Positions 1 to 64,000 of a DNA stretch of 64,000 nt are shown here, piece after piece. Numbering within the stretch: the first letter of the stretch is position 1; every line of letters starts with the position of its first letter. A program made the translations under genes and the position numbers. The notes beneath the pieces were generated by a model. It worked only from the letters and a program-made list of their open reading frames with translations, did no database searches and had not been told where the DNA came from. Origin of the DNA: Spirochaetia bacterium (GTDB lineage: Bacteria; Spirochaetota; Spirochaetia; DSM-2461); contig OY764216.1 of NCBI GenBank assembly GCA_963668315.1, forward strand, positions 224,001-288,000. Reading direction: 5' to 3'.

Positions 1-1196
1 ACAGCTTCGCAAGCGGAACTAACAGTGACAGCTGGAGCATCCTCGATGGATCCTTCCCTAAAACCCTGACCATAGCATCTATCACCGACTCCGCAGATGA
101 CGCCGACACCGATGTGGACCTGGATCTCGGGATTTCCGTATCTATCTCCGGTTACAACAGCACGAACAGCCAGCTGACTCTTAATAACGTTAACGCCAAA
201 GCAACCTATGGAATATCCGGAACGGTTACTACCGATCTTTCCATACAACAGGTAGTCATAAGCGGCGTAAACCTCCAGGAAGAGTATCCCGACGTAACCG
301 GCGGCGAAGATCCCATGGATTTGAGCATGCTCAGCGATTACCTGCCCGATACTATAACCTTCCCCGGAATCGCCCCCGAACTCCTTCTGAATCTGGATAC
401 GTCCGAAACAATGAACTTGAAAGTATTCGTTCATGTTGATTACAAATACATGGATGCAACCGATACGGAACAGACCGTATCTCTCGACTTGATAGGAACG
501 GACACCAATTCGGATGGAACTCCCGAAACGTACGGGGAGTATGATGAGGAAACTTCCTCCATTCCCCTTGATGAAGTCGGAACCATGATAAACCGGAGAG
601 CCTACGATATTGTCTTCACCTATGACGTAATGCTTAACGGGGCGACGATAAATGTAAGCGGAAGCGACCAGAGAATGCAGACTGCCGTAGCTGCGGACAT
701 CCCCCTGCTGCTCAACTCCTCGGGAGACACTAAATTGGTTGATGAAAATGACGAAGATATCATCCCGGCTATGGATGAGGATATTTTCGGAAGAACCGCC
801 GAAGACGATGAGATGAGCACATTTATTGATTTCCTGAAATCGGCCAGCATCGATGTAACTTACAAAAATGCGATATCCAATGATCCCGACAACCAATTGG
901 TCGGATTCAGGCTCGATGTCGTGGAAGATACCAATCCGGCAGGCGAAAGTGATTTCAATTTTTCCCAAACTTTCCAAATAACCGATGCCCCTTCGGGAAA
1001 CATATCACTTGCCCTGGATGAAAATGACTTTGACAGAATCGCTGCCGATTCGACGTTTATGCCCCGATTCGAACTATATCTCCTTGACGGGAATCACTAT
1101 TTGCCGCAGGGATTCGACTTTGATATTTCAGCTCAAATCAGCATCCAGTCGGAAGTTGACACGACACTTGACGAACTCATGGGAGAAGACGAGTAA
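1..1196 (+). CDS. Large acidic, beta-rich exported/surface protein (5'-truncated by the window)
   Basis: Frame is open from base 3 to TAA at 1196, so the start lies upstream of the window. Very D/E/T/S-rich. Stop overlaps the next ATG (TAATG). Confidence 0.75.
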   Translation, partial: SFASGTNSDSWSILDGSFPKTLTIASITDSADDADTDVDLDLGISVSISGYNSTNSQLTLNNVNAKATYGISGTVTTDLSIQQVVISGVNLQEEYPDVTGGEDPMDLSMLSDYLPDTITFPGIAPELLLNLDTSETMNLKVFVHVDYKYMDATDTEQTVSLDLIGTDTNSDGTPETYGEYDEETSSIPLDEVGTMINRRAYDIVFTYDVMLNGATINVSGSDQRMQTAVAADIPLLLNSSGDTKLVDENDEDIIPAMDEDIFGRTAEDDEMSTFIDFLKSASIDVTYKNAISNDPDNQLVGFRLDVVEDTNPAGESDFNFSQTFQITDAPSGNISLALDENDFDRIAADSTFMPRFELYLLDGNHYLPQGFDFDISAQISIQSEVDTTLDELMGEDE

Positions 1197-2452
1197 TGAA
1201 AAATACAAATAAAAAAGGCTTATGCCTCCTATTGATGATATTAGTTACCGTGACCATGGGCCTGAGCGCCAACCCCATTCAGCCCTGGGATCACGAGTTC
1301 AACCCCGCTCTCCTGAGTACGGGAGAGAGAACTTTTCTGGAAGTGGGAACTTCCGCCAACGTGGCCGTTTCCAACAGCTATTTCACCATGCAGCAGCTTT
1401 TCCCCGCCGACGGGGTCCTTACCATAGACTTCAATGCCATGATGGATGATCTGGGAGACAAGGATCTCAAAGTAGCCCTCTCCGTTGAAGCCGAAGAGCA
1501 TGCGGTTCTGACTATCCTGGGCCTGAGCCTGGGTGAGTACTCCTCCGTCAGCGGAGCCGTCTCCACCGCCGTTCCCAACGGCGTAATTGAAGCAATTGCC
1601 GACGGCATCAGCATCGGGGAAACCAATGAGGGAACCGGTGAAGTTTACGCCAAGGTATTCGCCAAAGCCGGTATGTACCTCGGATTCCGCTGGAAGGACT
1701 GGCAGATCGGCACCAAAGCCGGCGCCTTTGCCCCCGTGGTCTACACCGACGGCGACGCCAGCTTCACCTATGACGTATCCAACGGTTCCGACGGCACCAT
1801 TAATGCCGAAGCTTCCGCGTCCATACCCTTCTACTCCATGCTGAATATCACCGATATGGGCGATACCGATTCTCAGACGATTATCAACTCTCTGGGATAC
1901 AGCCTGGACCTCGGTCTGGTCAAGATGAAGAACAAGAAGCCCCATTACGGCTTCAGCCTGACAGGGATTACCCTGGCTCCGGCCATGCTGCCCTACTCCA
2001 CCTTGGTTACGGCCAGTGCCACAATGAATGCCGCCGACCTCATCAGCTATGAGGATAACAATGAACCCTGGACGACCGACAGCAATGTGGAAGATGTGGA
2101 AACAGTGGAAGATCTCTATGAAGTGAGCATGCCCCTTTCCGTAGGCGGTTTCTATGTCCTTTCCGGCTACCCCGGATTTATTGACTGGATCGGCACTGCC
2201 GAAATCACACTGGATGACGGCGATGCCCTACTGGGCGCCGATATCACGGCCAAGGGCGCCGTATTCCCCCTGACGGCCCTGAGCCTCACCTTGGGATATG
2301 ACAAGTTCATGTGGGAATCTTCTCTGGGATTAAGATTCAGTCTTCATTTAATTGAAGTGGGACTTGATGTGGGTATGGCCAATACCCGCTTCGTCAACCT
2401 CTTCTCCCCCAGCGGCGTCAGTGCAGGTTTGAATGTGGCCGTAGGCCTCTAG
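1196..2452 (+). CDS. Putative outer-membrane beta-barrel protein (DUF5723/FadL-like)
   Basis: Signal peptide MKNTNKKGLCLLLMILVTVTMGLSA; N-terminal NPA motif (EFNPALL); amphipathic beta-strands ending AGLNVAVGL. Confidence 0.65.
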   Translation: MKNTNKKGLCLLLMILVTVTMGLSANPIQPWDHEFNPALLSTGERTFLEVGTSANVAVSNSYFTMQQLFPADGVLTIDFNAMMDDLGDKDLKVALSVEAEEHAVLTILGLSLGEYSSVSGAVSTAVPNGVIEAIADGISIGETNEGTGEVYAKVFAKAGMYLGFRWKDWQIGTKAGAFAPVVYTDGDASFTYDVSNGSDGTINAEASASIPFYSMLNITDMGDTDSQTIINSLGYSLDLGLVKMKNKKPHYGFSLTGITLAPAMLPYSTLVTASATMNAADLISYEDNNEPWTTDSNVEDVETVEDLYEVSMPLSVGGFYVLSGYPGFIDWIGTAEITLDDGDALLGADITAKGAVFPLTALSLTLGYDKFMWESSLGLRFSLHLIEVGLDVGMANTRFVNLFSPSGVSAGLNVAVGL

Positions 2453-2476
2453 AACCTCAGTCGTTTCAACAGCAAT

Positions 2477-2507
2477 AAGCCGGTTCTCCAGGGGACCGGC
2501 TTTTTTT
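2477..2507. terminator. Intrinsic terminator between convergent genes
   Basis: aagccggttctcc-a-ggggaccggc followed by T7. Confidence 0.8.
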
Positions 2508-2784
2508 AGAAGGTTATGGAAAAATCATAGTAGCGCCCCGTCGCCCGGGCGGGCCTGGATTCAACGGAGCGCACATAGGAACCGGATGGCCCGCGGCTTA
2601 CCGTTTCCTTCAAAGCTTCCAGATTCCGCTCAGAGCCTTCAGCCCATATCTCCACCGATCCGTCTCTGAGATTCCTTACCCAGCCGACCACCCCGATGCG
2701 GCGGGCCTGCCTTTCGGTAAACCACCGAAAGCCCACGCCCTGCACCTGACCTGTCACAATTAAATTCATTACGTCCATTGTCAT
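2506..2784 (-). CDS. acyP: Acylphosphatase
   Basis: GQVQGVGFR and GWVRNLRDGSVE signature motifs; 92 aa. Confidence 0.95.
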   Translation of the reverse strand: MTMDVMNLIVTGQVQGVGFRWFTERQARRIGVVGWVRNLRDGSVEIWAEGSERNLEALKETVSRGPSGSYVRSVESRPARATGRYYDFSITF

Positions 2785-2785
2785 C

Positions 2786-3418
2786 CTAAAAAGCCAGAAT
2801 CGAATCGATCAGCTTTACCTCTTCGGCCATATTGAAAGGAGTTCCTACCTCCGGCGGCTCTCCGGAAATCCGCTTAACCCTATAGTCGGACAGTCCTTCC
2901 CTTATGTAAAGGGGCGGGTCCAGCCCCAGATAAACCACAGAAAAATCGGTAAAGCCGTACTGCTTCATATAGGCGATCATCGTTCCGACGAATAATACCA
3001 TTCTTTCATCATTTCCCGGAATATCCTCCCCGACATCCAGGGGGATAAAATGGCGGACATCGGCAAAATCCATGATTACCAGACCGATATTCTCCCTGTA
3101 GGCTTCATAGAGGAGATGGCTGAAGTGCAGATAACGGTCATAACCGGGAAGAGCAACGAGTAGGACCATCTCTCCCGGCTTCTCAGATCCGACAGCACGG
3201 GTTCCCCTGTACTGGGTAAAAAGCTCCATCCGGTCAAAATAGGAAAAATAGGGGTTTTCCGAAGGATGGATTTTTTCCATCTCCACGACCGGACGGTCGT
3301 ACATTACCGGCGGCTCCCTGAAACGCATGTCATAAACGCGGAGAGAGAAAAAAAGAACTAATAGAACTAATATATTGATCCACAGGAACAGAAGCTGTTT
3401 TTTCCTTATCCTCTTCAT
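2786..3418 (-). CDS. Membrane-anchored hypothetical protein
   Basis: Start reassigned to ATG 3418 (MKRIRKKQ then a TM helix), 6 nt below TTTACC-17-TATAAT. Stop lies 1 nt before the acyP start. Confidence 0.7.
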   Translation of the reverse strand: MKRIRKKQLLFLWINILVLLVLFFSLRVYDMRFREPPVMYDRPVVEMEKIHPSENPYFSYFDRMELFTQYRGTRAVGSEKPGEMVLLVALPGYDRYLHFSHLLYEAYRENIGLVIMDFADVRHFIPLDVGEDIPGNDERMVLFVGTMIAYMKQYGFTDFSVVYLGLDPPLYIREGLSDYRVKRISGEPPEVGTPFNMAEEVKLIDSILAF

Positions 3419-3496
3419 GGGTAAATTATAAACCCTGCGCCGCCTGCGGTAAAGGACGGAGCGCAATGTTCGCCCTTTTTTCTCCCGATCCCTTCC

Positions 3497-3524
3497 TTGA
3501 CGCTTACGTCTCAGCGGTTATAAT
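3497..3524 (+). promoter_or_regulatory. sigma70-type promoter of nitroreductase
   Basis: TTGACG-16-TATAAT, then SD TAAGGAG before ATG 3547. Confidence 0.7.
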
Positions 3525-3546
3525 AGACCTGAATAAGGAGAAGATT

Positions 3547-4068
3547 ATGGAATTCTTTGAAACGATAAAGAGCCGATACAGCTACCGGGGAGCCTTCACC
3601 GAAAAGAAGATCCCCCGGACAGATCTGGAAAAAATCGTTCAGGCCGGGCTTGATGCTCCGTCGGGAAAAAATAGGCAGACCACCGATTTCATTGTTGTAG
3701 ACAGGGATGATATCGTCCGTAAAATCAGAGAAATACCCGGCGGCAACAAGGCTTTATCCGGAGGAATGGCCTATATTCTCTGCATTGTGGACAAGGCTCC
3801 CGAAGCCTCCTTTGAAGGAATGGATTTTCAGGTGGAAGACTGCGCCGCCGCCGTTGAGAATATGCTTCTGGCCATAACCGCTCTGGGTTATGCGGGGGTT
3901 TGGATCGACGGATGGATCCGCTCCCATAACCGGGCTCAGATTCTGGCGGACTTGACCGGCGTTCCCGAAGATAAAACGGTACGGGTCATCATTCCCCTGG
4001 GAGAACCGGCGGAGGAATTGAAGCGGGTGGAAAAGAAGAGCTTGGGCGAAAGGGTGAAATTCATCTAG
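3547..4068 (+). CDS. Nitroreductase family protein
   Basis: IKSRYSYR, APSGKNRQ and AAVENMLLAITALGYAGVWI motifs; start chosen by SD. Confidence 0.9.
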   Translation: MEFFETIKSRYSYRGAFTEKKIPRTDLEKIVQAGLDAPSGKNRQTTDFIVVDRDDIVRKIREIPGGNKALSGGMAYILCIVDKAPEASFEGMDFQVEDCAAAVENMLLAITALGYAGVWIDGWIRSHNRAQILADLTGVPEDKTVRVIIPLGEPAEELKRVEKKSLGERVKFI

Positions 4069-4086
4069 ATTTCAGCATCTCCCCAT

Positions 4087-4112
4087 AAAAAAACCGGCCC
4101 CACGGGCCGGTT
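4087..4112 (-). terminator. Intrinsic terminator oriented on the minus strand
   Basis: Plus strand reads A7-ccggccc-cac-gggccgg-tt, so the long U-tract follows the hairpin only on the minus strand. Confidence 0.75.
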
Positions 4113-4192
4113 AAAAATAAGGAGGAGTCTTATGAAAAAAACGATCCTTGCTGCCACTCAGTTAACAACTTAGTTACATTGAAAGGATAGAT
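4087..4192 (-). ncRNA. Candidate trans-acting sRNA with anti-SD seed
   Basis: Orphan minus-strand terminator; seed UUUUUUUCAUAAGACUCCUCCUU; 5' AUCCUU/AAGGAU stem; possible -10 TATAGT at 4199-4204. 5' end approximate. Confidence 0.45.
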
Positions 4193-4284
4193 TTATCCAC
4201 TATATACTCCATAAACCACGTACTATGGGGACGGTTACATTTTTTTTATTTTTTTATTCGAATTTTATATGACAGGAAAAGATT

Positions 4285-4737
4285 ATGATAAATCTGAGAA
4301 ACGGCAGGCTGGATGATATTCCCCGGCTGCTGCAGCTTCTGGAAATTTTAACGGGAATCGAAGAGTCCTTTGATTTTGACCGGGAAGCCCACACGAGAGG
4401 TCTTTCCCTTCTTATAGAAGCTCAGCCCCGGACCTGCGTTGCCGTGGCTGAGGAGAGCGGAAAGGTAATCGGGATGTGTACGGGCCAGACGGTTATCTCC
4501 ACAGCCATGGGGGGGCCTTCGGTATGGGTGGAAGATGTGGTTGTTCACCCCGATTACCGCCGCCTGGGACTGGGAGCACAGCTCATGGATTACCTGTCGG
4601 ATTGGGCCGCAAGCTGCGGGGCGCTGCGCCAGCAGCTCCTGATAGATAACGACAACGGCTCCGCCTTGGAATTCTACAGAACTCAGAATTGGAAAAGAAC
4701 CAATTTCTCCTGTCTGAGAAAACTACGCCTCGAATAA
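4285..4737 (+). CDS. GNAT family N-acetyltransferase
   Basis: Motif A VVVHPDYRRLGLGAQL and motif B DNGSALEFY. Confidence 0.92.
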   Translation: MINLRNGRLDDIPRLLQLLEILTGIEESFDFDREAHTRGLSLLIEAQPRTCVAVAEESGKVIGMCTGQTVISTAMGGPSVWVEDVVVHPDYRRLGLGAQLMDYLSDWAASCGALRQQLLIDNDNGSALEFYRTQNWKRTNFSCLRKLRLE

Positions 4738-4845
4738 GCAACCTGATCTGAAAATTTCCCCGGGCCGGAGACCCGGCCTTCACCGATCCCGGCGGTATGG
4801 CCGATAAAAGAAATCCTGCCATGGAAAATATTTATTCCCTCCTCC

Positions 4846-4874
4846 TTGACCAGTCATACCTGTTGATCTATCAT
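4846..4874 (+). promoter_or_regulatory. sigma70 promoter of the MFS gene (near-leaderless)
   Basis: TTGACC-17-TATCAT, 8 nt before ATG 4883, no SD. Confidence 0.65.
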
Positions 4875-4882
4875 CAGAAAAC

Positions 4883-6085
4883 ATGGGAAAACGTAAAAAA
4901 CTGGACCCCGCCCTTCTGAAAATCCTGTTGGGAATCTATATTCCCGGTTTCTTCATTCAGCTGGGATCGGCACTGACGCAGCCTTTCAGCCCCCTTTACT
5001 CCCGGGAACTGGGAGCCGGACTGGCCATGGTGGGAGCCATAGCCGCGGCGCAGGGTATCGGCCTGGTCGTCTTCGATCTGCCCGGCGGTTGGCTGGGAGG
5101 GAAAATACGGGAGAGGACATTCATAAACATCAGCGTGATTCTTCTTTTTTTCTGCGCTTTGGGAAAAGGCTTTATCAGAACCCCTCTTCAGTTTCTCTTC
5201 CTCAACGTAGCTTCCGGCATGGCCACGGCCGCCTGGGGCATTGGCCGTCTGGCCTATTTCCGAAGAAGAATTCCCTCTCAGATACGGGGAAGAACTCTGT
5301 CCCTCATGGGGGGAGTCATGCGCGTCACCCGTATTATCACTCCCATCATGGGAGGATTTCTTGTCAAATACATGGGTTTCCGAATGATTTTCTTCATCCA
5401 GGCGGGTTTTACTCTGGCTGCCGTTCTTACTTCCTTTCTTATGATAGAAAAGGGAAGTGCGCCCCAGGAAGAGGGAACCCTCCCGGGAAAAGTACTGAAG
5501 GACTGCTTCAGCCAGAACGGGAAAAACATCATTATCGCCATGATCGGCATCACGGGGCTTCAGCTGATAAGAACATCCCGGAACCTGATATTCCCCCTGT
5601 GGGCCGATCATATCGGAACTTCCGTGGAGATGATAGGAACCCTGACCAGCGCGGGCGGACTCATTGAAACGGCCCTGGTACTTCCCGCAGGATATATTAT
5701 GGACCGTTTCGGCCGGAAGAAATCGGTTGTTCCCTGTACGATCGGTCTGGGGCTGGCGCTTATGGTTCTGCCCCTGGCGCAGAATTTTCGGGGGCTGATT
5801 ATCGTCATGGTTCTGATGGCTCTGACTAACGGCATTGGAAGCGGCATCAATATGACCATAAGCTCAGACCTGGCACCGCGCCGGGCGGCATCGGAGTTTC
5901 TGGGAGTCTGGCGCTTCATCACCGATTCAAGTCAGGTTGTCGGTCCGTCTCTGGCGGGGTTGATCGCCGGATTTTCCACCCTGGCACTTGCTCCCGTCAC
6001 GGCGGGGCTTATGGGACTGGCCGCCGGCCTTCTCATGCTTTTCGGGATGAAGGAAACGGGAGGCACCGACAGATCACAGACGTAG
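4883..6085 (+). CDS. MFS transporter
   Basis: About 12 TM segments; GYIMDRFGRK motif A. Confidence 0.92.
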   Translation: MGKRKKLDPALLKILLGIYIPGFFIQLGSALTQPFSPLYSRELGAGLAMVGAIAAAQGIGLVVFDLPGGWLGGKIRERTFINISVILLFFCALGKGFIRTPLQFLFLNVASGMATAAWGIGRLAYFRRRIPSQIRGRTLSLMGGVMRVTRIITPIMGGFLVKYMGFRMIFFIQAGFTLAAVLTSFLMIEKGSAPQEEGTLPGKVLKDCFSQNGKNIIIAMIGITGLQLIRTSRNLIFPLWADHIGTSVEMIGTLTSAGGLIETALVLPAGYIMDRFGRKKSVVPCTIGLGLALMVLPLAQNFRGLIIVMVLMALTNGIGSGINMTISSDLAPRRAASEFLGVWRFITDSSQVVGPSLAGLIAGFSTLALAPVTAGLMGLAAGLLMLFGMKETGGTDRSQT

Positions 6086-6235
6086 CAGTCTGTCCCGAAA
6101 AGCACAAAAAAAAGAAAAGGGAAATCATTTCCCACCTTTACGTACAAACTTTTAACGAAATAACGCTGTTTTCGTCATTTTACCGTATTGATTAATTACA
6201 CAAATAGGAATACAACCATTCTCAAGAGGTGATAT

Positions 6236-8083
6236 ATGATCCAAATGAAAACACAATCGGCCCCTCCTTCCTTCCCCCTGGTGGACAGGAAGGAACCCCA
6301 GCTCTACAGAGAGCAATTCCCCTATTCGGAAGTACCCCGTATCCTCTTTGAAAATAACTACCTCATGCCTGATCCTCCCGAAGAAATCTGGATAACCGAC
6401 ACCACGTTCCGAGACGGACAGCAGGCCAGGCCCCCCTACACCCCCCGGCAGATCGGGGATCTATACGCTTTCATGTCCCGTCTGGGCGGGCCCAACGGTA
6501 TAATCCGCCAGAGCGAATTCTTTATCTACAGCAAACGGGACCAGCAGGCTCTTGAGATATGCCAGAACATGAATCTTCCCTTTCCGGAGATAACCAGCTG
6601 GATCAGGGCAGACAGAAATGATCTGTCCCTGGTAAAAGAGAGGGGTTTGAAGGAGACGGGAATACTGACCTCCGTTTCGGACTACCATATATTCCTCAAA
6701 CTCAAGAAGAGCCGGCGCAAGGCCATGGATGATTACCTCGCTATCGTAAAAGATGCTCTGGATGAGGGGATCCTCCCCCGCTGCCATTTCGAGGATATAA
6801 CCCGGGCCGACGTTTACGGTTTCTGCCTTCCCTTTGCCCAGGAGCTCCTGAAACTGTCCCGGGAAGCGGGAATCCCCGTGAAGATCCGCCTGTGCGACAC
6901 CATGGGCTACGGCATATCCTATCCGGGCGCCGTCCTTCCCCGAAGCGTCCCCAAGCTTGTCCATGCCTTTCGCAATGAACTGGGTTATCCCGCCGAATGG
7001 CTGGAATGGCACGGCCATAATGACTTTCACAAGGTCCACATTAACGGCTCCACCGCCTGGCTCTACGGGCTGAGCGCTCTGAACGCCTCCCTGCTGGGCT
7101 ACGGGGAAAGAACGGGTAACCCCCCCCTGGAAAGCGCCGTCATAGAGTACATCGGGTTGACCGGCAGCGCCAACGGGATGGACACCACGGTCATAACGGA
7201 AATTGCCGAATACTTCACCCGGGAAATCAAGGCTTCCATTCCGGCAAATTACCCCTTTGTCGGTAAGGACTTTAACACGACCCGTGCGGGAATTCATGCG
7301 GACGGCATTCTCAAGAGCCCCGAGATTTACAACATATTCGATACGGACAAACTCCTCAACCGTCCCCTCAGAGTTACGGTCACCGACAAATCCGGGGCGG
7401 CCGGTATTGCCCGCTGGCTGAACGAAAACATAGAGACGGTAAAGAACGGCAAGAGAGAGCCCATCAACAAGCGGGATCCCGGAGTGTACCCCATCAACCT
7501 GTGGGTGCAGGAGCAGTATGCCAACGGACGGACCACCGCCATCTCACCCGACGAGCTCACGGCCCAGGCGAAGCACTATATTCCCAGTCTGTTCATCTCC
7601 GATTTCGAATCCATCCAGACCACGGCGAAAGACAAGGCCATGAGAATTTCCGAAGTAATAACGAAGTCCCGGGAAGTGCAGAGTCTGGATCCGCAGATCA
7701 TGGAGCCCTATCTGAAATCCGTTCTTAAAAGGGAGCCCTCCATCCAGCTGCTGGCCATTACCAATCTCAACGGATACCGTATCAGCCAGGTTCATACGCA
7801 GAGGGGAGACAAAAGTCTGTACCGCCGCCTGATGGATAAGGACTTCAATGAGCATAACTGGTTTATCCGGGTAAAGGAAACGGGCGAAGCTTACTGTTCG
7901 GAAATCTTCAATTCGGTCTTTACCGACAGAATGATTATTACCGTGGCCCTGCCCCTCCGCTCCCAAACGGGGGAAATCCGGGCTATCATCGACATTGACT
8001 TCACCTTCAATGAGCTGGTCAAACTGGAGTCGAACATACCCGACGAAATCCTGGCTCTGGGAGAGGAGATCTACCGTTCCTGA
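6236..8083 (+). CDS. Re-citrate synthase-like DRE-TIM metallolyase (LeuA superfamily) with C-terminal Cache/PDC-like domain
   Basis: IWITDTTFRDGQQ, RCHFEDITR, WHGHNDF and GERTGN motifs match the clostridial/Syntrophus Re-CS subfamily; extra C-terminal ~150 aa. Confidence 0.8.
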   Translation: MIQMKTQSAPPSFPLVDRKEPQLYREQFPYSEVPRILFENNYLMPDPPEEIWITDTTFRDGQQARPPYTPRQIGDLYAFMSRLGGPNGIIRQSEFFIYSKRDQQALEICQNMNLPFPEITSWIRADRNDLSLVKERGLKETGILTSVSDYHIFLKLKKSRRKAMDDYLAIVKDALDEGILPRCHFEDITRADVYGFCLPFAQELLKLSREAGIPVKIRLCDTMGYGISYPGAVLPRSVPKLVHAFRNELGYPAEWLEWHGHNDFHKVHINGSTAWLYGLSALNASLLGYGERTGNPPLESAVIEYIGLTGSANGMDTTVITEIAEYFTREIKASIPANYPFVGKDFNTTRAGIHADGILKSPEIYNIFDTDKLLNRPLRVTVTDKSGAAGIARWLNENIETVKNGKREPINKRDPGVYPINLWVQEQYANGRTTAISPDELTAQAKHYIPSLFISDFESIQTTAKDKAMRISEVITKSREVQSLDPQIMEPYLKSVLKREPSIQLLAITNLNGYRISQVHTQRGDKSLYRRLMDKDFNEHNWFIRVKETGEAYCSEIFNSVFTDRMIITVALPLRSQTGEIRAIIDIDFTFNELVKLESNIPDEILALGEEIYRS

Positions 8084-8128
8084 TACAGGTCGTCCCGCCT
8101 TCCGGGGAGACATCATCTTACCACGACG

Positions 8129-8171
8129 ATACATAGGGCGTAATAAGTTTTTCCTATTACGCCATATGTAT
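8129..8171. repeat. 19-bp inverted repeat (17/19 match) with 5-nt spacer
   Basis: atacatagggcgtaataag-ttttt-cctattacgccatatgtat. Confidence 0.7.
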
Positions 8172-8300
8172 TATTAATGCACTTATCGTATATTTGATAA
8201 TCCGATTTATTGCTTTTCTCTTTCTTCTCTCATAAACTTTATATAATCTCTGATACGGATTCTCCCCCTCGGCGGAATCACCAAAATAAGGAAATAGAGT

Positions 8301-10388
8301 ATGAATAAGCGCAACTCGATACAAATAGTCATTACCGGAGCGGTTCTTCTGGGGCTGGCCGTGATCTTTGTCACCCTGACACTGATCAGCAGTCTGGTGG
8401 CGTCTCAGGTTATCGGTCAGATTGAGACCGAAAACCTGATCTCGGAAACGGAAGACCTCTCCATAAAACTTTCAGATCAGCTGGAACTGGAATCCACCAG
8501 GGTTGAACTTCTCAGCCACAGTCATGCCGTTATCAACAGCCTGGCAACCGACGACCCATCCCCATCCAATCAGATACTGACAAGGGAAGCGGAGAAAAAC
8601 CCCTACATTGACTCGATATTTCTCATTAAATCAGACGGTATCGTCTGGTCGAGCAACCAGCCGAAGGCCATCGGGATGGATCTGCATAACGAGCCTTTCT
8701 TCACCGACTTCATCAATATGCCCGAGGACATTTACATAGATCAGTCTCTTGTTCTCTCCCCCATAACCGGACATGTACTTACCAGTGCGGTCAAGGTAAT
8801 CCAGGAGAGTTCCGGCCGCAGGACGCTGCTTGTCAGCAGTCTGGATATGACGGTCCTCTTCGGAGAAAGGATTCTCAACAGGACGTATGGAGAGGAGGGA
8901 TATCCGCTTATCTTCACGGATAAGGGAGTTGTGGCCGGTCATCACGATGAAGATCTGATACTTACCGATCAGTCGGCCAACACAGAAAGCTTTATTTCCC
9001 AGGTTCTCAAGGAAAAACAGGCTGAGGGAAATCTGATATTCGACGGTCCCGACGGAGGAGAGTATGTGTTCTATCAGAAGCTTGATCTCGTTCCCTGGTT
9101 TGCCGCCGTGACCATTTCCGACCGGGATATGCACAGCCGGACGGCCTATCTGGTGAATCGCATGATAATAATAAGTGGCCTATCCTGCCTGATCCTCCTC
9201 CTGCTGCTTACCCAGATTATTCGGGGCTTCATCATCAAGAGGATAGCCAGACTGGATAATCACCTGAATGTGATTGCCCGGGGAGATCTAACCCAGCGGG
9301 TGCAGATACGAAGAAAAGATGAGATCGCCTCTATCTATAAAAGCACCAATTTCCTTCTGGAAAGCTTCTCTTCCTTTCTGATTAATTTGAAGAACCGAAT
9401 CAGCCGGATTGATGAATCGAGCCTGGAAATGAGTTCGGGAATCACCGAAACCGCCGCCTCGATAAACCAGATCACAAGCAATGTCCAAAGCATCCAGAAG
9501 CAGATGGAAGGCCAGTCGGCCAGCACCAGCCAGGCGGCCGCCGCCGTCGAAGAGCTTACCCGGAATATCGATCTCCTCAATAACGGGATACAGGAACAGT
9601 CCTCCAGCATCAGCCAGTCCTCCGCCGCCATTGAACAGATGATGGGTAATATCAATTCCGTGACAAATACCCTTAATCAGGCAGCAGACAAAGTGGGAAA
9701 TATGACGACGTCTTCCGCTAAAGGCAAAGATTCGATGGAGGAAGTCCTTTCTATTGTCAAAAGGATAGCAACCGACTCGGACCAGCTGGTCCAGGCCAAC
9801 AGCCTCATAAACAATATTGCCAGCCAGACCAATCTTCTCTCCATGAATGCCGCCATCGAAGCGGCCCACGCGGGGGAAGCGGGAAAAGGGTTTTCTGTCG
9901 TAGCCGATGAAATCAGGAAACTGGCAGAAGAATCCACAGCCCAGTCCAAGGAAGTCAGTTCAAATCTGAACCTTATCATCAGTTCGATAAACCGTGTCCT
10001 CGAGGCGACGGAGAATAATGTGGCCGAGTTTGAGTCAATGACTCAATCCGTGACGGAAGTGGAAGATATTTTCCGGATGATTGACGGCTCCATGAAGGAA
10101 CTCAACACCGGTTCGTCCCAGATCCTGGAAGGCCTGGCCCATATGAAGGATATCTCCTCCCACGTTACCACCGGGTCGGAGGAGATGAAAAACGGGAACC
10201 GACAGATTCTGGAAACGGTGGAACACCTCCAGGATATCAGCGGGCAGACCATATCTGCCATATCAGAGATATCCCTGGGCATCAAAGAGATTAATAACGC
10301 GATTGTGGAGCAGGAAGAATTAAGCAGAAACAACAGCGATCAGGTTTCTGAAATACTCAGGGAATCGGAACAGTTTAAAACGGAATAG
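8301..10388 (+). CDS. Methyl-accepting chemotaxis protein (TM-dCache-TM-HAMP-signalling)
   Basis: [38 protein letters not shown] hairpin tip; two TM helices; HAMP motif GDLT...DEI. Confidence 0.95.
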
Positions 10389-10412
10389 CCGCCCGTTCCA
10401 GGCGGCCAGCTC

Positions 10413-12503
10413 CTACAGACCGGTCTCCCTCAGGAGGTACTCATAAACATCGTTCTGAGACCGGTTGGGGTCGTCATTATCCCTCCGGTAATCATTCTTA
10501 AGCTCCGGATCCAGTATCCGGGCTTTCTGATTATCCCTCCACTGGATATCGAAGATATCCTTGAGAAGCTTTTTCAGGTTATCCTGGTAAACGGGACAGG
10601 TGACTTCCACTCTGCGGTCGATATTCCGGCTCAGCCAGTCGGCCGACGTGATAAAGGTCACTCTCTCCCCCCCGTGGCGGAAGATGAAAAAGCGGGCGTG
10701 TTCCAGGTATTTGTCCACGATACTTATGGCCTTGATATTCTCGCTCCAGCCCTTCTGCCCGGGAATCAGGGAAAAACGTCCCCGGCCGATGATCTTGATT
10801 TTCACGCCTTCATTACTGGCCTCGTACAGCTTCTTGATCATTCCCTCGTCGCTGAGGTTATTTAGTTTCAGATGGATATAGGCCCTCTCCCCCTTCCTGG
10901 CGAATTCGATCTCATCATCTATCAGCTCACACATCCGCTGCCGGAAGTTATAGGGGCTCACCACAATATGGCGGTTCCTTCTGTGCCGGTAATTGTTCTC
11001 GAAGAAATCGAAAAGGGCCGCCACTTCATCGGTGATGCGGGAGTCGGCGGTCAGTAGGAAACAGTCGGTGTACAGGGCGGCGGTATTCTCATTCATGTTG
11101 CCCGTACCCACCCCGCAGTAACGTACCAGGGAACCCCTTTCCCATCGCTCTATGACAAAGGTCTTGGAATGAACTTTCAGCCCCTCCACACCGAATATGA
11201 CTTTGACGTCGTTCTCCCTCAGAATATTCGCCCAGTAGAGGTTGTTCTCTTCGTCAAACCGGGCCTGAAGCTCAAGGACGACAACCACTTCCTTGCGGTT
11301 CTTCCGGGCATTAATGAGGGCATTCACCACACTGGAGAAGTCGGCTACCCGGTAGAGGGTAATCTTAATGCTGTCCACATTGGAATCCATGGAGGCGGCA
11401 CGCAGAAGATCGATAATGATGCCGAAACTGTGATAGGGAAAGTACAGCAGGGAATCCTTTGACCGTATGGCGGAGAAAATGTTCTTTCCCCGGGGAAAGT
11501 TCCTGTGTTCAATCGAATCATTAGTCTCGGAACAGGGCAGGTTCAGAAGCTTCGGAAGGGCGCTCATGTCCCGCAGATAGTGGTATCTACCGCCGGAAGT
11601 GATGGTATCGTACTTGCGGAACCGCATCTTGCGTGTGAAAAAGGTCAGAAGCTCTTCGGGCATTTTTCTGTCATAGAGAAACCAGACGGCCCTCCCCTCT
11701 TTGCGCTTCTGGAGACTCTCGTTAATCTTGTTCATATAACTGGTTTCCAGGTCGGAGTCGTCTATATACAGCTCCGAATCCTGAACGACCTTGATATTCC
11801 AGGCCCGAAAGGTATTGTATTTCTTATCAAGATTGGAAAAAATGACCGGCAGCCCTTCCCGTACAATATCATCTATCCATATAACCCGGGTCGATTTTCC
11901 GGTGGAAGGTAAAACGACGAAACGGGGAAGCACCTTGGTCGGGATTTCGATAATGCTGTACTTGGGATTCTGCTTGGTCCTGTTTTTCCGGGAGAGCTCG
12001 ACGGTAAGATAGAGAGACTTGTCCTTGAGGTCGGGCAGACGGTAGCGGGCATCGAGCATGATAGGGAAAATCTTATTACGCACTTCCCTGTCAAAATAGT
12101 TCCTTACAAAGGCCCTCTCCTCGTCATTGAGCCTCGTCTCGTCCACCAGATAGATGCCCAGTTCTTCCAGCTCTTTCATAATGGCCAGGGAGATATCGTT
12201 GAACTTGCCCCTCTGAATCGCCACCATTTCCTGGATCTTTTCCATGGCCTTATCGGGGGATTCTTTCAGCAGTTCCTCTCCCATTTTCCCCATTTGACAG
12301 AAACGGCGCACCATGGCCACGCGTACGCGGAAGAACTCATCCAGATTGGATGAATAGATTCCCAGGAATTTAATCCGTTCTCCGATGGGATTTCTGAAGT
12401 CCTCCGCTTCCTGAAGAACCCGCTCATTGAAGCTCAGCCAGCTTACTTCTTTATTGATAAAAGGATATTTCCTCGTTTTTTCTTTTACTTTCTTATGATT
12501 CAC
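10413..12503 (-). CDS. ppk1: Polyphosphate kinase 1
   Basis: SWLSFNERVL, SSNLDEFFRVRVA, ELQARFDEENN, LKVHSK and YLEHAR motifs. Confidence 0.97.
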   Translation of the reverse strand: MNHKKVKEKTRKYPFINKEVSWLSFNERVLQEAEDFRNPIGERIKFLGIYSSNLDEFFRVRVAMVRRFCQMGKMGEELLKESPDKAMEKIQEMVAIQRGKFNDISLAIMKELEELGIYLVDETRLNDEERAFVRNYFDREVRNKIFPIMLDARYRLPDLKDKSLYLTVELSRKNRTKQNPKYSIIEIPTKVLPRFVVLPSTGKSTRVIWIDDIVREGLPVIFSNLDKKYNTFRAWNIKVVQDSELYIDDSDLETSYMNKINESLQKRKEGRAVWFLYDRKMPEELLTFFTRKMRFRKYDTITSGGRYHYLRDMSALPKLLNLPCSETNDSIEHRNFPRGKNIFSAIRSKDSLLYFPYHSFGIIIDLLRAASMDSNVDSIKITLYRVADFSSVVNALINARKNRKEVVVVLELQARFDEENNLYWANILRENDVKVIFGVEGLKVHSKTFVIERWERGSLVRYCGVGTGNMNENTAALYTDCFLLTADSRITDEVAALFDFFENNYRHRRNRHIVVSPYNFRQRMCELIDDEIEFARKGERAYIHLKLNNLSDEGMIKKLYEASNEGVKIKIIGRGRFSLIPGQKGWSENIKAISIVDKYLEHARFFIFRHGGERVTFITSADWLSRNIDRRVEVTCPVYQDNLKKLLKDIFDIQWRDNQKARILDPELKNDYRRDNDDPNRSQNDVYEYLLRETGL

Positions 12504-12656
12504 GAAACAGCTCCACTTCTATTGTAACATAATTCTCATCTCTGTGCCCGGTAAAACCGGGATTCCTCTCCGGATTTTTCCCGGAAACCGTTCATTAAAC
12601 GAGTAAGAATCTTAACGGAGCGCTGAAAAAATCCCGTCCACGTCAATCCCCTTGAA

Positions 12657-12672
12657 ATATATGTACATATAT
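12657..12672. promoter_or_regulatory. Perfect 16-bp palindrome, putative repressor operator
   Basis: ATATATGTACATATAT directly after a TTGAAA -35-like hexamer upstream of the aldo/keto reductase. Confidence 0.55.
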
Positions 12673-12719
12673 GGCATAAGTATCAGATAAAGGCGATTTG
12701 CCGCAACAGGGGAAATGAG

Positions 12720-13823
12720 ATGAAATACGTGCAATACGGTAACAAGGGAATAGAAGTATCCCGCATTGGCTTCGGCGGAATGAGATTTGAAAATCCCGAA
12801 GATATCGACGGTTCGGCCGAGACGGTTCTCCATGCTTTTGAGAAGGGCATTACCTATTTTGATACGGCCCCGGGCTACTGCAACGACAAATCGGAAATCA
12901 TCGTGGGCACCGCCGTCAAAGAGATGAAAAAGACCGGAAAACCTTTTTACCTCTCCAGCAAAAGCAACAATCCCGACGGCAAGATCTTCCGGGAGGAACT
13001 GGAACGGACCTTGAAACGGCTGAATGTGGACCAGATCGACTTCTACAACATCTGGTATGTTAAATCCCTGGACGAATGGCGCGGACGGGTGGAAGGGGGC
13101 GCCGTCAGGGAAATCCTCAAAGCCAAGGAAGAGGGGCTGATCCGCTTTTCCAACTACACCTCCCACCAGCCCGGCTGGGAGATTGCCGAAATCATCAGGG
13201 AGAATCCCTGGCTGGACGGGATGACCCTGGGCTACAACGCCACCAACTTCGCCCACCGCCTGGAGGGTATCCGCGCCGCCCACGCCGCCGGCATGGGAAC
13301 CGCCCTGATGAATCCCCTGGGAGGGGGCATGATCCCCCAGAACCCCCAGGCCTTCGAATTCATCCGTGTCCACGAGAACCAGTCCATCGTGGAAGCGGCC
13401 ATCCACTTCTGCATGGCCACCGAAGAGGCTACCCTCCCCCTCATCGGCTTCCGCAACAAGTCCGACGTGGATGACGCCATCCGGGCCGAAGAATCCTTCA
13501 TCGACTATACGGCCGAAGAGATGGAAGAGATCAAGGGCCACATAGAGGAGAGCTTCGACGCCCTCTGCACCACCTGCGGATACTGCAAGAACTGTCCCGT
13601 GGACATCCCCGTGTGGGCCTTCATGGAGACGGCCAACGCCCTCTTTATCAAAACCGAAGGTCCCGCGGCGAACCGGCTCAAGTACCACTGGGCCACCTCC
13701 ATCGACCTGCTCGACACCTGTATCGAATGCCGCAAATGCGAGCGGGCCTGCACCCAGAAACTGCCCATTCTCGAACGGTTCGATAAACTCAGAGAACTGG
13801 TGGCATCGGAAGCCGCCGAATAA
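12720..13823 (+). CDS. Aldo/keto reductase with C-terminal 4Fe-4S dicluster domain
   Basis: VSRIGFGGMRF and YFDTAPGY; CTTCGYCKNCP and CIECRKCERAC. Confidence 0.92.
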   Translation: MKYVQYGNKGIEVSRIGFGGMRFENPEDIDGSAETVLHAFEKGITYFDTAPGYCNDKSEIIVGTAVKEMKKTGKPFYLSSKSNNPDGKIFREELERTLKRLNVDQIDFYNIWYVKSLDEWRGRVEGGAVREILKAKEEGLIRFSNYTSHQPGWEIAEIIRENPWLDGMTLGYNATNFAHRLEGIRAAHAAGMGTALMNPLGGGMIPQNPQAFEFIRVHENQSIVEAAIHFCMATEEATLPLIGFRNKSDVDDAIRAEESFIDYTAEEMEEIKGHIEESFDALCTTCGYCKNCPVDIPVWAFMETANALFIKTEGPAANRLKYHWATSIDLLDTCIECRKCERACTQKLPILERFDKLRELVASEAAE

Positions 13824-13831
13824 GAGGAAAA

Positions 13832-13855
13832 TCCCGTCTTTTAAAAAAGGCGGGA
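13832..13855. terminator. Hairpin after aldo/keto reductase
   Basis: tcccgtctttt-aa-aaaaggcggga; no U-tail on the plus strand. Confidence 0.4.
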
Positions 13856-13954
13856 CCGGCGCTCCAATCTCTTTTCCCTACGGATCAGCCCTTGAAAAAA
13901 ACCGGTAAATCCTCAATAATGCATTTTAACGTAACGAATACACAGGAGATACCC

Positions 13955-15265
13955 ATGTCCAAAAAAATCGGCATAGCCATCGTCGGCTGCGGTACCGTCG
14001 GAGGAGCCACGGCCAAACTGCTGACCGAAGATATCGACTTTATTAATAAAAGATCCGGACTGAATCTGGAGCTCACCGCCATTGTGGACCGGGATGCGGC
14101 TCCTCTTGCCAGAATGGGACTGGATACGGCTCTTTTCGAGCCGGAATTCCAGAAGGTACTGGATAATAACGAGATCAGAATCGTCGTGGAACTGGTCGGC
14201 GGTCTTACCATTGCCAAACAGTTTATCGAAAAGGCCCTGAAGGCAGGAAAGCACGTTGTCACGGCAAACAAGGCCCTTCTGGCCCACTACGGAAAGGAAC
14301 TTTTCGCCCTGGCCCGGGAAAAAAACGTTGCCATAGGCTTCGAAGCCAGCTGCGGCGGCGGAATCCCCATCATAAAAGCGCTGACCGACGGTCTTCTGGC
14401 GAACCGGATAGATGCTTTCTTCGGGATCGTCAACGGAACCTGTAACTATATCCTCACGGAAATGACCGAAAAGGGGCAATCCTACAAGGAAGCTCTGGGA
14501 GCGGCCCAGAAACAGGGCCTTGCCGAGGCCGATCCCACACTGGATGTAAACGGCATGGATTCCGCCCATAAACTGACGATCATGAGCAGCCTGTCCTACA
14601 GCGAGAATGTCTGTCTGGAAAACCTTTCCGTCCATGGTATCGACAAACTGGAAAAAGTCGATGTGGAGATGGGAAAAGACCTCGGCTACGTTGTGAAGCT
14701 CCTTGCCGCGGCAAGACAGACCCCGCAGGGGCTGGATCTTTCCGTATCGCCCTGTTTCATAAGCACGGACCACCCTCTGGCCAGAGTCTCCGGACCTTTC
14801 AATGCTATCAGCGTCTACGGACACGCCGTGGGCCACACCATGTATTACGGCCGCGGTGCGGGCGGTTCCCCCACGGCATCGGCCGTGTCCGCCGATATCC
14901 TCTCCCTGGCCCTGGGAATCACCCAGAAATCCTTTGAGAGCCTTACCTGCTGGCCCGACCTGACGCCCGAGGCAAAGCTGATAGACAGGAATGACTCGGT
15001 CAACCGTTACTACCTCAGACTGGTAACCGATGACAAGCCCGGAGTGGTTTCCCATATCTCCACCCTGCTCAGCGACAAGGGGATCAGCATCAGTTCCATG
15101 CTCCAGAAGGAAGCCAGAGAACCGGTTACCCTGGTCATAACAACACATGAGGCCCGGGAAGGAGACATCCTTGAAGTTCTGAAATCCCTGGAGCAGCTTT
15201 CCGAAATACGGGAAAAGCCGGTCTATATAAAGATTATAGAAGAGCATAAGGAAACAATCGCCTGA
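13955..15265 (+). CDS. hom: Homoserine dehydrogenase with C-terminal ACT domain
   Basis: GCGTVG, HVVTANKA, FEASCGGGIP, NGTCNYIL and AEADPTLDV motifs; ACT DKPGV; SD AGGAG before ATG 13955. Confidence 0.96.
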   Translation: MSKKIGIAIVGCGTVGGATAKLLTEDIDFINKRSGLNLELTAIVDRDAAPLARMGLDTALFEPEFQKVLDNNEIRIVVELVGGLTIAKQFIEKALKAGKHVVTANKALLAHYGKELFALAREKNVAIGFEASCGGGIPIIKALTDGLLANRIDAFFGIVNGTCNYILTEMTEKGQSYKEALGAAQKQGLAEADPTLDVNGMDSAHKLTIMSSLSYSENVCLENLSVHGIDKLEKVDVEMGKDLGYVVKLLAAARQTPQGLDLSVSPCFISTDHPLARVSGPFNAISVYGHAVGHTMYYGRGAGGSPTASAVSADILSLALGITQKSFESLTCWPDLTPEAKLIDRNDSVNRYYLRLVTDDKPGVVSHISTLLSDKGISISSMLQKEAREPVTLVITTHEAREGDILEVLKSLEQLSEIREKPVYIKIIEEHKETIA

Positions 15266-15271
15266 TTTTTC

Positions 15272-15310
15272 GAGGCGGTTCTGGGCCTCTCGCGCTCCCT
15301 GAACCGCCTC
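15272..15310. terminator. Stem-loop after hom
   Basis: gaggcggttc...gaaccgcctc 10-bp stem. Confidence 0.45.
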
Positions 15311-15335
15311 TCAAGATTGTTCGTTCATGTTTCAC

Positions 15336-15363
15336 TCAATTTTATCCCCCTATCTGCCGAAAA
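15336..15363 (+). promoter_or_regulatory. Candidate sigma28 (FliA) promoter
   Basis: TCAA-16-GCCGAAAA versus consensus TAAA-15/16-GCCGATAA. Confidence 0.45.
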
Positions 15364-15409
15364 AAATAATGAGATAAAATGAATTACAAAAAGGGGGACT
15401 ATCTCAACT

Positions 15410-15703
15410 ATGGAAAATGATTTCGAACAGGAAAGCGGCAAAATATATTGCGCGAACTGTGTACATTGCAAGTTAATGAGGACGCCGACCGGGTCTAATC
15501 AGTATCAGCTCAGAGTCCGTTGTGCTGCGGGAATGTGGAAGAAGAAACTGGGAGAGGAGAAATTCTACAAGTATTTCACCGTGGCCAGAAGAAGTCTTAC
15601 CACCTGTGATGAATATGAGCCGATGGGCGACGCCAAGCACTTTATAAAAGAACTGAAGAAGACCCTTCCCATAAAGGATGAGGTTTACGCAGAAAATTAC
15701 TGA
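15410..15703 (+). CDS. Small spirochaete-type Cys-rich hypothetical protein
   Basis: CANCVHC plus two further Cys; SD GGGGGA; resembles a conserved treponemal hypothetical (from memory). Confidence 0.8.
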   Translation: MENDFEQESGKIYCANCVHCKLMRTPTGSNQYQLRVRCAAGMWKKKLGEEKFYKYFTVARRSLTTCDEYEPMGDAKHFIKELKKTLPIKDEVYAENY

Positions 15704-15786
15704 ACATTTCTTTCTTCCGTTTCTCCTCAAGTTCAACCAGCTTGAAGTAATTCAGCCTATGGTTTAGAATACCGGGAGAAACGGAA

Positions 15787-16272
15787 ATGAGGAATTCAAT
15801 GATAAAAAAGATTCTACTGTCTGCCGCAACAATTCTACTTCTCAATTCATGTATGTCCTACAATGCCAGTCTGCAGGAGGACTGGACGGAAGAACAGTTT
15901 TTTAAGACAGCCCAGCAGGCATATGATCAGGATCACCTTGATGAAGCTCTGTTTTATTATGAGGTTTATCTTCTCCGTTACCCCCAGAATTACCAGAAAG
16001 GGATAGCGGCAGAATACGAAAGGGCTTATATCCATTATAAAAAGAAGGATTATTCCCAGGCTCGGGCCTATCTGAAGGGCATACTTGATAAGTATGATTC
16101 CAGTCCCTATGCCTACCTTTATCCCCAGGCATACCGGGTTCTATCCGAAAAAGTCCTCCAGGAACTGGAAGAACGGGATGCGATAAGGGAGCTGCCCTTT
16201 TTCGAGAGGGGCCGTGCCAGAAAATTCGGCATTGAAAGCCTGGAAGGCAATACAGAAGACCAGCCATCCTGA
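15787..16272 (+). CDS. TPR lipoprotein, BamD-like
   Basis: Lipobox LLLNSC; TPR-like AQQAYD...ALFYYE...AEYERAYIHY. Start may be 15799. Confidence 0.7.
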   Translation: MRNSMIKKILLSAATILLLNSCMSYNASLQEDWTEEQFFKTAQQAYDQDHLDEALFYYEVYLLRYPQNYQKGIAAEYERAYIHYKKKDYSQARAYLKGILDKYDSSPYAYLYPQAYRVLSEKVLQELEERDAIRELPFFERGRARKFGIESLEGNTEDQPS

Positions 16273-16353
16273 GAGGGACAGCGCGCTTATAACGGCAAAC
16301 CGGAGCCATTTCCCACGGGAAACGCTCCGGCAGTACCAAGGGACGTTCCCGTC

Positions 16354-17187
16354 CTATTTCAGTAAATCATCCAGTGCATTATGGCTCTTGTTAAGAACCT
16401 CGGTCATCGTATTGGAATCCTTCACCAGATTATCCACATTAATGAGTGAGTTCATTGCCATCTGAATGGCCTGGCTCTGTTCCTGGATGGATATGACAAT
16501 CTGGCCGACTTGAGAGGCCGTCTCATCGGCGGTAATTTTATTCTCGCCGAAGACTTTCTGCACCTCTTCCAAAGCCATTGAGAACTCTTTCATGTTCACC
16601 ATGAAGTTGTTCAGCTCCAGACTCATATCCTTGAGGGTGGACATAAAATCGCCCATATCGCTGGTAATCTGATCGGCAAAATTATGTGTCTTCTGGGCGA
16701 GATTTCTTACTTCTCCCGCCACGATTCGGAAACCCCGCCCCGCTTCTCCCGCCCGAGCGGCTTCTATGGAGGCATTAATGGCCAGAACGTTAGTTTCCTC
16801 AGCCACATCCTGAATGTCTCCTGAAATCGTCTTAATACTTTCCGACCGCTGCTGCAGGACGGTAAATCCCTTCTGAATATCTCCCGCTCTGGCCCTGGTG
16901 GCCTCCAGATTCTCCGTGGTACTGTCGATGGTCCCGCTGACCGTACTGGTTCGTTCCACCAGAGTACCCATGGATTTTTCGATGGCAGCCGTATTGTTGG
17001 AGGAGGACTGGGCCGTGGCGCTTATCTCTTCGACCGCAGCCAGAACGTCATCCAGGGAACCGGAAATATTATCCATATTCGTCCGGATGATCCCCATAGA
17101 AGACCGGGAAACCGTATTCAGGACCTGTCCTTTGTTGTAACCGATAACAAACCGGTCTATTACATTCTTGAGTTCCTGCTGTGTCAT
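16354..17187 (-). CDS. Soluble (TM-less) methyl-accepting chemotaxis protein
   Basis: [37 protein letters not shown]; no TM segment or sensor domain. Confidence 0.9.
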
Positions 17188-17188
17188 A

Positions 17189-17956
17189 TTATGTCCGTCC
17201 GTACCATGAATCCAGCAGGTCCGTTCCGCATTCCAGATTTTCCAGCCAGCTCAGAAAAATCCGGGCACTTTCGTTCCTGAAGAGAGGACCATGCTGGGGG
17301 GCGATTATCGTCGGCTCGAGGGGCCTTACCATGTTTACCCAGCGGGCACAGACCTTACGGCTGTTCATATAGCGTTTGTGAAAACCGGTGAGAGCCCCCT
17401 TATGGGCTTCAAAATCATCGGCAAATAGGGTATCTCCGTCATAGGCCATATCGGCGGCACCGATGTCACCGGTAAAGACGATGGATGATTCGGGATCATA
17501 TAGGGAGTAACAGCCCACGGAATGCATAAAATGGGAGGGAATGACCTTCAGGGAGTATCCCCCTACTTCCAGTTTCATCCGCTCTTCTGAGATGGGGGTA
17601 ATCCTGCTGTTGTCCACGAGCCCGAAATGGGGTAGAAATCTTGTCCATAAATGGGATATATAGATCTGGGCTTTACAGATACCCATCCAGAGAGCGATAC
17701 CGGAAGAGACATCCGGATCCTGATGGGAATAGAAAATGGCTTCAATATTGTCCATGGGAATATGCTGGCTCACAGAGGAGACCACCCGTGAAAACAGATG
17801 TAATCCGCCCGGATCCAGCAATATTCCCTTACCGTTATGTATTATAAGAAACTGATTGGTGCGTATGACGCCTTTTTCTTCCTGCTCATCCGCGCCAAGC
17901 CAGATAAATTTATGGCTATCCGACTCAAATAGGACTTTTGAACTGCTTGAAGACAT
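17189..17956 (-). CDS. Oxygen-binding di-iron protein (ODP), MBL fold
   Basis: SHQDPD, HFMH, TGDIG and PQHG ligand motifs; no flavodoxin domain; 1 nt upstream of the soluble MCP. Confidence 0.85.
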
Positions 17957-17985
17957 GATAATTCTCCTAGAATATTATGTCATTA

Positions 17986-18014
17986 AGTTTAGACTTTGGA
18001 AGTTTCCGTGTCAA
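17986..18014 (-). promoter_or_regulatory. sigma70 promoter of ODP-MCP operon
   Basis: TTGACA-17-TAAACT; SD AGGAG before ATG 17956. Confidence 0.75.
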
Positions 18015-18059
18015 TCAAATAATTTTTCTATGCCAATCGGTATCTTCTGTTTTTGCCCT

Positions 18060-19352
18060 TCAGAATGTACGGCGCAGGAAAGATTCAACCTCTTCTACCC
18101 GATTCTCCACGAGAACGGCCTTCTTCTCCTTTTCCAGAAGACTGCTCAATGCGGGAGGAAGCTCCGGCTTGATTCCCAGTACCTTGTCCACCACTTCGGT
18201 AAACTTCCCGGGATGAGCCGTAGAGAGGGTGATAATCGGGGATTTCTCCCCCTTATCCCGGTATTTTTCAGCGGCAAGATAACCAACGGCCGTATGGGGA
18301 CACATCAGGTAGCCGTAATCCTTGTAGATACGTTTCATTGTTTCTTCCGTATCTGCGTCGGTAATCCAGTCCCCGCTGATCTGGCGCCTGAAATTTTCCA
18401 CATCCCTCTCATATAGGGTTTCCATGCGCTCATAATTGCTCGGGGCCCCCACATCCATGGCGTTGGAGTGGGTGGAGACGGAAGGTCGGGGCTTATAGAT
18501 TCCCGTTTCAAGGAATTCGGGGACTACACTATTCGCATTGGTGGCCGCTATAAATCTTTTTACCGGAAGCCCCCAGTCGGCAGCATAAAGTCCTGCGGTG
18601 ATATTTCCGAAATTCCCGCTGGGAACGCAAAAGACAGGGTTCTCAGAGCACTGCATCCGAGCCCAGACGTAATAGAATGACTGGGGAAAGAGCCGGCCGA
18701 TGTTAATGGAATTAGCCGATGACAGACCGAACTCTTTTTTAAGGGGGGCATTGTTAAAGGCTTCCTTAACCATCCGCTGGCAATCGTCAAATGATCCTTT
18801 TACCTCCAGGGCATGTATATTCCCCCCCAATGTGGTCAGCTGCTTCTCCTGAAGAGGACTGACCCGGCCGGAGGGGTAAAGAATAATGACGTCAATGTTT
18901 TCCTTGCCGTAGAAAGCACGGGCGACTGCACTGCCCGTGTCCCCCGAAGTGGCGGTCAGAATAATGGCCCGCTCTTTACCGTCCTTCAAAAACTCTTCCA
19001 TGGAAGAGGCCAGGAAGGAGGCACCGAAATCCTTAAACGCACAGGTGGGCCCGTGGAAGAGCTCCATAACCTTGATATTCTGCCCGACATCGGTCAGAAC
19101 CGGCTCAAAGTCGAAAGCGCGGGACACGATTCTTTCAGCGCCTTCCCTGTCTGTTTCATTCTTCAGAAAAGCGGCCGTCATCTCTGTTGCTATCGTATTA
19201 AAAGGAGTGGTAGTGTCAAACTGTTCATAAAGGCGGGTGAAGTCGATCGGTTCCGCGGGATAGTATAATCCCCCGTCCGGAGCCAACCCGATAAAGATGG
19301 CATCCTTGAAACTGGCCGATACATCGCTGCTTCTTGTACTCTTTAATAACAT
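18060..19352 (-). CDS. thrC: Threonine synthase
   Basis: GLAPDGGLY, ELFHGPTCAFKD (PLP Lys), ATSGDTG and VPSGNFGN motifs. Confidence 0.97.
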   Translation of the reverse strand: MLLKSTRSSDVSASFKDAIFIGLAPDGGLYYPAEPIDFTRLYEQFDTTTPFNTIATEMTAAFLKNETDREGAERIVSRAFDFEPVLTDVGQNIKVMELFHGPTCAFKDFGASFLASSMEEFLKDGKERAIILTATSGDTGSAVARAFYGKENIDVIILYPSGRVSPLQEKQLTTLGGNIHALEVKGSFDDCQRMVKEAFNNAPLKKEFGLSSANSINIGRLFPQSFYYVWARMQCSENPVFCVPSGNFGNITAGLYAADWGLPVKRFIAATNANSVVPEFLETGIYKPRPSVSTHSNAMDVGAPSNYERMETLYERDVENFRRQISGDWITDADTEETMKRIYKDYGYLMCPHTAVGYLAAEKYRDKGEKSPIITLSTAHPGKFTEVVDKVLGIKPELPPALSSLLEKEKKAVLVENRVEEVESFLRRTF

Positions 19353-19598
19353 GTTTCACTAACTCCTTTTTCCGGGAATGCAATATCTCCGGAGTAAAGG
19401 AATTATCCCTATTTTACCTGATTTAATCAAGCCGATAGCTTATCCTTATGCAAAGGGCGGGAACGGAAAAAGAAGGAATATACCCGGGAATACATCACGG
19501 CATAGGCGATTATTCAAAGAAATGAAAAAACCCTTGTGATCTTTGGATTTCCCCGTTATTATGGAAAAAATCTGCAGTCAGATCAGAGGAGTACCATT

Positions 19599-21065
19599 GT
19601 GTTCTTTCTAATTCCATTCGCTGTAATTATTATCCTATTAGTCATCATCCTTCTACGGACTATCCGTTTCTCCATGAATCGCCAGGATTTAACCGGAATT
19701 CCCGCTGAGGTTTCAACGACAGACGGGGCAAGGGCTGCTGATAGTCTCTCCCGGGCTGTCCGGTTCAAGACGGTATCCTATAGTGATTACGCCCTGTTTA
19801 ACTACAGCGAATTTATTGCCTTTCTGGATTTTCTGAAAGAGCGGTACCCTCTGGTTAACAGCACGTTTGAATCGGAAGTTATCAACACATACAGCATTGT
19901 ATACAGATGGAAAGGAATCGATTCCACCCTCAACCCCCTGCTTCTTCTCGGACATTACGACGTCGTCCCCGTTGAAAAAGGAACAGAAGAGAAGTGGAAG
20001 TACCATCCCTTCGGCGGCATCATAGAGGAGGGAAAGCTCTGGGGCCGTGGAAGCCTGGATATGAAAGTGCAGATTATCTCCCATCTTGAAGCGGCGGAAG
20101 AGTTGCTCAAAGAAGGATTTACCCCGCTGAGAGATATTTGGTTTTCCTATAATTTCGATGAAGAACAGAGAGGAATGCGCGGAGCTTCCGAGGCGGAAAA
20201 ATACTTTAGGGACAGGGGAATCAGATTCGATACCGTGTTTGATGAAGGCGGATGTATCGTCCAGGGAGCGATGCCCGGCGTTGAGCCTCCCCTGGCTCTG
20301 ATAGGACTGGGAGAAAAGGGCTGTTCCAATATACGGATTCGTGTAAAAGGAACTGGAGGGCACTCCTCCATGCCTCCCCGTCATACGGCGCTGGGAAAAC
20401 TCAGCCGCATTATTACCGATCTTGAAAACAACCCCATGCCTTCCCGCCTTACCGCACCTGTCAGAGAAATGCTGGCGGAAACGGGTCCGGAGATGTCTCT
20501 TCCCACGAGAATTGTCCTTTCAAATCTTTTTCTGTTCAAACCGCTCCTTATGAAGATTTTTTCTGCCAATTCCAAGACAAATGCCATGATAAGGACCTCT
20601 CTATCAGCCACAATGTCCCATTCAGGCGATGCCCCGAATGTGCTTCCCCTGACGGCAGAAGCCGTTATCAATGCGCGCCTTTTACCGGGAGACAGCTACA
20701 ATGACGTTATTGAACATATCAAAAAAGTGGCAAGCAAGAGCTGCTTACCCGAAGAGATTGAATTTGAAGCCCTTCTCAAAGATGAAGCATCGGCCCTTTC
20801 CCCTTCCGATACGGAGCAGTACGGGAAGATAAAGCGAACCATAAACGAATTCTATCCCCAGGCACTTGTATCTCCCTATCTGATGATGGGGGGCAGTGAC
20901 TCGAGTAAATTTACCTCCCTGAGTGATCATGTGTACCGCTTTATGCCCATTCTCATAAACAATGAAGAACTGGGCACGATGCATAACAGCAATGAACACA
21001 TTTCTCTGGAAAATATTACCCGTTCCACGGCATTTTTCAAAAAATTCATTTCCGATTATTCCTGA
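19599..21065 (+). CDS. M20 family peptidase (PM20D1/Gly-X carboxypeptidase-like), N-terminal anchor
   Basis: GHYDVVP, WGRGSLDMK, FDEE, DEGG and GGHSS motifs, C-terminal H; GTG start after SD GAGGAG. Confidence 0.9.
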   Translation: MFFLIPFAVIIILLVIILLRTIRFSMNRQDLTGIPAEVSTTDGARAADSLSRAVRFKTVSYSDYALFNYSEFIAFLDFLKERYPLVNSTFESEVINTYSIVYRWKGIDSTLNPLLLLGHYDVVPVEKGTEEKWKYHPFGGIIEEGKLWGRGSLDMKVQIISHLEAAEELLKEGFTPLRDIWFSYNFDEEQRGMRGASEAEKYFRDRGIRFDTVFDEGGCIVQGAMPGVEPPLALIGLGEKGCSNIRIRVKGTGGHSSMPPRHTALGKLSRIITDLENNPMPSRLTAPVREMLAETGPEMSLPTRIVLSNLFLFKPLLMKIFSANSKTNAMIRTSLSATMSHSGDAPNVLPLTAEAVINARLLPGDSYNDVIEHIKKVASKSCLPEEIEFEALLKDEASALSPSDTEQYGKIKRTINEFYPQALVSPYLMMGGSDSSKFTSLSDHVYRFMPILINNEELGTMHNSNEHISLENITRSTAFFKKFISDYS

Positions 21066-21066
21066 G

Positions 21067-21960
21067 ATGCAAAAAGTAAGAACATTTTTAATTAATAAAA
21101 TACCGGAAGACATCAGCTCAAAAAAAACAGTAACAGTAAAAACCGGGTTTCTGGTTAACAGTACTCATCGTGATGTCATCATCAGCCAAAGGGATAAACG
21201 TTATTCCCTCTCTGTTAACAATATGAAAAACGGCACAAAGGACAAGGAGTATGAGATTCCCCTTTCCCACAAAGACTTTCATACGCTCTGGCCCGCCACG
21301 ATCGACAGCAGGGTGGAATTCAAGCGCAGAACGATTCTGAGAGACGATATAATGCTGGAGATCCACACCTATTCAGGTCATCTATCAGGATTAATAACCG
21401 GAAAGATACGTGCCGTTAATCAGGCTGACTCCTCTCCATTGCCTATTCCTCGTTATTTCAATGAGGAACTGACCTTTGACTCAAGATTCACAACAAGAAA
21501 CCTATCCACTCTCGACTATGGTGATATCAGCGAAACACTTTCTCTGGGAGACATGAAGCATTATCCTCTGATGGGTACACTACCCTATATAATAGAAGAA
21601 GGAATGCTTAAGGTCATGGTTGTATCGACCCGATCCAATAATGGCTGGATTTTTCCCAAAGGACAGCCAATAATCGGAAAATCCGAAATGGAAGTTGCCC
21701 TCCTGGAAGCTTATGAAGAAGCGGGGATCAGGGGGACTATAACCGGAAACCCGATTGTTGTGCCCTATCTGAAGAAAACGGGTATTTACTCCATGATCCT
21801 CTACCCTATGGCCATAACATCCGTTCTGAAAAGATGGCCCGAAGAGAGCGAGCGAAGTCGAGCCCTTCTCACTCCCAGGGAAGCCGGGAAGAAAATGAAA
21901 CAACAGGGGATGAAGAGCGCCTTGGGCTGGCTGGAATATCTCCGGGAATATTCCTCATGA
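21067..21960 (+). CDS. Degenerate CYTH-like domain fused to Nudix hydrolase
   Basis: N-terminal half follows the CYTH pattern (EYEIPLS, LSGL, ELTFDSRF..NLS); C-terminal WIFPKG...LEAYEEAG Nudix box. ATG 1 nt after the M20 stop. Confidence 0.75.
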   Translation: MQKVRTFLINKIPEDISSKKTVTVKTGFLVNSTHRDVIISQRDKRYSLSVNNMKNGTKDKEYEIPLSHKDFHTLWPATIDSRVEFKRRTILRDDIMLEIHTYSGHLSGLITGKIRAVNQADSSPLPIPRYFNEELTFDSRFTTRNLSTLDYGDISETLSLGDMKHYPLMGTLPYIIEEGMLKVMVVSTRSNNGWIFPKGQPIIGKSEMEVALLEAYEEAGIRGTITGNPIVVPYLKKTGIYSMILYPMAITSVLKRWPEESERSRALLTPREAGKKMKQQGMKSALGWLEYLREYSS

Positions 21961-21974
21961 AAGATACATTATCA

Positions 21975-22847
21975 TTAGTCTCCGAACTGTTTAGCCAGAT
22001 CATCTAAACTGTTCGTCAAGGAAGATATTTCTGCGGATTTTTCTCTGATTGTGTCAAGGAAACCGTAACTTGCCATTCCCGGTCCTACATAATATTCGGT
22101 GGACTCTCCTGCCTCTTTATTGAACAGATCCGCCAAAATCAGGAGTTCATCCCTTTTCCTCTCTATCTCACTTATTATGGCTCTCATACGAAGGAGGATG
22201 TCACGTTTTTCATTGATTCCATTGCTGTCAAAGCTGGCACTGCCGGCTGTATCAATCTGTGTCTCGGCCATATCTAACTCAACCAGGGCCTTTGAAATCT
22301 GACTATCGGAATGGATTTTATACTCCTGAAACGTTTTTTCAATGTCAGCTGTCAAAACACGGACGAGGGAGTAACTCTCTGCCATTTTATTAAATTTTTG
22401 AGATTCCTTCTCATAACGATCTGCCATTCCATTAAAGCCTTCAAATAGATCGGAAAACCTATCCTTCTCCCCTAAAAACTCCTCATATTTGTCTTCATCT
22501 GACTCAATTCTTTTCTGACCGTCTATGATCCTGTATACTGCTTCACGGGATTTCTCCATTAAGCCCAATTGAGCTTTCATCGAACGAAAAGAACTATTCA
22601 TTTCTTGCAGGATCAAATCAAAATCAGGATAGGGAACCATGGAAGGGTCGGAAATATTCTTTCTTATCCCGGCAATAACTTCGCTTTTATCATTGAAATC
22701 TTTTTCGGCAGCTGTTACCGCTTCTTCCGCCATAGAAAGACCGGAGTCAAAATATTTCTTAATATCCGAAGAATTGTAGTAGGTAACACATCCGGTAATG
22801 GATATCAATAAAACAGAAAATAACGGGATTAATATCATAGGTTTCAT
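21975..22847 (-). CDS. Helical/coiled-coil lipoprotein, hypothetical
   Basis: Lipobox ITGC after MKPMILIPLFSVLL; start chosen by SD GAGG. Confidence 0.75.
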   Translation of the reverse strand: MKPMILIPLFSVLLISITGCVTYYNSSDIKKYFDSGLSMAEEAVTAAEKDFNDKSEVIAGIRKNISDPSMVPYPDFDLILQEMNSSFRSMKAQLGLMEKSREAVYRIIDGQKRIESDEDKYEEFLGEKDRFSDLFEGFNGMADRYEKESQKFNKMAESYSLVRVLTADIEKTFQEYKIHSDSQISKALVELDMAETQIDTAGSASFDSNGINEKRDILLRMRAIISEIERKRDELLILADLFNKEAGESTEYYVGPGMASYGFLDTIREKSAEISSLTNSLDDLAKQFGD

Positions 22848-23029
22848 AGTGGCCTCTATGAATATTGTAAACAATGAAAAATATAACTTCCACTTAATGT
22901 TCCCATAAAAAACAGGCGAAAAGAGGCGGTAATCTTCGGAACATGGATGAGTATGTATTGATAGCCTAGGGAAGTATAAACGGTCGGTTCGAGTACAAGA
23001 ATTAAAAGAGGACGTTATAACAAAAAAAA

Positions 23030-23142
23030 GCCTGGCGACGACCTACTCTCCCACGGGAACCGCAGTACCATCGGCGCAATTGAGCTTGACTTCTGTGTTC
23101 GGTATGGGAACAGGTATAACCTCAACGCTATAATCACCAGAC
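23030..23142 (-). rRNA. rrf: 5S rRNA
   Basis: Reverse complement contains CCCATACCGAACACAGAAGTCAAGC and GGGAGAGTAGGTCG; terminal helix TCTGGTG/CGCCAGG. Confidence 0.95.
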
Positions 23143-23302
23143 AAATTAACATTGTTATGGCGTACGAACGACCTAAGCCGATCCGTACTATTTCTGATAG
23201 AGCTTCTCAGACAAACATCATCTGAAAAAACTAAACTCTAATTTCTCATTTGAGCGGAGCTCAAAAGGGAAGTTACAGCTTCCATCAGGGATAAAGAATA
23301 AT

Positions 23303-26218
<2,916 letters not shown>

Positions 26219-26377
26219 ATTATCCTTTATCCCTTCTCTATCATCGCGATACCTACAAGCATTGAAACTGTACGCTTACCGGTATAACCCACACGGATTA
26301 GTAACCGAAAAACTTGGTATCTATCATCCTGCATATATCAGAATGTTTATTTAAAGATCAATGAGCTTATGCTCGTT

Positions 26378-26451
26378 TGGAGGTACAGGGACTCGAACCC
26401 TGGACCCCTAGAATGCAAATCTAGTGCTCTAGCCAACTGAGCTATACCCCC
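26378..26451 (-). tRNA. tRNA-Ala(UGC), CCA not encoded
   Basis: GGGGGTATAGCTCAG...CTAGA-TTTGCAT-TCTAG...GGTTCGAGTCC...TACCTCCA; G3:U70 Ala identity pair. Confidence 0.97.
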
Positions 26452-26565
26452 AAATTATATAAAAAAGAGAAGCTTGAACAACGGGAACTTGTGCTGTTTC
26501 TGTCATGCCCAGTGTGTACAAATCACTGGGACTTTCGAATCAATTAAGATTCTGTACCTTTCTCA

Positions 26566-28108
<1,543 letters not shown>

Positions 28109-28419
28109 ATAATTAACTGTCCGAAGACAGTTACTAATCAATAGTTAAGTAGATCCACAACTAGGAATAGTTGCTTCTCAAAACAAAACATCAAAACAAT
28201 TTCTCATCTTGCTGACTTTGTTCGCCATTATATTAATAAATGGTCTTGGAATTGACAGAAACTATTTAAAAAACATTGCTATTCAAATTAAACAATACTC
28301 AAGTTCCCGTTATTCAAACTTCCCTTCTCTAAATCTTTTTCTAAGAACAAGTTGCCTTACCTCGGCAAGTACCGTGCCGCACCGCAGTGCTTCTGGACTT
28401 CCTCAGTGGCGCGAGCAGT

Positions 28420-28448
28420 AATTTACTACAACCCGCTTTTTTTGTCAA
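28420..28448 (-). promoter_or_regulatory. rrn promoter P2
   Basis: TTGACA-17-TAAATT, GC-rich discriminator (ctcgcg), upstream A/T tracts. Confidence 0.85.
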
Positions 28449-28570
28449 CCGGCTTTCAAAACTTTTTGAAAAAGTTTTTCAGGCCGATCGGCTCAGGGTT
28501 CCAGGCTTTTCGGCCTTTATCCTCGGCTCTGTGCGGTGAGTTTCGTTCACCCCGTCAGAGCGCGAGGAGG

Positions 28571-28599
28571 AATATACAGGTTCAGCAGAAAACTGTCAA
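28571..28599 (-). promoter_or_regulatory. rrn promoter P1
   Basis: TTGACA-17-TATATT, discriminator cctcctcgcg, upstream A/T tracts. Confidence 0.85.
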
Positions 28600-28860
28600 C
28601 AGCAATTCTGAAAAAACTTTGAAAAATTGAAAGATGACCAGTTCTGGGGCGTTATGACCAGAGAGAAGGGGTATTTAAGAGCAAAAGGGGAATGATGGGG
28701 CCGGGACCTGGAGAAGAGGTTGACCGCGAAAGTCATGAAAAGCGCTAAGAAAATGAAGAAGTTGGGGATGAGCTCCCGGTCTTTCTCTTGTCAGCGGGAT
28801 CTGCGCTTTTCTTGCTCGGGAGCTGAGGGGTCAGGTCGTCTTTCTGCTGACATACGCTTT

Positions 28861-29035
28861 ATGTGGTTAGATTGTTTTCGATATAACGGCTTCTTTGTCG
28901 TTATTAGATCGCTTTCAATATAACACCCTCCTTGTTGTTATTAGATCGTTTTCAATATAAGACCCTCCTTGTCGTTATTAGATCGTTTTCAATATAACGC
29001 CCTCCTTGTCGCTATTAGATCGTTTTCAATATAAC
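28861..29035. repeat. 37-bp tandem repeat, 4 full copies plus 1 partial, no spacers
   Basis: Consensus RCCCTCCTTGTCGTTATTAGATCGTTTTCAATATAAC; full copies start at 28888, 28925, 28962 and 28999. Confidence 0.92.
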
Positions 29036-29143
29036 CCGGCCAGTCACCCTAAACGCCGCTCCATGTCCGCCTTCAGCGGGAGGGGCCGCCCAACCTCTTC
29101 CCATATACTGGTATATGACGGGGAAATTTCTTATATTGGAGGA

Positions 29144-30352
29144 ATGAAAGATTATGACTATTTGATTATCGGGGCTTCCAAGGCGGGAATGACGGCTGCG
29201 GAAACGCTGCGCGGGCATGACGGAGAGGCTTCGATAGTGATGATTAACGGGGAGGACAGGCTCCCTTATAAAAGAACGGGGCTGACGAAAAAGCTCGCGG
29301 CGGGATTTGACTGTGATGAGTTTGCCCTCCACCCTTTTGAATGGTACGGGGAGAACGGGATTGACCTGATAACCTCTCCCGCGGTGGTTCTGAACGGGAA
29401 AAACCGCACTGTGACGGTGGAGTCGGGGGAAGTTTTCAAGGCGGGGAAGATTCTGATTGCCACCGGGGCCGTTCCCAGGAAGATAGGTATTCCCGGAGAG
29501 GAGGAGATCTGCCATCTGCGAAGGGCCGATGAGACGGAAAAGATTCGCGCCGCTCTGAAGAAGGGCGACCGGGTTCTGGTCATCGGCCAGGGCGTGGAAG
29601 GGGTCGAGATGGCGGAGCAGCTCTCGCTGAGCGGACTGTCGGTGCTTTCCTTGAGCAGCAGTTCCCGGCTTATGTCCCGCTGGCTGGATCCTTTCCTTTC
29701 CCGGAGGCTGGCCGATCTGCTGGCGGCCCACGGGATAGAGCTTCTTTTCGACCGCACTCTCCTCTCCCTGACGCCGGGGGAGAAGAAGATCCTCGCGGTC
29801 CGGTCGCCGGAAGGGCCGGAAGAACATGCCGCCGATCTGGTTCTCGCGTCCATCGGCGTTCAGGCGGATACGGCGCTGCTGGCGACCCCGGAGGGGAAAA
29901 GTCTCCTCGGCAGGGGGGGCATTCGCTGTAATTCCTTTCTGCAGACGGACTGGGACGGGGTATTTGCCGCTGGCGATGTGGTGGATGTTCCCGGCGGATG
30001 GGCAACGGGACTTTGGCATTCGGCGGAGCACCAGGGCCGGATTGCCGCTTTGAATATGGCGGGGGTTCCCACGGAATGGACGAATCTTCCGGTCAGACTG
30101 AAGTGCGAGGTTTTCGGGGATTTCTACTTTTCCATGGCCTACGATCTGGTTCAGAGTGAAAAGGATGGGGAGGAAAAGACTCTCATCTGCGATGATGCCC
30201 GTTATCTCAGGGTTTTCTTCAGGGAAGGCCGCCTCAGGGGCGCCCTTATGCAGGGGATGAAGGCCTTTGCCAAGCCTCTGGCGAAGCTGGTCGTCGACGG
30301 TGGTACCGAAGAAGAACTCCGGGAGAGCCTCGGCAAAGGCGGTTTCTGCTAG
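29144..30352 (+). CDS. NAD(P)/FAD-dependent oxidoreductase (rubredoxin/ferredoxin reductase-like)
   Basis: IIGASKAG, LIATGA, VIGQGVEGVE and LQTDWDGVFAAGD motifs. Confidence 0.88.
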   Translation: MKDYDYLIIGASKAGMTAAETLRGHDGEASIVMINGEDRLPYKRTGLTKKLAAGFDCDEFALHPFEWYGENGIDLITSPAVVLNGKNRTVTVESGEVFKAGKILIATGAVPRKIGIPGEEEICHLRRADETEKIRAALKKGDRVLVIGQGVEGVEMAEQLSLSGLSVLSLSSSSRLMSRWLDPFLSRRLADLLAAHGIELLFDRTLLSLTPGEKKILAVRSPEGPEEHAADLVLASIGVQADTALLATPEGKSLLGRGGIRCNSFLQTDWDGVFAAGDVVDVPGGWATGLWHSAEHQGRIAALNMAGVPTEWTNLPVRLKCEVFGDFYFSMAYDLVQSEKDGEEKTLICDDARYLRVFFREGRLRGALMQGMKAFAKPLAKLVVDGGTEEELRESLGKGGFC

Positions 30353-31644
30353 CGGTTCAGCATATAGGTCAGGGATTTTTTCAGGTTTTCCCAGATTGCC
30401 AGCCGTCTGGCATCATCGTTCTCCAGAAGGGTGACCCGGAACCCGGGAAGGTCGGAACAGAATCCGCTCAGGGGAACCGTGCAGAGCCCGGCTCCGCCCA
30501 GAAGGTTATACACCAGCTGTTTGTCCCGGGCGGCATCGGCGACCAGGGGGTCAAGATAGGAGGCGATCTCCGGCTTCAGGGGGAGAGGACGGAAATCGGC
30601 CAGCCTCTCCTGGTCCAGGAGCACGGTCAGATAGAAGGCGCCCTTGGGCAGATTGACCCGGACGCCGGGAATGGTATTGAGTATGTCAACCGCTTCCACG
30701 GCGCGGCGGCTGAACATGTCGGCCCGCCTGTCCAGGTGCTCCCGGTAGCGGGGATCGCCGAAGACGAGGGGGATGGACATCTGGGGAAGGCTCGTGGAAC
30801 AGACTTCCAGCCGCTTGGCATCGATAAGGGATTTAATGAAGCGGTCGAAGTTCGCATCCCGGCTCCGGTTGAAGATCTCCATCCAGCCGCAGCGGCCGCC
30901 GGGCCAGGGATACTCCTTGCTGATGCTGCGCATGGCGATTCCCGGAACTTCCCCGATAACTTCACTTAAATGGCAGGTTTCTGCGCCGTTGTAGACGATG
31001 TGGGCATAGGTTTCGTCGCACAGAACAAAAAGATCGTACCGGCGGGCGATATCCACGATGCCCAGAAGGACCTCCCGGGGATAAACGGCGCCGGTGGGAT
31101 TATCCGGATTGATGAGAAGAATGCCGGCGATGGCATCGTTATAGCGGACTTTATTTTCCAGGTCTTCCAGATCGGGCATCCAGTTGTTCTCGGGATCCAG
31201 CTTATAGGTGGTATGGTCGTATCCCGAATGGGCCGCTTCGGCACTGGACAGGGTGGAATAGGCGGGCGAGGGTCCGATAACCCGGGCTTCCCTTTTGAGA
31301 AAGGCGAACAGGGTGGATACGGCATCGCCCAGGCCGTTGAAAAAAATGATATCGTCCCCGGTGATTTCACAGCCGCCGCGCTGATTCACATGGTCGGCCA
31401 GAAAATCCCGGGTGTGGTAATCCCCTTCGGTTGCCGTGTAACCGTAACTGTGGCTCTGCGACGCCAGGTCGACAACGATATCGCGGATCCAGGGGGCCAC
31501 TTCCTCCCCCTTCTGGATGGGGTCGCCTATGTTTTCATAGGTCATTGCCACCCCCATGGCTTCCAGACGTCTGGCTGTGCCGACAATTTCCCGGATTTCA
31601 TAGCGGAGCCTGTCGGCCCCTTCCCATACGATGCTTCGTCTCAT
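30349..31644 (-). CDS. Class I/II PLP aminotransferase, AlaA/AlaAT-like (MJ1479-type), putative alanine transaminase
   Basis: YEIRE...ENIGDP N-terminus typical of alanine aminotransferase homologues; INPDNPTG, DETY and SISK(PLP)...GGRCGW; SD GGAGGAG before ATG 31644. Confidence 0.85.
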   Translation of the reverse strand: MRRSIVWEGADRLRYEIREIVGTARRLEAMGVAMTYENIGDPIQKGEEVAPWIRDIVVDLASQSHSYGYTATEGDYHTRDFLADHVNQRGGCEITGDDIIFFNGLGDAVSTLFAFLKREARVIGPSPAYSTLSSAEAAHSGYDHTTYKLDPENNWMPDLEDLENKVRYNDAIAGILLINPDNPTGAVYPREVLLGIVDIARRYDLFVLCDETYAHIVYNGAETCHLSEVIGEVPGIAMRSISKEYPWPGGRCGWMEIFNRSRDANFDRFIKSLIDAKRLEVCSTSLPQMSIPLVFGDPRYREHLDRRADMFSRRAVEAVDILNTIPGVRVNLPKGAFYLTVLLDQERLADFRPLPLKPEIASYLDPLVADAARDKQLVYNLLGGAGLCTVPLSGFCSDLPGFRVTLLENDDARRLAIWENLKKSLTYMLNR

Positions 31645-31683
31645 CTTCGTACTCCTCCGCCGTCTGTTCCGGGGCCGGGATAT

Positions 31684-31716
31684 AAAAAAACCGCGGTCCC
31701 CGATGGGAACCACGGC
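31684..31716 (-). terminator. Attenuator terminator in the aminotransferase 5' leader
   Basis: GCCGUGGUUCCC-AUC-GGGGACCGCGG then U7, 40 nt upstream of the ATG. Confidence 0.85.
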
Positions 31717-31735
31717 ATGCTTTCATGTTAAACGG

Positions 31736-31819
31736 TCAGCCGTGCATTCCCCTGAAAAGGGCCGCGGCCGCCTGGGCTGAGAGTTTACCGAATTGTGTAA
31801 TACGGATCATTTCTGCCAT
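31736..31819 (-). CDS. Leaderless Ala-rich leader peptide MAEMIRITQFGKLSAQAAAALFRGMHG (27 aa)
   Basis: ATG 6 nt below the -10; codons 15-20 are GCC CAG GCG GCC GCG GCC; TGA lies 19 nt before the terminator stem. Confidence 0.7.
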   Translation of the reverse strand: MAEMIRITQFGKLSAQAAAALFRGMHG

Positions 31820-31825
31820 GGCCTC

Positions 31826-31854
31826 ATAATAACCGGAGCTTCGGGGCTGGTCAA
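31826..31854 (-). promoter_or_regulatory. sigma70 promoter of leader peptide/aminotransferase
   Basis: TTGACC-17-TATTAT. Confidence 0.8.
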
Positions 31855-31936
31855 GGGCGGAGAAAAGGCTATTTTATGGCGGTTCCGGAGTAAAACGGGC
31901 CTATGCGAAAAAAAAGAAGGGGTATATGATAGTCCT

Positions 31937-32572
31937 ATGCAAAATGTTCACACCACGGAAGAGAAACTTAACGCTCTCACCCATAATATCGGAGCGGGCC
32001 TGAGTATAGCCGGTCTGGTCTTTCTTCTTTACCTGACGAAACTGAGAGAAGGAACATGCATGCACTATGTCTCCTTTTCCCTTTACGGCGCCTTCCAGAT
32101 CCTGCTGTACCTCTCATCAGGTCTTACCCACAGTTTTACGGATAAGCCCAAAATCCACGAAGTCCTGCGGATTACCGACCAGGCTTCGGTTTACCTGCTG
32201 ATAGCCGGGACCTATACGCCCATCGCCCTGGTAACACTGCGGGGAGCCTGGGGATGGTCGATTTTCGGCGTTATCTGGGGAATGGCCCTGCTGGGGATTA
32301 CGGTCAAGCTGATTCTGGGGCCGCGGAAGCATATCATATCGGATCTGTTCTACGTTCCCATGGGATGGACGATAGTGGTGGCCATAAAGCCGCTCATGCG
32401 GGTGGCCCCGGCGGGACTTCTGATGTGGGTCGCCATCGGAGGACTCTGCTACACGGTGGGAATTATTTTCTATCTGGTGAAGAAGATGCCCTACGGCCAC
32501 GTTCTCTGGCATCTTTTCGTGCTGGGGGGAAGCATCTCCTTTTATCTGGGTTTCGCGAAGTTTCTCATCTGA
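31937..32572 (+). CDS. Hemolysin III / PAQR family membrane protein
   Basis: EEKLNALTH, DQASVYLLIAGTYTP and HVLWHLFV motifs; 7 TM; ATG 6 nt below TATGAT. Confidence 0.92.
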   Translation: MQNVHTTEEKLNALTHNIGAGLSIAGLVFLLYLTKLREGTCMHYVSFSLYGAFQILLYLSSGLTHSFTDKPKIHEVLRITDQASVYLLIAGTYTPIALVTLRGAWGWSIFGVIWGMALLGITVKLILGPRKHIISDLFYVPMGWTIVVAIKPLMRVAPAGLLMWVAIGGLCYTVGIIFYLVKKMPYGHVLWHLFVLGGSISFYLGFAKFLI

Positions 32573-32593
32573 CCCGGAACCTCCGCCCCGACG

Positions 32594-33310
32594 CTAGAAA
32601 TGGAGGAAACGGCGAAGTTTGGAGTGGGTGAACCGGGGGGACTGGACGTAGAAAAGCAGCAGTGCCGTGGGAAGCATCACACTCAGAACGACCAGGGACC
32701 AGCCCAGTTGCCTATCCCCTTTCAGGTACAGCCCCAGAGACAGATCGATGACGACACAGAGAGAGGCGATTAAAAGAAGAATTACCGCCGCCACATTGGC
32801 TCCTTTCTCTTTCATCCGGCCGATCCGGTTCAGCGAGAGTGAGGTCAAGAGTCCCGAGGCAGCCACGATGGGCAGGCCCACGGGAAGAAACCAGGGACTG
32901 TCGCCCCCCAGCCGGCCGAGGATAAACAGCACGGCCATGACATCGCCATGGATCAGTCCGTTTAAGGCGTAAGGATGCCTCCAGGAGAAGAGGCTGATAA
33001 GCGCAATGAGCCAGGCCCCGGCCAGAGAGACGGAGACATAGGCGGACCAGGAAATCTGTCTGTTTATAAAGTAGTCTATGGCCATAACAAAGAGAAGGGG
33101 AATCAGAATTCCCATGGTCATGATCGTTCGGGCGATGGCCATCTTCTCCCTCATCGTCAGGGGAGGAGCGGAAGGCGAACCGGCCGGTTTTTCCGGATAG
33201 GGCCCGTATGTGCCGCCCTCGGGAAGGATTTTCTGAATGGGGGTCTGGCAAAGGGGGCATTTCTCCACCCTGTCATCGACTTCAACTCCGCATTGCGAAC
33301 AGTATGGCAT
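32594..33310 (-). CDS. Zn-ribbon plus multi-TM protein (DUF6320-like)
   Basis: CSQC...CPLC N-terminus, about 6 TM, C-terminal LRRFLHF. Confidence 0.75.
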   Translation of the reverse strand: MPYCSQCGVEVDDRVEKCPLCQTPIQKILPEGGTYGPYPEKPAGSPSAPPLTMREKMAIARTIMTMGILIPLLFVMAIDYFINRQISWSAYVSVSLAGAWLIALISLFSWRHPYALNGLIHGDVMAVLFILGRLGGDSPWFLPVGLPIVAASGLLTSLSLNRIGRMKEKGANVAAVILLLIASLCVVIDLSLGLYLKGDRQLGWSLVVLSVMLPTALLLFYVQSPRFTHSKLRRFLHF

Positions 33311-33327
33311 CGGACTACTCCTCCTCT

Positions 33328-34626
33328 CTATGATATATTGCTTTCCACTTTCACGGGAATCCCCATGCGGCGCAATTTCCTGAAAAACTCCCGCTCCACC
33401 AGAGACGAGGGGGTCACCCTCCCGAAGGTGATGTTAACCCTTCCTCCGAATCCGCAGATGCCCACTTTTACTTTGGTTTTCCCCGCAGGAGGGTTCGGAA
33501 CGAAGAACAGGTCCTTCACATGACCGTCCAGCTCGGGGGGAAGAACCAGGTTCCCCATATTGGACAGTGTCGTGGTATAGGTTGATTTTCCGAAGGTCTG
33601 ATAGACTACGGGCAGAATGAGATCCTTCAAGTGGATGGGAAGAAGCCGGGCGGCCAGGTTCATCTCGCCCTTTACATTCCGGGAGATCTGCTGACTCAGG
33701 AACTTGCGGTCCATATCATAGCGCATGAAATGCATCACCTTGCTGCAGATTTCATCAAATTCGTAGCGCCCCAGGCGGGGATCGATAAAGGGCGTCACGC
33801 TCAGAAAGAAATTTCTCATGGTACGGGAGGGGAAGATGCGCCTCAGATTGACGGGAATGCAGATGGCGATGGGCAGAGATCTGCGGCGCCGCTCCTTTTC
33901 GGGCAGAGAGAAGAGGTAGTCCTGGAATACCTCCATCAGGACGGCGGTGAGGAACTCGGTCAGGGTCACATTCCTGGCTTTGGCTTCCCGGTCCAGCAGA
34001 TCAAAGGGTACGGAGCCTGTGGTAACCCAGTACACCCCTTTCCCTTCCTTCGGTCCGGGGAACTGAAAGGCCTTCTGCTCCCGCCGGGGAAGGGGAATGG
34101 ACCGGTCAAGATACCGGACGAAGGCGTCCTCGAACTCCTCCGGATGGGGGGGCCGTCCCTTGTAGGGCAGACCTTCCAGGGGGCCCCGGATTTTATCCTG
34201 CAGGGAGACATACTCCCCCAGGAGAGCGCTCATGAAGATGTAAGCCCCGGTCCCGTCGGTAAGGATGTGGGAGAATTCCACGGAAATCCTGCTGCCGTAT
34301 GCCCTTACCCGGAAGGGGAAGCGGGTTCTCTGGCGGATGGCCATTTTCATACAGGGAAAGCGGGAATCCCGCTCGGGGGAAGGGAGGCGGGGCGATTCAT
34401 TGAAATAATACCAGAAAGCCCCCCGCATGAGATTAACGTTATAATAGGGAAAGCGCTTCATGATATTTTTCAGGGCCCTGTTCAGCCGGGAAACATTGAC
34501 GGGGCTCTCCATGACAGCGGTCACCCGGAAAAGAGTGGTTTCCCTCTGGTTGAGCAGCGCCGGATATATCTTTCCCGCATTATCGAGTTTATACCAGCCT
34601 GGTCCCTTTTCTCTGTCCCTTTCCAT
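33328..34626 (-). CDS. CoA-dependent acyltransferase (alcohol acetyltransferase/condensation-like)
   Basis: WYKLDNAGKIY, HILTDG (HxxxDG), PVNLRRIFPSRTMRNF and TLSNMG motifs. Confidence 0.85.
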   Translation of the reverse strand: MERDREKGPGWYKLDNAGKIYPALLNQRETTLFRVTAVMESPVNVSRLNRALKNIMKRFPYYNVNLMRGAFWYYFNESPRLPSPERDSRFPCMKMAIRQRTRFPFRVRAYGSRISVEFSHILTDGTGAYIFMSALLGEYVSLQDKIRGPLEGLPYKGRPPHPEEFEDAFVRYLDRSIPLPRREQKAFQFPGPKEGKGVYWVTTGSVPFDLLDREAKARNVTLTEFLTAVLMEVFQDYLFSLPEKERRRRSLPIAICIPVNLRRIFPSRTMRNFFLSVTPFIDPRLGRYEFDEICSKVMHFMRYDMDRKFLSQQISRNVKGEMNLAARLLPIHLKDLILPVVYQTFGKSTYTTTLSNMGNLVLPPELDGHVKDLFFVPNPPAGKTKVKVGICGFGGRVNITFGRVTPSSLVEREFFRKLRRMGIPVKVESNIS

Positions 34627-34634
34627 TCTAGGGA

Positions 34635-34663
34635 AGGTTACTTGGCAAATCCGGTCCTGTCAA
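34635..34663 (-). promoter_or_regulatory. sigma70 promoter of acyltransferase operon (near-leaderless)
   Basis: TTGACA-17-TAACCT, 8 nt before ATG 34626. Confidence 0.7.
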
Positions 34664-34744
34664 GATTTCTCTGGCCCACCCTATGAAGTAATGGTATAAT
34701 TCTCCTTATGAGGAAAGAATTTACCGGAACAGGGGGATTTTAGC

Positions 34745-35686
34745 ATGGAGAGCCCGAGAGCAAGGGAGTTAATGCAGGCCATCATTGATGAAGTGAATAA
34801 GGGCTTTCTGGGAAAAACGGAACAGATCCGGCTGGCCGTTTCGGCGGCCTGCGCCGGCCTTCATATTCTGATAGAAGACAGGCCGGGCGTGGGGAAAACG
34901 ACCCTGGCGTCCTGCCTGTGCAGGGCGCTCGGGCTGGACTTCGGCAGAATTCAGTTTACTCCGGATCTTCTCCCCGGCGATATTACGGGCATGACGATCT
35001 GGGATGAGAAGAAGCGGGAGTTTCTCTTTCACAACGGGCCTATCTTCCGGCAGACGGTCATGGCGGACGAATTGAACCGGGCCGCAGCCCGCACCCAGTC
35101 GGCCCTGTTGGAAGCCATGCAGGAGGGAACGGTAACCGTGGACGGCGTCCGGCATCCCCTGCCCCGCCCCTTTCTGGTTATCGCCACCCAGAACCCCTCC
35201 CATTTTTCGGGGACCTTCTCCCTGCCCGAATCCCAGCTGGACCGGTTCGGCATCAGCTTTTCCCTGGGCTATGCGGAACGCGCCTGGGAAGAACAGATTC
35301 TCACCGATTACCGCTACGATAATCCCGTGGATAAGATCAGGCCGGTTACGGGTCCCGAAGAACTGATAGAACTGACCGGATTCATAAGAAAAATCGGCCT
35401 GAACGACGCCGTCCGGCGCTATATCGTATCCCTGGGGGACAAAACACGTAAATCCCCCCGCCTCATAGCCGGATTCACCACGCGGGGGCTTCAGCATCTG
35501 CTCGCCCTATCCCAGGCTTTCGCCGCCGGGGAGGGGCGGGATTTTCTTATTCCCGAGGATATAGAAAAAGCCGCCCCCTCCGTGGCCCGGCACAAACTGC
35601 TCCTGACTCCGGAGATGAAAATAGAAAACCGGTCGGTCGAGTTCGTTATGGAAAAGATTGTCGAAGAGACCCCGGCGCCGGTCTAG
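34745..35686 (+). CDS. MoxR family AAA+ ATPase
   Basis: EDRPGVGKT, RIQFTPDLLPGD, DELNRA, ATQNP and QLDRF motifs. Confidence 0.95.
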   Translation: MESPRARELMQAIIDEVNKGFLGKTEQIRLAVSAACAGLHILIEDRPGVGKTTLASCLCRALGLDFGRIQFTPDLLPGDITGMTIWDEKKREFLFHNGPIFRQTVMADELNRAAARTQSALLEAMQEGTVTVDGVRHPLPRPFLVIATQNPSHFSGTFSLPESQLDRFGISFSLGYAERAWEEQILTDYRYDNPVDKIRPVTGPEELIELTGFIRKIGLNDAVRRYIVSLGDKTRKSPRLIAGFTTRGLQHLLALSQAFAAGEGRDFLIPEDIEKAAPSVARHKLLLTPEMKIENRSVEFVMEKIVEETPAPV

Positions 35687-35688
35687 AG

Positions 35689-36837
35689 ATGAGAATTGTC
35701 TGGGACCGCCTCATCTCCGCACTCCTCATAATCAGCCTCTCCTTCCTGGCGGCGCGCTATCTGGGCACGATCTATTATGTGCTTTTCCGTTCCTTTGCCC
35801 TGCTATTCCTTCTGGATCTGCTCTTCCTCTACTTCTCCTACGCGGGAGTCAGGTATAATCAGCATTTCTCCTCGGAACATCTGACCCGGGGAGACGAGAT
35901 ACACTATGATTTTTACCTGCTCCAGTCCTTCCGTACTCTCTCCAACCTCATCCATGTGGAGTTTTATCCCTTCAACAATCCGGAACTGAAGGACCTGGAG
36001 CCCCTGAACTTTGCCCTCAGATCCCGGGAGAAGAGACTCTTTGCCTATACCATAGAGGGAGGAACCCGGGGCATCTACCGGGTGGGGATTAAAAGCCTGA
36101 TAATGGAGGACTTCCTGGGTATCCTCCTCCTCACCCTTCCCCGGCACGAACGGACCTTCTATATTTACCCCCGCCTTTTCCGGGGAAACGGCTACCCCCT
36201 GGAACAGACCGAAGGGGGGGGCGATCAATTCAGAAAAAACAGCCGGGACGACGGGGACATCGCCTTTTCGGGACTGAGGGAATACCGCCCCGGACTGCCT
36301 CTGAGGGGCATAAGCTGGAAGCACTTCGCCCGGTACGGCTACCCCTTGATCAGGGAAAATGAAAACTCCGTACAGCCGGGCAGGATACTCATGATAGACA
36401 GGCGCCCCCTTGAGGGCAGCCGCCCCCGGGAGGACGGTGTACTGGAAACGGCCCTGACCCTGACGAGGCGGATACTCGACGGCGGGTCCGGGGTCATTCT
36501 GGACGGGATAAGCTATAAAGGGCCCCTCGAAATCGCCAGTGAATCGGCCTTTTCCTCCCTCTACCAATCGACCCTGACCCTTCCCTTCGACGCGCCCCAC
36601 CTTCCCCCATACCGGGAAGCGGGAGAATCGGTGACACTGATTTCTGCCATGCCCGGCTGGGATCTTCTGAGCGAATCATTCTGGCGGGTACGGGAGAACT
36701 GGCAGCTGGTGGCTGTACTGGAAGGTATGGATGGGGAAAGGAAAGAACAGATTCTTTCGGCCTTAGACGCACTGAAAAACCGGGACGTCTCCGTCATTAT
36801 CATGGAAAAGGGAGAAAGCTTCTGGAAGGAAAACTGA
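35689..36837 (+). CDS. DUF58 domain protein
   Basis: RGIYRVG and LREYRPGLPLRGISWKHFAR; N-terminal TMs; follows MoxR. Confidence 0.88.
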   Translation: MRIVWDRLISALLIISLSFLAARYLGTIYYVLFRSFALLFLLDLLFLYFSYAGVRYNQHFSSEHLTRGDEIHYDFYLLQSFRTLSNLIHVEFYPFNNPELKDLEPLNFALRSREKRLFAYTIEGGTRGIYRVGIKSLIMEDFLGILLLTLPRHERTFYIYPRLFRGNGYPLEQTEGGGDQFRKNSRDDGDIAFSGLREYRPGLPLRGISWKHFARYGYPLIRENENSVQPGRILMIDRRPLEGSRPREDGVLETALTLTRRILDGGSGVILDGISYKGPLEIASESAFSSLYQSTLTLPFDAPHLPPYREAGESVTLISAMPGWDLLSESFWRVRENWQLVAVLEGMDGERKEQILSALDALKNRDVSVIIMEKGESFWKEN

Positions 36838-38774
36838 AGTCTCTCCTGCTCCTAATCCCCACGCCCCTTATCTATGGACTGCTCCACAGATATCTGGACA
36901 GCTCCGGTGGGTGGCTCCTCCTGGCCTTTTACGGTTCCGTCCCCCTTCTGGCCGTAGCGGGTGAGTTTCTGCCCCGCGCAAGAAGGACTGCCCAGACCAC
37001 GGCGGTTATCATCATGACGGCCCTGGGAGCGCTCCTCATCTGGGAGATCCTTCTCCTTCCCTATCAGGCCTATGAACTCTGGTTTGACCTTTTCCGTACC
37101 TCCATGGCAAGGGGCCGGGTCTCCCATCTCTTCGTCAAGCTGGGAACTCTTCTTTCGGTTATCGTCTGTTGGATGATCTACCGCCAGCCCCGCGTTCTTG
37201 AAGGAATCAGGCGTTTCATCCATCTTCCCCTTTTCTTTCTTTTTCTCCTCTGGCCGTCGGGCTGGCTTGTCCTGGCCTTCCTGGCCGCTCTTCTGGCGGG
37301 CCGGCTCCGCCGGGATAATTACCGGGAAATTGCAACATTGTTTATCTTTGTCTTCCTGTTTGGCCTGACCGGGGTGTTCTCCCCGGCCAAGGGCGCCCGC
37401 TTTATCGATAACCGATCGGGGGATTTCACCGCCTGGCTGACGGAGACCTGGCCGTCTCTTCCCGTTCTGTACGATATACCTCTTTACGGAGAATCCTTCT
37501 CCCATACGGTGGAGACCGGAGGCCGTCCCGTTCTGACGGGTCATACGATATTTACCGTGGAAGGCCACCCGGGAGAGCAGATCTACCTGAGAACCGGAGC
37601 AGGAGCCTCTCCCGGGGATAGGGGAGAAGCCCTGCCCATTGACGAAATGCCCCGGGCCGAAAAGGAATTCACCGAAGGGCTCCCCTACTACTCCGTCCGT
37701 ATCATGACGGATTTCATCAACTACCTTCCCTATACGGAAGACACGGAGTACCTGGCGGTGAGAGGGAGCCTTTACCCTCTTCTCTCCACGGACAAAGCCC
37801 TGCTTCCTCAGCCTCCCCTTCTCATGGGAGACCGGTATACCCTATATAAATCCGCCGATACATCCGTCAGGACAGAGAAGGAGGACTTCGACTTTACCCC
37901 CTTTCTGACATCCCCCGAGGAACCTTCGGAAGAACTGAGAGCTCTGGCCGCCTCCCTCAGGGGAAAATCGGACAGGGAAACGGCCGATAACATCCGCCGG
38001 TATCTGGCGGAGAATTATACCTACTCCCTTAATACGGAAGAGAGTTCCCGGTACACGGAGGACTTTCTCTTTCTGACAGGCGAGGGATACTGCCTCCACT
38101 TCTCCACGGCCTTCGCCGCCCTGGCCCGACTGGACGGGATTCCCTGCCGCCTCGTTCAGGGATACCTGGTCATCATTCCCGACGGAGAGAACTACTGGGA
38201 AAACTACGGTTATGTTCCCGAAAGGGCAACGGTGAGCGTGACGGGACTATCCTCCCACATGTGGCCCGAGATCTATCAGGACGGCGAGGGCTGGATTTCC
38301 TACGAAGCCACGGCCCCATTCTATCGCCCCGAAAGTCCCATCTCCCGGGATGCCCTTACCGACAGGCAGCTCCGGGAAATACGCAGCGAAAACATCATCG
38401 AACAGCGGAGGGAATCCCCGGAGAAATTCCCCCGGATACTTTACCTGACCATCCCCTTGCTCCTCCTTTCGGCAAGGCTGGTTTTCCGGGCGGGACACTT
38501 CCTGAAACACTATGGGAAAAATACTCTTTTTGTCATACGCCGATATGTCCGGCTGGCCCATACGGCGGGAGTCGGACGTCCGGGGGATAAGGGATGGCTG
38601 GACTGGAACGATCACGTCAGAGAAAATATCCCTCGCACATCGGAACTGATGGACAGGGCGTTTCCCCTCATTCTGAAAGCCCGTTATTCACCGGATCCGC
38701 TGACCGGGAAAGAGAAGGAGATTCTCCACGATCAGCTGAAAAAATTCAGCCGGATATGCCGCAGGAACCGCTGA
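36822..38774 (+). CDS. Membrane transglutaminase-like protein (probable CTG start at 36822; first ATG at 37014)
   Basis: GYCLHFSTAF, HMWPE and WISYEAT triad region; multi-TM N-terminus; frame open and hydrophobic upstream of 37014. Confidence 0.85.
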   Translation: MEGKLKSLLLLIPTPLIYGLLHRYLDSSGGWLLLAFYGSVPLLAVAGEFLPRARRTAQTTAVIIMTALGALLIWEILLLPYQAYELWFDLFRTSMARGRVSHLFVKLGTLLSVIVCWMIYRQPRVLEGIRRFIHLPLFFLFLLWPSGWLVLAFLAALLAGRLRRDNYREIATLFIFVFLFGLTGVFSPAKGARFIDNRSGDFTAWLTETWPSLPVLYDIPLYGESFSHTVETGGRPVLTGHTIFTVEGHPGEQIYLRTGAGASPGDRGEALPIDEMPRAEKEFTEGLPYYSVRIMTDFINYLPYTEDTEYLAVRGSLYPLLSTDKALLPQPPLLMGDRYTLYKSADTSVRTEKEDFDFTPFLTSPEEPSEELRALAASLRGKSDRETADNIRRYLAENYTYSLNTEESSRYTEDFLFLTGEGYCLHFSTAFAALARLDGIPCRLVQGYLVIIPDGENYWENYGYVPERATVSVTGLSSHMWPEIYQDGEGWISYEATAPFYRPESPISRDALTDRQLREIRSENIIEQRRESPEKFPRILYLTIPLLLLSARLVFRAGHFLKHYGKNTLFVIRRYVRLAHTAGVGRPGDKGWLDWNDHVRENIPRTSELMDRAFPLILKARYSPDPLTGKEKEILHDQLKKFSRICRRNR

Positions 38775-38781
38775 GGTAAAT

Positions 38782-39519
38782 CTAGTTATATTTAAGCACC
38801 TTGTTCAGAAAGCGGTTGACCCGTTCGTCTTTCTGGCCTTCGAAGAGGTCTCGGGGAGCTCCCCGGGCGATAATCCCTCCGTCACCGATAAAAAGGACGT
38901 AATCCGCCGCCTGCCGGGCAAAGCCCATCTCGTGGGTAACCAGAATCAGCCTCATGCCCTCGAGCCTCAGTTCCCCGATCAGATCCAGAACTTCCGAAGT
39001 ATATTCCGGATCCAGGGCCGAGGTGGGTTCGTCAAGGAGCAGAAACTCCGGCCGGATTGCCACGGCCCGGCATATGGCGATGCGCTGCTTCTGCCCCCCC
39101 GAGAGCTGGGCGGGCTTTTTGAGCGCCTGATCGGCCAGGCGGAACCGTTCCAGCAGAATGAGGGCTTCCTCCCGGGCGCGGTCTTCCCGGTAACCGTGGA
39201 CTTTCACCAGGGGAAGGGTGATATTCTCCAGGGCATTCAGATGGGGAAAGAGGTTGTAAGCCTGAAAAACCATCCCCAGCCTCTTGCGGTACTCCCGGAG
39301 TGTTTCCTCGCTGCCGTACTCCACCGGATGGTCGTTGATAACAATCTCCCCCGAATCGGGCGTTTCCAGTCCCGCCAGGAGTCTGAGCAATGTGGTTTTT
39401 CCCCCGCCGGAAGGACCGATAAAAACCAGGGAGTGAACATCTTCCAGAGATAGGGAGACCCGGTCCAGTACGGTCAGGGCGCCGTATGTCTTGGTCAGGG
39501 ATTTCAATTCAAGTTTCAT
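38782..39519 (-). CDS. Polar amino-acid ABC transporter ATPase
   Basis: GPSGGGKT, LSGGQKQR, LLDEPTSALDPE and VTHEMGFA motifs. Confidence 0.95.
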   Translation of the reverse strand: MKLELKSLTKTYGALTVLDRVSLSLEDVHSLVFIGPSGGGKTTLLRLLAGLETPDSGEIVINDHPVEYGSEETLREYRKRLGMVFQAYNLFPHLNALENITLPLVKVHGYREDRAREEALILLERFRLADQALKKPAQLSGGQKQRIAICRAVAIRPEFLLLDEPTSALDPEYTSEVLDLIGELRLEGMRLILVTHEMGFARQAADYVLFIGDGGIIARGAPRDLFEGQKDERVNRFLNKVLKYN

Positions 39520-40285
39520 AGCTGAATTTCCTCTCCAGGTAACGGGTCAGACAGGAAATGGGCAGGGTCAGCAGCAGATAGCCGACGGCCAGGGGGATAT
39601 AGGCCTCCATGGTCGAGAAGGTGTTGGCGTTCATCTCCCGGGCGGCCATGGTAAACTCCTTGATGGCAATAACGGACAGCAGGGAGGAGTCCTTGATGAG
39701 AGAGGCCAGCTGCCCCGCCAGGGAGGGAAGAATCCGTGTCAGGACCTGGGGAAAGATGACATACCTGTATGTCTGATAGGGAGAAAATCCCAGGGAGCGG
39801 GCCGTTTCCCTCTGGCTCTCCCCGATGCTCTCCACCCCTCCCCGGATTATCTCGGCGATATAGGCGCCGGAGAAAAGAGACATGATGAGAATTCCCACTA
39901 CAAACCGATTGTTCAGACCCGCCGCATTGGCTATGACATAAAAGAAAATCAGGATCTGAACAAGGAGGGGCGTTCCCCTGACAAGCTCCACGTAGAAAAG
40001 AGAACAATAACGGAAAGGCAGGAGCGAACTGCTCTGCCCCAGCCCGAAAAGGATTCCGAGGAACAGACTTAGAAAAAGGGCGAACAGAGAAATAAGGAGG
40101 GTGGTCCCGTATCCCCGAAGAAAGTTCACCCGGTATTTGTAGATCGTGTCCCAGGCGAACCGGTACCCCAGACGGCTGAATCCGAACCAGAAAACGGCGG
40201 CCAGCAGCATTGCCACGAGAATCCAGCTGAAAATATGGGCCGCCCGGTTATCCCGGCCGGCCTTTTCTCTGAGCAGTTCCAGCAA
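39509..40285 (-). CDS. Polar amino-acid ABC transporter permease
   Basis: RGTPLLVQI, AYIAEIIRGG and LIKDSSL motifs; TTG start. Confidence 0.93.
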   Translation of the reverse strand: MLELLREKAGRDNRAAHIFSWILVAMLLAAVFWFGFSRLGYRFAWDTIYKYRVNFLRGYGTTLLISLFALFLSLFLGILFGLGQSSSLLPFRYCSLFYVELVRGTPLLVQILIFFYVIANAAGLNNRFVVGILIMSLFSGAYIAEIIRGGVESIGESQRETARSLGFSPYQTYRYVIFPQVLTRILPSLAGQLASLIKDSSLLSVIAIKEFTMAAREMNANTFSTMEAYIPLAVGYLLLTLPISCLTRYLERKFSYET

Positions 40286-40293
40286 AATGTCTC

Positions 40294-41115
40294 CTAATCG
40301 AGTGAAAAGAAGGAAGGAAGCCCCTCTTCATCAAAAACCTGTTTCATCTCGGCCAGATACTTTTTTTCCAGCTTTTCGAAACCGCCCTCCTTGCGGAACT
40401 CCACAATAAAGGCATCGACCTGGGCTTTCAGCTCGTCGTTCCCCTCTTTCATGGCCATGCCCCAGCCGCCCAGAGTGCCGGGCAGGTTTTCCAGATTCAC
40501 CCGGGTACTGTCGGGAAATTTTTTCTGCAGTTCAAAAGTGGTCAGCCCGTCATAGATGAAGGCATCGGCCTTCCCCTGGGAAACTTCCAGGGCGCAGGCG
40601 GCCACTTCGTCGAAGATCTGGATATTATCGGAGGGGACATTTTCCTGAGCCCAGATGGCCCCGATAGTTCCCGATTTCACGGCGACCGTTACATCGGAAC
40701 CGGAAAGGTCCCGGTAGCTCTTTACGGCCGAATCACGGTTGATGAGCAGAGTCAGCCCCGAAGCGGCATAGGGGACGGAAAAATCCACCACCTTTTCCCT
40801 CTCATCGGTAATGGACATGGAGGAGATGACGATGTCCGCTTTACCCGACTGAATGGCGGGAATAAGTCCGGTCCAGGCGGTATTTTCTATGGTTACCGGC
40901 CGGCCCAGATACTCGCCCAGGGCATAGGCGGTATCCACACTGATTCCCGCGGGCGTACCGTCTGCTTCTGCCATCTCAAAGGGGGGGAACTGCAGCTCCA
41001 TGGCCACGACCAGCGGTTCGGCATCCCCGCCGGACTTCTCCCCGCCGCCCGTACTCCAGACCGCGGAAGCGATAAAAAGGGAAAGAATTCCCCATAAAAT
41101 GACTCTCCTATTCAT
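40294..41115 (-). CDS. Polar amino-acid ABC substrate-binding protein
   Basis: FPPFE and SMSITDER; spirochaetal-type signal peptide (WSTGGGE); SD AAGGAG before ATG 41115. Confidence 0.93.
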   Translation of the reverse strand: MNRRVILWGILSLFIASAVWSTGGGEKSGGDAEPLVVAMELQFPPFEMAEADGTPAGISVDTAYALGEYLGRPVTIENTAWTGLIPAIQSGKADIVISSMSITDEREKVVDFSVPYAASGLTLLINRDSAVKSYRDLSGSDVTVAVKSGTIGAIWAQENVPSDNIQIFDEVAACALEVSQGKADAFIYDGLTTFELQKKFPDSTRVNLENLPGTLGGWGMAMKEGNDELKAQVDAFIVEFRKEGGFEKLEKKYLAEMKQVFDEEGLPSFFSLD

Positions 41116-41227
41116 AAAACACTCCTTGATTTGCGTCGTCCGACAGGCTATTTTCCCGCCGTCCTTTCCCTTGTTTCCTTGGAAGAACCGGAAGGGAAAG
41201 GGTAAAATAATAAACCCTATGTATTTC

Positions 41228-41256
41228 AATGTAGCAACGGTCGAAGGGGAAGTCAA
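41228..41256 (-). promoter_or_regulatory. sigma70 promoter of amino-acid ABC operon
   Basis: TTGACT-17-TACATT. Confidence 0.7.
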
Positions 41257-41345
41257 ATTTTTCCATAGCTTTTTTATAGGATTTTTACATAAATCTCATC
41301 GACCTAACAATAAAAGGGGAGTATGTTGGGGAGAGAGGAAAACAT

Positions 41346-42065
41346 ATGAAAACAGAAATTTTTGCCCATAGAGGAGCCTCCGGCTATGCTCCGGAAAACA
41401 CCATGGCCGCCTTCGAGCTGGCGATAGAACAGGGCGCCCATGGTATTGAAACGGATGTCCACCTTACCAGGGACGGAAAGATTGTCATCACCCATGACCC
41501 CGTTCTGGGAAGAACGATTCCGGCTAAGGGATCCCTGAAAGATTATACCCTGGAAGAACTGAAGGAGTTCGGCTGCGGTGCCTGGTTCGGCCCGGAATTC
41601 GCCGGCGAAAAGATACCTGAGCTCAAGGATCTTCTGAACCTGATCAAGGACAGGGATATCCGTTTGAATATCGAAATTAAACTGGGCGGTCCCTACTACG
41701 AAGGGCTTGAAGCTAAACTGGCCGGGGAACTGGCGGGATGGGACATGGATGAGAGGATCATCATCTCATCCTTCAACCACTACTCTCTTCTGCTCATGGA
41801 GAAGCACCGTCCCTCCCTGGACCGGGGATTTCTGACGGCGTCCATGCTTATCGACAGCTGGGATTACGTGAAAAGGAACGGGGGGCAGGCACTCCACCCC
41901 CATTTTTCCTGCGTCACTCCCGACACGGCGGTATCCTGCCGCGACGCGGGAGTGGCCATCAACACCTATACGGTTAACAACCGGGACGAGGCCCGCAGGC
42001 TTATTCAGGCCGGAATAGACGGCATCATAACCAACTATCCCGATCAGATGCTGGCCCTGCTCTAG
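41346..42065 (+). CDS. Glycerophosphodiester phosphodiesterase
   Basis: AHRGASGYAPENT, IETDVHLTRDG, HD, NIEIK and GIITNYP motifs. Confidence 0.95.
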   Translation: MKTEIFAHRGASGYAPENTMAAFELAIEQGAHGIETDVHLTRDGKIVITHDPVLGRTIPAKGSLKDYTLEELKEFGCGAWFGPEFAGEKIPELKDLLNLIKDRDIRLNIEIKLGGPYYEGLEAKLAGELAGWDMDERIIISSFNHYSLLLMEKHRPSLDRGFLTASMLIDSWDYVKRNGGQALHPHFSCVTPDTAVSCRDAGVAINTYTVNNRDEARRLIQAGIDGIITNYPDQMLALL

Positions 42066-42081
42066 GGCAAGGCTGATTATC

Positions 42082-44988
42082 CTAGAGCAGGGATTTCCTG
42101 TTCTCCTTGAGAGCGGGCCAGCTCTGGGATGCTTTGTCCAGGAGAGATTCGCCGGAAATAACCGTAAGGGTCATTCCTTCCCAATGGGACGCCAGCGATT
42201 CGGCCGCCCGGCGGAGATCCTCCGGCTGCAGGGACAGAAGGGTATCCCTCTTTTCCTGTCGCAGTTGATCGGTGATGCCGTAAATGTCTCGTCTCATGGC
42301 CAGTATTCCCTTTTCCAGAGGAGCCAGAGGTTTCAGATCCTTCCCGATAACCCCGATGAGGGCTCTTTCCAGGTCTTCTCTGGTCAGCTGGCGGGGATAC
42401 TCCGTGAGCCCCTTGAGAAAGGTATCTATGGTTTTGACAATCTGCGGATCCCTGTAGGACGAGAAACTGAAATACCCGTCCAGCCCCGAAAGAGAAGCGG
42501 ACGCTCCGTAGGCTCCCCCTTTCATACGAACCTCTTCCCAGAGATAACCGGAACGGAGGAGGTGGGAGAGAACGAGCTGGGCCGAGTACTCCCGGGTCCC
42601 CAGCATGGCTCCCTTGATGGAAGCGCCGATATAGGAGACGTCGGCGGGTATCTTATAGGCTTCGATGCCATGCCCGTCCACGGCGGGGGCCGCAATAAAA
42701 CCGGAGCCCTTCCGCTCTCCCAGTCCGTCGAGCAGAGCTTCGGCTCGGCGCCGGAGGATCTCTCCCGAACCGGGGTCGCCGGTTACATTGACCAGACACT
42801 CCTGTCCCTGGAAAACCTTCTCCTTGATTCCCCAGAAAAGGGAACCCAGCCGTTTCATTTCGTCCTTCTTAACGGAGCAGGATGCCAGATGGAAATACTG
42901 GTCCAGGCCGTACCAGTGCTCTTCCAGAGCGGTGGAGGCCGTATAGCCGCGGACGGAGTGGGAAACGGCATAGGACGATCCGGAAGGAACGAAGGAGCTG
43001 CGGTAGTCGTTCTTCAGCTCAGAGAGCAGCTCCCCCATCCGCCGGGAATCGGAGAAATCCACCCGGGAGATAAATCTCTCGGCCAGATCCATTCCCTCTT
43101 CCAGCTGGGACTGAAGCATTCTGACCCGAATGACCAGATGGGATGTCAGGTTATCCGTCCCCAGAGTAGTGCCCGCTTCCAGAGAGGCGGTCAATCCTCC
43201 CAATTTCATGGCGATTTCCTGGGCGGCCTCGTGGTAACTCAGCCCGGGGAGGCCCACTTCAAAGAAAATCTGCGTAAAGAAGGGCAGCCAGAGAATCTCC
43301 TCATCGGTCAGATTGGAAAGGGGAAAGAAGAGATCAAGGTAAAGGATACCGTTGGTAAAAAACTCATGGCGGTAGAACGTACGCCCCCCTTCAACACTTT
43401 TCTCCGAGGGAATCGTGATGATTTCCCGGGGGATATCGTCCTGATGGAGACAGGGAACGACCGAAGGATCGTCCGGAGCTTCCTGAAACTCCCGGAGCTT
43501 TCTGTTGCTTTCCCTTATCCCATCGGCTTCTTCCCGGGTCAGGCCAGCCTGTGTTTCGTCCAGCTGCCGGCGGAGTTCCTCTTCCTTGCGGGACATCAGA
43601 TCCCCGTCGGGATAGACGGTGACATGGCTCCTGTGGGGATTGTCCAGAAGATAGGTCTTGATGAGGTTCTCAAAGTACCCCTTCTCCCGGGCTTCCTCTC
43701 TTATGATATTAATCCATTTTTCAAAGTAAAGTGTATCGCTGGGTCCCATGCCGTGAAGCCAGCCGCGGATGGACTTATGCATGAGACGGTAGCCGAAGGG
43801 GATCCCCCCGCGGATTTCCCTCTCCCGGAATTCCTGGCGGCGGAATGTTCCTTCAATCAGCTCTTCAGAAAGTCCCTCATTGACGATCTTCTCCAGGGTG
43901 GAGAAAACCAGGGCGGAGAATTTCTCGCCCTCTTCCCTTTCGGCCCCGCGGATTCCCACGGAAAACAGCGTCTCGTACAGGGCAAGATCCAGACCCGATA
44001 CGGGGGAAAGATCGTCGCCCAGCTCGGACTGCTCGATGGCCAGCTGCAGGGGCGCCCCGGAATTGCCCAGAAGGATGGCGGACAGGACCCGGAGAGCCGT
44101 CAGTACTTTCACACTGGTTACCGGCTCCAGAAGCCAGTTTATGGAGTGGGTTGATCCCGATTCATCCTCGGAGGCGGGAGCGGGCACGGAGAGATAACGC
44201 GGTTCGGTCCATCTTTTCTGCAGGGGAAATTCCACATTGATCTCTTTCCTGTCAAAGCGGGAAAGAAAATTCCTGTCCAGAAAATCCAGGGTCTTCTCGC
44301 CGGGGATGTCTCCGTAAAGGAAGATCCGGCAGTTGGACGGATGGTAATAGGTTTCGTGAAAAGCCCTGAACTGCTCGTAGGTCAGCTCGGGGATATGAAC
44401 GGGGTCTCCTCCCGCATCGTACTGAAGGGGGCCTTCGGTATAAAGGGAGCAGTAGGAATTCTCCGAAACGACGGAATCAAAGGAGGAGTAATCCCCCTTC
44501 ATCTCATTATAGACGATTCCCACCCTCTGCAGCCGGCCGTCCTCATCGAATTCCAGGTGATGTCCTTCCTGCTCGAAGGCCTCTTTTCTGAGGAGAGGAA
44601 AGAAGACGGCGTCCCCGTAAATCATCATCAGATTGAAAAAGTCCTTCTCCACCACGCTGGCGGCGGGGAATATGGTGTCGTCGCTGCCGGTTCCGGCGTT
44701 CAGATAGGTATTCATACTGCCCCGGTACAGGGTAATGAAGGGATCTTTTATATGAAAACGCTCCGATCCGCACAGGACGGTATGCTCCATGATATGGGCG
44801 ACACCGGTACTGTTCTCGGGGGGCGTGCGAAAGGCGAAGCAGAAAAGATTTTCCTCATCATCGCTGGCCACATGATAAACTTCACAGCCGCTTTTGATAT
44901 GCTCGAAGTGGGTACCCTTGCTTCTGTATTCCGAGAGATCGTTCTCTTCCAGTATTTTATAGGCGGGATGAACCGATTTTTGCGCCAT
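42082..44988 (-). CDS. M16C insulinase-family (presequence protease-like) metallopeptidase
   Basis: HIMEH (HxxEH), VYNEMKG, VRMKGGAYG and SYRDP motifs. Confidence 0.95.
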   Translation of the reverse strand: MAQKSVHPAYKILEENDLSEYRSKGTHFEHIKSGCEVYHVASDDEENLFCFAFRTPPENSTGVAHIMEHTVLCGSERFHIKDPFITLYRGSMNTYLNAGTGSDDTIFPAASVVEKDFFNLMMIYGDAVFFPLLRKEAFEQEGHHLEFDEDGRLQRVGIVYNEMKGDYSSFDSVVSENSYCSLYTEGPLQYDAGGDPVHIPELTYEQFRAFHETYYHPSNCRIFLYGDIPGEKTLDFLDRNFLSRFDRKEINVEFPLQKRWTEPRYLSVPAPASEDESGSTHSINWLLEPVTSVKVLTALRVLSAILLGNSGAPLQLAIEQSELGDDLSPVSGLDLALYETLFSVGIRGAEREEGEKFSALVFSTLEKIVNEGLSEELIEGTFRRQEFREREIRGGIPFGYRLMHKSIRGWLHGMGPSDTLYFEKWINIIREEAREKGYFENLIKTYLLDNPHRSHVTVYPDGDLMSRKEEELRRQLDETQAGLTREEADGIRESNRKLREFQEAPDDPSVVPCLHQDDIPREIITIPSEKSVEGGRTFYRHEFFTNGILYLDLFFPLSNLTDEEILWLPFFTQIFFEVGLPGLSYHEAAQEIAMKLGGLTASLEAGTTLGTDNLTSHLVIRVRMLQSQLEEGMDLAERFISRVDFSDSRRMGELLSELKNDYRSSFVPSGSSYAVSHSVRGYTASTALEEHWYGLDQYFHLASCSVKKDEMKRLGSLFWGIKEKVFQGQECLVNVTGDPGSGEILRRRAEALLDGLGERKGSGFIAAPAVDGHGIEAYKIPADVSYIGASIKGAMLGTREYSAQLVLSHLLRSGYLWEEVRMKGGAYGASASLSGLDGYFSFSSYRDPQIVKTIDTFLKGLTEYPRQLTREDLERALIGVIGKDLKPLAPLEKGILAMRRDIYGITDQLRQEKRDTLLSLQPEDLRRAAESLASHWEGMTLTVISGESLLDKASQSWPALKENRKSLL

Positions 44989-45412
44989 ATTCAGGCTCCT
45001 TGATAGACGTGATTTGGGAAATATGCCTGCCCCGGCCTGTCTCCAACGAACCTTTCCAGTGACGGATATTTCCGAAGTCCATTACGTTGAAGTAGCCGTT
45101 GCGGCTCAGATATTCCGCAGCCTTGCGGGTCTCTTTGCGGTTTTTACCGCTGATGATAATAGTCAGAAACATATCTTCCACGGGCAGATAATCCATTTCC
45201 TCTCCGGGAAAGGATACGGCGCCGGGGATATGTCCCGCCTCATAAAGCTTTTTCGATCTGATATCGCATAGAAGAAAGTCATATTGATCCTGACTGTCCA
45301 GGAGACGGGCGAGTTTTCTATTAAGCTGTAGACGTTTTTTAATACTCTTCGTTCCGAACCAGACCGCTGCGATCAATACGGCGGCCAGGACAGGAACTAT
45401 TACAAAAATCAT
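44957..45412 (-). CDS. Membrane-anchored rhodanese-like protein lacking the catalytic Cys
   Basis: DIRS...YEAGHIPGA; active loop reads IISGKN instead of xxCxxG. Confidence 0.75.
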   Translation of the reverse strand: MIFVIVPVLAAVLIAAVWFGTKSIKKRLQLNRKLARLLDSQDQYDFLLCDIRSKKLYEAGHIPGAVSFPGEEMDYLPVEDMFLTIIISGKNRKETRKAAEYLSRNGYFNVMDFGNIRHWKGSLETGRGRHISQITSIKEPEYGAKIGSSRL

Positions 45413-45485
45413 TGCAGTCCCATAGTAACACAGGCGCATGACAAAGGCTAGAAGCCCCGGTCTGCTCCCGGATAAAATAAGAGCG

Positions 45486-45512
45486 AAAAAAAACCCCGGG
45501 GATACCGGGGAT
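45486..45512 (-). terminator. rpsU intrinsic terminator
   Basis: ccccgg-tatcc-ccgggg then T8 on the minus strand. Confidence 0.8.
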
Positions 45513-45547
45513 TCAGTTAATCAGGACGTAAGCCCTAGGATAAACGC

Positions 45548-45766
45548 TTAATAACCGCGGCCATTCTGCGCTTTTCTTGTTTTTTTATCCTGCTTTCTTT
45601 TCAGGGCTTTGTTTTTACGATTTTTGATGGTAGAAGGCTTTTCGAAGTATTCTCTCTTCTTCCACTCGCGGATAATACCTTCCTTTTCGACCTGACGCTT
45701 GAACCGCTTGATCGCTTTTTCCAGGATCTCGTCATCCCCAATCTTTACGTAGGCGATATGAATCAC
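45548..45766 (-). CDS. rpsU: 30S ribosomal protein S21 (true start possibly ATC at 45757)
   Basis: [10 protein letters not shown]...REYFEKPS motif. Confidence 0.96.
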
Positions 45767-45793
45767 CCCCTTTTTTTATAGAGTAAAGTTTTT

Positions 45794-46729
45794 TTACTCC
45801 ATATAAAGACTTTTGTCAATAAGGTTTGTATCCAAAAAGGGCATAGGATCAACGGCGACCCGGGAAATTCTCATTTCCCAGTGAAGATGGGGTCCAGTGG
45901 CGAGTCCGGTCATGCCCAGAGTCCCCACAATCTGCCCCGGTTCAACCATATCGCCCTCCCGGCATTTCAGCTCATCCAGGTGGTAATAAAGCACAAATAC
46001 ACCGGGAAGAAGTTCGAGCATAACCGTGTTCCCCGTAACGATTCTCTTCTCGGCCATGACGATTCGTCCCCGCCCGGCCGCTTTGACAGGGGTTCCCGTG
46101 GGAGCGGCCCAGTCCCAGCCGTTATGCAGGCTTTTCGCTTCAGAACCGTCATTGTACCGGTATATCCGGCGGCAGCCGAAATCGGTGGTGATTCTGTAAT
46201 CATCCATGGGAGAGACAAGGGAGCCCGTGGTGAACCGGCTCTCCCTGTCAAAGGAGGCAAGTACGGACCAGAGCTTCTGGGCCTGGGATGTCTTCTCCGG
46301 ATCTTCCTTGGTACGGATATCGGTGAGTTCCGTATTCAGGGCCAGAACCTCGGACGGGTACTCCAGAGGGGTAATTCCCAGTCTCTTCTCCATTATGACG
46401 ATTCCGCCGGACCCATCCATGCGGCAGTCCAGGGTATAGGTTCCCTCTTCCAGGTCGGAGGGGATTCCCAGCAGGGCGCACCAGACCGGTTCGGCCATGC
46501 CCTCGGCGGGATATAGAAAAAAGCGGCTTCGGGAAAAGACCCGGGTATCTCCCCGGGAAAGGGATATTTCCCCTCCGGAAAAAGCTTCCCCCTCTCCGGG
46601 AGTGACGAAAACCGTCATGCCCTTTCCCTGCTCGGCATAATCGCGGCAGATGATCACCCCGGCGGATAAAAGCACATGCGTTCCCAGTAAAAATAATCCG
46701 GCAAGAACCGTTTTTCTCCATCCGCTCAA
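45794..46729 (-). CDS. M23 family metallopeptidase
   Basis: HNGWD, YYHL and TGPHLHW motifs; signal peptide. Confidence 0.92.
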   Translation of the reverse strand: MSGWRKTVLAGLFLLGTHVLLSAGVIICRDYAEQGKGMTVFVTPGEGEAFSGGEISLSRGDTRVFSRSRFFLYPAEGMAEPVWCALLGIPSDLEEGTYTLDCRMDGSGGIVIMEKRLGITPLEYPSEVLALNTELTDIRTKEDPEKTSQAQKLWSVLASFDRESRFTTGSLVSPMDDYRITTDFGCRRIYRYNDGSEAKSLHNGWDWAAPTGTPVKAAGRGRIVMAEKRIVTGNTVMLELLPGVFVLYYHLDELKCREGDMVEPGQIVGTLGMTGLATGPHLHWEMRISRVAVDPMPFLDTNLIDKSLYME

Positions 46730-48837
46730 TCTTCGCTCCTCTTTAAGTCCTGTATGTTCAGCTGAAGGGTCTGCCTGTTTCTGAAATAGTTCTTCTCCAG
46801 CTTGAAAAGTATATCAATATTATCATTGCGGTTAAAGTCTTTTTTGTAACGGTCCACGCTGTTCCAGTACAGGGCGGGCCATTTCTTATCGGCCGTGGAA
46901 AGGAGCATTTTCAAATGAACTCCCTCTTTGCCCACCAGCTCGATATTCTCAATCCCTATCCCGTTGGTCTGAAAAATGAGAGAGGGAAAGGCTTCGCCGT
47001 AGGGTTCCAGTTTATCAATAATGCGGTCCAGATCCTCGTTAAGATAGGGAGCGGGCAGCTCCGCGTCGACCTGAATGAAATCCTCCCTTACTTCGGGAAC
47101 GAAATCCTCCAGTTTCAGGATAAGTTCTTTCTTGAACCGGGAGAGGCTTTCGGTGGGCAGGGAAAAACCAGCGGCGAATTCGTGGCCGCCCCAGTCATCG
47201 AAGAGAAAGGCCAGCCGCTCCAAGAGAGAGGTAATGCCTCCCCCCTCCATGGCGCGGACCGACCCGGAAGCCGTCTGTTCTCCCAGGGAAAGGATCATGG
47301 CGGGAACATGGTAATACTGACTGTACCTTGCCGCCAGAATACCCGTAATCCCCCGGGGAATGCGGTCCGATGCCAGGTAGATAAGCTTCTCACCGCATTC
47401 GGCCAGGCTCTTCTCCGCTTCGGGGCGAAGTTCTTCCCACAGGGTATCCCCCACTTCCCTTCTCTTCCGGTAGAGTTCGTCTATCTGGTTAGCCATATCA
47501 TAGATCTGCCTGTCGTCGTCGGAGAGAAGGAACTCCACGGCCAGATCGGCCCTGTCCATACGGCCCGCCCCGTTGAGCCAGGGAGCCACATACCAGCTCA
47601 AGTCTTCGGCTCTGACAGTCCGGTCCAGCAGTTTACGCCTCAAGAGGATCTCCCGCAGGTTCTTCCGCATAGTCCGGTTCAGGAGGTCCATGCCTCTTTT
47701 CACCAGGATGCGGTTCTCATTGACCAGGGGCATCATGTCCGCGACGGTCCCCAGGGCGACCAGATCCAGAGAGTTGGCCCATACCTGGAACCGGTTGTTC
47801 TCTTTTTTGAGAAACAGGGAAACAAACAGACTGGCCAGGACATCCACAAGACACCCGCCGTCCATCCCGTAAAGGGCCATACGGCTCCTCTCCTGAAGCT
47901 GGGGAAGAGTCTGCCCGCGCAGGGACGGGAAACTGTGATAGATATCCTGCTTCAGATCGAAAAGATGGATATCGAACCCCTGACCGAGATAGAGTGTCAA
48001 CCGTCTTTTCTCCTCCGGTTCGGAGAAGACGAAGATGGGCTGCCCCCTAAGGAAATCCACCATTTTCATGGCCCCCTCTTCCCCTTCCCCCGAGCGGATA
48101 ATCAGCCGGGAGGTCGTACGGAGGTTCAGCATTTTCACCATCTCGATAACCAGTTCCTCCCCCTCCTGGCGGGTGACGAGAAAAACCATGTTCTGGTTAT
48201 AGTAATCGCTGCCCGACAATGCGAGCGCCCAGAGGACCTTGGAAACCACTCCGCATCCGGCCAGTTCCCTGAAGGGATAGGCCGTATCGGGGATTTTGGG
48301 ATTGATGACAGCCAGTGCATCGGGCAGGGTATCCCGGCATTCGTGATGATCGAAGATCAGCGTATCCACTCCCAGTTCATTGGCCCGGTCCACTTCGGCG
48401 AAACTGGTTATGCCGTTATCTACCGTAATAATGAGAGAGCCCCCCTGGGCGGCGAAATCCTCCACGGCCTGAACGGAAAGCCCGTAGGTTTCCCCCTCGG
48501 CGGGTACGCGCCATTCCGGCTCCAGATCCATGGCCCGGAGGGCTTTGACGATAAGCACGGTAGAGGTCATGCCGTCCACATCACGGTCGCCGAATACCAG
48601 GACTTTCTCGCTCTCCTCCCGGGCGGCGTGAAGACGGTCCACCACGGTCTCCATATCTTCAAAGAGAAAAGGGTTGTGAAGATAACGCAGATCCTCTTCC
48701 AGAAAATAGCATATTTCCGATGGCTCCTTGATATCTCGCCGTATAAGGATAGACGCGGTAAGGGTATCAATGCCGAATTTTCGGGAAATGTCCCGCACCT
48801 CATCGGAAAGGATAGGCTTTTTTTTCCAGTCCGTCAT
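46726..48837 (-). CDS. recJ: Single-stranded-DNA exonuclease RecJ with ~130-aa internal insertion
   Basis: GDRDVDG, TVDNG, DHH, GTVAD, GGHEFAAG and EPYG motifs. Confidence 0.95.
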   Translation of the reverse strand: MTDWKKKPILSDEVRDISRKFGIDTLTASILIRRDIKEPSEICYFLEEDLRYLHNPFLFEDMETVVDRLHAAREESEKVLVFGDRDVDGMTSTVLIVKALRAMDLEPEWRVPAEGETYGLSVQAVEDFAAQGGSLIITVDNGITSFAEVDRANELGVDTLIFDHHECRDTLPDALAVINPKIPDTAYPFRELAGCGVVSKVLWALALSGSDYYNQNMVFLVTRQEGEELVIEMVKMLNLRTTSRLIIRSGEGEEGAMKMVDFLRGQPIFVFSEPEEKRRLTLYLGQGFDIHLFDLKQDIYHSFPSLRGQTLPQLQERSRMALYGMDGGCLVDVLASLFVSLFLKKENNRFQVWANSLDLVALGTVADMMPLVNENRILVKRGMDLLNRTMRKNLREILLRRKLLDRTVRAEDLSWYVAPWLNGAGRMDRADLAVEFLLSDDDRQIYDMANQIDELYRKRREVGDTLWEELRPEAEKSLAECGEKLIYLASDRIPRGITGILAARYSQYYHVPAMILSLGEQTASGSVRAMEGGGITSLLERLAFLFDDWGGHEFAAGFSLPTESLSRFKKELILKLEDFVPEVREDFIQVDAELPAPYLNEDLDRIIDKLEPYGEAFPSLIFQTNGIGIENIELVGKEGVHLKMLLSTADKKWPALYWNSVDRYKKDFNRNDNIDILFKLEKNYFRNRQTLQLNIQDLKRSED

Positions 48838-50144
48838 AAAGCCTTGATTTCCTGAAGAATAAGGGATTTCCCTTCGGGACGCTCCCTTCCGATAACGTAG
48901 GCATTCTTAATCATCTCCCGAACAACCTTCCCCGTCTCCTCCGACTCGGCCCAGATGCGCACGAGGCTCTCTCCGGCCGATACGGGATCGCCTTTTTTCT
49001 TCAGAAGTTCATATCCTACCAGGGGTTCAACACTGTCTTCCGTCCTGTTGCGGCCGACGCCCAGGGGGATGCCGGCCATTCCCAGGGCGTAGGAATCAAT
49101 CGAGGTCACATACCCCTCCTCCCGGGCGGGCAGTTCCAGAGAACAGGCGGCCCGCGCCTTGTTCTCCATGGCCAGAAGCTTATCCCTGTCGCCGCCCTGG
49201 AGGGTAACATTTTCCAGAAATTTCTCCATGGCAGAACCGTCAGCTATCCGGGCGCGGCACAGGGCAAGGGCTTCCTCCACGGTGGAGGCGATTCCTCCGG
49301 CCACCACCATCCAGGCGGTAAGGCGCAGGGTCACTTCCATCAGGTCTTCGGGACCTTCCCCCCGCAGACAGGCAAGGGATTCCTCCACTTCCAGAAAATT
49401 TCCCACCTTGCGGCCCAGCGGTTCATCCATATCGGTGATAACCGCCACGATCTTTCGGTCCAGGCTCCGGCCCGTCTCAACAAGACTCACCGCCAGCCTT
49501 TCCGCGTCTTCCCGGGTCTTCATAAAGGCCCCGGCTCCGCACTTCACGTCGAAGATCAGCGACTGGGCTCCTTCGGCGAATTTCTTGCTCATGATGCTGG
49601 CCGTGATCAAGGGAACGGACTCCACGGTTCCGGTCACATCCCGCAGGGCGTACATGAGCCGGTCGGCGGGAACCACATCTTTACTTTGTCCGGTCATGGC
49701 GAAGCCGATATCCTCCAGGCCCCTGCGGAACAGGTCTTCGGAAATCACCGACCGGTATCCGGGAATGGAGTCAAGCTTATCCAGGGTCCCCCCCGTATGG
49801 CCCAGGGCCCGGCCGCTCATCATGGGAACTTTCACTCCGCAGGCCGCCGCCAGAGGCGCCAGAATAAGGGAAACCTTATCCCCCACACCGCCGGTGGAGT
49901 GCTTGTCCACCAGGGGGCCGCCCACGGAAGAGAGATGAAAGACTTTTCCCGAATCGATCATGGCCCTGGTGAGAAAGCCGGTCTCTTCAAAAGACATTCC
50001 CTGAAAGTACACGGCCATAAGCCAGGCGGATATCTGATAGGCGGGGATCTCTTCGGACACGTAGCCCTTCACAAGAAAGCCGATTTCCTCGGCCGTCAGC
50101 TCCCCTCCGTTCCTTTTCTTCAATATCAAATCGGTCATTCTCAT
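48834..50144 (-). CDS. pdp: Pyrimidine-nucleoside/thymidine phosphorylase
   Basis: DKHSTGGVGDK, SGRALGHTGGTLDKL and SIMSKK motifs. Confidence 0.95.
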   Translation of the reverse strand: MRMTDLILKKRNGGELTAEEIGFLVKGYVSEEIPAYQISAWLMAVYFQGMSFEETGFLTRAMIDSGKVFHLSSVGGPLVDKHSTGGVGDKVSLILAPLAAACGVKVPMMSGRALGHTGGTLDKLDSIPGYRSVISEDLFRRGLEDIGFAMTGQSKDVVPADRLMYALRDVTGTVESVPLITASIMSKKFAEGAQSLIFDVKCGAGAFMKTREDAERLAVSLVETGRSLDRKIVAVITDMDEPLGRKVGNFLEVEESLACLRGEGPEDLMEVTLRLTAWMVVAGGIASTVEEALALCRARIADGSAMEKFLENVTLQGGDRDKLLAMENKARAACSLELPAREEGYVTSIDSYALGMAGIPLGVGRNRTEDSVEPLVGYELLKKKGDPVSAGESLVRIWAESEETGKVVREMIKNAYVIGRERPEGKSLILQEIKAL

Positions 50145-50173
50145 ACAATAATCCTCCTCAATGGGGACACCCG

Positions 50174-50971
50174 CTAAAGGGCATGACCCGATAACTGTTC
50201 ATAATCGGTGGCGGAAAAAAACCGGATATAGGGTTTCTCCGTCAGCAGATTTTCCATATCCAGACCGTAGAGACGGCTGATATATCCCGTAACCGACGCC
50301 CGGCCGGAGAGTCCGGCAGCGGCAAGAGCCTGGTCCAGCCCTGTCCCCTTCTTTATCATATTCGCGGCCCGGGCAAGCTTCACCGTAAAAAGAAAATGGG
50401 TCAGGGGAATCCCGGAAAGATGAAAGAATGATTTTTCCAGCTCGCCGTCGGACATGTTAAAACAGCCCGCCAGGGCCCTTATATTCAGATTTTCCCGGGC
50501 CATTGATTCGACCTGTTTGAAAATTCGGTTAAGCTCCACGCTCCATCCCAGGGAGTAGGACTTGATTCCCAGAAGATGGGAGAGCAGAAATTCCCATAAT
50601 TCCCGGATCCGATAGGGGGAAAATTCGCTGTCAAGACCAAGACCGAGGGAATCCATCCTGTCAAAACCGGATGTTCCGCACAGCCAGGTTTTACCCGACT
50701 CACCGATGGTCCGGCTAATGAGCTGAGCCAACCGGGACTCGGGATGGAGATAACCGAAAAACTGCCATCCCCTGCTCCCGTCAATGGTATGATCCACTCC
50801 GGGCCCCAGGGCCAGAAGAGAGCATTCAAAGGATTCTCCCCCCACACTCACCTTCATGGGACCGTTAAAGGATGCGGCCACCTCCACGGAATCATGGGAA
50901 AACTCTTCAGGCTCGTTGATAATTCCCATGCCCAGGAGATACCCCAGGAACAGCCAATAGTCCTGCCTCAA
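50174..50971 (-). CDS. AraC-family transcriptional regulator (divergent)
   Basis: Cupin-like N-terminus; LAGCFNMSDGELEKSF...GIP HTH1; weak HTH2; TTG start. Confidence 0.6.
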   Translation of the reverse strand: MRQDYWLFLGYLLGMGIINEPEEFSHDSVEVAASFNGPMKVSVGGESFECSLLALGPGVDHTIDGSRGWQFFGYLHPESRLAQLISRTIGESGKTWLCGTSGFDRMDSLGLGLDSEFSPYRIRELWEFLLSHLLGIKSYSLGWSVELNRIFKQVESMARENLNIRALAGCFNMSDGELEKSFFHLSGIPLTHFLFTVKLARAANMIKKGTGLDQALAAAGLSGRASVTGYISRLYGLDMENLLTEKPYIRFFSATDYEQLSGHAL

Positions 50972-50974
50972 TCA

Positions 50975-53900
50975 TTACTCCTCACTGCCTGAGGGAGAAA
51001 GCTCCAATATCAGTTCCACCTCGCCCCGGCTCAGTTTCACGTAACGGGAGATCTCTTCGCTGCTCCATCCCTGCCGGGCCAGCTGAATAACCATTTCCCG
51101 GGTATTCATATCGGGGGAACCGGCTGAACGGGCGGAACCTTTTTTGCCATCACGGCTGGCGAGATTCCCCAGCAGCTTGACCTTTTCCTGAGCTTCCCGG
51201 CTGATATTCTCCAGCCGAGTCTCTGTTCCGGCCAGCCACTGACGGGCCTTATCCATCTTCTTCATACGGTTATCAAAGTCGCTGATCACCGCATCAAGGT
51301 TCGTTACGTTATTTACAATATAATCGACCTGTTCCTTATTCTCAAGGAGAAGTTCGCTGTTCCGTTTTACTTCATGGAGAGAACTGCGGAGGGGAACCAG
51401 ATCTTCGTTAATGCCGGAGAGTCCCTCTTCGATCCTGCCGAGCATCTCGAAATTCCTATCCACGCTCTGGGTGGTCGCATCGACGACACTGCTCTTCTTT
51501 TCCACTTCCTTGAAGCGGCGGGCTATCTCCTTATGCAGATCCTCGAGCTGGTGGAGCTTGAGCATATAACCCTGCATCGTCTCATCGGTCTCCGCCACAT
51601 GCTCCAGCTTCATATCGATGGCATCGGAAAGATTGATAATGCGGGCGACTTTTCCGTCGAGCAGATCGATCTTCTGCTGTTCGGCCAGAAAGGAAGCGGT
51701 TTTTTCCGTGACGGTGTCGTAACTCTTGAGGACCCGTTCGCACTCTTCGCGGATAGGCATAATCTCTTCCCGGGCGGCATCGACGGAACGAACCTGCGCC
51801 TGAAGCTGGGCAATATCCTCCTCCAGGGCTTTCCTGAGCCTGTCGGCCTGCTCGAAAATCTTCGTCTGGCTGATAAACTCCTGCTGTTTCTCCTCGATTC
51901 GCTCCACGTTGGCCAGAAGCCCCCGGTAGCTCTCGTCTATCCGGTTATGGACCGATTGCTGGTAGGAGTCCATTTTCTCCTTCGTATCGTTGAGAGCACT
52001 GCGCATGAGCTTGATTTTCTCATCCGAATCGTTCAATGCTTCCCGGAACCGCTGTTGATAGTCGATGAGATACTGCTCGGATTTTTCATTGAAAATATCC
52101 AGAGTCTGTTCCGACTTGTCATGGAGGTCGCTGTTGAGAGAGCTGATTCTCTCAAAGAGATCGGAGATATCCTTGCGGACCTCCACCCTGTCCTTGTTGG
52201 AAGAGATAACCAGTTCGTCCTTCTGGGCGGCGAAGGTATTCTTCAGGTCAACCACGGTTTCCGCTACGGACCGGCGGAACTCATCCAGATCGTTCTCCAG
52301 ACTGATTTCGTTATCCCTGAGCTGCTGTCCCAGGCGGGTCTGCCAGGTATCCGCATCGGCCCGGGCCTTCTCTACAAGGGACGTCAGATCGGAACGGCCC
52401 GCCTCGGCGGCGGCGGCCATCTGATCCATCTGAAGGTCCAAAGAGTTCTTCAGCTCTTCCAGCCTGCCGTCGATTCGGCCTGTGAAGGAACCGGTTTCGT
52501 TCCCCAGATATTCGAGAGCTTCGGTCCGGTTCTTTTCCCATTCGTCCCGAACGATCTGGCGGTAATCCAGAATGCTCTTCTCTCCCGCCTCGATCTGCTC
52601 GGTAACATGGCCCTGGAAGTTTTTCACCTGTTCCTGGAACTTATCGAACTGATCCACCACGCGGGTCTGCAGTTCGGACATTTTCCGGTTTATCTGGGCC
52701 ATACCGCTCCGCTCCACCTCTTCCCGGTCGCGAAGGGCCTTATTCCCCAGATCCTCAAGCTGAAGCTCCACATTTCGACGCCATTCGGAAAGGCTCTCCT
52801 GCATGGCCCCTTCCCGCTTTTTCAGATCGGTGAAAAAATCGTCCTCGAAAAGCTGAAGCTTCTCCGAAACGTTATCGTAAGCCTGCTGTTTAAGCTGATT
52901 CAGTTCCTTCTCGATCTCTCCGATCATCACATGAATCTCGGCAAGACGGGCGTCGCTGCGCTCCTTCTCCCGGGACTGATAGGCATCCATCTCGGTAGCG
53001 AACCGTTCCTGATCCTCCCGGATCCGGCCCTCCTGTTCCTCCATGGACTGTCTGAGGGAAGTTTCCAGATCTTCCAGATCCTTTGAAAAACCGTCCAGTT
53101 TCTCATAACGCTGGCGAATAACTTCCTCATATTCGGCGTAGCGCTGCTCCACCCCTTTCATGGATTCCAGCTCCGCCGCCTTTGCCCGGGTCTCTATATC
53201 GGCTTTAACCTCTTCCAGACGATCGTCCAGTTCACTTCGTATATCGGTCAGAGCCCTGTCCATGCGGCCCTGATACTCTTCCTGTTCACGGCTGAATTTT
53301 TCCCGTTTCTCCTCAATGGCCCGGCGGTCCTGCTCCTCCCGTTCCCGGTAGTCGGATAGAATCTTCTCTATTTCGGCCATGGAACCCTGCACATCGGCTT
53401 TCTGCTCTCCGATTCGTCCTTCGAAATCATCGGAGAGGCGCTGCACTTCGCTGTTGAAGGAAGCGATGAGATCGCGGCCCTGCTCCAGGTCGCCCTTGAT
53501 ATCTTCCACCTGGCCGGCGACCTGCCCCTTGAGATCATTCATACCGTCAAACCAGTTCTTCTCAAGACGATCGGCTTTCTGGTTGATATCCTCTTCCAGA
53601 GCGGAGAAAACCTGATCTTCGAGCAGGGCCGCCTTGTCGGCCGCCCGGTCCAGCTTCTGACGGTATTCCCCTTCCAGTTCGGCCACCCGGTCGGCGAACT
53701 CCCCGATCCGGTTCTCCTTCTGCTCCTCATGGGCATCCAGCATGCCGTTCAGCTCCCCCCGGAAGCCTTCGATTCCCAGGGCCGTCTCTTTCATCTGCTC
53801 GGAAATAAGATTCAGCCGTGCCTGATAATCCTCCATCACCGAGGATTTAATCACTTCCAGGTCCTCCCGGTTCGCCCGGGCGAAGTCGTCCTGTATGGAA

Positions 53901-54352
53901 TCGAGCCGGCGGCCGATCTCCTCCACCGAGGTCTGGGACTCCTTGAGACGCATGCCCACCGAATCCACATAGGCCGATTCATCGGCGACTTTTTTCATGT
54001 TCTCATCAACCAGGGCGGTCATCTCATTGAGCCGGTCAATCTTCTCCTGAAGGTTATCCACCAGGACAAGTTTTTCCCTGACCTTCTCCTCATGGGCGAC
54101 AAGCTCCTCATTATGGGAGAGGATGCGCTTGAGGACTTCCCGGCCCGTCCGTTCCTGGACGTCCATATCGTCAACCAGATCTTTGAGGCGGTTTTTCTTC
54201 TCTTCCACGAGCTTATCAAGTTCACCGCTCGCTTTCTCTGCGTAACGGCGCACCTTCTCAAGAGATTTGTTGTTCTTGTCCAGGCGCCGATACAGGAACA
54301 GTATGCAGATTACTACTCCCAGTACGATCAGATCGCCTCCGGTAAATGTCAT
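50975..54352 (-). CDS. Spirochaete large coiled-coil protein (SpiroCoCo-like)
   Basis: N-terminal TM then RRLDKNNKSLEKVRRY; about 1000 aa of E/K/R/D heptads; C-terminal HTH LARQGWSSEEIS...GEVELILE. Confidence 0.85.
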   Translation of the reverse strand: MTFTGGDLIVLGVVICILFLYRRLDKNNKSLEKVRRYAEKASGELDKLVEEKKNRLKDLVDDMDVQERTGREVLKRILSHNEELVAHEEKVREKLVLVDNLQEKIDRLNEMTALVDENMKKVADESAYVDSVGMRLKESQTSVEEIGRRLDSIQDDFARANREDLEVIKSSVMEDYQARLNLISEQMKETALGIEGFRGELNGMLDAHEEQKENRIGEFADRVAELEGEYRQKLDRAADKAALLEDQVFSALEEDINQKADRLEKNWFDGMNDLKGQVAGQVEDIKGDLEQGRDLIASFNSEVQRLSDDFEGRIGEQKADVQGSMAEIEKILSDYREREEQDRRAIEEKREKFSREQEEYQGRMDRALTDIRSELDDRLEEVKADIETRAKAAELESMKGVEQRYAEYEEVIRQRYEKLDGFSKDLEDLETSLRQSMEEQEGRIREDQERFATEMDAYQSREKERSDARLAEIHVMIGEIEKELNQLKQQAYDNVSEKLQLFEDDFFTDLKKREGAMQESLSEWRRNVELQLEDLGNKALRDREEVERSGMAQINRKMSELQTRVVDQFDKFQEQVKNFQGHVTEQIEAGEKSILDYRQIVRDEWEKNRTEALEYLGNETGSFTGRIDGRLEELKNSLDLQMDQMAAAAEAGRSDLTSLVEKARADADTWQTRLGQQLRDNEISLENDLDEFRRSVAETVVDLKNTFAAQKDELVISSNKDRVEVRKDISDLFERISSLNSDLHDKSEQTLDIFNEKSEQYLIDYQQRFREALNDSDEKIKLMRSALNDTKEKMDSYQQSVHNRIDESYRGLLANVERIEEKQQEFISQTKIFEQADRLRKALEEDIAQLQAQVRSVDAAREEIMPIREECERVLKSYDTVTEKTASFLAEQQKIDLLDGKVARIINLSDAIDMKLEHVAETDETMQGYMLKLHQLEDLHKEIARRFKEVEKKSSVVDATTQSVDRNFEMLGRIEEGLSGINEDLVPLRSSLHEVKRNSELLLENKEQVDYIVNNVTNLDAVISDFDNRMKKMDKARQWLAGTETRLENISREAQEKVKLLGNLASRDGKKGSARSAGSPDMNTREMVIQLARQGWSSEEISRYVKLSRGEVELILELSPSGSEE

Positions 54353-54409
54353 ATTCCACCTCTCAGGTCCCCCGCTCTGGCGGTGAGACCGGATTTCTGA
54401 GTCTTTACC

Positions 54410-55075
54410 CTATCGGGCCAGAAGACCGTTTATATATTCGCGAAGCTCCCCGTACCGGGAAAACTGAACATCCGCCAGGGGATGCTGCTTTTTCCAGAAA
54501 GGAGCGATATAGGCGCTCATCATCCCTGCGTCCCGGCAGCCTTCCACATCGTAAACTGGATTGTTGCCCACATAGAGAATCTCTGAGGGAGGGAGTTCCA
54601 GGCGGCGGGCCAGTTCCAGAAAGGGCTCCTTCGCCGGTTTCAGATAACCCGATTCATTGGAGGTCATAATCACGTCCCAGCAATCGGCCAGACCGAAGTA
54701 GTCCAGCTTGCTGCCCACGGGAAAATCGGACAGGGCCGCCGTCTTAATTCCCTTCTCGCGCAGTTCCGTGAGAAAGTCCCTGACCCCGGGGAAAGGGCGT
54801 ACACGGCGGAAGATTTTCTCCCATTCACCGTAGAATACCTCGTCAACCATCCGGGCGGCATCATCATGGGAAAGGGAGAGTTCCCGGGAGAGAAGATCCG
54901 CCTGGAGAGCGGCGAAATCCTGAACGGGCTCTACCTTTCTGATATCCCGTCTGACCTTGCTGAAGGCCATGACCTTGCGGAGATGGGTGAAATAAAATGG
55001 TATGGAATGAAAGTACATGGACCTGTTGGGATACAGAGTCCCGTCGATGTCAAAGGCTACGGCTTTTACGGACAT
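54410..55075 (-). CDS. HAD-superfamily hydrolase
   Basis: FDIDGTL, LSD, LKP and YVGN...DVEG motifs. Confidence 0.92.
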   Translation of the reverse strand: MSVKAVAFDIDGTLYPNRSMYFHSIPFYFTHLRKVMAFSKVRRDIRKVEPVQDFAALQADLLSRELSLSHDDAARMVDEVFYGEWEKIFRRVRPFPGVRDFLTELREKGIKTAALSDFPVGSKLDYFGLADCWDVIMTSNESGYLKPAKEPFLELARRLELPPSEILYVGNNPVYDVEGCRDAGMMSAYIAPFWKKQHPLADVQFSRYGELREYINGLLAR

Positions 55076-55158
55076 AGGTATGATTAATCCCTCCCGCCTA
55101 TAGAGTACCGCAATATCGGGATTTTAGCAAGTTTACAGGGATAAGTGCTTTTCCCGGT

Positions 55159-55878
55159 TCAACTGAACATCCGTACTTCTGAAGAGACCCCCGAACGGTC
55201 TATCCCGATGATACGGTAACCGTACTCGGAACCTTCCTCTTCAATGACGGTGCTGCATTTCTTTAACTGCACAAGAAGAGAAGGAGTGACGGCCTGAGTC
55301 ACCGAACCGAAAGTCTGCCCGTGAACCGTATGATAATGGCCGCAGAAGATGTGAATCTTCTTTCCCGACGCTTCAAGGAGAGCCGTAATTTCTTTCCTGC
55401 CTTCCAGTGGATAAAGCCTGTCCATCAGGGTCCCGCCGCAATCGTATATAGGATGATGGGAAAAAAGAACGAACCGTTCTTCCGGCCCTCCAAGAAGAGT
55501 CTCCAGCCAGTGTTTCTGCTCTTCATCCACCGCCCCGTTGTGGGTATCCAGGAATATAAGGACATCCTCCCCTGTTTTTCGTAAATAATAGGGAAGACCG
55601 TTCCCCTTTCCTCCCGCCCAATCTGAGCGGGTCAGATAATCGGCCGGTTCATCGTGATTTCCCAGAATATAGAGCCAGGGGATTCCTCCTTTCTCAAGCA
55701 GGCCGGCTATTCCGGGAAAGACAGAGGCTTTTCCCAGATCTCCGGTCAGAACAATCAAATCGGCTTTCTCTTTCCTGATATCTCCCAGGAGGAACTCAAG
55801 TCTGGCAAGGGCGTCAATTCCATAACTCTCTGCCAGAAAATCATCGGCATGGATATCGGTTATCTGGGCTATTTTCAT
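55159..55878 (-). CDS. Metallophosphoesterase (CpdA/Icc-like)
   Basis: TDIH, TGD, GNHD, HHP and CGHYH motifs; ATG 6 nt below TATCCT. Confidence 0.9.
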   Translation of the reverse strand: MKIAQITDIHADDFLAESYGIDALARLEFLLGDIRKEKADLIVLTGDLGKASVFPGIAGLLEKGGIPWLYILGNHDEPADYLTRSDWAGGKGNGLPYYLRKTGEDVLIFLDTHNGAVDEEQKHWLETLLGGPEERFVLFSHHPIYDCGGTLMDRLYPLEGRKEITALLEASGKKIHIFCGHYHTVHGQTFGSVTQAVTPSLLVQLKKCSTVIEEEGSEYGYRIIGIDRSGVSSEVRMFS

Positions 55879-55968
55879 ATATATAGGATACCGCAGAATC
55901 GCCGATCCGTCCAAATCCCTCCTTCCGCCCTAGACTTAGCCCCTCCAAAGAGGTATTCTTGGCCCGTT

Positions 55969-57264
55969 ATGAAATTTCACATCGTAGTATTGGGATGCCA
56001 GATGAATCTTTCCGACGGGGAAAGGCTCAAATCGGTCCTGGAAAATATAGGAATGACCGAAACGGACAGGGAAGAGGATGCCGACATCCTGGGCATGGTG
56101 GCCTGTTCGGTCAGACAGAAAGCCATCGACAAAGTCCATACCCGGATTCATCTATGGAAACAGTGGAAGGAGGAGAAGCAGATTCTTACCTTTCTGACGG
56201 GCTGCATCCTTCCCAAAGACCGGAAACGATTCGTCAAGGATTTCGATCTGGTCTTCGATATCAAGGACGCGGCCACCCTGCCCGAACTGATCGGAGGCCA
56301 CGGGGAAGTCACCCCCGCCACGGTCAATACCCGGGAGCTCTGGCATGTGGATCCGGCCTATGCTTCCCAATTCGAGGCCTTCATTCCCATTCAGAACGGC
56401 TGCAACAATTTCTGCACCTACTGCGCCGTGCCCTATACCCGGGGACGGGAGGAATCACGCCCCTCGGGGGACATTGAGAAGGAATTCTCCTCCCTGGTGG
56501 AACGGGGGTACAAATCGATCACCCTGCTGGGGCAGAACGTCAACTCCTACGGCTCGGAAAGGAGAAGCGAAGAGATAACCTTCCCGGAACTTATGGAGCG
56601 TCTGGCAATCCGGGCGGACCGGGAAGAGGAATCTCCCTGGATCTACTTTACCGCCCCCCACCCCAAGGATATGTCCGACGAACTGATAGAGGTCATGGCC
56701 CGGCACAAATCGGCGGCCAGGCAGGTCCATCTTCCCATTCAATCGGGAGATGACGATGTCCTCAAAGCCATGAACCGCCGCTACACGGTGGATCACTACC
56801 GGCAGATCGTCAAAAAAATCCGCACCGCCATGCCCGATGCGACCCTGTTCACCGACATTATCGTGGGCTTTCCCGGAGAAACGGAGGAACAGTTCGAGAA
56901 TACCGCCCGGATGATGGAGGAGTTCCGCTTCAATATGGCCTTTATCGCCATGTACTCCCCCCGGCCCGGTGCCAAGAGCACCGACTGGGAGGACAGCATA
57001 TCCCAGGATATGAAGAAGGACCGGTTCCACCGGCTCTCTGAGATAATGCAGACGTCGGCCATAGCCTGGAACGAGACACTGGTAGGCCGGGAAGTCACCG
57101 TACTGGTGAACGGCCGATCCCGCAAGGGAGACAAATACTCGGGGCGCACCGAGGGAATGATCAATATCCAGTTCCATTCGGAGCGGGAGGATCTTATCGG
57201 CCGTTTCGTCAGAGTCAAAGTTACCGGTCTCCACGGAATTTCCCTGGCGGGAGATCTGATTTAA
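55969..57264 (+). CDS. miaB: tRNA methylthiotransferase MiaB
   Basis: GCQMN...ACSVR...GC N-domain; CNNFCTYC radical-SAM motif; YSPRPG; TRAM C-terminus. Confidence 0.9.
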   Translation: MKFHIVVLGCQMNLSDGERLKSVLENIGMTETDREEDADILGMVACSVRQKAIDKVHTRIHLWKQWKEEKQILTFLTGCILPKDRKRFVKDFDLVFDIKDAATLPELIGGHGEVTPATVNTRELWHVDPAYASQFEAFIPIQNGCNNFCTYCAVPYTRGREESRPSGDIEKEFSSLVERGYKSITLLGQNVNSYGSERRSEEITFPELMERLAIRADREEESPWIYFTAPHPKDMSDELIEVMARHKSAARQVHLPIQSGDDDVLKAMNRRYTVDHYRQIVKKIRTAMPDATLFTDIIVGFPGETEEQFENTARMMEEFRFNMAFIAMYSPRPGAKSTDWEDSISQDMKKDRFHRLSEIMQTSAIAWNETLVGREVTVLVNGRSRKGDKYSGRTEGMINIQFHSEREDLIGRFVRVKVTGLHGISLAGDLI

Positions 57265-57435
57265 AGAGAAAAAGAAAAGGTAATCCTATCTCCCGGCAGG
57301 GCTTTCTCACGATGCCGGCTTGGGAGAACGGCAGGATAATGACGGGAGCGCTGATCGTAAAGGTATCTTGTACCTATTCCCGTACCGTGCTATATTAATA
57401 TTCATACGTATATTATTTAAAACAGGCGGGTTTCA

Positions 57436-58005
57436 ATGAGATTCAGCAGCTTTTTAACAACACGCACCGGAGCGGCGGCCGTAATGCTCTTTATGCTCTC
57501 TCTTTTCCCTCTTCATGCCGAATGGAACACCACCTGGAACCTGGGAACACTTGATATTGTATGGAACCACCTGAGTCCGAATGGGGACGGGACAGATTCG
57601 ATGGACAAGGTGTCCCTCTCTCTTCTCGATTTTCAATTCTACTCCAGGGCCAGCCGGCTGGGTCTGCAATTCTCCCTTCTCCATACAAGGACGTGCTACG
57701 ATACCAATGCCACCACCGCCTTTATGCCGTTGGAGCTTTTTTACAATTTGGTGAAAAGCCCCAACTTCATGGTGGGGCCCTACGGCAAAGGGGAAGTGGG
57801 ATTCTCCGAGAACGACTGGGATATCCATCCCTATTTCGAGGGGGGATTGAAGATCGGGACATTCCTTAATGACAAACCGGCTTTGAAATACTCCTGGAAA
57901 AACTCTTTCTATGTGGGAATAGACAGCCGCGGGGAACTTAACATAGGAACGCAGATCGATTACGGATCTCTGGCCCTGTTTCTCCTCCTGGCTAACGGGG
58001 ATTGA
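57436..58005 (+). CDS. Exported hypothetical protein, possibly a small beta-barrel
   Basis: Signal peptide ending PLHA; aromatic/Gly-rich alternating strands. Confidence 0.6.
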   Translation: MRFSSFLTTRTGAAAVMLFMLSLFPLHAEWNTTWNLGTLDIVWNHLSPNGDGTDSMDKVSLSLLDFQFYSRASRLGLQFSLLHTRTCYDTNATTAFMPLELFYNLVKSPNFMVGPYGKGEVGFSENDWDIHPYFEGGLKIGTFLNDKPALKYSWKNSFYVGIDSRGELNIGTQIDYGSLALFLLLANGD

Positions 58006-58014
58006 GTAGCCCGG

Positions 58015-59583
58015 TCACCCCTTCTTCCGGCTGTTCTTCATGGAATACATCTTTTCATCCAGCTCAATTATATCCAGATGCCCCTTGCCGGCGACCGGGG
58101 AGAGGCCGTAGCTTAAATCGATTCGTCCCTCTCCGAACTTTTCCAGGAACCGGATTCGTATTCTTTCCATGATGCCATGGGCTTCCTCCTCGGCGACATT
58201 CCTGAAAAGGATCAGAAACTCATCTCCCCCGAAGCGTATCAGAAGATCCTCATTCCTGAGGTAATGCTTTGCCATGAGGACGAAGTTCCTGAGGAGATCA
58301 TCTCCCCGGTCATGGCCGTACTTGTCGTTATAGTACTTAAAATTGTCGAAATCCAAAAAGACGGCCATATGATAGCCTTTCACATCCAGTTCGCTCAGGA
58401 CATGCCGATTGAAGGCTTCCGTCAGGGGATCCCTGTTGTAGGCGTTTTTCAGACTGTCCCGTTCCCGGGCGATATCCTGTCTTTCCCGTGAGAATTGGAT
58501 TCCGAAAAGGGTCACGCTGAGAACGATCGCATAGGGGAGGACCAGGGGCGAACCGGGATGAAAAGAGAGAACAAAGGTCACGTGAATGAGGGACAGGATG
58601 ATGAGAGCCGTAGGGATAAGGTACAGGGGATAGTAATTTTCCGTTTTGATGATCATGACTGTTATCATGACGAACTGGAGAATCAGCACGATATCCAGAA
58701 AAGGGAGAATATCCATAAGGAGAGAGAGTCCGGGTATACAGAAAGGGGCTGCGATCGATACGGCGAAGGGAACCATGAACCAGCGGTTAAGGGTAATTCT
58801 GTTGTTGCAGTGGTAGTCAATACTGTATACATAAAGAGCCCCGCCGAGAAAAGCGCTGGCAATAACAGCCCTCTTGAGGATAGTGTAAACGGGCCAGGGC
58901 CCGGTGGAGAGACGGAAAGTATAATCCTGCGCATAAAAGATAATGACAAGACAGGCCAGGCCGAACAGGATGTCCCCCATATTCCTTTTCGGCCCGGAGA
59001 ATCCGGACTGTATGGAGAAAATCCCCGTGAGCAGAGCTGCCCCCATGAAAAGGATAATGAAGTCATGGTAGAGGATTCTGTGAAGAGAAGCCGTAACAAT
59101 CGCCCGGGATGAGTCCTCCAGAAAGGGAGAACGGGTAATGGAAATGAAAAAATTCCCCGTCAAGGTGAGGATGATTTCATTCTCCCGGGCTTCACTGTCG
59201 GGAAGCGGGATGGCAACCATGGAATTCCAGAGGTTGGCCGTGGCATTGTCAATGTCGCCAGCCCTGAAAACGAAATTCCCGTTCAGACTGACTTCCATGG
59301 CATTTACATCCAGCCCGGCCAGACATAAGCTCTTATGCGCCAGAGGTCCTGTGACGGTACGGAAACGGACAGTGTCGGTCTTGGACGTATGAAGGAGAAA
59401 GGGAAGAGTTATCCGTTCAGGCTCCCCGTCTCCGAGTCTGTACCAGTTTTCCAGATTCTCCCCGGAAGCTCCCAGATAGGGCAGATAGAGCATACCCAGA
59501 AGCAGCACAAAAAGTACTGCGGAGAGACAAAACGCTTTTACGGGATGTATATAGGTTGACTGATTGAGATTTAAAAAAGCCAC
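58015..59583 (-). CDS. Diguanylate cyclase (extracellular beta domain, ~7TM, GGDEF)
   Basis: DPLTEAFNR, DFDNFKYYNDKYGH, RNED I-site and GGDEF; GTG 59583 is 7 nt below TTGAGC-17-TAATTT. Confidence 0.88.
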   Translation of the reverse strand: MAFLNLNQSTYIHPVKAFCLSAVLFVLLLGMLYLPYLGASGENLENWYRLGDGEPERITLPFLLHTSKTDTVRFRTVTGPLAHKSLCLAGLDVNAMEVSLNGNFVFRAGDIDNATANLWNSMVAIPLPDSEARENEIILTLTGNFFISITRSPFLEDSSRAIVTASLHRILYHDFIILFMGAALLTGIFSIQSGFSGPKRNMGDILFGLACLVIIFYAQDYTFRLSTGPWPVYTILKRAVIASAFLGGALYVYSIDYHCNNRITLNRWFMVPFAVSIAAPFCIPGLSLLMDILPFLDIVLILQFVMITVMIIKTENYYPLYLIPTALIILSLIHVTFVLSFHPGSPLVLPYAIVLSVTLFGIQFSRERQDIARERDSLKNAYNRDPLTEAFNRHVLSELDVKGYHMAVFLDFDNFKYYNDKYGHDRGDDLLRNFVLMAKHYLRNEDLLIRFGGDEFLILFRNVAEEEAHGIMERIRIRFLEKFGEGRIDLSYGLSPVAGKGHLDIIELDEKMYSMKNSRKKG

Positions 59584-59743
59584 TGGAAAGAAATTACCAC
59601 TCCTCGCCCCATAGCTCAAGCGTTTTTTCTCCGGGATCTTTTTTTTTGTTGTTTTCGGAGGAATGAACTCATCCTGATGATTGTTTTCGCTTTTTCTCTT
59701 TCCATCGTTTATACTCAAAGGAGATGAGGATGGGGAGGGGTAG

Positions 59744-60661
59744 ATGGAAAAGAACAACTGGAGACAGCCCCCCTTCTGCGCGACCCTGATGGGCTGCCTG
59801 CAGGGGGTTTTCGACTATTACGGCATGAATTTTTCACCGGCCATGGTCTACGGTCTTACCGGCCATGCCTTTTTTATTAATATACACAAAGAGATATGTC
59901 CCTCCGGCCCCTACGCCTGGGATCACCAGTTCTTATATAATTTGGCCGAAAACATGGGAATCCGCATTAGCGAATCATCTTTTTTAACACCGGAAACGCC
60001 GAAAGAGATTTGTACCGCAGCGGTCAACCGTCTCACGGACAGCCTGGAAAGTAACAATCCCTGTATGATTACCTGTCTCGAACACCAGCTGGTCAAGGAG
60101 ATGAGGGACGGGGAGATACGCCTGATCCGCCCCTGGGAGCAGGAAGGGGACTCCCAGTTTTCTTCCCTCGATACCGAAGATCTTTCCCCCTGTCTCGAGA
60201 AAGCCGGCTTTCTGATCATCGGTTATTTCGAGAAAAGCGACGTTCAGGATAATCTGGGAAAAAACATTCACCGGGCCCTTCTGCAGGCGGAAGATCTCTT
60301 CAAAAATCCGGAAAAATATCACCATGAAGGATACCAGAGCGGGTTCGGAGCCTATGAATACTGGATAACCGCTCTGCAGAAAGAAAAATTCGACGAACAT
60401 GGTCACTGGTGGAACGGAACGGTCTGGGCTGAATGCCGCATGCGGGGGGCCGAATTTTTCGAAGAGCTGATTGACCGGAAAGCCAACCTGGATGAAACCG
60501 CTCTCAAGTCGCTGGCCGGGATCTACCGGATTATCTCAGAACGCCTTGATGAAGCCAAAGAAAAAGAACTGGAGAGGGAAAAAAAGATTATTCTGCTCAC
60601 CGAAGCCCTGGAGATGGAATACGAAGCCAATTTTCTTATCGAGAATATGCTTCACCCCTGA
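59744..60661 (+). CDS. Hypothetical protein (BtrH_N/C39-like fold possible)
   Basis: Long ORF with SD; YGLTGHAF, CPSG and WAECR segments; fold call is tentative. Confidence 0.65.
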   Translation: MEKNNWRQPPFCATLMGCLQGVFDYYGMNFSPAMVYGLTGHAFFINIHKEICPSGPYAWDHQFLYNLAENMGIRISESSFLTPETPKEICTAAVNRLTDSLESNNPCMITCLEHQLVKEMRDGEIRLIRPWEQEGDSQFSSLDTEDLSPCLEKAGFLIIGYFEKSDVQDNLGKNIHRALLQAEDLFKNPEKYHHEGYQSGFGAYEYWITALQKEKFDEHGHWWNGTVWAECRMRGAEFFEELIDRKANLDETALKSLAGIYRIISERLDEAKEKELEREKKIILLTEALEMEYEANFLIENMLHP

Positions 60662-60822
60662 AAGGTTCTGTTTCCCCGTCAGGAAATATCCCTTTTAGGG
60701 AAGAAACATGTTCCCTTCACATTTCGTTTATATAGTTTATCTAATATTGTATTATCTTAATTAAAGAAAGGCCGAACGGCTGAGGGCTGATAACCCGCCG
60801 ATGCGACCTGAGGAGAAATACA

Positions 60823-61392
60823 ATGAAGAAGACATTAGCCCTTTTAACCGCCGCCCTTTTGGTAACCGCCGCCCTGACAGCCGAAGACTACGGCGCCCGC
60901 GCCGCCGGGCAGGATAGCAGCTTCTCCCTGGAAGATATGCTGCTTTACGCGTTCCAGGACGAGCATCTTGCTCTGGCCGAATACGAAGCCATACAGGAAA
61001 CCTTCGGCACGGCCAGGCCCTACAGCAACATAGCCAGAGCCGAAGAGACCCATATCGGCTATGTGGAAGGTCTCTACGAATCCCTGGGAATGGAAATCCC
61101 CTCCTTCGATGCCTCTTCCCAAATCACCCTTCCCTCCACCCTTCAGGAAGCCGCCGAAATAGGAGTACAGGCCGAGATTGAGAACATCGCCATGTATAAA
61201 ATGTTTCTGACCCAGGATCTCCCCGCCGACGTTCGGGTCGTGTTCACAGACCTCATGGAGTCTTCGGAGAAACATCTTGTCGCCTTTGAAAGGCAGGTCG
61301 ACCGGGGTGCCGTCGGCAGCGGACGGGGAAGAACCGATCTGACGTTTACCGGGAGAGGACTGAACCGCACCGACGATCATCACTGGAACTAG
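60823..61392 (+). CDS. Exported ferritin-like (DUF2202-like) protein
   Basis: Signal peptide; DEHLA, AEETH, AEIEN and SEKH di-metal-type motifs; SD GAGGAG. Confidence 0.8.
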   Translation: MKKTLALLTAALLVTAALTAEDYGARAAGQDSSFSLEDMLLYAFQDEHLALAEYEAIQETFGTARPYSNIARAEETHIGYVEGLYESLGMEIPSFDASSQITLPSTLQEAAEIGVQAEIENIAMYKMFLTQDLPADVRVVFTDLMESSEKHLVAFERQVDRGAVGSGRGRTDLTFTGRGLNRTDDHHWN

Positions 61393-61417
61393 GCCCTAAG
61401 GCTTACCGGATGCCCCT

Positions 61418-61462
61418 ATCCCCGTCCTTTCTGCCCTCACGGCAGGAGAGGCGGGGATTTTT
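61418..61462 (+). terminator. Intrinsic terminator between convergent genes
   Basis: atccccgtcctttctgcc-ctcac-ggcaggagaggcggggat-tttt. Confidence 0.75.
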
Positions 61463-61491
61463 CATTTGCGCCCGGAAAGGATGGGGAATCC

Positions 61492-62700
61492 TCAGTATTT
61501 GATACCCAGCTGGGCGCAGAGTTCTCTCAGGAAAAAGCCCACATCGCTGACCACGCCGATAGCCTGGGCCGATCCCCTGTCGGAGAGCTTAGTCACGACC
61601 GCGGGATTAATATCCACACAGACCGTCTTTACCCAGGAGGGAGTCATGTTCCCCGTGCCTATGGAATGGAGCATGCTGGAAAGCATAAGAAGCATATCGG
61701 CGTCTTTGATGATATCGGCGTACTGCCTCTGGGCTTCGATCATATCGTTAACCGTTTCAGGCAGAGGGCCGTCATCCCGAATGGAGCCGGCCAGGCAGTA
61801 GGGAATCCCCGAACGGATGACTTCATGCATAAGTCCGCCAGTCAGATCGCCCGCCTCAATGGCCGCCTCAATCGATCCGTGACCGTAGATCCGGTTGATA
61901 GCGCGCATATGGTGGTTATGTCCTCCGTGGGTGGGCACGCCGCTTTTCATATCCACCCCCAGGGACGTTCCGTAGAAGAAGTCCTCCAGATCATGTACAG
62001 CCACGGCGTTTCCCCCCAGGAAACCCTGGATATACCCCTCCCTGATCAGGGCGGCCAAAGCATCCTTTCCGCCGGTGTGGACAACCACGGGACCGCAGAC
62101 AACGACGGTTCTTCCGCCCCGCTCCCGGATCTCCCGCAGGTCGCCGGCTATGCGGGCGGCGGCCACGGCATAGCTCCTTTCCGAGGAGACATCATTGGAC
62201 ATGAAGGAGAAGCTTTCCCCCTGTCCTTCCACCCGGGGCGGATAAACACGGACCGAATCGCTTCCGCAGAGAACCGGGTCGCCCGCTTTCAGATCACGAA
62301 GTTTGGTACAGACCAGCCGGCCGCCCTTGTTTACAATCGCCGCATCCATACGCTGCTGTTCCACGGGAACCCATTTGCCCCCCATATACACTTCGCTGCG
62401 GTGATTGGTGGTGGAATAAAAACCCACCGGCGCGTGCTTGTCCCTGTCGGCCTCCCGGAACTCCCCTTCCCCGGCGCCCTTCTCAAAGACTCCCAGGCGG
62501 GTCAGCTTGGGAAGAAGCTCCTCCGCCGGCCGGGTGCCGCTTATGGTGATTTCGGCAAAAGACGTGTCCTCCTTCTGCTTTCCGAACTCAAAACGCTTAA
62601 TCCGGTAGTCGAATCCTTCGGTAATAATCAGGTTAAGAATCTCCGAAAGAAGACCGTTATCCACAAGATGGCCTTCGCTTATTACAGTAATCTCTCCCAT
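61492..62700 (-). CDS. TIGR00300/LOR-SDH family protein, ornithine cyclodeaminase-like (ArgZ/AgrE C-terminal type)
   Basis: EGHLVD, GFYSTTNH, GPVVVHTG, GNAVAVHD, AGSIRDDGPLP, MLHSIGTGN and TKLSDRGS motifs. Confidence 0.88.
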   Translation of the reverse strand: MGEITVISEGHLVDNGLLSEILNLIITEGFDYRIKRFEFGKQKEDTSFAEITISGTRPAEELLPKLTRLGVFEKGAGEGEFREADRDKHAPVGFYSTTNHRSEVYMGGKWVPVEQQRMDAAIVNKGGRLVCTKLRDLKAGDPVLCGSDSVRVYPPRVEGQGESFSFMSNDVSSERSYAVAAARIAGDLREIRERGGRTVVVCGPVVVHTGGKDALAALIREGYIQGFLGGNAVAVHDLEDFFYGTSLGVDMKSGVPTHGGHNHHMRAINRIYGHGSIEAAIEAGDLTGGLMHEVIRSGIPYCLAGSIRDDGPLPETVNDMIEAQRQYADIIKDADMLLMLSSMLHSIGTGNMTPSWVKTVCVDINPAVVTKLSDRGSAQAIGVVSDVGFFLRELCAQLGIKY

Positions 62701-62701
62701 A

Positions 62702-63253
62702 TCAAACTCCTTTTACACTCTTCAGATAGGCGGCGATGTCAAAGGATTCCAGAGGCAGTCCTCTTTTCAGGTAAAGGGGATGATGGGGATGCCCGTCCTT
62801 TGTTCTTTTTCCGATTGAGAACCAGTCTAACCCCAATGGGGCCATAGAGCAATATAAATCTTCCAGGCAGTCCGCCAGATAGGGCCGCTTGGTAATCAGA
62901 GCCCCCCAGGCCGCCCAGACCGCGATTTCACCTCCGGGAGCAACGGCGTCCAGAAAAAAGCGCACTTCCCGGACATTCCTTTCATGCAGAGCCCTGTTAC
63001 AGGCGGAATCCATGCCGTTCGGATCGGTGGACCGCTGGGGATAAAGATTAACGGTACACCAGCCGTCAAACCCCAGATCGGACGCCCGGTTCATAACGGT
63101 GGTGACCGTGGGATCCAGTTTTTCCGGCGAAGCCGTACTGGGGTTCACCCCTATGGTCAGCAGCAGGCGTTTCCGGGCGGGACGGCCCAGAAGGAACCGG
63201 GCAGAATTGTCTTCATTGATCGAATAAATCCACTCATCCGTCCGATCGGCCAT
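62702..63253 (-). CDS. DUF1643 family protein
   Basis: IGVNPSTA...DPT, NLYPQRSTDP, AAWG and TKDGHPHHPLY motifs. Confidence 0.88.
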   Translation of the reverse strand: MADRTDEWIYSINEDNSARFLLGRPARKRLLLTIGVNPSTASPEKLDPTVTTVMNRASDLGFDGWCTVNLYPQRSTDPNGMDSACNRALHERNVREVRFFLDAVAPGGEIAVWAAWGALITKRPYLADCLEDLYCSMAPLGLDWFSIGKRTKDGHPHHPLYLKRGLPLESFDIAAYLKSVKGV

Positions 63254-63262
63254 GGAACACTC

Positions 63263-63928
63263 CTATTCGTTTTTATTGATTTCGGCCAGGATGGATTCCA
63301 GATCTGTCCGGCTTATCTCCCTGGCCCTTACCGGCGGCGGAGACAGAACAAAGATATGGTCGGACAGCATGCGGGCCGTGTAATAATCGTGGGTGACCAG
63401 CAGCGCCGTACTCCCCTCAAGACGCTTTTTCAGCAGGCGTATGAGGGACTCCTTCATCTCCTGATCCAGGGAGGACAGAGGCTCATCCATCAGCATAATA
63501 TCGTAATCGCTCAGAAGGGCCCGGGCCAGGCCGACCCGACGGGCCATTCCTCCTGAAAGTTCCCGGGGAAACTTGCGGGCGGCTCCTTCCAGCCCCACCA
63601 GGGAGAGCATATCCCGGGCTCTTGCTTTTCTCTCATGCCGCCCCAGGCCGCCGGGCTGGGCATAGACGAGGTTTCCCGCAGCCGTCAGCCAGGGCAGAAG
63701 GCGGGGTTCCTGAAACACATAGGATACACGGGGGGAGTCCCCTCCCCTCTCATAAAGGATCTCTCCTTTATCGGCTCCCATCAGTCCTGCGGCCATATTC
63801 AGGAGAGAGGTTTTCCCGCAGCCCGACGGTCCCAGAAGGCAGGAAGTCTTTCCCTCGGGCAGATCCAGGGAGAAATCGTCATAGAGGAGGAGATCTCCGA
63901 ATTGCTTACTCAGACCGGTTATTTTCAA
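63263..63928 (-). CDS. ABC transporter ATPase (NitT/TauT type)
   Basis: GPSGCGKT, VFQEPRLLPW, LSGGMARR and MDEP motifs. Confidence 0.92.
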   Translation of the reverse strand: MKITGLSKQFGDLLLYDDFSLDLPEGKTSCLLGPSGCGKTSLLNMAAGLMGADKGEILYERGGDSPRVSYVFQEPRLLPWLTAAGNLVYAQPGGLGRHERKARARDMLSLVGLEGAARKFPRELSGGMARRVGLARALLSDYDIMLMDEPLSSLDQEMKESLIRLLKKRLEGSTALLVTHDYYTARMLSDHIFVLSPPPVRAREISRTDLESILAEINKNE

Positions 63929-64000
63929 TTCTGTACTTCCTTTCCACGAGCGCCAGCAGTCTGTCCAGACCGGCTGTCATCAGGATAACCAGCAGAGACC
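63906..64000 (-). CDS. C-terminus of ABC permease (partial)
   Basis: Reads SLLVILMTAGLDRLLALVERKYRIENNRSE-stop; overlaps the ATPase start. Confidence 0.6.
   Translation of the reverse strand, partial: SLLVILMTAGLDRLLALVERKYRIENNRSE

Follow-up and report, generated by a model that had tools for sequence, protein, structure and literature searches.

The leaders trpL, hisL, thrL, leuL, ilvL and pheL/pheM of Escherichia coli are the classical leader-peptide attenuators, and their layout is the one that textbooks give. A short open reading frame (ORF) with a run of codons for one residue lies directly before a biosynthetic gene, and the leader RNA can form overlapping helices in which segment 3 pairs either with segment 2 (antiterminator, 2:3) or with segment 4 (terminator, 3:4). 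Large surveys of attenuation have reportedly been made by the groups of Lyubetsky and Gelfand. The classical systems are summarised in the introduction of a study on leaderless poly-Cys sORF attenuators of mycobacteria (10.1101/834739). As far as the covered parts of that paper go, the poly-Cys elements resemble the one described here in being leaderless short ORFs with tandem sensor codons and in occurring as several independent copies per genome; they differ in responding to cysteine and in that the dissected case controls translation by masking of the Shine-Dalgarno (SD) sequence.

Alanine leaders have precedents as well. In Streptomyces lividans TK24 (Actinobacteria), the Ala-rich leader peptide alaL was proposed from RNA-seq as an alanine attenuator, and was termed undescribed there (PMC8079986). 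It precedes alaS, encoding alanyl-tRNA synthetase, and not a transaminase gene, and its 6 Ala are scattered over 22 residues, whereas the spirochaete leader carries a tandem run; the covered parts of that paper contain no alanine test or analysis of 2:3 and 3:4. In mycobacteria, the Ala-enriched uORF of whiB7, which also has a terminator/antiterminator switch, senses alanine starvation and raises the alanine aminotransferase AspC through WhiB7 (PMC10274678; 10.1101/2025.10.10.681568; parts of both papers covered). There the alanine-starvation response is experimental, whereas that of the spirochaete leader is predicted from sequence. The whiB7 uORF is also long and mixed, senses many amino acids as well as antibiotics, and acts via WhiB7 and not in cis on the enzyme gene.

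The original prediction assumed that no Ala leader-peptide attenuator had been described, nor one in spirochaetes. The first half does not hold, given alaL and the whiB7 uORF; the second half stands, as the full-text literature, with subscription journals and some supplements outside its scope, yielded no leader-peptide attenuator described in spirochaetes. Within the same scope, no tandem-Ala attenuator acting in cis on an aminotransferase gene was found. The covered parts of PMC2965389, PMC8632094, PMC11109978, PMC4833913, 10.1101/2023.08.31.555715 and 10.1101/2024.10.14.618325 do not mention the element; the supplements of PMC11109978 and PMC8632094, largely outside these parts, could list the motif. 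PMC11109978, in its covered parts, includes a Geobacter genome and refers to eight uORF candidates in its supplement.

The element described here lies before an aminotransferase gene in the window, the whole 64,000-nt stretch of spirochaete DNA that was analysed. Its proposed mechanism is classical, and it shares with the E. coli systems the short ORF with a one-residue codon run, the overlapping 2:3 and 3:4 helices and the position directly before a gene of predicted biosynthetic role. It differs from them in that it would sense alanine and start leaderless, in its spirochaete host, in matching no Rfam leader family, and in having a weak 1:2 helix that is rivalled by 1:3 pairing.

Anatomy of the leader element

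All parts of the element lie on the minus strand. A −35 hexamer TTGACC (31849..31854) and a −10 hexamer TATTAT (31826..31831) are separated by a spacer of 17 nt, and the −10 box ends 6 nt before the ATG of the leader ORF, a leaderless spacing. The putative transcription start would be at or next to the A of this ATG. The leader ORF has 27 codons (31736..31819; ATG at 31819, TGA at 31738-31736) and contains the control codons GCC CAG GCG GCC GCG GCC (31760..31777), with 5 Ala in 6 codons. Segment 1 (31758..31768) overlaps the Ala codons, and segment 2 (31739..31752), the 5′ arm of the antiterminator, is the 3′ end of the ORF. Segment 3 (31705..31716) is common to antiterminator and terminator, and segment 4 (31691..31701), the 3′ arm of the terminator, runs into a U7 tract (31684..31690), as in an intrinsic terminator. 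A possible segment 5 (31671..31679) might form a helix with segment 4 once the latter is released, or might cover the SD sequence GGAGGAG (31652..31658) of the downstream gene. This gene (30349..31644, ATG at 31644) encodes an AlaA-like PRK06855 pyridoxal phosphate (PLP) aminotransferase of 431 residues. Direct reading of the minus strand bore out every predicted coordinate of the promoter, leader ORF, segments, U7 tract, SD sequence and aminotransferase ATG.

A convergent oxidoreductase gene overlaps the aminotransferase stop codon and a divergent TrhA-like gene lies on the other flank; the aminotransferase gene is therefore probably transcribed alone, as a monocistronic unit. The divergent gene (window ~31937-32572, plus strand) encodes a PAQR/TrhA membrane protein (hemolysin III family), scores above the family cut-off and is, as far as seen, unrelated to the leader element. 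Neither the Rfam leader families nor the T-box (RF00230) gave a covariance-model match in 31300-32300 at E<=5; the Rfam scan returned two matches in all, both of which we attribute to chance.

Conservation and reading frame of the alanine run

The aminotransferase is present in 67 of 401 genomes of the class Spirochaetia. We compared 67 loci, consisting of the upstream DNA of 65 of these genomes (in two it is cut by contig ends) and of two further class members. An Ala-run leader ORF, defined by an ATG and at least 4 Ala in 7 codons, precedes the PRK06855 gene in 53 of the 67 loci; the script counted 54, and L203 was dropped by eye (409 nt away, no promoter). One additional Ala leader was found on a separate fragment (L266). 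Three loci of one AT-rich genus (L028, L082 and L083) keep the promoter, the 2:3 pairing and the terminator, with the Ala run down to two or three codons, and here the run appears to have decayed.

No leader is found in 11 of the 67 loci, including that of the nearest relative, L002, whose protein is the sister of the window protein in a FastTree phylogeny. In five of these 11 (L002, L018, L020, L021 and L191), TTGAC lies 36-37 nt before the enzyme ATG, as if the attenuator had been deleted cleanly from ATG to ATG, which would leave a leaderless enzyme mRNA. In L024, the promoter-anchored ATG reads in frame into the aminotransferase gene.

To define the frame of the run from DNA alone, we located at each locus the (GCN)4+ run of greatest length and the ATG anchored to the promoter; 48 loci have both, 3 have a run without a TTGAC anchor and 16 lack such a run. 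In all 48 testable loci the frame set by the ATG reads the GCN run as Ala, the distance between ATG and run being 10-16 or 18 codons. These loci are kin and do not represent 48 independent trials, yet the eight different spacings are all in frame. Codon positions 1 and 2 of the run are fixed and the third varies (GCC 89, GCA 84, GCG 73, GCT 20). The conserved Ala runs with synonymous variation that had been predicted for orthologues are thus present. The equivalent leader ORFs have 18-37 codons in the 48 loci, and the peptide ahead of the Ala run shows no conservation among the compared leaders. In 40 of the 48 loci the leader ATG follows TTGAC at a distance of 35-37 nt, with the −10 box mostly 6-7 nt upstream, a spacing that would fit a leaderless start.

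The GCN run might have been kept only as RNA structure, as a GC-rich, near-palindromic arm pairing with segments 2 or 3, in which case the leader would respond to general translation stress, a protein or a ligand, and not to alanine. The Ala codons can indeed pair with both segments, few of their third positions are T (20 of 266), and the whiB7 uORF senses many stresses (PMC10274678, parts covered). A structure needs no frame, yet the runs keep the Ala frame over all spacings and vary only at the third position; moreover, the sister leaders described below have T-rich or A-rich runs that match their genes, and the enzyme downstream is AlaA-like. We therefore regard a purely structural role as very unlikely.

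A model built from the alignment gave 21 matches at E<1e-5 in 61 genomes, all of them ahead of a PRK06855 gene and 2 outside the training set. Seven weaker matches were examined and proved to be generic terminators. In two genomes of one genus (L272 and L277), a conserved short ORF with the same last few residues and a terminator precede a short unknown gene, and this ORF is a possible further leader.

Chance level and sister leaders in the same genome

Taken singly, the promoter-like and terminator-like sites at the locus are at chance level (1 of each found, against 0.9 and 1.1 expected, in 1 kb around the locus), which would suit a chance short ORF ahead of a constitutive terminator. Taken together, the parts are unique. 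The 5.6-Mb genome has 169 short ORFs with TTGAC 35-37 nt before the ATG; 2 of them have at least 4 Ala in 7 codons and 6 have a terminator, and the combination occurs once, in the leader studied. With this uniqueness, the conservation in 53 loci across many families and the selection on frame, the chance explanation is refuted, and we assign it practically no weight.

A wider scan of the genome returned 978 promoter-anchored short ORFs, 13 of which have first a terminator and then a long gene behind them. Eight of the 13 have at least 4 of one residue in 7 codons, and six of these eight stand before a cognate gene: Val-valS, Tyr-tyrS, Lys-lysS, Phe-pheS, Ile/Leu-leuA and Thr-asd (L207-L209 and L211-L213; G000:C1 2931215(+), 2988800(+), 3906515(+), 197784(-), 872797(-) and 466043(-)). 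TTGAC lies 35-40 nt before their ATGs. Since six of eight leaders match their gene, the codon run names the amino acid of the downstream gene in this genome. The remaining two are the Ala leader studied and a Phe/Tyr leader before an aldolase-like gene.

The Phe/Tyr leader and its terminator (L210:3780-4000; G000:C1:4111466, minus strand) precede a gene weakly like 4-hydroxy-2-oxovalerate aldolase (125 bits against a cut-off of 229), and the core of this leader is kept in the three closest orthologues (L281-L283) and not in nine other loci. The leader points to a role of the aldolase-like gene in aromatic amino-acid synthesis, which would make leader peptides useful as annotation tools. The Tyr leader is found in 3 of 20 tyrS loci, all three in the genus of the window. 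The lysS-like ORF behind the Lys leader (L209:209-1132; G000:C1 ~3906660-3907530) stops after ~290 codons and covers the first half of the family model, so that it represents a frameshift, a pseudogene or an assembly error.

The search for an alanine regulon was negative. The genome also encodes a canonical AlaA and an alanine dehydrogenase (ald), and no Ala leader was found before either of these genes, alaS or 13 other class I/II aminotransferase genes checked, an absence that counts against the attenuator reading. The T-box model has a sole match in the genome, G000:C1:2656507-2656778 (L218), at 71 bits and below the cut-off of 93. This T-box-like match lies just before a gene weakly similar to an AlaRS domain.

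Folding of the leader

At the studied locus the 3:4 terminator has a folding energy of −21.6 kcal/mol (z −4.6), and 0 of 200 shuffles are as good. The 2:3 antiterminator (−19.2 kcal/mol, z −2.4) is equalled by 2 of 200 shuffles. The 1:2 helix (−15.0 kcal/mol, z −0.3; 77 of 200 shuffles as good) is no better than chance alone; segments 1 and 2 can pair, as predicted, and the pairing does not stand out from shuffles.

Covariation was assessed in an alignment of 32 of the 37 extracted leaders, from which L182, L198, L199, L202 and L205 (long or two-hairpin) were excluded. In the terminator, 94% of the cells are paired, compared with 35-52% in slid registers, and double changes occur at 9 of 11 pairs, in 36 cells against 12.7 in shuffles, a level that 0 of 500 shuffles reach. 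In the 2:3 helix, 78% of the cells are paired, compared with 37-55% in slid registers; its bulges shift position between leader subtypes. On the sequence alignment, covariation of this helix does not reach significance, with 111 and 36 of 500 shuffles doing equally well. The expectation that both stems would covary was thus confirmed for 3:4 and not for 2:3.

The 2:3 pairing was also analysed locus by locus, in 44 of the 48 loci (4 could not be parsed). The best pairing of segment 3 with the region that follows the Ala run has a median energy of −16.4 kcal/mol, against −9.0 kcal/mol in dinucleotide shuffles, and in 37 of the 44 loci it outdoes the shuffles, no more than 5 in 100 of which match it. 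Segment 2 ends within −5 to +2 nt of the first base of the stop codon in 30 of the 44.

We then modelled the nascent RNA at the point where segment 3 is complete, and treated 12 nt, counted from the A-site codon, as blocked by the ribosome. When the ribosome stands on the first or middle Ala codon, segment 3 is captured in all 44 loci; when it has reached the stop codon, this happens in 3 of 44, a contrast that is partly built in, because more RNA is blocked in the latter case. In untranslated nascent RNA, segment 3 is already captured in 35 of 44 loci, at the studied locus via the Ala codons themselves (1:3). A protective 1:2 helix of the trp/his type is therefore doubtful, and knocking out the leader ATG might fail to produce super-attenuation of the trp kind. 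No other part of the attenuator reading is as weak as the 1:2 helix.

The switch appeared in the nascent-RNA model only. Equilibrium folding of full leaders showed none, and the terminator wins despite a stalled ribosome in 38-46 of 47 loci; at the studied locus it forms at 0.95-0.98 even with a stalled ribosome. Therefore, the switch must be kinetic, that is co-transcriptional, with 2:3 forming first.

A U tail follows the first hairpin in 35 of 44 loci and is absent in 9; several of these 9 have a second terminator further on. In the two-hairpin subtype (L081, L195, L196, L200, L202, L204, L205, L016 and L181), the first hairpin lacks a U tail and a second terminator comes after it, implying one more switching step.

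Proposed mechanism

We consider it highly likely that the element is a ribosome-mediated transcription attenuator of the trp/his type, which would gauge alanyl-tRNA and act kinetically. Its anatomy, the conservation, the frame selection, the mutually exclusive helices and the cognate match of the sister leaders support this reading directly; from them we infer the start site, translation, stalling, termination and enzyme substrate. The leader has an ORF at the 5′ end with clustered codons under frame selection, an intrinsic terminator between this ORF and the structural gene, and a 2:3 helix that is free with the ribosome on the control codons and covered with the ribosome at the stop codon. 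The predicted alanine-specific, ribosome-read attenuator is upheld by the conservation tests that were run, covariation of 2:3 excepted; the Ala leader is real and conserved, and it is very probably an alanine-sensing attenuator.

We propose that transcription starts at the leader AUG and that the ribosome would load directly on the 5′ end. When charged tRNA-Ala is plentiful, the ribosome would reach the stop codon and cover segment 2; the 3:4 terminator, for which folding and covariation provide the structure, could then form and would release an RNA of ~135 nt. When alanine is short, the ribosome would stall on the Ala run and leave segment 2 exposed, and exposed segment 2 would capture segment 3 before segment 4 is made. 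RNA polymerase would then read into the aminotransferase gene, whose product would make alanine from pyruvate.

An alanine-sensing leader could also exert its control partly or mainly on translation, if freed segment 4 paired with the fifth segment and so unmasked the SD sequence of the enzyme gene. At the locus, locking segment 4 lowers SD accessibility from 0.73 to 0.25, 12 of 33 loci have a 4:5 duplex that is better than shuffles, and in some loci the first hairpin is not followed by a U tail. At the studied locus, however, the 4:5 duplex fails against shuffles (38 of 100 as good), only 8 of 33 loci gain more than 0.2 in SD accessibility while 2 lose some, and a strong, covarying terminator with a U tract is the rule. 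Translational control would be at most an added layer to the transcription attenuator, and we see little prospect of it being the main one.

The aminotransferase

The enzyme is a member of PRK06855 (NF005334), with 616.5 bits against a cut-off of 443, and it stays below the cut-off of the PRK08363 alanine aminotransferases (169.9 bits against 534). At least 7557 proteins belong to PRK06855, judged by E<=1e-60 in a scored set of 8000 candidates, and the curated name of the family gives no substrate. All 75 genomes sampled from one spirochaete family have the gene. The original prediction described a poorly characterised enzyme of MJ1479 type, and no paper matched 'MJ1479' in the full-text literature. 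The enzyme proved less obscure: the JGI label on several homologues is 'alanine-synthesizing transaminase', and the best solved relatives are E. coli AlaA (PDB 4cvq) and 1xi9, with a distant similarity to AlaA (E 2e-41).

In AlaA, the residues for alanine selection and glutamate binding are Tyr15, Ile17, Arg18, Ile40, Gly41, Tyr129, Asn179 and Leu276 (PMC4094517, parts covered). They map to Y15, I17, R18, I39, G40, Y129, N182 and V281, which are invariant in 20 diverse homologues; Leu276 of AlaA is Val in the PRK06855 enzyme. AlaA Arg378, outside the aligned stretch, can be matched to the invariant R404 by inference only. The plug (Tyr15, Ile17 and Arg18) and the narrow pocket (the other five residues) of the nearest solved relative (4cvq; PMC4094517, parts covered) are thus conserved in a distinct subfamily, PRK06855, whose alanine activity is predicted. 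The retained AlaA active-site residues are consistent with alanine as the product, as had been proposed, and the enzyme probably makes it from pyruvate.

The attenuator might sense alanine and yet control an enzyme that is not a glutamate:pyruvate transaminase, but uses another amino donor or supplies alanine indirectly. The distance to AlaA leaves room for this, the same genome holds a canonical AlaA (E 4e-178 to 4cvq), and aminotransferases are promiscuous (PMC4094517, parts covered). Against it, the alanine-selecting pocket and the glutamate-binding plug of Tyr15 and Arg18 are invariant in the family. We judge such an enzyme improbable, though less so than the structural and translational alternatives above; it is compatible with the attenuator and would leave that reading intact.

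Alanine leaders in other lineages

Among 80 named loci across phyla, 14 have an Ala-rich ATG ORF, 8 of them in spirochaetes, 4 in a Desulfuromonadales clade and 2, doubtful, in planctomycetes. The planctomycete ORFs (L132 and L136) have no terminator and were not counted. The gene occurs in 113 of 121 genomes of the order Desulfuromonadales; of the 30 loci that score best, 24 carry an Ala-rich leader before a conserved hairpin and a U tract. These leaders (L220-L249, L155, L164, L168 and L174) often read Ala-Arg-Ala before the Ala run and are built differently: in many of them the ATG is preceded by an SD-like stretch and, ~50-65 nt upstream, by a promoter. Their antiterminators are better than shuffles in only 6 of 24 loci, and the mechanism is therefore less secure in this order. 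In a rough FastTree phylogeny, the Desulfuromonadales proteins make up a clade separate from that of the spirochaetes, and lineages lacking the leader branch between the two, which suggests an independent origin of the Desulfuromonadales Ala leader.

We lean, with some reserve, towards a wider picture in which free-living Spirochaetia gauge amino acids with leaderless leader-peptide attenuators (Ala, Val, Tyr, Lys, Phe, Thr, Ile/Leu and Phe/Tyr in this genome) that replace T-boxes. The Ala attenuator would be ancestral to much of the class, would have been lost repeatedly by clean deletion fusing the promoter to the enzyme ATG, and would have had a second, independent origin in Desulfuromonadales, before genes of the same enzyme family. 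The spirochaete element would be the first attenuator dedicated to alanine that controls a biosynthetic enzyme in cis, and PRK06855 would be a biosynthetic alanine transaminase. Alanine biosynthesis would then join the pathways under a classical cis-acting leader-peptide attenuator, leader-peptide attenuation would extend to spirochaetes, from which we found no earlier report, and a large family without a substrate in its curated name would gain a testable function. With ~135 nt, the element is small enough to be tested as a cassette in a reporter, and it might find use as a genetically encoded sensor of alanine.

No Ala leader was found in 37 loci of family f41 (Leptospira-like, grouping with a named Leptospiraceae protein), in which the gene is mostly close behind another gene, nor in families f35, f49, f55, f61 and f65. 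Locus L164 is labelled Pedobacter, and its protein and leader group with the Desulfuromonadales clade. In another class of the spirochaete phylum (G448, L064), an Ala-rich short ORF and a hairpin without a U tract lie before the orthologue.
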